A stretch of DNA of 24,000 nucleotides from the NCBI GenBank assembly GCA_002773575.1, contig PFAT01000003.1:29385-53384 (forward strand), given 5' to 3'. Below, one piece after another: positions 1 through 24,000 of this stretch. Origin of the DNA: Candidatus Falkowbacteria bacterium CG10_big_fil_rev_8_21_14_0_10_44_15 (GTDB lineage: Bacteria; Patescibacteriota; Patescibacteriia; Patescibacteriales; XYC2-FULL-47-12). The first letter of the stretch is position 1. Each line of letters starts with the position of its first letter. The position numbers and the translations under genes were made by a program. The notes beneath the pieces are model-generated. The model had not been told where the DNA came from. It saw only the letters and a list, made by a program, of their open reading frames with translations, and did not search any database.

Positions 1-564
1 GTCAATCACCGCTGGGTAGCGGTACGTCGCGTGTACGGGGATACCGCGGGCGGTGATTTTTTGTTCACCCTCGCCGATAACAATCCCGGCTATAACCGCA
101 CGTACGGCAATGCTGTGTGCGGCGCACAGCTCAATGAGCCTCATTATGCCGTTACCAGAAAAGATAACATCGTCCACCAGCGTAATCTCACGAATCCCCT
201 GTGTGGTGAGCGCTTGTACCTGCGCGGTGAGTGGCGCGCTGTCGTACCGCTCGATTTCGCCGCAGTCGTGTAGTGTTGTATCAACGCTACGCGTCATGTC
301 AATATGACGTTCACATTGCATATACAACCGGTCAAGAGACACAGGTGCTAAATCTGATTGCTCTACCATCTCCCGTATGCCGTCACGTATATGTGCTGCC
401 GTGATCACCTCAACTGCATTAATCCCAAATATTTTTTGCAGTTGCCATTTTAGACCACTTCTTAAATCAGCGATAGTGTCTTCAGATGGCAGAGAAAAAC
501 CGTTGACCGTAACTAATTGCTTCAGTACAAGCTCCAAATCTTCTGATACTACATACTTTAACAT
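1..564 (-). CDS. phosphoribosyltransferase-like protein, partial (C-terminus lies beyond window start)
   Basis: The minus-strand frame is open for all 188 codons from the window edge to the ATG at 562-564 (complement). It is absent from the supplied track because no stop lies in the window. GGAGG (complement of 573-577) sits 8 nt upstream. My translation is MLKYVVSEDLELVLKQ...QGIREITLVDDVIFSGNGIMRLIELCAAH...; LVDDVIFSGNG matches the PRPP-binding loop of type I PRTases. Confidence 0.6.
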   Translation of the reverse strand, partial: MLKYVVSEDLELVLKQLVTVNGFSLPSEDTIADLRSGLKWQLQKIFGINAVEVITAAHIRDGIREMVEQSDLAPVSLDRLYMQCERHIDMTRSVDTTLHDCGEIERYDSAPLTAQVQALTTQGIREITLVDDVIFSGNGIMRLIELCAAHSIAVRAVIAGIVIGEGEQKITARGIPVHATYRYPAVID

Positions 565-611
565 GTCGTATTCCTCCCTGTATTTTTTTGTATTCAAAAT
601 GGTGAAAAGAC

Positions 612-648
612 CAAACAAAAAATCCCTTGCTTAGAAACGGAAGGGATT
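612..648 (-). terminator. rho-independent terminator after the TrpR-like gene
   Basis: On the minus strand an 8-bp stem aatccctt/aagggatt (621-648) with a 12-nt loop is followed by TTTTGTTTGG. Confidence 0.55.
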
Positions 649-676
649 GCACTAGCGTCAAATAGTATTTTTTACG

Positions 677-988
677 CTACGGCAATGCCCCGTTTTGGTG
701 GGTGTGGTGATGTGTTTTGTTCAGCGCCACACGGTAACCGCCAGTGCCATTCTTAAGCCACTTAGAAATGCGTGCCACGGTCGTAGAACTCAAACCGGTT
801 TTTTTAACAATAGATGTATAGGGTATGTTTGCATTCAGTAATTGCGCCGTCTGCCAACGTTTTCCGAATTCAACAATCTCATTTTCAGTCAATAAATCTC
901 GTAAAAAACGTTTCATGTCCGTCGTATTTTTGAGACTCAACAGAGCGACAATAAGATCATTTGTATTTTTGTTATCCCACTTTTCCAT
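677..988 (-). CDS. TrpR-like DNA-binding protein (YerC/YecD family)
   Basis: 103-aa ORF. The segment LLTENEIVEFGKRWQTAQLL...YTSIVKKTGLSSTTVARISKWLKNG is typical of the Trp-repressor-related YerC/YecD HTH family. Confidence 0.8.
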   Translation of the reverse strand: MEKWDNKNTNDLIVALLSLKNTTDMKRFLRDLLTENEIVEFGKRWQTAQLLNANIPYTSIVKKTGLSSTTVARISKWLKNGTGGYRVALNKTHHHTHQNGALP

Positions 989-1085
989 GTGTTTGACTTT
1001 ATTTTAATAAAGTAGTAATATTATATTATATTTTTTTGCAAGATATGTCAATACCTTATTTTTATACTAATACTAAATAAAATAT
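989..1085. promoter_or_regulatory. AT-rich divergent control region between the TrpR-like gene and the LOG-like operon
   Basis: 97-bp spacer between divergent starts. It contains the palindrome ctttatt-tt-aataaag at 997-1012 and TTGCAA at about 1036. No promoter hexamers could be fixed confidently. Confidence 0.3.
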
Positions 1086-1667
1086 ATGAAGAAAAAAATA
1101 AAACAAAGTATCTTTGGTAACGTGAAGAGACGATATCAAATAGGCGTTATGGGCTCCATGGCTGACTTACGGTATAGTAAGAGAATAGAAAGTATGGCCG
1201 AAGCAGTCGGCCGTGCTGTTGCGCAAAACAATTGTATTATGATATATGGAGCTGAAAAAGACAGTGATTCGCTTTCAACTGCGGCTCTCCGCGGGGCCAA
1301 ACAGGCAGGCGGACTAACTGTCGGCGTTACCTATGGCAAGGGGAAGACCATTTGGGACAAAAGAGGAGATACTGATGTTATCATCTGTAGCGGCCTTGAG
1401 CGCGGCGGCGGACGGGAGTTTGTGTTGGTGAATAGCTGTGACGGCATCATCGCTATTTCCGGCGGTTCCGGGACAATGAATGAAATGCTGGTCGCGTATC
1501 AATTGAATATACCCATTGTGGTATTGAAAGGCACTGGTGGCTGGGCCGATGCCATGGCCGATAAATACTTTGATAATCGCAAACGGATGAAAGCTATCCC
1601 GGCACGAACTGCAGCTGAAGCAGTAGAAAAAATAATAACTTTAGTAAAGGAATATGAACAGAAATAA
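1086..1667 (+). CDS. LOG/TIGR00725-like (SLOG Rossmann) protein, putative nucleotide-binding or nucleotide N-glycosidase
   Basis: 193-aa ORF. IGVMGS near the N-terminus and AISGGSGTMNEM match the GGxGTxxE signature of the LOG / lysine-decarboxylase-like family. Confidence 0.75.
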   Translation: MKKKIKQSIFGNVKRRYQIGVMGSMADLRYSKRIESMAEAVGRAVAQNNCIMIYGAEKDSDSLSTAALRGAKQAGGLTVGVTYGKGKTIWDKRGDTDVIICSGLERGGGREFVLVNSCDGIIAISGGSGTMNEMLVAYQLNIPIVVLKGTGGWADAMADKYFDNRKRMKAIPARTAAEAVEKIITLVKEYEQK

Positions 1668-2343
1668 AAAGAAAAAGTTGATTATTTTTGATATGGACGG
1701 CACGTTATATGCGTTTAAGGAGGGGTCTTTTGCGAAATCTGCATTGAAAAAACAAGTGCTTGAAAATGCTAAAAATTACATTGCCAATGTTTTAAAAAAA
1801 TCAACGACGGAAGCTGAAAATATTCTAATGGGTATAGAAAAAAAATATGGCGAAAGCATCAGCATAGCCATGGAAAAAGAGTTTGGCATTAACCGGTATG
1901 ACTACTTTAATATAGTGTGGAATATACCGGCGGAGCGATTTATTGATTATAATCCAGAATTAAAAACATTTTTATTGAACATAGCGCAAGAATATGATTA
2001 CGTGCTTGTTTCTGACGCGCCAAGTGTATGGGTTAACAATGTCTTACAGATGTTGGATATTCGTGATATGTTTCAAGGTAAAATATATGCGGGAGAGGGT
2101 GATAGGAGAAAAGGTCTTTATAATAAATTTCAATATAATATTGCGAGTAAGTTTGGTTGTAAATCTGCGGACTGCGTGGTGGTCGGCGACCAAGAAAATA
2201 CAGACATTATCCCTGCAAAACAAAACGGTATGCGGACAATCTTAGTCAGTGATAAAACAGAAAGTAGCGTGGCTGACTGTAAAATAAAAGATATTTTTAA
2301 TTTAAAGGAAACCCTTGAGTATATTTTTTTTAGACCAAACTAA
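1654..2343 (+). CDS. HAD-superfamily hydrolase (subfamily IA-like, nucleotidase/phosphatase type)
   Basis: 229-aa ORF. HAD motif I is IIFDMDGTLY and motif IV is VVVGDQENTDI. It overlaps the upstream gene by 14 nt, and AAAGGA precedes the ATG. Confidence 0.8.
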   Translation: MNRNKKKKLIIFDMDGTLYAFKEGSFAKSALKKQVLENAKNYIANVLKKSTTEAENILMGIEKKYGESISIAMEKEFGINRYDYFNIVWNIPAERFIDYNPELKTFLLNIAQEYDYVLVSDAPSVWVNNVLQMLDIRDMFQGKIYAGEGDRRKGLYNKFQYNIASKFGCKSADCVVVGDQENTDIIPAKQNGMRTILVSDKTESSVADCKIKDIFNLKETLEYIFFRPN

Positions 2344-2360
2344 CTGATAGAAAGGAGTAG

Positions 2361-3317
2361 ATGATGGTTAATTATGAAGCAATTTTAAGACGTTTTCTTG
2401 CAAACAGAGGTGATAGTTCTTTACCAATTGAATCTATGAACGGTTCGTCTGACAATAAGATTTTTCGTGTCGGTGGATATGTTTATCGGTTAGGGAGAGT
2501 GGCGGACATTCAGGCTGATGTGATGATTTATAGAAGGTTTTCTAAATGTGGTTGTGTATTTCCTCGTTTGGAGTTGATGGAAAGTGGGAAACATACCGGC
2601 GTTGCTATTGTGAAGATGCTTTATTTGGGGCAATCTTTTGAGACTCTATTGCTATCTGTGTCTGACAACAGTGTTGTAGGCAACCTAGTCAAGGTTAATA
2701 GAGTTGTTTTAAGAGCTTTGCGTAGTGTCCACAACAAGACCACAAATAGTAATACAAATGTAGTTATCCATGACAATCAGCTTTTTTTTCAAGAGTTGAT
2801 TACTGCCTTGATGATAAATTTGGGAAAGGCGGGTTTGACTGAAGAAGGATTTAATTTTTTGCGTAAGACTGAAAAAAGTCTAGCACATCTTATCGGACGT
2901 ACCATGCCTTCGCGAGCGCATAGGGATTTGTCAGTCGGCAATATTATTGTTAGCCAGAACATAGAGGAAGTTCACTTTATAGATCCGCGAGCGGCTGTGC
3001 CATATGCAGAAACATCCGAAGCCATAGGCAATGTTGTTATAGACATCAGCGGATACTTGGTTTCTGTGCAACGCAAGGATATGGAAATTCAGCGCAGTAG
3101 CCAGTCTATTTCTTTACAGAATATGATAGACGATGTTACCAGTGAGATAAAAGAGTACCAGCGCCAAGAAATTTTTTGTACGGAGTTGCTACATATTTGT
3201 ACAGTCTTGTGGTATTCGGTCTATGCCGCATGCAAGTGTCCATACTGTACTGCGCCTGAGCGTAGATGGCTCTATGATATCATGGTTGAACGTTTACGAT
3301 TATTTTTACAAACATAG
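2361..3317 (+). CDS. APH/choline-kinase-fold phosphotransferase (small-molecule kinase-like)
   Basis: 318-aa ORF. The catalytic loop HRDLSVGNIIV is followed by VHFIDPRA (HxDxxxxN ... D), which is typical of the aminoglycoside phosphotransferase / protein-kinase-like fold. AAAGGAG lies 4 nt upstream of the ATG. Confidence 0.7.
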   Translation: MMVNYEAILRRFLANRGDSSLPIESMNGSSDNKIFRVGGYVYRLGRVADIQADVMIYRRFSKCGCVFPRLELMESGKHTGVAIVKMLYLGQSFETLLLSVSDNSVVGNLVKVNRVVLRALRSVHNKTTNSNTNVVIHDNQLFFQELITALMINLGKAGLTEEGFNFLRKTEKSLAHLIGRTMPSRAHRDLSVGNIIVSQNIEEVHFIDPRAAVPYAETSEAIGNVVIDISGYLVSVQRKDMEIQRSSQSISLQNMIDDVTSEIKEYQRQEIFCTELLHICTVLWYSVYAACKCPYCTAPERRWLYDIMVERLRLFLQT

Positions 3318-3330
3318 GAGGTAGTTTATC

Positions 3331-3600
3331 ATGAACAAGAAGGTAATAATGGTAGATCAGGACGGCGTGATTATCAACACGCGGTACCAAATCACGGAAG
3401 ATGTCCCATCCATAGTGGCGTCACTGCGTAGGCATATGCAGTATTACAGCCACCCCTCAATATATTGTTGCAGAGTGTTTTATTTTTTCCAGGACTTGAA
3501 AATTTTTTACTCCCATTGTACGATAGGTGAAACATTATTATGCGTTTTTTTCAAATTACGGAATACCGAAAGGAGTACGTGCTATGAAAACCATGAATGA
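3331..3600 (+). pseudogene. probable remnant of a HAD phosphatase gene (only about the first 30 codons look genuine)
   Basis: AGGAGG RBS plus ATG. MNKKVIMVDQDGVIINTRYQITEDV carries the DxDGV(I/L) HAD motif I (GmhB/HisB-N-like). The rest (YCCRVFYFFQDLKIFYSHC...) is low-quality sequence that runs into the next gene. Confidence 0.35.
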
Positions 3601-4426
3601 TCCGACAATTATTACCAAACGAGGTGACCGATCTGGCACAACTTTGAGTGTCATGTGCGGCGTGCACGGTAATGAGATTTGCGGCCTATGGGCGGTACGA
3701 AAGGCACTTGCGGAAATTATCGTTGAGGCGGGTACCGTCCACTTTATCTTTGCGAACCTGGCGGCCATTGCGCTGGACGTGCGCCAGACGCAGATGAATA
3801 TGAACCGTGCGTTCAAGCCTGCAGATGAATTGACAGAATCGGAACGGAACAGTTACGAGCGCCATCGCGCCGAAGCGATTATGCCGTTTTTAGCAGAGAG
3901 TGAAGTATTGTTGGACATTCACTCCAGTAAATCAGCGGAGAGCATACCCTTTATCATCTGCGAGCCGAACTCGTTTACGGTTGCACAGCAGCTCGCGTTT
4001 CCCATTGTGTCGCACGGCTGGGATGCGCTGCACGCCGGTAGCACGGATTATTTCGTGAATCAGCGTGGCGGCCAGGGTATCTGTATTGAGTGCGGACACC
4101 ATTACGATTCGGCTGCACCCGAGCGTGCCTACAACACGCTGGTTCGTTTTCTTGGGATAATGGGAGCAATTACCATCACAACGTCTAATGTTGCAGCAAC
4201 CCGGACGAGGTTGGTACGGGCTCACACCATACATCGTGCCGCAGAGTCGTTTACGTGCGTCAAAACGTTCGCTGACTTTGATCCGCTCTGCGAAGGAGAT
4301 CTCATCGGCTATGATGGCGACAGTGAAGTCCATGCACCCGCAGATTGCATCATCATCTTCGCGCGCAATACGGACAAAGCTGACGGAGAGGCGTTTGTAC
4401 TAGGCAGTGAAGAGACTGTCGGATAA
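3584..4426 (+). CDS. AstE/AspA-family (succinylglutamate desuccinylase / aspartoacylase, M14-like) zinc deacylase
   Basis: Motifs seen: LSVMCGVHGNEICG (HxxE zinc site), NMNRAF and LLDIHSS. I prefer the ATG at 3584 (AAAGGAG 8 nt upstream) over the track start at 3527. This gene is visibly more GC-rich than its neighbours. Confidence 0.8.
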   Translation: MKTMNDPTIITKRGDRSGTTLSVMCGVHGNEICGLWAVRKALAEIIVEAGTVHFIFANLAAIALDVRQTQMNMNRAFKPADELTESERNSYERHRAEAIMPFLAESEVLLDIHSSKSAESIPFIICEPNSFTVAQQLAFPIVSHGWDALHAGSTDYFVNQRGGQGICIECGHHYDSAAPERAYNTLVRFLGIMGAITITTSNVAATRTRLVRAHTIHRAAESFTCVKTFADFDPLCEGDLIGYDGDSEVHAPADCIIIFARNTDKADGEAFVLGSEETVG

Positions 4427-4526
4427 TCTGAGGCGCTATGATGGTCAGGTTGAGTTGGAGAGTGGGGAAAATTGATCCATTCGTTTTATGAGATAAACAT
4501 ACCTTGCCTTTACTGATGTCATTTTT

Positions 4527-4556
4527 AACCTTATAGTTATAACTATGAGGTTTTTA
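4527..4556 (+). terminator. rho-independent terminator
   Basis: aaccttatagttataactatgaggtt forms a near-perfect 26-nt hairpin (inner 14-nt perfect palindrome atagttataactat), followed by TTTATTT. Confidence 0.6.
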
Positions 4557-4563
4557 TTTAAGT

Positions 4564-4601
4564 TTGCAATATCACAAGCATTATTATAGTATTGGTATAT
4601 A
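4564..4601 (+). promoter_or_regulatory. candidate sigma70-type promoter for the second AstE/AspA gene
   Basis: TTGCAA (4564-4569), 17 nt, TAGTAT (4587-4592). An alternative is the extended -10 TGgTATATA at 4593-4601. The ATG at 4615 has no SD. Confidence 0.3.
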
Positions 4602-4614
4602 AGTCAAATTAAGT

Positions 4615-5379
4615 ATGCATAAAAAAGTATTATTTATTGCAGGCACTCATGGCGATGAGACAATTGGTACGGCTTTACTGAAAAAAATTTCTAAGCAACG
4701 CGATATTGCGGCGCTTTATGATTCAGTGATAGGCAATCCGCGCGCCTGCGTTCAAAATAAACGTTTTATTGAAGCTGATTTAAACAGAGTGGCTCCGGGC
4801 GATGTAAACTCACCTATATATGAAGTTTCCCGCGCCTCTGAATTAGTTGAGATGTTTAAAAATTTTGAGTACATTATTGATTTTCATGAGACAAAAGCCA
4901 ATGACAGAATAGTAATTATTATACCGCGTTTTTGTCGCGAGTCTTTGGCGTTGGCTCTGGCCATTGACATTAGTACTATATTAATTTGGCCGCCGGCTTT
5001 GCCTGGCACAGCCGCCGGTCCGTTAACTCAATACGCGCCGTTCGGCATTGAAATAGAATGCGGTACCAAGAATTCATTTAATAAAACTTTAATAAAACTT
5101 GAAAAAATTGTTAAAAAATTTTTAGAAAATAAAATTGTACGGGTTAGGGATAATCTTGCGTTGCCGTTGGACGTTATAAAGAAAAAAAAATTTTATTTAG
5201 TATACGGAAAAATTAATCCCAACGAAGTAAATGGTGTTGTTCTCCAAGACTTTGGCCCAGTTGACACCGGGCAAGAAAAATTTACCGCGCTTTTATTCGG
5301 CAAACACCAAAATTTAAAAGGTTATAAGATGCGCCCTCTTGACAGTCGGGAAGTATTAGATATACTTACTGGTCAGTAA
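4615..5379 (+). CDS. AstE/AspA-family zinc deacylase, short form
   Basis: 254-aa ORF. Motifs seen: LFIAGTHGDETIG (HxxE), EADLNR and IIDFHET. It is a divergent paralogue of 3584-4426 and clearly more AT-rich. Confidence 0.75.
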   Translation: MHKKVLFIAGTHGDETIGTALLKKISKQRDIAALYDSVIGNPRACVQNKRFIEADLNRVAPGDVNSPIYEVSRASELVEMFKNFEYIIDFHETKANDRIVIIIPRFCRESLALALAIDISTILIWPPALPGTAAGPLTQYAPFGIEIECGTKNSFNKTLIKLEKIVKKFLENKIVRVRDNLALPLDVIKKKKFYLVYGKINPNEVNGVVLQDFGPVDTGQEKFTALLFGKHQNLKGYKMRPLDSREVLDILTGQ

Positions 5380-5412
5380 AGATCTTTAACATTATGAATA
5401 TGGAGGCAAAAC

Positions 5413-5961
5413 ATGATGTATATTCGCAAATACCAACCCGCGGATGTGCTGGATATCCAGCGCATTTACCAAGTTTGTTTTTCCGGTCCGCCCTGGAATC
5501 AAGAAGTGACCGCAGAAGAGGCGGAATTACGTTGGCAAGAGCACTCTTCTAAAGAGGGTTTTACTTGTTTTGTGGCTGTACATGACCATCAAATTGTAGG
5601 CGCGGCTTGGTTTAATGTAATTTCACGTAATGAGCTTACCAAAGAACGCGGTCACGCATTGGCGAACTTTGCGACTTCAATAAATTTAACACCTAAGTTT
5701 ATTTGGATTCGTGAAACAATAGTTGACCCGGCGTTTCAAGGTCAAGGCATCGCTTCACGGCTTAAAGAGAAAGTTGTTCAGGAAGTTAAGGAACATTTTG
5801 TTCCACCAATAATGCTCTTGACCCGTATGCGAGATGATAACACAAACATTGTCCACATTAATGAAAAACTTGGTTTCAAGCGCACGGGGATTAAAGTAAA
5901 ATCCAAAGCAACGCCAGATTTATTACATGAATACTGGCATCTTGTTTTGAATAAATGTTGA
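5413..5961 (+). CDS. GNAT-family N-acetyltransferase
   Basis: 182-aa ORF. VDPAFQGQGIASRL is the acetyl-CoA-binding motif A (Q/RxxGxG/A). GGAGG lies upstream. Confidence 0.85.
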   Translation: MMYIRKYQPADVLDIQRIYQVCFSGPPWNQEVTAEEAELRWQEHSSKEGFTCFVAVHDHQIVGAAWFNVISRNELTKERGHALANFATSINLTPKFIWIRETIVDPAFQGQGIASRLKEKVVQEVKEHFVPPIMLLTRMRDDNTNIVHINEKLGFKRTGIKVKSKATPDLLHEYWHLVLNKC

Positions 5962-6009
5962 GTGGCTATTTTAGAAAGCACAAATTAACAAAAATAAAGG
6001 AGAAATATC

Positions 6010-7410
6010 ATGTCAGCCAAAACAATCAAACCAGACTTACTTGGAGGATTCCGGGACATGTTGCCCGGAGAAGCGATTATGTTCCAAGATATGGTTGCAA
6101 CCATTCGCCGAGTATATGAATCATTTGGTTTTGTGCCATTAGAAACGCCCGGTATGGAGCGCTGGGACGTACTCACCGGCAATGCCAAGGTGGAGAAAAG
6201 CATCTTCACCGCTCGTATCGTGCGCGGCATTGAGGATGAAAAGGTCTCTGATGAAACGTGGGAACAAAGCTATACATTGCGTTTTGATCTGACGGTGCCG
6301 CTCGCGCGCGTTGTCGCCGCTTATCCGGACCTGCCCAAACCGTTCAAGCGATATCAACTCGGCAGAGTATGGCGCGGCGAAAAACCGCAGGCCGATCGTT
6401 TTCGCGAGTTTTACCAGTTTGATTTTGACACCATCGGCTCAAATTCCATTCTCGCGGATGTGGAGGTTATTCAGGTAATGTATGCGACGATGGTCGCGCT
6501 TGGCATTCAAAATTTTGTCATCCGTTTCAACACACGCAAGCTGCTTAATGGCCTCGCCGCGCTTGTCAACTGCCGTGAGCGGGCGAGCGAAATGCTGCGC
6601 GTTATTGATAAGCTGGACAAAATAGGCATTGAAGGCGTGCTGGCAGAACTACAGCGCCAGCCGGATAATGAGTATGATGAGTCAGCGCTCGCATTTTCCG
6701 CCGAACAGGCAACAGCGGTGCAAAGTTTTTTGGAAATACGCGGAGACAGCGCGCAAGATGTTATCGCACAACTCAAACAGCTTTTTGCAGGCAAATCAAG
6801 TACCGGAGAAGACGGCATAAGAGAAATTGAAACTATCGTGGCAACATTGCGAGAGCTAAATATTCCCGAGAAAAATTGGCGTTTTGATTTGTCTGTTGCT
6901 CGAGGGCTGGATTACTATACCGGCCCAGTGTTTGAGACAGTATTGACTGATTTGCCAAAACTCGGCAGTGTTTTTTCGGGCGGGCGTTTTGACGGCTTGA
7001 CCAATCGCTTTATGCCGGACAGCAATATTCCCGGTGTCGGCGCGTCTGTTGGTGTGGACAGGTTACTCGTGGGTATGCAGCAGCTTGAGCTGGCGAAAGT
7101 AAAAGAGACATTAACAGATGTGCTCGTTACTATTTTTGATCAGTTAGATACTGCCTTACAGAATGCTTCGTTGCAATGCTGTAACGAGATGCGCAAAGCA
7201 GGCATCAATGCCGAATTATACCTTGGCGAGGACCGGACACTGCGCGCGCAGCTGGCTTATGCACAGAAAAAAAACATCCCATTCGTGACTATTATTGGTC
7301 CGGATGAGTTGCGTCAAAACAAAGCGCAACTCAAAAATATGTCAAAACGAACACAGCAGGTATTGACAATTAGTGAATGTGTTGCTACAATACGTTCACT
7401 AACAAAATAA
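6010..7410 (+). CDS. hisS: histidine--tRNA ligase
   Basis: 466-aa ORF. Class II motifs seen: LRFDLTVPLARV, RYQLGRVWRGEKPQADRFREFYQFDFD and GGRFDGL, plus a C-terminal anticodon-binding-like domain. AAGGAGA RBS. Confidence 0.9.
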   Translation: MSAKTIKPDLLGGFRDMLPGEAIMFQDMVATIRRVYESFGFVPLETPGMERWDVLTGNAKVEKSIFTARIVRGIEDEKVSDETWEQSYTLRFDLTVPLARVVAAYPDLPKPFKRYQLGRVWRGEKPQADRFREFYQFDFDTIGSNSILADVEVIQVMYATMVALGIQNFVIRFNTRKLLNGLAALVNCRERASEMLRVIDKLDKIGIEGVLAELQRQPDNEYDESALAFSAEQATAVQSFLEIRGDSAQDVIAQLKQLFAGKSSTGEDGIREIETIVATLRELNIPEKNWRFDLSVARGLDYYTGPVFETVLTDLPKLGSVFSGGRFDGLTNRFMPDSNIPGVGASVGVDRLLVGMQQLELAKVKETLTDVLVTIFDQLDTALQNASLQCCNEMRKAGINAELYLGEDRTLRAQLAYAQKKNIPFVTIIGPDELRQNKAQLKNMSKRTQQVLTISECVATIRSLTK

Positions 7411-7423
7411 ATTGATCTTTAAT

Positions 7424-7496
7424 GGGTGCGTAGCTCAACTGGCAGAGCGCTAGATTGTGGCTCTAGAGGTTACGGGTTCAACCCCCGTCGTACCCA
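7424..7496 (+). tRNA. tRNA-His (anticodon GTG), no encoded G-1, A73, no encoded CCA
   Basis: Manual cloverleaf: acceptor GGGTGCG/CGTACCC, D arm GCTC-AACTGGCA-GAGC, anticodon arm CTAGA-TTGTGGC-TCTAG (GTG at 7457-7459), variable loop AGGTT, T arm ACGGG-TTCAACC-CCCGT, discriminator A7496. Confidence 0.9.
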
Positions 7497-7510
7497 AGTT
7501 TCTTTTTGAA

Positions 7511-7540
7511 GCGGGAAATTATATAATTTCCCGTTTTTTA
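7511..7540 (+). terminator. rho-independent terminator of the hisS-tRNA-His unit
   Basis: gcgggaaatt-atat-aatttcccgt forms a 10-bp stem followed by TTTTTT. Confidence 0.7.
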
Positions 7541-7593
7541 TATGCGCCAGAATTACCACCATAGTACCAGCCAGTAACCACATACGCCATCAA

Positions 7594-7694
7594 ATTGACC
7601 AGCCTGTTTTACACACATATACCAAGATATTATCTATCTTGGTAAAAACCGCCAAATGTGTGTGTAGATTACCTTCGCCATTTGACTGGTTGAT
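7594..7694 (+). other. about 100-nt three-tier imperfect hairpin (candidate structured RNA or regulatory element)
   Basis: Outer stem attgaccag (7594-7602) / ctggttgat (7686-7694) has two G-U pairs that work only on the plus strand. Middle stem tacacacat (7610-7618) / atgtgtgta (within 7656-7666). Inner perfect hairpin accaagata-ttatc-tatcttggt (7621-7643). Confidence 0.3.
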
Positions 7695-7765
7695 AGTTTT
7701 TTGTTATATTGTTCATTACTTAAGTTACTGCTTGTTTTTTACAATTTTAGAAAAGGAAACGGGAA

Positions 7766-8386
7766 ATGAGAAGAATAAAATTGGCGCTAAGGTGGTCTTT
7801 GTTTATGCTTGGCCTAGTTGGTTGCGGAATGATACTATGGCACCTGCTCGCACAGCAAGTGCCGAGCTTAATCAGTGCCCAGCTAATTAAGTACGGCGGA
7901 TATTTTTTATCGCTAGAAATTTCCCGCTGGTGGAATCTGCTCTTAGCGATATCTGTTGTCTCGGCAATAATAATGTTTTTTGATGCTGCGGGGGAAAAGT
8001 TAAATGATTTTGATATTGGCATGGCGATCGGCTTGCTTATCGGGCCGGGCATAGGCGTAATTATTAGTATAGCCGTTGGGTTATTTATTGTTTTGAGCGC
8101 TGATTTTACTACTGGTTTTATTGCTGGTTTAGTATTGGCAGTTATTATCAGCATAATCGCTGGCTTGGTCGTTAGTCTGGGCGCTGGTTGCGCTGCCGGC
8201 TTGGGCTTTGGTTTTGGCATTGGTCTCGGGGTTGATTTTTTTGTCGGTTTGTTCATTAGTTTTGGCGCCGGTTTGGTAGCCGGATTAATAACTATAGTTA
8301 GTTCGGACTTAGCCGTTATGGTCAGATTGATAGTAAAGTATAATTTATTAGCCAAAATCCGGAAGTGGTTATCAGTCTCGAACTAA
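7766..8386 (+). CDS. glycine-rich polytopic membrane protein, unknown function
   Basis: 206-aa ORF with hydrophobic segments throughout and repeated small-xxx-small motifs (GLLIGPGIGVIISIAVGL, GLGFGFGIGLGV, GAGLVAGL). The mirror ORF on the minus strand is a composition artefact. Confidence 0.6.
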   Translation: MRRIKLALRWSLFMLGLVGCGMILWHLLAQQVPSLISAQLIKYGGYFLSLEISRWWNLLLAISVVSAIIMFFDAAGEKLNDFDIGMAIGLLIGPGIGVIISIAVGLFIVLSADFTTGFIAGLVLAVIISIIAGLVVSLGAGCAAGLGFGFGIGLGVDFFVGLFISFGAGLVAGLITIVSSDLAVMVRLIVKYNLLAKIRKWLSVSN

Positions 8387-8412
8387 ATGATTAGTCCGAG
8401 ACTTTTATTTTT
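8374..8412 (+). terminator. rho-independent terminator overlapping the stop codon
   Basis: agtctcgaac / gtccgagact pairs at 9 of 10 positions with a 10-nt loop, followed by TTTATTTTT. Confidence 0.6.
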
Positions 8413-8439
8413 AAAATCTATTGGCTATTTATTTTATTT

Positions 8440-8467
8440 TTGTTAGACTAGAAAAGTAAATTATAAA
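8440..8467 (+). promoter_or_regulatory. candidate promoter of the small membrane protein gene
   Basis: TTGTTA (8440-8445), 16 nt, TATAAA (8462-8467). This predicts a very short leader before the ATG at 8481, and there is no SD. Confidence 0.3.
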
Positions 8468-8480
8468 TAATAAATAGTAT

Positions 8481-8726
8481 ATGGACAAACTGCAAAAAGA
8501 ATTCCGCGAACGCATTTCCGGATACATCATCGGCGCTTTTGGGCTGGTGGCGAGCTTAGCCTGGAACGACGCTATTTCCAGCTTAATCGAAAAAGTTTTT
8601 CCGTTTGGCAAAGATACCGTAATCGCTAAATTTGTTTACGCTTTAGTGATGACGATTATTTTAGTGATTATCGCGGCATATTTAGTGAAATTATTAAAGC
8701 GAGGCGGCGCCGGCGAGGGAAAGTAA
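8481..8726 (+). CDS. small two-TM membrane protein (conserved hypothetical)
   Basis: 81-aa ORF. GYIIGAFGLVASLAWNDAISSLI and a second TM segment VYALVMTIILVIIAAYLV. From memory it resembles an about 80-aa family (possibly DUF5654); this is unverified. Confidence 0.6.
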   Translation: MDKLQKEFRERISGYIIGAFGLVASLAWNDAISSLIEKVFPFGKDTVIAKFVYALVMTIILVIIAAYLVKLLKRGGAGEGK

Positions 8727-8736
8727 TAAAAAATAA

Positions 8737-8811
8737 ATCCAAACACCTTCACCGCCGGGTTTACCCCAACACCAAAATTTGGTGTGGGGGTATTCTGGAA
8801 GGTGTATGGAT
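8737..8811. repeat. 75-nt compound palindrome
   Basis: Outer arms atccaaacaccttc / gaaggtgtatggat pair at 13 of 14 positions. Inner arms taccccaacaccaaaa / tttggtgtgggggta form a near-perfect palindrome centred at 8777/8778. Confidence 0.6.
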
Positions 8812-8820
8812 AAAGCATTA

Positions 8821-8861
8821 AATAGAGCTGGCGTTCTTTTGGACGACAAGCTCTATTTTTG
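8821..8861 (+). terminator. rho-independent terminator
   Basis: aatagagct / agctctatt forms a 9-bp stem with a 19-nt partially paired loop, followed by TTTTG. Confidence 0.5.
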
Positions 8862-8877
8862 TTATGTTTAAATCATT

Positions 8878-9384
8878 ATGATAGTAATTTTGCACAATAT
8901 CCGTTCTAATCATAATGTCGGCTCAATTTTTCGCACGGCGGACGCGGCCGGTTGCGCGAAATTATACTTATGCGGCATCACGCCCGCGCCGATAGACCGC
9001 TTTGGTTTGCCTAACAAAGCATTAGCTAAAGTCGCTTTGGGAGCGGAAAAAACAGTCGTTTGGGAGCAAGTTAAATCAACTTTAGCAGCGCTGGAAAAAT
9101 TAAAGCAAGAGGGGTATACTATTATTGCGTTAGAGCAGGATAAAAGAGCGACTTCGTTGTTTAATATAGAGGCGGTACATAAATTGATCGCCGCCAAAAA
9201 GGACAAGGTAGCTCTAGTTTTAGGTGCGGAGGTAGGCGGGCTGCCGCCGGAAATTTTAGCGCAAGCCGACGTGATTTTAGAAATTCCTATGCGCGGCAAA
9301 AAAGAGTCGCTCAATGTCGCAGTTGCCTTTGGCATTACCGCTTACGCTCTCACCCCAACCCTCTCCCCTAGAGAAGGGGTATAA
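8878..9384 (+). CDS. SpoU/TrmH-family RNA 2'-O-methyltransferase
   Basis: 168-aa ORF. Motifs seen: NIRSNHNVGSIFRTADAAG, LVLGAEVGGLP and IPMRGKKESLNVAVAFGI (SPOUT knot motifs). The last 11 codons and the stop come from a repeat element. Confidence 0.85.
   Translation: MIVILHNIRSNHNVGSIFRTADAAGCAKLYLCGITPAPIDRFGLPNKALAKVALGAEKTVVWEQVKSTLAALEKLKQEGYTIIALEQDKRATSLFNIEAVHKLIAAKKDKVALVLGAEVGGLPPEILAQADVILEIPMRGKKESLNVAVAFGITAYALTPTLSPREGV
9349..9381 (+). repeat. GC-rich palindromic element copy (family A)
   Basis: ctcaccccaaccctctcccctagagaaggggta shares the CTCACCCC-ARCCC-CTCTCC module with the copies at 11775 and 12493. Confidence 0.6.
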
Positions 9385-9395
9385 ATAATTACTTT

Positions 9396-9671
9396 ATGTT
9401 AGGTAAACATTTAAATATAAAAATTATCGGTATGGTGCAGGGCATTGGTTTTCGTTACGCGAGCGAACAAAAAGCGCAGGAGTTGGGAATAGTTGGTTTT
9501 GTCCGGAATGAGCCGGACGGGTCAGTCTACATTGAAGCGGAAGGAGAGGAAGAAGCATTGAACAAGTTTGTCGCCTGGTGCCAGAGCGGGCCGCGGGGGG
9601 CGCAAATTAAAGAAGTAAAAGCGGTTAACGCCGCTATAAAAAATTTTCGTGATTTTTTAATTGATTATTAA
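9396..9671 (+). CDS. acyP: acylphosphatase
   Basis: 91-aa ORF. GMVQGIGFRYASEQKAQELGIVGFVRNEPDGSVYIEAEG matches the acylphosphatase signatures (V.G.VQGVGFR ... G.V.N..DG.V). Confidence 0.85.
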   Translation: MLGKHLNIKIIGMVQGIGFRYASEQKAQELGIVGFVRNEPDGSVYIEAEGEEEALNKFVAWCQSGPRGAQIKEVKAVNAAIKNFRDFLIDY

Positions 9672-9676
9672 ATAAT

Positions 9677-9704
9677 AAAAAAAGCCCCAGCGATGAAGCC
9701 GAGG
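9677..9704 (-). terminator. probable terminator of the minus-strand small gene
   Basis: On the minus strand cctcggc-ttcatc-gctgggg forms a 7-bp stem that includes two G-U pairs valid only on that strand, followed by CTTTTTTT. Confidence 0.45.
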
Positions 9705-9738
9705 TTAGTGGTAGCAGGATCTGAAATGATTTCCGAAA

Positions 9739-9969
9739 TTATTGGTTGAAATAATAATTACACACAAAGATCGGGATACTGATTAACATGATGATTATTC
9801 CGAACCAAAAAAGGTTTTTAAAAGAATTTTGTTGTTGTTTTTTGATGTCAGCATATCCATAAGTTCTGTCTGTGGATATAGCAGCTATCATTAATTCGGA
9901 AAATAATGTCAAGAAAAAGCCAGTAATAGCTAGGGCGCAAGCAAACTTAAAAACAGCCATTGGTGCCAT
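9739..9969 (-). CDS. small membrane protein, unknown function
   Basis: 76-aa ORF with two hydrophobic segments. AAGGAGA lies 6 nt upstream of the ATG on the minus strand. Confidence 0.5.
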   Translation of the reverse strand: MAPMAVFKFACALAITGFFLTLFSELMIAAISTDRTYGYADIKKQQQNSFKNLFWFGIIIMLISIPIFVCNYYFNQ

Positions 9970-10034
9970 CAGAGTTCTCCTTTTTTTTGTAAAGATGCCG
10001 TTAGCTTAAGATTTATTTTTAAATAAGTCAAGTT

Positions 10035-10304
10035 ATGGATTTATTAGAATTTAAGAAACAATTAGAACGGCAAGGAGAAACATATTTGCGCCTTAAAGTC
10101 CGGCCAAACGCCGCGGAGACGGCGGTTAAAGACAAAATGGACGACGAAACAGTTAAAATTGATATAGCAGCCAAGCCGGAGAAAGGCAAAGCAAACGCGG
10201 AACTGATTAAATTTTTAGCGCAAGAGTTTGCCGTAACTAAAGAAAATATAAAAATTATCAGCGGGGCGGGGGAGAGGGTAAAGTTGGTAAAAATTAAAAT
10301 ATAA
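10035..10304 (+). CDS. DUF167 (YggU-like) protein
   Basis: 89-aa ORF. YLRLKVRPNA...VKIDIAAKPEKGKANAELIKFLAQEF...ISGAGERVKLVKI follows the YggU/UPF0235 pattern. Confidence 0.8.
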   Translation: MDLLEFKKQLERQGETYLRLKVRPNAAETAVKDKMDDETVKIDIAAKPEKGKANAELIKFLAQEFAVTKENIKIISGAGERVKLVKIKI

Positions 10305-10333
10305 ATTTCGTGGTGATAAATTAAAACAACGAG

Positions 10334-10353
10334 ATCCCCGCCTGCGCGGGGAT
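10334..10353. repeat. GC-rich hairpin element (family B)
   Basis: atccccgc-ctgc-gcggggat is a perfect 8-bp stem inside an AT-rich spacer. A related copy lies at 18797-18814. Confidence 0.6.
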
Positions 10354-10369
10354 GACAGTTAAAGTAAAT

Positions 10370-11071
10370 ATGAATGATGGAGTTAAAAAGAAAATTCCTG
10401 TGCATGTCGGCCTAATCATGGACGGCAACCGGCGCTGGGCGCGCGAACGCAATTTGCCCCAATTGGAAGGGCATCGGCGCGGCTATGCCAAAATGAAAGA
10501 AGCAACCGACTGGTTTTTTTTGCGCGGCGTAAAAGTATTAAGCGTGTACGCTTTTTCGACCGAAAACTGGAGCCGAGCCAAAGAGGAAGTTAGTTACTTA
10601 ATGGCGCTGTTGGAGCAAGGCATTAAAGAATTGTCGGAAGATTTTAAAAAGAAAGACTATCGCGTGCTTTTCAGCGGACGCTTGGATGAATTGCCCGGAG
10701 AGTTGCCGTCCTTATGCGAAGAGGCGATGGAAAAAACAAAAACTAATTTGTCCGGCACTTTCAACATCTGTTTTAACTACGGCGGCCGGCCGGAATTGAT
10801 TGACGCCGTAAAAAAAATCATTAAGCATCAACTAACCGAAGAACAAATTCACGAAGGAATTATCCGCAAGTATTTGTACAACGGGCAGTTGCCCGATCCG
10901 GATATAATAGTGCGCACCGCCGGCGAACAGCGCTTGTCCAATTTTTTGCTTTGGCAGAGCGCCTATTCCGAACTGTTATTTTTTAAAAAATATTGGCCGG
11001 ATTTTGAAGAAATGGACGTGATTAACATTTTAGACGAATATAATAAGAGGGGGAGAAGATTTGGACAATAA
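10370..11071 (+). CDS. uppS: isoprenyl transferase (undecaprenyl-diphosphate synthase)
   Basis: Motifs seen: HVGLIMDGNRRWARERNLP, GHRRGY, AFSTENW, RTAGEQRLSNFLLWQSAYSEL. I prefer the ATG at 10370 because the track start at 10352 lies inside the hairpin at 10334-10353. Confidence 0.9.
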   Translation: MNDGVKKKIPVHVGLIMDGNRRWARERNLPQLEGHRRGYAKMKEATDWFFLRGVKVLSVYAFSTENWSRAKEEVSYLMALLEQGIKELSEDFKKKDYRVLFSGRLDELPGELPSLCEEAMEKTKTNLSGTFNICFNYGGRPELIDAVKKIIKHQLTEEQIHEGIIRKYLYNGQLPDPDIIVRTAGEQRLSNFLLWQSAYSELLFFKKYWPDFEEMDVINILDEYNKRGRRFGQ

Positions 11072-11096
11072 ATTTTCTAATTCCTAAGGGGCTTGA

Positions 11097-11125
11097 TTAG
11101 AAATTAGGAGTTAGAAATTTATAAA
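11097..11125 (+). promoter_or_regulatory. candidate promoter of rarA
   Basis: TTAGAA (11097-11102), 17 nt, TATAAA (11120-11125). The predicted transcription start falls at about the GTG start codon (11131). Confidence 0.35.
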
Positions 11126-11130
11126 TTTTT

Positions 11131-12369
11131 GTGTCGCAATATAATTCTACAAACTCAAGCGCTCCGTTGGCGGATAAAATGCGCCCTTTGGTTTTGGCTG
11201 ATTTCGTTGGGCAGGAAAAAATTATTGGGGCAGGAAAAATTTTACGGCTAGCGGTAGAACGGGACCGCGTGCCCTCTATTATTTTTTGGGGGCCGCCGGG
11301 TTGCGGCAAAACAACGCTCGCGCGCATCATTGCCAATCTGACGCAGGCGGAATTCGTGCCGCTAAGCGCGGTATCAAGCGGCGTCAAAGACATCCGGCGG
11401 GAAGCGGAAGCGGCGGCTAAAAGGCTGCAAGAAGGCAAAAAGACCATTATTTTTATTGATGAAATTCATCGCTTTAACAAAGGGCAGCAGGATGCTTTGT
11501 TGCCGCATGTAGAACGCGGCGTCATTACTTTGATTGGCGCGACTACCGAAAATCCTTCTTTTGAAATTATCTCGGCGTTATTGTCGCGCTGCCGCGTTTT
11601 TGTGCTGGAAAAATTAACCGCCGCGCATATTAAAAAGTTAGCGGAGCGGGCATTAACTAAAGAGCCAGTATTGCGGAGCATAAAAATTGCGCCGGACGCG
11701 TTGCAATATTTAGCCGAAATGTCGGACGGGGACGCGCGCGTCGCGCTCAATGCGCTGGAATTAGCGGCTCAAACCTCACCCCTAACCCCTCTCCTTAGTA
11801 AGGAGAGGGGAGTAATAGACAAAAAAATCATTGAAGAAGCGTTACAAAAATCACTTCTGTATGACAAGGCGGGGGAAGAGCATTACAACATTATTTCCGC
11901 CTTGCATAAATCAATGCGGGGCGGGAACGCGGATGCGGCTTTGTATTGGCTGGCGCGGATGCTAGAGGGCGGGGAGGACCCGCTCTATATTGCCCGCCGC
12001 TTGATCCGCTTTGCTTCCGAAGATATCGGTATTGCTAATTCCTTAGCCCTGCCGCAGGCAGTCGCGGCGTATCAGGCGTGCCATTACATTGGCATGCCCG
12101 AGTGTTCGGTAAATTTAGCGCAAGCGGTTGTGTACATGGCCAAATCAAAAAAAAGCAACGAACTGTATGTCGCTTACGGCAAAGCAGCTGCCGATGTAAA
12201 ACAATACGGCGCTCTGCCCGTGCCGCTGCACATCCGCAACGCGCCAACCAAGTTGATGAAAGAATTAAAGTACGGCAAAGGTTATAAATATTCGCCGGAG
12301 TATGATTATCGGGAGGAGCAGGAGTACTTGCCGCCGGAAATTAAAAATCATAAGTATTTTAATTTATGA
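11131..12369 (+). CDS. rarA: replication-associated recombination protein A (AAA+ ATPase)
   Basis: 412-aa ORF. Motifs seen: MRPLVLADFVGQ, Walker A GPPGCGKTTLARIIA, IFIDEIHRFNKGQQDALLPHVE, GDARVALNALE and ISALHKSMRGGNADAALYWLARML. GTG start. The stop overlaps the next ATG (ATGA). Confidence 0.9.
   Translation: MSQYNSTNSSAPLADKMRPLVLADFVGQEKIIGAGKILRLAVERDRVPSIIFWGPPGCGKTTLARIIANLTQAEFVPLSAVSSGVKDIRREAEAAAKRLQEGKKTIIFIDEIHRFNKGQQDALLPHVERGVITLIGATTENPSFEIISALLSRCRVFVLEKLTAAHIKKLAERALTKEPVLRSIKIAPDALQYLAEMSDGDARVALNALELAAQTSPLTPLLSKERGVIDKKIIEEALQKSLLYDKAGEEHYNIISALHKSMRGGNADAALYWLARMLEGGEDPLYIARRLIRFASEDIGIANSLALPQAVAAYQACHYIGMPECSVNLAQAVVYMAKSKKSNELYVAYGKAAADVKQYGALPVPLHIRNAPTKLMKELKYGKGYKYSPEYDYREEQEYLPPEIKNHKYFNL
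11774..11812 (+). repeat. GC-rich palindromic element copy (family A), in frame in rarA
   Basis: cctcacccctaacccctctccttagtaaggagaggggag. It contains a perfect 11-bp stem cccctctcctt (11786-11796) / aaggagagggg (11800-11810) with a 3-nt loop. Confidence 0.7.
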
Positions 12370-13553
12370 AAATCGCCGTTATTACGCCAACTTTTCCTCC
12401 TTACCGCTCCGGCATGGGCAAAAGCGCGTATGAAATCGCGCGGCTTTTCGCTACAAACAATGAAGTGACTGTTTTTACGCCAGAATATGAACCTCACCCC
12501 AGCCCCGCCTCGCCGGCAGGCAAGCCTCTCCTTATAAAGGAGGGGGAACCATCCGCGATGGAAATAAAATATCTAAAGCCCTTGTTACAGTTAGGCTTAG
12601 GCGGATTTGTCCCGGCGTTGTATAAACAATTAAAAAATTTTGACGCCATATATTTGCATTATCCTTTTTTTGGCACGGCTGAAATTGTCTGGCTATTTAA
12701 AATTTTTCACCCCAAAGTAAAGTTAATAGTTCACTTTCATATGGATACGCCGGCGTTAAGCTGGCGCGCTAAAATTTTAAGCCTGCCGTCCTTGATTATT
12801 AAAAAAAGTTTATTCAAGCGGGCGGATAAAATTATTTCCGCCTCGTTAGATTATGTGGCGCATTCCAGCGTTAAAAAATATTTTAAAGCTTGGCCGGAAA
12901 AATTCAGCGAAATTCCTTTTGGCGTGCATTTGGATAAATTCCATGTTTTGCCTTATGACATTATGGAACTGCAAGAGTTGCGGGATAAGTTAGGAATAAA
13001 GAAAGGCGAGCGGGTGATTTTATTTGTAGGCGCGCTTGATTCCGCCCATATCTTTAAAGGCGTAGAAATTCTTTTGCGCGCAGTATCTAATATTAAATAT
13101 TCAATATTAAATATTAAATTACTCATCGTTGGCGATGGAAACTTGCGCACTGATTATGAACATCAAGCGAGGGAATTAGGCATTGACAAATTAACTATTT
13201 TTGCCGGCAGAGTCAGCGATGAAGAACTGGTAAAATGTTATAATTTGGCGGATATTTTTGTTTTGCCTTCCGTTGACAAAAGCGAAGCGTTTGGGATGGT
13301 GCTGGTTGAAGCGTTTGCCTGCGGCGTGCCGGTAATGGCGTCGGACCTGCCCGGCGTGCGTTCGGTGTTTGAAAATGGAGTGCAAGGAATAACGGTCGCG
13401 CCCGGCAGCGTGCGGCATTTACAAAAAAAATTGGAGGAATATCTGCGTTATCCGCAGAAGCGGCTGAAAATGGGGAGAGCGGCGAGAGAACTTGTTGAGC
13501 AAAAGTATAGTTGGGAGAAAGTGGAGGAAAAGTTGCAGGCAATTTTCAATTAA
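12366..13553 (+). CDS. glycosyltransferase family 4
   Basis: 395-aa ORF. KIAVITPTFPPYRSGMG at the N-terminus and the EX7E region EAFGMVLVEAFACGVPVMASDLPG. Confidence 0.85.
   Translation: MKIAVITPTFPPYRSGMGKSAYEIARLFATNNEVTVFTPEYEPHPSPASPAGKPLLIKEGEPSAMEIKYLKPLLQLGLGGFVPALYKQLKNFDAIYLHYPFFGTAEIVWLFKIFHPKVKLIVHFHMDTPALSWRAKILSLPSLIIKKSLFKRADKIISASLDYVAHSSVKKYFKAWPEKFSEIPFGVHLDKFHVLPYDIMELQELRDKLGIKKGERVILFVGALDSAHIFKGVEILLRAVSNIKYSILNIKLLIVGDGNLRTDYEHQARELGIDKLTIFAGRVSDEELVKCYNLADIFVLPSVDKSEAFGMVLVEAFACGVPVMASDLPGVRSVFENGVQGITVAPGSVRHLQKKLEEYLRYPQKRLKMGRAARELVEQKYSWEKVEEKLQAIFN
12492..12548 (+). repeat. GC-rich palindromic element, long composite copy (family A), in frame in GT4
   Basis: cctcaccccagcccc + gcctcgccggcaggc (imperfect palindrome) + cctctcctt-ata-aaggagggg (9-bp stem with one G-U pair). 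Confidence 0.6.
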
Positions 13554-13572
13554 GAATTACGAATTATAAATT

Positions 13573-14793
13573 ATGAAAATATGCTTAATAAACAATTTAT
13601 ACGGCGAATACGCGCGCGGCGGAGCGGAAAGGGTCGTGGAGAATATCGCGACTGGTTTAGAAGAGGCAAAACATAAGGTTTTTGTTATTGCAACGCGGCC
13701 GATGATAGAGTTAAAAAGTTATAAAGTTAAAAGTAAAAAGCCACTTAATGACGAAATTTATTCGCCTCAAGCTCCTCACAACGACAGCAATGTCACTCGT
13801 CACTCGTCACTCGTTACCCGTCACTTTTTTTGTCCCTGGAACATAATTTCCTATTACAATCTGCATAAGCTGCCGGCAGCGTTAAAATTGCTTTGGCACT
13901 TGATTGATATGTTTAACATCCAGAGTTATTTTAAAATTAAAAAAGTTTTAAGGGCGGAGCAGCCGGATTTGGTGATGACGCATAATTTAACGGGGGTGGG
14001 ATTTTTAACGCCGCTTGCTATTAAACATTGCGGCATCAAGCGCATCCATACTTTACATGACATTCAGCTTTTGCATCCGTCCGGATTGATGATCGTCGGG
14101 CGGGAAAAAAAAGTTGACAGTTGGGCGGCGCGCATTTATCAATGGTGCACTAAAAAATTATTTAATTCGGTGGATGTGGTGATTTCTCCGTCAGCTTGGT
14201 TGATGCAAGAACATAAGAAAAGAGGATTTTTTGGAAAATCAAAGTGCATTATTTTACCAAATCCGATCATCAAGACCCCCTCTTATTCTCCCCCTTCGCA
14301 AAGGGGAGATAATGAGAAGTTTATTTTTTTGTATGTCGGCCAGCTTGAGCCGCACAAAGGCGTTAAATTATTATTTGAAGCGTTTAAGCAGTTAACCAAT
14401 GAAAATTGTGAATTATGGATTGTCGGCGCTGGCGCGGAAAGTAAGAAGTTAGGAATGAATATTAAATTATTAGGAAATAAAAACCATGACGAAGCGCAAA
14501 AGTTGATGCGTGAAGCAAACTGTTTAATCGTTCCGTCGTTATGCTACGAAAATCAACCAACAGTTATTTTGGAGGCGCGGCAAAATAACCTGCCGGTGAT
14601 AGCGTCTGACATTGGCGGCATACCGGAGATTTTAGACGCGGAATTTTTGTTTCAGGCAGGGAAGCGAGAAGATTTGGTTAAAAAGATGAGATGGGTTATA
14701 GAAAACTATGACGAAGTAAAAAAAATACCAAGCGCCGGAACGCAAAATTTTTTATCAGCGCGGAGTTATGTTGATAAAATATTAAGATTGTGA
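13573..14793 (+). CDS. glycosyltransferase family 4
   Basis: 406-aa ORF. Motifs seen: GGAERVVENIA, PDLVMTHNL, HTLHD and SLCYENQPTVILEARQNNLPVIASDIGG. Confidence 0.85.
   Translation: MKICLINNLYGEYARGGAERVVENIATGLEEAKHKVFVIATRPMIELKSYKVKSKKPLNDEIYSPQAPHNDSNVTRHSSLVTRHFFCPWNIISYYNLHKLPAALKLLWHLIDMFNIQSYFKIKKVLRAEQPDLVMTHNLTGVGFLTPLAIKHCGIKRIHTLHDIQLLHPSGLMIVGREKKVDSWAARIYQWCTKKLFNSVDVVISPSAWLMQEHKKRGFFGKSKCIILPNPIIKTPSYSPPSQRGDNEKFIFLYVGQLEPHKGVKLLFEAFKQLTNENCELWIVGAGAESKKLGMNIKLLGNKNHDEAQKLMREANCLIVPSLCYENQPTVILEARQNNLPVIASDIGGIPEILDAEFLFQAGKREDLVKKMRWVIENYDEVKKIPSAGTQNFLSARSYVDKILRL
13792..13826 (+). repeat. heptanucleotide tandem repeat (GTCACTC x3 plus two degenerate units) inside a CDS
   Basis: gtcactc gtcactc gtcactc gttaccc gtcactt, read directly from the sequence. 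It encodes VTRHSSLVTRH. Confidence 0.8.
14276..14320 (+). repeat. polypyrimidine/polypurine hairpin insert, possibly related to family A
   Basis: ccccctcttattctccccctt-cgca-aaggggagataatgagaag. The stem is ctcccc(c)tt/aaggggag with one bulge. It encodes KTPSYSPPSQRGDNEK. Confidence 0.4.
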
Positions 14794-14817
14794 TACTCTA
14801 ATTAAGAAATTTATAAA
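14788..14817 (+). promoter_or_regulatory. candidate promoter of tRNA-Thr
   Basis: TTGTGA (14788-14793, overlapping the GT4 stop codon), 18 nt, TATAAA (14812-14817). It shares the 16-nt block AGAAATTTATAAATTT with the rarA upstream region. Confidence 0.35.
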
Positions 14818-14836
14818 TTTTAAAGCAGTCGCTAGC

Positions 14837-14911
14837 GCCGAAGTAGCTCAGTGGTAGAGCAACTGTTTTGTAAACAGTAGGCCGTGGGTTCGAATCCCAC
14901 CTTCGGCTCCA
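14837..14911 (+). tRNA. tRNA-Thr (anticodon TGT), CCA encoded
   Basis: Manual cloverleaf: acceptor GCCGAAG/CTTCGGC, D arm GCTC-AGTGGTA-GAGC, anticodon arm ACTGT-TTTGTAA-ACAGT, variable loop AGGCC, T arm GTGGG-TTCGAAT-CCCAC, discriminator T, then CCA. Confidence 0.9.
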
Positions 14912-14915
14912 GAAA

Positions 14916-14947
14916 AAGGCGAGACTGTAAATCTCGCCTTTGTTTGT
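14916..14947 (+). terminator. rho-independent terminator after tRNA-Thr
   Basis: aaggcgaga-ctgtaaa-tctcgcctt is a perfect 9-bp stem followed by TGTTTGT. Confidence 0.7.
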
Positions 14948-14973
14948 AGCCAAAAGTTACTTTATGGTATAAT
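14944..14973 (+). promoter_or_regulatory. candidate promoter of the surface-protein gene
   Basis: TTGTAG (14944-14949), 18 nt, extended -10 TGgTATAAT (14965-14973). Confidence 0.4.
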
Positions 14974-15025
14974 ATAACTGTAGATAAAATAACAACCTAT
15001 GGTCATAACAATTTGGTGGCGCGCG

Positions 15026-17575
15026 ATGAAAACGTCGATTTTATGGTTTATTCTTTTAAGCTTGCTCGCTTTTACTCTCGCGGCAGTCGCTTTTTCTTAT
15101 GTGTTTGACAGATATTTGCCAGAAGGAAAAGTGCTGGGAGTGCAAGTGCAAAATAGCGGCGGGTTAAGTTTATTTAGCAGTCAGGCGCGTTTAGTTAAAT
15201 CAGCCCAAAATCCAACCGTTTACGCCATTGCCGGCGGTTTTAAACATCCCATCCGCAACGAGGAAGTCTTTTATTCCTACGATTATAATTTCCGCAATGT
15301 CCGGGTAGTCAGCGCCGCCGAATTGCAAAAATATCCTTTGGCGCGTTTAGCGAAAGAGCGGGGCACGGGCAGAGTTTATTTTTTAAACTACGGCAATAAT
15401 TTAAAGAAATATCATCTTACGCCGCAGGCATTCTCTTCTTACCCCGGCAACCGCTGGGCCGAGGTAGTGGAATTAAGCGGCAAGGATTTAAGCTTTTGGG
15501 AGGACGCGGCGTTGCTGAAAGAAGCAAACAGCGCAAAAATATATTACCTGCGGGGCAATCAAAAAGCCTGGGTTCCGAGCGAGAACGAATTTCTTAACGC
15601 CGGTTTTTCTTGGGGCAAAATTTTGACCGTTAGCAAAGCCGATCTGGATACTTATCAAACCGTTAATTTTAACATTGGCTTGGTGCGTTCCAGCCAAGCA
15701 ACCGCTGCGGCGGCAACCCCGTCGGCGACTAAACAAGTGATCGTCACTCTTGACGCGAGCTCGCCGGCCGCAAGCATTTTTCCTTTTGCCACCGCCGGTA
15801 ATTTGGCAGCCGTTTTTAGGATTCAGGCGTTATCAGGCAATGTCAATATTAACAGTTTAAAGTTGACTAAGAGCGGCTTGTTGAACATCAATAAAATAAC
15901 GGCCGCCAGAGTGGAAGATGAAAATGGGGCGGTGTTTGCTTCTAACGCCAATATCAGCGGCAATTTAATTAACGTCAATTTTAGAAGCCCGGTGGTCATT
16001 CCGCGCGCCTTGCCTAAAGTTTTACGCGTAAAAATTAGCTTTGCGCCCGGGCAAGAAACAAACCACACCGTCAGTTTGGGCATCCAGGCGGAAAGCGACA
16101 TCCAAGCGGACGCAACGGTGAGCGGAATTTTTCCCCTTTTTGCCGCCACGCATAAGCTGATAGCCGCTGATAATTTAATCGGCCAGGTTAGAATATCAAG
16201 CCAGACCATTAACAATACCCTGCGGGACGTAAATTTAGGCTCCAGAAACGAAGCCGTTGCCAGATTTACCTTAGAGGAAACCAGCGGCAACGAAAGAGCG
16301 GCCGTCAGCTCCCTTACCTTTACTAATTACGGCACCGCTAACGATAACGACGTTGAAAACATCTCCCTTTACCGCGACCGCGCTTTAATCGGCGCCGTTA
16401 GGTCTTTACAGAACGGCAAGGCGACTTTTAATTTAACCGATAACAACATCACGGTCGCTAAAAATAGTCCGGTGGAAGTATCGTTAAAAATAGACATTCT
16501 GCAGGGAGAGGGCTCAACTTTAAAATTCGTTATTGACAGCGCCGACGACATCCAGGTGAGGGGACTGACCCAAGGATTTAATTTAGTGGTGGCGAGCGCG
16601 GATAATTTCCCCATTGGCCAGGGGGCAAGCGACAACTACAACAAGGCAGTGTTTAGGCGGGCGGGGGTCGGTTTTTTTGCCTCTAGCTTGACCGACAGTG
16701 AGCGGGAAATTTTTCGCGGCCAAGACAATACCATCTTTGCTCAATTTGAACTGCGCAACGCGGGGCAAGACATTTATTTACAGCGGCTCAAATTGCAGGT
16801 GGAAAAGTTTAACGGCGCGCCCGATATTGCCGACGACATTTCTTTGATGGAAAAAATCAGCCGGGAGGTTATCGTTACCGTTGATAAAGAAAGGACGCGG
16901 GGGGGCGTAATGGCTGATGTAAATTTAGGCAACCATAAAATTGCGGCGAACGCGGCCCCCACTATTTGGGTAGTAATCAAGGTGCCGGAAGATGCCCAGT
17001 CTAACAATTCTTACCGTATTAATATTCCCGAGTTAAGCTATAAAATCGGCTTGGACAACACCACCTACACGCAAGCAGTGGCTGCCATGGGGCAACTGAT
17101 GCGGGTCTACGCGCCGCGCCTGACGCTTACTGCCGGCGCTCTAGTTAACGGCGGCGCGGCCACAGCCGGCGCTGATGCGGTTGAATTAGGCGGCTTCAGT
17201 TTAGCGGCATCGGTTGACGAACAAATTAAAATTACTAATGTCGTGATGAGTTTAGCCACTTCCTCGGATGACGTGACTTACGCGTCCGGCTTTGCGGAGC
17301 TCGCGCTCTATTCCGGGGCCCGCGTTTCGGGAATAATTTCCCAGCCGAATTCGCGCACTTATACTTTTTCTAATTTGAACATAACCATTAGGGCAGGGGC
17401 TACTTTAGGGTTAACTATTAAGGCGGACACGGAAAACATTACTGCCGGCAAGAGGGTGCAATTTAAACTGGAATCGATGCAGGCGGAAGGCTATTCTAGC
17501 CACGCGCCCGTCAGTGTTGCGGGCGAAGGGACCATCAGCGATGCGGTAGCCATTAACGCCGCCAGCGGCGGCTAA
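15026..17575 (+). CDS. large membrane-anchored/secreted repeat-domain surface protein
   Basis: I prefer the ATG at 15026 (MKTSILWFILLSLLAFTLAAVAF signal anchor) over 14999. Three modules of about 55 aa follow (VYAIAGGFKHPI..., VYFLNYGNNLKKYHL..., IYYLRGNQKAWV...), then an Ala/Thr linker, then four divergent modules of about 120 aa that look like beta-sandwich folds. Confidence 0.8.
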   Translation: MKTSILWFILLSLLAFTLAAVAFSYVFDRYLPEGKVLGVQVQNSGGLSLFSSQARLVKSAQNPTVYAIAGGFKHPIRNEEVFYSYDYNFRNVRVVSAAELQKYPLARLAKERGTGRVYFLNYGNNLKKYHLTPQAFSSYPGNRWAEVVELSGKDLSFWEDAALLKEANSAKIYYLRGNQKAWVPSENEFLNAGFSWGKILTVSKADLDTYQTVNFNIGLVRSSQATAAAATPSATKQVIVTLDASSPAASIFPFATAGNLAAVFRIQALSGNVNINSLKLTKSGLLNINKITAARVEDENGAVFASNANISGNLINVNFRSPVVIPRALPKVLRVKISFAPGQETNHTVSLGIQAESDIQADATVSGIFPLFAATHKLIAADNLIGQVRISSQTINNTLRDVNLGSRNEAVARFTLEETSGNERAAVSSLTFTNYGTANDNDVENISLYRDRALIGAVRSLQNGKATFNLTDNNITVAKNSPVEVSLKIDILQGEGSTLKFVIDSADDIQVRGLTQGFNLVVASADNFPIGQGASDNYNKAVFRRAGVGFFASSLTDSEREIFRGQDNTIFAQFELRNAGQDIYLQRLKLQVEKFNGAPDIADDISLMEKISREVIVTVDKERTRGGVMADVNLGNHKIAANAAPTIWVVIKVPEDAQSNNSYRINIPELSYKIGLDNTTYTQAVAAMGQLMRVYAPRLTLTAGALVNGGAATAGADAVELGGFSLAASVDEQIKITNVVMSLATSSDDVTYASGFAELALYSGARVSGIISQPNSRTYTFSNLNITIRAGATLGLTIKADTENITAGKRVQFKLESMQAEGYSSHAPVSVAGEGTISDAVAINAASGG

Positions 17576-17603
17576 AGCAAGTTATTATTGTCGTTCTGAC
17601 AAG

Positions 17604-17638
17604 GAGGCCGTTTTTCCATCCTAATGGCGGGCGGTCTC
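17604..17638 (+). other. GC-rich two-tier hairpin between the surface-protein gene and GT2 (weak terminator or attenuator candidate)
   Basis: gaggccg / cggtctc forms 7 bp with one G-U pair (plus strand only). Inner hairpin ccat-ccta-atgg. It is followed by AAATTTTATTT. Confidence 0.3.
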
Positions 17639-17649
17639 AAATTTTATTT

Positions 17650-18723
17650 ATGGCGAATAAATTATCAATCAGTTTGGTGGTTTATAACGGCGCGGCCTAT
17701 CTGCCGTATTGTTTGGATTCAATTTTTAACCAAAAATATAACCAGCGCCAAATTTTTATTTTAGACAACGGCTCGAGCGATAACAGTTTGGCCATCATTA
17801 AAGAAATAAGCAGCGGGCGGAGCAACGTTATTATTTTGCCGCCGGAGCCGGCTAATATCGGCTTTGCCGCCGGCCATAATAAAATAATTAAGCTCTGCCG
17901 CTCCGAGTTTATTTTGCTCCTTAATCAGGATGTAATTTTAGAGCCGGATTATATCGCCGCCTTGATTAATTTTATGGAGGCTAATTTGTCCGTCGGGGCG
18001 GCGGCAGGCAAAATTTTGCGCTGGAATTTTAAATACGCCGCTAAATCCCGCCCCTTTCGGGAATATAGAGAAAGCGATAATGTCAATAGTTTGGAATATT
18101 TTGGGAAGGGGAGGGATAAATTGACGAGCGCGGGGAAAACCGATATTATTGACACCACGGGATTACGTTTATTTCGTTCCGGCCGGGTGGCGGACCGAGG
18201 AGCGGGAGAACAAGACCGGGGTCAATATGACGCCACTCAAGAGGCGTTTGGCGTTTCCGGCTGTTTGCCGCTTTATCGGCTTGCAGCGCTGCGGCAAGTC
18301 GGCTGCCTTGACGAACATTTTTTTAGCTATCAGGAGGATGTTGATTTGGCTTTTCGCCTGCAGGCAAGCGGCTGGCAGGCTTGGCGCGTAGGCAGCGCCG
18401 TTGCCTATCATGACCGCAGTATCGGAGGTAACGAAACTTCAACCCTGATTGATGCGGTTGCCAACCGCCGGCGGAAACCATCTTGGGCAAATTACTTTTC
18501 TTATCGCAACCATCTTTTTATTCTAATTAAAGATTGGCCCGCCGTTGATTTTGCCCGCTACGGAATTTTTATCTGCTGGTACGAGTTAAAAAAGTTTTTG
18601 TATATTTTGTTGCTGGAGCAAAGATCGCTTTGGGCTTGGATAGAAGTTATTTCGCAATTACCGCGACTACTGCGGGAACGTAAAGCATTAAAACCGCCGA
18701 GCGTTAAGAGATGGATAAAGTAG
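17650..18723 (+). CDS. glycosyltransferase family 2
   Basis: 357-aa ORF. Motifs seen: SISLVVYNGAAYLPYCLDSIFNQ, ILDNGSSDNS, GFAAGHN and YQEDVDLAFRL. Confidence 0.85.
   Translation: MANKLSISLVVYNGAAYLPYCLDSIFNQKYNQRQIFILDNGSSDNSLAIIKEISSGRSNVIILPPEPANIGFAAGHNKIIKLCRSEFILLLNQDVILEPDYIAALINFMEANLSVGAAAGKILRWNFKYAAKSRPFREYRESDNVNSLEYFGKGRDKLTSAGKTDIIDTTGLRLFRSGRVADRGAGEQDRGQYDATQEAFGVSGCLPLYRLAALRQVGCLDEHFFSYQEDVDLAFRLQASGWQAWRVGSAVAYHDRSIGGNETSTLIDAVANRRRKPSWANYFSYRNHLFILIKDWPAVDFARYGIFICWYELKKFLYILLLEQRSLWAWIEVISQLPRLLRERKALKPPSVKRWIK
18044..18118 (+). repeat. about 73-nt insert with imperfect terminal inverted repeats inside the GT2 gene
   Basis: The arm around atcccgcccctt (18045-18056) pairs with aaggggagggat (18106-18117) at 11 of 12 positions (13 of 15 when extended). 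It encodes KSRPFREYRESDNVNSLEYFGKGRDK. Confidence 0.4.
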
Positions 18724-18783
18724 AATGTCTAATTGCTAATTAACCTAATTATTTTAAATAAATTCCAAATTTAGAAACTATCA

Positions 18784-18814
18784 CCGCTATGGCGGGATCC
18801 CGCTGCGGCGGGGG
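18784..18814. repeat. GC-rich hairpin cluster (family B related)
   Basis: ccgc-tatg-gcgg, a 12-nt perfect palindrome gcgggatcccgc (18792-18803), and cccgc-tgcg-gcggg. gatcccgctgcggcgggg resembles gatccccgcctgcgcgggg at 10333. Confidence 0.5.
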
Positions 18815-18841
18815 AATAATTAGAAATCAGAAATTTTATTT

Positions 18842-19651
18842 ATGGATATTTCTTTTATTATCTTAAACTACAAATCAAAAGGCTTGCTTAGAAATTGTCT
18901 GCGCAGCATCACGGGGTTGGATTGGAGCGGCTTACGCTACGAAATTATCGTAGTGGATAACGATTCTCGCGACGGCGTAAAAGAAATGCTCGGGCAAAAT
19001 TTCGCGGGCGTTATTTTAATTGAGTCCCCTAAAAATTTAGGCATGGGGGCCGGCAATAACTTAGGCATTAAGCAGGCCAGAGGGGAATATTTGGTCGTTT
19101 TAAATCCGGATACGGTAGCTTTAGCGGGGGCGGTTAAAAAGATGTATAATTTTATGACTGCTAATCCCCAAATTGGCCTAGTCGGGCCAAAATTAATCAA
19201 TCCGGACGGCAGTTTGCAATATACCCGCTGCCGCTTTCCTTTGTTGCTGACGCCGGTATATCGGCGGACGCCGTTGCAAAAATTAAACGCCATTCAGCAT
19301 AAATTAGACTTATATTTAACTAAAGATCAAAATTACGGCGAAGCCAGCCGGGCGGACTGGCTTTACGGCGCCTGTTTATTTATCCGCCGTAAATCGTTAG
19401 AGCAGGTGGGTTATTTTGACGAACGGTATTTTTTGGGCTTTGAAGACACTGACCTTTGCCGCCGGCTGTGGCGGGCGGGCTGGGAAGTTTGGTATTATCC
19501 CCAAGCCGTTTTTATCCATTACCCGCATCGCTTTAGCGGGGAGGGCAGTTGGCTGACGGGGATTTTTAATCCGAGCATCAGAATTCATATCGCCAGCTGG
19601 CTGAAGTATTTCTTAAAGTGGAGAGCAGAAAAAGTTAGTTTGGATTTATAA
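18842..19651 (+). CDS. glycosyltransferase family 2
   Basis: 269-aa ORF. Motifs seen: ISFIILNYKSKGLLRNCLRSI, VVDNDSRDG, LGMGAGNN and GFEDTDLCRRL. Confidence 0.85.
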   Translation: MDISFIILNYKSKGLLRNCLRSITGLDWSGLRYEIIVVDNDSRDGVKEMLGQNFAGVILIESPKNLGMGAGNNLGIKQARGEYLVVLNPDTVALAGAVKKMYNFMTANPQIGLVGPKLINPDGSLQYTRCRFPLLLTPVYRRTPLQKLNAIQHKLDLYLTKDQNYGEASRADWLYGACLFIRRKSLEQVGYFDERYFLGFEDTDLCRRLWRAGWEVWYYPQAVFIHYPHRFSGEGSWLTGIFNPSIRIHIASWLKYFLKWRAEKVSLDL

Positions 19652-19675
19652 CATTTGCGATCCCTTAATACGAAT

Positions 19676-20683
19676 ATGTTTGCCAAAAGAATCGGCATTG
19701 ACCTAGGAACAACTTATACGCTGGTGCATTTGCCCAAGCGCGGCATTGTAATTAACGAACCCTCCGTAGTGGCCATATCTTTGACCGACAAAAAAATCTT
19801 GGCCGTGGGCAATGAAGCCAAAGAAATGGTCGGCCGGACGCCGGAGACTATCGTCGCCATCAAGCCGCTGAAAGACGGGGTGATTGCCGATTATAAAACG
19901 ACCGAAGCGATGCTGCGCTATTTTGTGAACAAAGCTTTGGGCGGGGTTCGCTTGTTCCGGCCGGAAGTGATGATCGCGGTTCCGGCCGGCATCACTTCTA
20001 CCGAACGCCGTGCCGTTACGGACGCGACCATTGCCGCCGGCGCCAAAGCCGCCTACATCATTAAAGAGCCGGTCGCGGCGGCAATCGGAGCGGACATACC
20101 CATCGGTTCGGCTTCGGGCCATATGATTATTGACATCGGCGGCGGCACGGCGGAAATGGCGGTTATTAGTTTGGGCGGCATCGTCGCCATTAACTCGGTG
20201 CGCGTGGGCGGCAATAAATTTGACGCGGCGATTGCGAATTACATCCGCAAAAAGTACAACTTAGCTATCGGCGAGCGCACGGCGGAAGAAATAAAAATTA
20301 ATATCGGCTCGGCTCTGTATTTAGAAAATAAATTAGTGATGGAAATAAAAGGGCGCGACATCGTTTCCGGCTTGCCGCGCATCGTAACCGCCACTTCGGA
20401 CGACGTGACGGACGCCATTCAAAACGAATTAGAGGCTATCGTCACCTCCGTTAAACAGGTACTGCAGAATACGCCCCCCGAGCTCGCGGCGGACATTATG
20501 GATAAAGGAATGGTGCTTGCCGGCGGCAGTTCGCTTTTACGCAACATTGACCAGTTGCTCGCGCGCACGACCGGCGTGCCGGCTTATGTGGCGGACGAAG
20601 CGCTGTTTTGCGTCGCTAAAGGAACGGGCATTGCGCTGGAAAACCTAAGTTCTTATAAGAGAAGTATTTTAGCGACGAATTAG
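19676..20683 (+). CDS. mreB: rod-shape-determining protein MreB
   Basis: Motifs seen: MFAKRIGIDLGTTYTLV, EPSVVA, IKPLKDGVIADY, VPAGITSTERRAV, IIDIGGGTAEMAVISLGG and LAGGSSLLRNID. I prefer the ATG at 19676 over the track TTG at 19655. Confidence 0.9.
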   Translation: MFAKRIGIDLGTTYTLVHLPKRGIVINEPSVVAISLTDKKILAVGNEAKEMVGRTPETIVAIKPLKDGVIADYKTTEAMLRYFVNKALGGVRLFRPEVMIAVPAGITSTERRAVTDATIAAGAKAAYIIKEPVAAAIGADIPIGSASGHMIIDIGGGTAEMAVISLGGIVAINSVRVGGNKFDAAIANYIRKKYNLAIGERTAEEIKINIGSALYLENKLVMEIKGRDIVSGLPRIVTATSDDVTDAIQNELEAIVTSVKQVLQNTPPELAADIMDKGMVLAGGSSLLRNIDQLLARTTGVPAYVADEALFCVAKGTGIALENLSSYKRSILATN

Positions 20684-20690
20684 TTTTTGG

Positions 20691-21074
20691 CTATTTAGAA
20701 TGATTGATGATATCCTGGATTTTTTTGTCTATTTCTTGCGGCTTGTCCCCTAAGTCGGCATCGGGAAAAAATTGAGAGAGAATATTTGGGCGCATGCCGG
20801 AAATGAATGTTTGGTCATCTTTGACATAAACATTGATTTTACACGGCAGGCAAAGTCCGATTTTAATATCGGCATTTAAAAAATCATTGGCGTATTTAGC
20901 ATTGCAAAACTCGACGATTTTAAATGGCTCTCTCTCAAATCCTTTTTCGGTTAAGGTCTTTTGGACATCGTGGATATGTAAAACCATCATGCCCGCTTTG
21001 GCAATTTCATCTTCAACGCTTTTTACGGCTAAATCAAAGTTCTTTGATGTTGTTTGGGTATAGTCAAAGTCCAT
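20691..21074 (-). CDS. DUF302 domain protein
   Basis: 127-aa ORF. FKIVEFCNAKYANDFL...IGLCLPCKINVYVKDDQTFISGMRP follows the DUF302 pattern. Confidence 0.8.
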   Translation of the reverse strand: MDFDYTQTTSKNFDLAVKSVEDEIAKAGMMVLHIHDVQKTLTEKGFEREPFKIVEFCNAKYANDFLNADIKIGLCLPCKINVYVKDDQTFISGMRPNILSQFFPDADLGDKPQEIDKKIQDIINHSK

Positions 21075-21139
21075 AATTTAGATTGTTAAATTGTTTTAAT
21101 GATTAAAAGTTCATCGAACATCCTTAAAGTGGATGAAAT

Positions 21140-21832
21140 TTACGTTTTATTTAAAAATAAATAGCTTCCGCCACAATATTTAGTAATAAGTTGGCAGACT
21201 TTTTCTGCTCCCTGTCGTAGGTAGTCGGCCGCAGTTGCCGAGTTGCCTTGGATAATAATGAAAAGATCCGAACTTTCGGTTGTAACCTTTGTAGGGTTAA
21301 CTTGTAATACTTCCAATCGACAAATGATATTATTCAAATCATCAATATACGCATATTCGCTTGGGAATACTTTTTCCGGCTCAATTTTTCCAAGTGGCAC
21401 GAAAACCTCTGAACCGCTTGTTAGGCGAAGTGTGATATTACCGTTAATTTTTTCTATATCGTGCGCACCAAGCGCCAATCCTGCCTGCAATGAAACAAGA
21501 TTATAAATGTCTACGACTGTGTTGATATGAGGGAAACGACCACGCTCAAGAAATTGGCGTCGCAGATTTTCTGGAGAGGCCACATAGTCACGATTACTTC
21601 GGCCAATTTTTGTATGTAGGTCTCGGAAACCAGCAAGAATGGGATCGTCGTTATATTTCTTGCCTGCGAATTTTTGAGCCAGATCATTTCTAATGTGTTC
21701 AAGTTCGGCAGTTTTGTATAATTCAAAATCACTATTTTCGGAGGTATTGTGGATGTCACTGATTCTAGCTGTAATAATTTTTACACCTAAATTTAACACC
21801 TCTGGGGTAACTGAAAATTGTAATTCGCGCAT
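21140..21832 (-). CDS. B3/4 domain protein (PheRS-beta B3/B4-like tRNA-binding fold)
   Basis: 230-aa ORF. PHINTVVDIYNLVSLQAGLALGAHDIEKINGNITLRL is typical of stand-alone B3_4 domain proteins. Confidence 0.8.
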   Translation of the reverse strand: MRELQFSVTPEVLNLGVKIITARISDIHNTSENSDFELYKTAELEHIRNDLAQKFAGKKYNDDPILAGFRDLHTKIGRSNRDYVASPENLRRQFLERGRFPHINTVVDIYNLVSLQAGLALGAHDIEKINGNITLRLTSGSEVFVPLGKIEPEKVFPSEYAYIDDLNNIICRLEVLQVNPTKVTTESSDLFIIIQGNSATAADYLRQGAEKVCQLITKYCGGSYLFLNKT

Positions 21833-22001
21833 AGAAATTCTAGTAATTTAGACTAATTCGGTTTTTTGACTGTTCGCACAGGCAAAAAACACAATAGCCC
21901 CCTTTAAATAAAATGTAAAAATTTTGTTTCGCATCCTTTTGATCGTCAATCGTCACGGGAAAATATAAAAAACGATAAAAAATTTATTTCGTACAACGTT
22001 C

Positions 22002-22105
22002 CTGAATATGCGATGTTTGCCGTAGCGTAGCGGAGGCAAATATGGGTGAAAAAACATTGCGACCAATCACATCTAAGGGGAAATGTTTTTGAACCGCATA
22101 TTCAG
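22002..22105. other. 104-nt three-way-junction fold or MITE-like inverted-repeat element in a 400-bp non-coding region
   Basis: P1 ctgaatatgcg (22002-22012) / cgcatattcag (22095-22105). P2 tttgcc (22016-22021) / ggcaaa (22035-22040), extendable to 9 bp with a plus-strand G-U pair. P3 aaaaacatt (22050-22058) / aatgttttt (22082-22090). Confidence 0.35.
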
Positions 22106-22172
22106 TGTTATACGCTGTTCTAAAAATATTTTTCTTTCTTAATGTCTTTTGATATGCTGTTTATAAGTTATA

Positions 22173-22200
22173 TTGACTTTTTTAGTATACCTGGTATACT
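22173..22200 (+). promoter_or_regulatory. strong sigma70-like promoter with overlapping 17-nt palindrome (operator candidate)
   Basis: TTGACT (22173-22178), 16 nt, TGgTATACT (22192-22200). The perfect palindrome agtatacc-t-ggtatact (22184-22200) covers the spacer and the -10 element. Confidence 0.45.
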
Positions 22201-22222
22201 ACAGTCATCACCATGAAAGAGA

Positions 22223-22263
22223 CCCTTGCCGGGGTTAGTCCCGGCCGGGGGCTTTTTCTTTTT
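22223..22263 (+). terminator. plus-strand intrinsic terminator overlapping the NYN stop codon
   Basis: gccgggg-ttag-tcccggc forms a 7-bp stem (one G-U pair, plus strand only), extended by ccc/ggg. It is followed by CTTTTTCTTTTT. There is no U-tract in the minus orientation. Confidence 0.45.
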
Positions 22264-22750
22264 GAGCATGTTCCAAAATTCCGCGCTGTGTGTCCAAATA
22301 AAGTATGGGAATATTGATTTTTCTAAGCAGAAAAGAACACTTATTACTGGGTGAAACCAGTGTTCGCAAGACCTGTCTTTCTTTAAAAAATTTAGCCAAA
22401 CTGGAATAGTCGCCATCGCTTGAAACCAAAACCGATTGATCAAATTTTTTCTCAAAATAATCAACAACTGCTTTGAGGACCAAATCCGCATCGCAGTTTC
22501 CTTTTATGCGCCCTTCGCCGTCGTAGGTCGTTTCTTTGAAAATGAGCGTAAACCCGGCTTCCTGCAAGCTGGTATATAGATCTTTGTGCTTGGGAACCAG
22601 GCCGATGAAAAGATAGGCCTGGCTAACGCCGTACTTCTCTTTCAGCCAGATCCGAAATTTCGCGTAATCCAATTGCCAGCCCAGCTGAATAACGCCTCTA
22701 TGTAAGTTGGCGGCGTCAATGTAGGCGAAGTTGTTTGGTGTTGGTTTCAT
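22235..22750 (-). CDS. NYN-domain (LabA/DUF88-like, PIN-related) putative ribonuclease
   Basis: NFAYIDAANL..., KGNCDADLVLKAV and VLVSSDGDYSSLAKF match the NYN catalytic Asp pattern. I prefer the ATG at 22750; the track TTG at 22843 adds 31 residues that cross a GC-rich hairpin. Confidence 0.75.
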   Translation of the reverse strand: MKPTPNNFAYIDAANLHRGVIQLGWQLDYAKFRIWLKEKYGVSQAYLFIGLVPKHKDLYTSLQEAGFTLIFKETTYDGEGRIKGNCDADLVLKAVVDYFEKKFDQSVLVSSDGDYSSLAKFFKERQVLRTLVSPSNKCSFLLRKINIPILYLDTQRGILEHAQKEKAPGRD

Positions 22751-22839
22751 AAATTGATAGGTAAAGCGCGGAGGGGAACCAAAGGGGTGCCTGCCCGCCT
22801 CATAGGCAGGTTCAAGGGAAATATCTGTATTTGATAGAA

Positions 22840-24000
22840 TCAAAACGTCAGTGTAATTAACCTGACTTCTTTGCCTGTGTTATAGATAATATTATTGCCG
22901 TCTGTGGACCAACGAGGTTCGCGGTACTCTCCCGACTCGGTTGTAAGCTGCGTTTTTTCTCCTGTTTCGGCATTAAAAATCCAGAGCTGTTTGTTTAGAT
23001 TGTATACGCCGTATTTACTATCAGGGCTAAAGCTTGCACTAACCCACCCCGTTTCTCGTACATCTCCTTGGGTGGACAGGATTTGCACCTCACTGCCGTC
23101 ACTCAAATTTTTTACGAATACGTTTATTTGCTGATGGAAATAATCGTTTTGGTCTCTACGGTCTTGTTGAGCGGTTACAACAAGTGCCTTTGACTCATCT
23201 GGAGATAGCAGTGTTCTTTTGCCGTAACCTTCAAATGGGATAATTGCCTCTTTGTCTGTCATATCAAACAATTCCGCGTTTCCCGATAGCAAGTAGCGAC
23301 TATCACTTGACCATCGGAATTCAGGATTACTTACCTCAATACCCATTGTTACTTTATCAAACCAGACAAGCTCATCAAGTGATTGCGCTCCTTGTGGGAG
23401 CACGAACAATCGGTAGTCGTAGGGCATGGAATCGTCGTAGGCTGTGTATGGGCTGATGAACGCCGCGTATTTTTTGTTTGGCGAGAAGCTAAGTCCGTCA
23501 ACACGCTTTCCGCAGGTTTCTAAATTTGGATTGCAGTATTTCACCTCGTCTAATAAATCATATCCTGGAGGTTCGTCTAGCGTGCGGTCAGTGAGCTGAA
23601 TACTTTCTGCCAGTGTGGCGATTTTTTTGTCGGTCACTAATTGGTTATTACCATTCCATGTTGGTGTCCCCGCAACGATACTGTCTTTAATTTCTGTTTC
23701 AGCAAGCGTTTCTATATTTGTATCGTAGATGGAATACGTTATATATTCAGGCAGTCCAATGTCTGTTATACCAACATTTTCAGTGACGTAGAACTTGCTT
23801 GCGTCTGGTGACCAAGTAGTATCTTTAAGTTGATATTCACCTTCCAAAATAATGTTGTCAGATTGGATGGTCACGGCATCAAGCGACGCGAAGAGGTGTG
23901 TCTCTTTGCTTTGTATGTAGAAGTAGTAAGCACCAAAGATAACGATTAGCGTTACTGCTATCAGTGCTATAGTGTAGGATTTTTGGTTATTCATATGCAT
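22840..24000 (-). CDS. membrane-anchored PD40/TolB-like beta-propeller protein
   Basis: N-terminal TM segment YTIALIAVTLIVIFGAYYFY and six (F/W)SPD-type blades (WSPDASKF, SFSPNKKY, RWSSDSRY, LLSPDESK, SFSPDSKY, RWSTDGNN). The start lies at the window edge (ATG at 24000 or 23994), and an upstream start outside the window cannot be excluded. Confidence 0.75.
   Translation of the reverse strand: MHMNNQKSYTIALIAVTLIVIFGAYYFYIQSKETHLFASLDAVTIQSDNIILEGEYQLKDTTWSPDASKFYVTENVGITDIGLPEYITYSIYDTNIETLAETEIKDSIVAGTPTWNGNNQLVTDKKIATLAESIQLTDRTLDEPPGYDLLDEVKYCNPNLETCGKRVDGLSFSPNKKYAAFISPYTAYDDSMPYDYRLFVLPQGAQSLDELVWFDKVTMGIEVSNPEFRWSSDSRYLLSGNAELFDMTDKEAIIPFEGYGKRTLLSPDESKALVVTAQQDRRDQNDYFHQQINVFVKNLSDGSEVQILSTQGDVRETGWVSASFSPDSKYGVYNLNKQLWIFNAETGEKTQLTTESGEYREPRWSTDGNNIIYNTGKEVRLITLTF

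What the first reader, a model, noticed from the sequence alone, without database searches (positions are those of the whole stretch)
11774..11812. GC-rich palindromic element sits in frame inside rarA, and the same DNA module is read in all three frames in three different genes (RPE-like)
Three loci share the module CTCACCCC-(N)-ARCCC followed by a polypyrimidine/polypurine hairpin. They are 9349-9381 (ctcaccccaaccctctcccctagagaaggggta), 11775-11812 (ctcacccctaacccctctccttagtaaggagaggggag, perfect 11-bp stem) and 12493-12548. Counting from each start codon, CTCACCCC is read CTC|ACC|CC in the SpoU methyltransferase (LTPTLSPREGV), C|TCA|CCC in rarA (TSPLTPLLSKERGV) and CT|CAC|CCC in the GT4 gene (EPHPSP...PLLIKEGE). 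So the conservation is at DNA level, not protein level. All copies have the same orientation relative to their host gene and none breaks the reading frame. In RarA the insert falls in the variable linker after the GDARxALN motif. This behaviour is what was described for Rickettsia palindromic elements, which insert in frame into coding genes. The purine arm (AAGGAGAGGGG / AAGGAGGGG) is also SD-like and is sequestered by an anti-SD-like pyrimidine arm.
Basis: partly seen in the sequence, partly recalled or inferred. Interest (0 to 1): 0.7.

Follow-up and report, generated by a model that had tools for sequence, protein, structure and literature searches.

The report
Triplex-type BoxC repeats inside genes
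The GC-rich module in rarA is a copy of the "BoxC / intrastrand-triplex" repeat, known in E. coli only between genes, but in this tiny-genome Patescibacteria lineage it sits in frame inside ordinary genes and is read in all three frames.

Summary
CTCACCCC occurs exactly three times in the window (0.2 expected), each time followed by a pyrimidine/purine hairpin, inside a SpoU methylase, RarA and a GT4 glycosyltransferase, read in three different frames. I found a fourth related copy in the next GT4 gene.

The module is not new and is not a Rickettsia palindromic element. It is the BoxC / PIT / "TM" intrastrand-triplex motif (Holder 2015). It has a 9-nt box, a 3-nt spacer, and a hairpin whose 5' arm mirrors the box. 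The rarA copy is CCTCACCCC-TAA-CCCCTCTCC-(TTAGTAA)-GGAGAGGGG. The E. coli copy is CCCTCACCC-TAA-CCCTCTCCC-loop-GGG(A/C)GAGGG.

Pattern scans found the same module across many bacterial phyla. E. coli copies are reported as always intergenic. Here every copy lies in a reading frame, at a variable linker or a C-terminus.

Orthologues show patchy presence, decay, opposite orientation, and unrelated elements at the same sites. Other Patescibacteria carry the motif in frame in IF-2, LeuRS, GluRS, UvrC, UvrD and Dus genes.

In rarA the blocks stay identical at synonymous sites while the loops drift. The spreading mechanism and any function are unknown. Verdict: a known repeat class in a new, translated setting.

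The parts
11774..11812 (+). Intact triplex-type motif in rarA. Box CCTCACCCC 11774-11782, spacer TAA 11783-11785, arm CCCCTCTCC(TT) 11786-11796, loop AGT 11797-11799, arm (AA)GGAGAGGGG 11800-11810. Translated as TSPLTPLLSKERG.
   Evidence: (strict finder: 9-nt blocks, 3-nt spacer, 7-nt loop). On the minus strand the sequence GGAGAGGGG-TTA-GGGGTGAGG(TT) allows 9-11 canonical purine-motif triads, read directly from the sequence.
9347..9381 (+). Degenerate copy at the 3' end of the SpoU gene. Box CTCTCACCCC 9347-9356, spacer AA, arm CCCTCTCCCC 9359-9368, decayed 3' arm with only CCCCT/AGGGG pairing. It replaces the last 4-5 codons and is followed by a new stop codon at 9382-9384.
   Evidence: Orthologues L002 and L246 end ...LTYN* and ...LINN* without it. 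L004 carries a different composite copy at the same place.
12492..12546 (+). Composite copy in GT4 gene 1. Box CCTCACCCC 12492-12500, then a 24-nt spacer with a nested CC(C/T)GCC...GGCAGG mini-hairpin 12501-12524, arm CCTCTCCTT 12525-12533, loop ATA, arm AAGGAGGGG 12537-12545. Translated as EPHPSPASPAGKPLLIKEGE.
   Evidence: L002 shares it with a perfect stem. L247 has a compact copy at the same protein site. L004 has nothing there, and L006 has an unrelated repeat-type insert.
14275..14316 (+). Fourth copy, not in the finding, in GT4 gene 2. Box ACCCCCTCT, spacer TAT, arm TCTCCCCCT, loop TCGCA, arm AAGGGGAGA, with the stem extending to 14316. Translated as TPSYSPPSQRGDNE. It lies in the inter-domain linker just before the Glycos_transf_1 domain.
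   Evidence: L004 has a different triplex-type copy (TACCTCCCC-CAG-CCCCTCCTT-GGT-AAGGAGGGG) at the same protein site.
11179..12369 (+). rarA/mgsA host gene. The start may be the GTG at 11131. The insert lies between the lid-domain helix carrying GDARVALNALE and the next helix.
8878..9384 (+). SpoU-family RNA methyltransferase host gene.
12366..13553 (+). GT4 glycosyltransferase host gene 1.
13573..14793 (+). GT4 glycosyltransferase host gene 2.

Best explanation
The module is a member of the BoxC / PIT / 'TM' class of G/C-rich intrastrand-triplex repeats.

**Architecture.** It has three blocks of about 9 nt:
- a pyrimidine box;
- a 2-5 nt spacer, then a pyrimidine arm that is the mirror image of the box;
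- a loop, then the complementary purine arm.

On the G-rich strand the order is hairpin, then TTA, then GGGGTGAGG. There the 3' block can fold back on the hairpin's purine arm through G.G-C, T.A-T and A.A-T triads.

**Proposed history.** Certain Falkowbacteria lineages gained many copies by a still unknown copying process. In these compact genomes (about 89% ORF in the window) copies land in genes. They survive only where translating through them is harmless: variable inter-domain linkers and C-termini, in whichever frame has no stop codon. They are then translated into Pro/Ser/Thr/Leu-rich plus Lys/Glu/Arg/Gly-rich coil.

The three blocks are kept at the nucleotide level, by structural constraint or by homogenisation between copies. 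Spacers and loops drift. Copies decay or are deleted, so these sites become indel hot spots.

**Shown:** the architecture, the family match, the cross-phylum spread, in-frame residence, patchy orthologue distribution, excess synonymous-site conservation, and the loop location in the protein.

**Inferred:** triplex formation (by analogy with E. coli oligonucleotide data), translation of the insert, selective filtering, and the reason for the orientation bias.
For: **Architecture and family**
- Searches give the three-block layout.
- The published TMECO consensus is CCCTCNCCC N3-6 GGGNGAGGG N3 GGGNGAGGG, with second-loop types TTA and CCG (PMC4666352).
- The reconstructed E. coli BoxC CCCCTCACCCTAACCCTCTCCCCAAAGGGGCGAGGGGAC is found at 100% identity. 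It matches all 5426 E. coli genomes, median 19 places each, with no annotated feature under the listed hits.

**Spread**
- A general pattern saturated the IMG/VR scan, hitting contigs of 37-73% GC.
- A Patescibacteria-style pattern saturated the GTDB scan. Hits came from Cyanobacteria, Bacteroidota/Ignavibacteria, Armatimonadota, Nitrospirota, Chloroflexi, Proteobacteria and Patescibacteria.

**Mirror constraint**
- The box register covaries with the arm register: 167 + 77 concordant against 22 discordant copies.

**Not chance**
- 8 strict GC-rich motifs occur in 118 kb of Falkowbacteria-like contigs, against 0 in 20 shuffles.

**In coding sequence**
- All window copies lie in ORFs.
- 7 of 17 Patescibacteria matches are clearly inside long ORFs, against about 2 of 62 cyanobacterial matches (my tally).
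- The hosts are real genes: Dus, FemAB, UvrD, UvrC, IF-2, LeuRS, GluRS.

**Dynamics**
- RarA, SpoU and GT4 orthologues with and without inserts are interleaved in the tree.
- TM-less lineages have none in 43 kb of syntenic DNA.

**Nucleotide constraint**
- 10 of 10 identical codons in the blocks against 54-59% in flanks, P about 0.002-0.005 per pair.

**Protein position**
- The AF2 model shows coil with pLDDT below 50 at the insert, between two helices.
- E. coli RarA has a linker of similar length at that place.
Against: - The literal TMECO regex is not met. The blocks are shifted one position: CCTCACCCC / CCCCTCTCC rather than CCCTCNCCC.
- E. coli copies are described as always intergenic.
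- No triplex has been shown in vivo even in E. coli, so the 'triplex' label is structural potential only.
- The shared 5' junction of the rarA insert in four lineages fits one old insertion plus repeated precise losses. It fits repeated gains equally well. No target-site duplication or mobilising gene was seen.
- The pairs in the synonymous-site test are not independent.
- The box/arm covariation counts copies, not independent events.
Confidence: 0.78

Rival explanations
1. It is a true mobile palindromic element of the RPE / MITE / REPIN kind. A dedicated enzyme would move it, and it would insert in frame into genes.
For: - Presence and absence differ between sister lineages, and the load is lineage-specific: 4 copies in the 24-kb window against 0 in 43 kb of TM-less relatives.
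- Different copies, and both orientations, occur at the same protein sites.
- Composite forms exist with a hairpin nested in the spacer.
Against: - The module is 37-56 nt, whereas RPEs are over 100 nt by my recollection.
- No target-site duplication is visible at filled versus empty sites.
- No transposase-like gene turned up among the eight window ORFs scanned or the precomputed Pfam labels of the called genes in relatives; the remaining window ORFs were not scanned.
- Holder et al. found no association of the E. coli motif with mobile elements.
- The same sequence across phyla with 37-73% GC is hard to explain by one element-specific enzyme.
Confidence: 0.12
2. It is a functional cis element kept by selection inside genes. 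One version is an mRNA hairpin that pauses ribosomes between domains or stabilises the message. Another is a DNA site recognised by a conserved protein.
For: - Synonymous sites in the blocks are conserved while loops vary.
- The copies sit at domain boundaries.
- All 11 Patescibacteria coding-sequence copies I tallied from the scan have the C-rich strand as sense (my tally).
- The hairpins are strong.
Against: - Sister lineages do without it. Copies decay (L249, L250, and SpoU in the window) and differ in sequence at the same site.
- PIT elements showed no promoter or terminator activity in E. coli.
- No start codon lies at SD distance from the purine arm.
Confidence: 0.08
3. It is an ancestral low-complexity protein linker, and the DNA resemblance between the three genes is chance.
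For: Orthologues at 77-95% identity carry similar peptides at the same RarA position.
Against: - The module is read in three frames.
- The 8-mer occurs 3 times against 0.2 expected.
- Strict motifs number 8 against 0 in shuffles.
- A Nostoc intergenic copy (L138) differs from the rarA copy at 1 of 40 nt.
- Most Patescibacteria RarA proteins have a short linker with no such peptide.
Confidence: 0.02

Closest known systems
BoxC / PIT element / TMECO intrastrand-triplex motif of E. coli and other bacteria (Holder et al. 2015, PMC4666352; Hoyne/Maher 2000 as cited there)
   Same: - Three 9-nt G/C-rich blocks: box, mirror arm, complementary arm.
- A 3-nt spacer (TAA on the C strand = TTA, the E. 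coli type A second loop).
- One central A/T position.
- Variable loops.
- Many dispersed copies, with local indel variability between relatives.
   Different: - The blocks are shifted by one position (CCTCACCCC / CCCCTCTCC), and the stem is extended by TT/AA.
- Copies lie in frame inside coding genes, whereas TMECO is described as always intergenic.
- Density is roughly 1 per 6-15 kb here, against about 1 per 250 kb in E. coli.
- The host is a Patescibacteria lineage, which as far as the sections I read show was not covered by the 2015 survey.
Rickettsia palindromic elements (RPE), from my own knowledge and as cited in PMC1779305
   Same: - Palindromic repeats found in frame inside protein-coding genes.
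- Tolerated at permissive positions.
- Patchy among orthologues.
   Different: - RPEs are several times longer.
- RPEs are confined to Rickettsia-type genomes, and I know of no box-plus-mirror triplex layout in them.
- No sequence comparison with RPE consensus sequences was run.
REP / BIME / REPIN elements with RAYT transposases (PMC3333891, PMC3116915, PMC3733652)
   Same: Short GC-rich hairpin repeats with a conserved short tag 5' of the stem, dispersed in many copies.
   Different: - REPs carry GTAG or CGTC tags, are extragenic and species-specific, and are linked to a RAYT gene.
- Here the tag is the mirror of the stem arm, the sequence is shared across phyla, and no RAYT was seen.
Small dispersed repeats (SDR) of Nostocales (Elhai et al. 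2008; from my own knowledge, only cited in papers)
   Same: - Very short (about 20-40 nt) structured repeats.
- They nest within one another and sometimes sit in genes.
- Nostocales genomes are rich in the very motif found here.
   Different: I could not read that paper, so whether any SDR family equals this motif is untested.

Membership tests
BoxC / PIT / TM intrastrand-triplex motif | Three consecutive blocks of about 9 nt. Arm 2 is complementary to arm 3 (a hairpin), and block 1 is the mirror of arm 2 (the third strand). | tested here: met
   - rarA copy: 9/9 hairpin (11-12 bp with the extension) and 8/9 mirror. The single difference falls at the consensus N position.
- GT4 gene 2 copy: met, with other block letters.
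- SpoU copy: 5' half only.
- GT4 gene 1 copy: met except for the spacer length.
BoxC / PIT / TM intrastrand-triplex motif | Loop sizes: 3 nt between the two like-strand blocks and 3-6 nt in the hairpin loop. | tested here: met
   - rarA: TAA (3 nt) and AGT (3 nt, with an 11-bp stem).
- GT4 gene 2: TAT and TCGCA.
- GT4 gene 1 fails, with a 24-nt spacer.
BoxC / PIT / TM intrastrand-triplex motif | Literal TMECO consensus CCCTCNCCC N3-6 GGGNGAGGG N3 GGGNGAGGG. | tested here: not met
   - The window blocks are CCTCACCCC / CCCCTCTCC / GGAGAGGGG, shifted one position.
- This register variant made up 167 of the 264 copies counted in the 2x2 test.
- The 5' half of the SpoU copy does follow the CCCTCNCCC register, with one mismatch.
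BoxC / PIT / TM intrastrand-triplex motif | Over-represented, multi-copy and dispersed in the genome. | tested here: inconclusive
   - 2 strict and 2 degenerate copies in 24 kb.
- 8 strict copies in 118 kb of related contigs, against 0 in 20 shuffles.
BoxC / PIT / TM intrastrand-triplex motif | Intergenic location (E. coli: 'always located intergenically'). | tested here: not met
   All four window copies, and all 8 strict copies in relatives, lie inside ORFs with Pfam-supported domains.
BoxC / PIT / TM intrastrand-triplex motif | Raised sequence variability at the locus among close relatives. | tested here: met
   Presence, absence, decay, inversion and replacement are all seen at the RarA, SpoU and two GT4 sites.
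BoxC / PIT / TM intrastrand-triplex motif | The single strand folds into a triplex in vitro (CD, NMR). | not testable with these tools
   Only the hairpin can be computed. Triad compatibility was read from the sequence: all 11 positions of GGGGTGAGGTT against AAGGAGAGGGG are G.G-C, A.A-T or T.A-T.
Rickettsia palindromic elements (RPE) | Element of roughly 100-150 bp belonging to the named RPE families. | tested here: not met
   - The copies are 37-56 nt.
- The length criterion comes from my own knowledge.
- No RPE consensus sequence was available to align.
Rickettsia palindromic elements (RPE) | In-frame residence in protein-coding genes at permissive sites. | tested here: met
REP / REPIN | GTAG or CGTC tag next to the palindrome, plus an associated RAYT gene. 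| tested here: not met
   - The tag here is CCTCACCCC.
- No Y1-transposase family appears among the eight window ORFs scanned or the precomputed Pfam labels of the called genes in relatives; the remaining window ORFs were not scanned.
- The rest of the genome was not seen.

The most novel reading that the evidence does not exclude
The triplex-type motif may be actively maintained rather than merely tolerated inside essential Patescibacteria genes. Three observations allow this:
- its three blocks resist synonymous change;
- the box and the arm shift register together;
- all 11 Patescibacteria coding-sequence copies I tallied from the scan place the G-rich, triplex-capable strand on the transcription template.

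This would point to a conserved DNA-level role shared across bacterial phyla. Candidates are a recognition site for an unknown protein, or a replication/transcription-coupled structure. Gene-embedded copies could then expose that role through their strand and frame constraints.
Probability: 0.15. Interest if true: 0.8.

Novelty: new variant of a known kind. Interest (0 to 1): 0.55.

Why it matters
BoxC / PIT / TM repeats were first found in the 1990s and occur in many bacteria, but they have no accepted function or copying mechanism. Published work treats the E. coli motif as always intergenic.

Finding them at high density in frame inside housekeeping genes of Patescibacteria has several consequences:
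- **Annotation.** It explains a recurrent class of odd Pro/Ser/Leu...Lys/Glu/Arg/Gly peptides and length differences in these proteins. That matters for annotation, alignment and structure prediction.
- **Insertion mechanism.** It supplies natural filled and empty sites for working out how the repeats arise.
- **DNA versus RNA versus protein.** It allows strand- and frame-based tests of whether the constraint acts on DNA, RNA or protein. Intergenic copies cannot give such tests.

If the motif is only tolerated junk, the result is still a useful caution. Several short structured repeat families colonise the same permissive loops in these genomes.

Tried and rejected
- **Rfam.** An E-value-mode search of 8500-15000 found nothing at any of the four copies, only a tRNA and weak chance hits.
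- **Source contig.** Exact look-up with the GTG start found nothing. The ATG start returned only a 2.3-kb copy. I therefore used relatives.
- **Collection scans.** Neither the source genome's copy number nor a total count could be obtained.
- **Covariance model.** I aligned 140 copies with MAFFT, but the variable loops left the 3' arm out of register, so I dropped the model. I counted the box and arm registers by regular expression instead.
- **SD / anti-SD sequestration.** Rejected. The nearest start codons are 14-17 nt or more from the purine arms, or absent.
- **Intrinsic terminator.** Rejected. No T-run follows any copy.
- **Target-site duplication.** Three filled/empty sister pairs were compared and none was seen. 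The first two C's of the box may belong to a host ACC codon.
- **G-quadruplex on the minus strand.** This is possible on paper (G-runs of 2, 4, 4 and 2). The NMR data cited for the E. coli motif favoured a triplex.
- **Literature.** Searches for in-frame repeats in CPR/Patescibacteria found nothing relevant.
Full report

Yes. CTCACCCC occurs exactly three times in the 24-kb window, at 9349, 11775 and 12493, all on the + strand. Shuffles give 0.20 expected, and none of 100 reaches three.

The rarA copy is followed by a perfect inverted repeat, 11786-11797 / 11799-11810. It folds at -20.4 kcal/mol as RNA (z -3.0) and -12.3 as DNA (z -3.8).

Pfam confirms the hosts as a SpoU methylase (8878-9384), RarA/MgsA (11131 or 11179-12369) and a GT4 glycosyltransferase (12366-13553). 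Counting from the start codons, the box is read as follows:

| Gene | Reading of the box |
|---|---|
| SpoU | CTC\|ACC\|CC |
| RarA | C\|TCA\|CCC |
| GT4 | CT\|CAC\|CCC |

All three frames are used and none is broken.

Amendments:
- The SpoU copy keeps only a 5-bp stem (z -1.6).
- The GT4 copy has a 24-nt spacer with its own small hairpin.
- A fourth copy with the same layout but different letters lies at 14275-14316 in the second GT4 gene: ACCCCCTCT-TAT-TCTCCCCCT-TCGCA-AAGGGGAGA.

**2. What is it?**

The source is Candidatus Falkowbacteria bacterium CG10_big_fil_rev_8_21_14_0_10_44_15, a member of the Patescibacteria/CPR.

The contigs ranged from 37 to 73% GC, and nearly all copies had a 2-5 nt spacer.

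Hits came from Nostocales and other cyanobacteria, Bacteroidota/Ignavibacteria, Armatimonadota, Nitrospirota, Chloroflexi, Elusimicrobia and Proteobacteria. Several Patescibacteria groups were also hit. So the module is spread across many bacterial phyla.

A literature search identified it as the BoxC / PIT / 'TM' intrastrand-triplex motif (PMC4666352). The published E. coli consensus is CCCTCNCCC N3-6 GGGNGAGGG N3 GGGNGAGGG, with second-loop types TTA or CCG.

Read on the C-rich strand this is box, N3, arm, loop, arm, which is exactly the layout of the window copy:

| Copy | Sequence |
|---|---|
| Window rarA | CCTCACCCC-TAA-CCCCTCTCC-TTAGTAA-GGAGAGGGG |
| E. coli BoxC | CCCTCACCC-TAA-CCCTCTCCC-C AAA G-GGGCGAGGG |

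I confirmed the E. coli sequence directly. The 39-mer CCCCTCACCCTAACCCTCTCCCCAAAGGGGCGAGGGGAC is present at 100% identity. It matches all 5426 complete E. coli genomes, with a median of 19 places each and no annotated feature under the listed hits.

**3. What the CTCACCCC box is**

The box is the mirror image of the hairpin's pyrimidine arm, not an independent tag. On the minus strand the window reads AAGGAGAGGGG-TTA-GGGGTGAGGTT. Folding the last block back antiparallel on the purine arm gives eleven G.G-C, A.A-T or T.A-T triads, read directly from the sequence.

The 'A' of CTCACCCC is the T of a T.A-T triad and falls at the N of the published consensus.

Among 284 distinct copies from the two scans, 264 entered a 2x2 test of register. 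The number of C's 5' of TCA in the box tracks the number of C's 3' of TCT in the arm. There are 167 copies with 2/2, 77 with 3 or more in both, and 22 discordant (Fisher P about 2e-44). These are copies, not independent events.

Stems extended by TT/AA are mostly preceded by A on the C strand. That is what a third strand on the G-rich side would need.

The triplex itself cannot be computed here. For E. coli it was shown for single-stranded oligonucleotides but not in vivo.

**4. What is different here**

TMECO in E. coli is described as always intergenic. Here all four copies lie inside ORFs. All 8 strict GC-rich motifs found in 118 kb of Falkowbacteria-like contigs also lie inside ORFs, and 20 dinucleotide shuffles gave none.

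Mechanical ORFs cover about 89% of the window (summed by hand). The copies are therefore not enriched in genes. They are simply not excluded from them.

In the GTDB sample, 7 of 17 Patescibacteria matches are clearly internal to long ORFs, against about 2 of 62 cyanobacterial matches (my tally). The ORFs are genuine genes: dihydrouridine synthase, FemAB, UvrD (which also carries an intein), UvrC, IF-2, LeuRS (two copies) and GluRS. One further ORF, from a genome of unassigned phylum, is a reverse transcriptase.

The encoded peptides include TSPPTPLLDKERG, TSPQPSPYKGEG, LTPSPSPYKGEGS and PHPDPLLIKERG. Again all three frames are used. All 11 Patescibacteria coding-sequence copies I tallied have the C-rich strand as sense.

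**5. Orthologue comparison**

Syntenic relatives were fetched.

*RarA.*
- Most Patescibacteria have a short linker after GDARxALNALE, for example ASQVAKKIDKK.
- The window and the relatives at 95% identity have the motif. So do P0014, P0015 and P0021.
- P0016 and P0020 have decayed versions.
- P0039 has it in the opposite orientation.
- P0021 has a second, inverted copy.
- In a neighbour-joining tree, carriers and non-carriers are interleaved as sisters: P0014/P0017, P0015/P0018, P0020/P0025 and P0039/P0034.
- Filled and empty sister pairs show no target-site duplication.

*SpoU.* The motif replaces the last 4-5 codons and supplies a new stop codon. The closest relative lacks it. L004 has a composite copy with another hairpin nested in the spacer.

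*GT4 gene 1.* The window and L002 share the composite copy. L247 has a compact copy at the same site. L004 has nothing there, and L006 has an unrelated repeat-type insert.

*GT4 gene 2.* The window and L004 carry different triplex-type copies at the same inter-domain linker.

*Lineage load.* The three lineages whose rarA is empty (L006, L251, L252; 43 kb) have no strict motif at all. The load is therefore lineage-specific, much as reported for Enterobacter strains.

**6. Constraint**

In rarA, the three blocks are identical in the window, L004 and L248 (80-83% protein identity). The spacer varies (TAA, CAA, CAG) and so does the loop (AGT, GCC, ATC).

Among codons for conserved residues, 10 of 10 in the motif are identical, against 54-59% in the rest of the gene. 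P is about 0.002-0.005 per pair, and the pairs are not independent.

This points to a nucleotide-level force. It could be structural selection, homogenisation between copies, or recent re-insertion. It is not protein-level selection.

**7. Position in the protein**

E. coli RarA (3PVS) aligns through this region with only a 2-residue gap, so a linker of this length is tolerated in the family.

An AlphaFold2 model (mean pLDDT 67.7) shows a helix at 186-199 and another at 215-225. Between them, residues 200-214 are mostly coil, with isolated strand-type residues. pLDDT is below 50 at 203-209, which is the insert.

**8. Mechanism**

My best reading is as follows.
- A structure-prone repeat class multiplies in some lineages by an unknown process.
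- In a compact genome it lands in genes and survives only at permissive loops and termini, in frames without stop codons.
- It is translated as flexible coil, keeps its blocks while the loops drift, and is lost by decay or deletion.

The strict C-sense orientation in Patescibacteria genes might reflect avoidance of a G-rich, triplex- or R-loop-prone non-template strand. That is inference only.

Rival readings are listed with their evidence in the rival-explanations section: a dedicated mobile element, a selected RNA or DNA cis element, and an ancestral peptide.

**9. Novelty and verdict**

The element class is known. Its in-frame residence at high density in housekeeping genes of Patescibacteria was not found in the literature I could search.

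I rate it a new variant of a known kind, of moderate interest. The RPE analogy describes the behaviour but not the family.

Noticed in passing
window 13792-13826 (inside ORF 13573-14793): A tandem heptanucleotide repeat, GTCACTC three times followed by degenerate GTTACCC GTCAC, encodes NVTRHSSLVTRH. The 7-nt unit is not a multiple of 3, so gain or loss of one unit would frameshift the glycosyltransferase, as in phase variation. L002 shares it; L004 and L006 do not.
   Followed up: partly
window 10334-10357: A GC-rich hairpin, ATCCCCGC-CTGC-GCGGGGAT, sits between the DUF167 gene and the undecaprenyl-diphosphate synthase gene and overlaps the first ATG of the latter ORF. Rfam gives only a weak match to a CRISPR repeat model (20.8 bits, gathering score 35). 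From memory it resembles another widespread short-hairpin repeat family, the one that yields '...PACAGMT'-type peptides.
   Followed up: no
window 8762-8792: A near-perfect 15-nt inverted repeat, TACCCCAACACCAAA / TTTGGTGTGGGGGTA, lies in the intergenic region upstream of the SpoU gene. It may be a terminator-like hairpin.
   Followed up: no
L006 2892-4067 and 4150-5481; L004 8172-8245; P0032 RarA: Other short GC-rich repeat families occupy the same permissive protein sites in relatives:
- CHCERNEVERSNP (ATTGCGAGCG...-type hairpin);
- SSQAPRNDK / VAPRNDS (GATTGCTTCG...CGCAATGAC);
- ARNVTHSVAGG, nested inside the spacer of a triplex motif;
- LPTGQAG (CCTGCC...GGCAGG).

So several repeat families, not one, colonise coding regions in these genomes.
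   Followed up: partly
L112 2575-2858 (IMG/VR contig IMGVR_UViG_3300020057_000061; also L024, L031 and possibly L120): The triplex motif occurs as part of a 72-nt tandem repeat with 4 copies at 93% match. Many further copies lie elsewhere on the same 43.5-kb 'viral' contig.
   Followed up: partly
L165 845-4228: A Moraniibacteriota UvrD helicase gene carries both an intein (Intein_splicing/Hint match at residues 273-639) and an in-frame triplex motif at residue 89.
   Followed up: no
L244 4399-5418: An in-frame triplex motif lies inside a reverse-transcriptase (RVT_1) ORF of 'Bacterium BMS3Abin15'.
   Followed up: no
window 14837-14908: A tRNA gene (Rfam tRNA model, 80 bits) lies between the second GT4 gene and the 858-aa ORF, which has no Pfam match.
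   Followed up: no
L002 7222-7324: A run of N's (masked or unresolved sequence) in the relative's contig lies just upstream of its SpoU gene. It produced false hits in my motif finder, which I discarded.
   Followed up: yes
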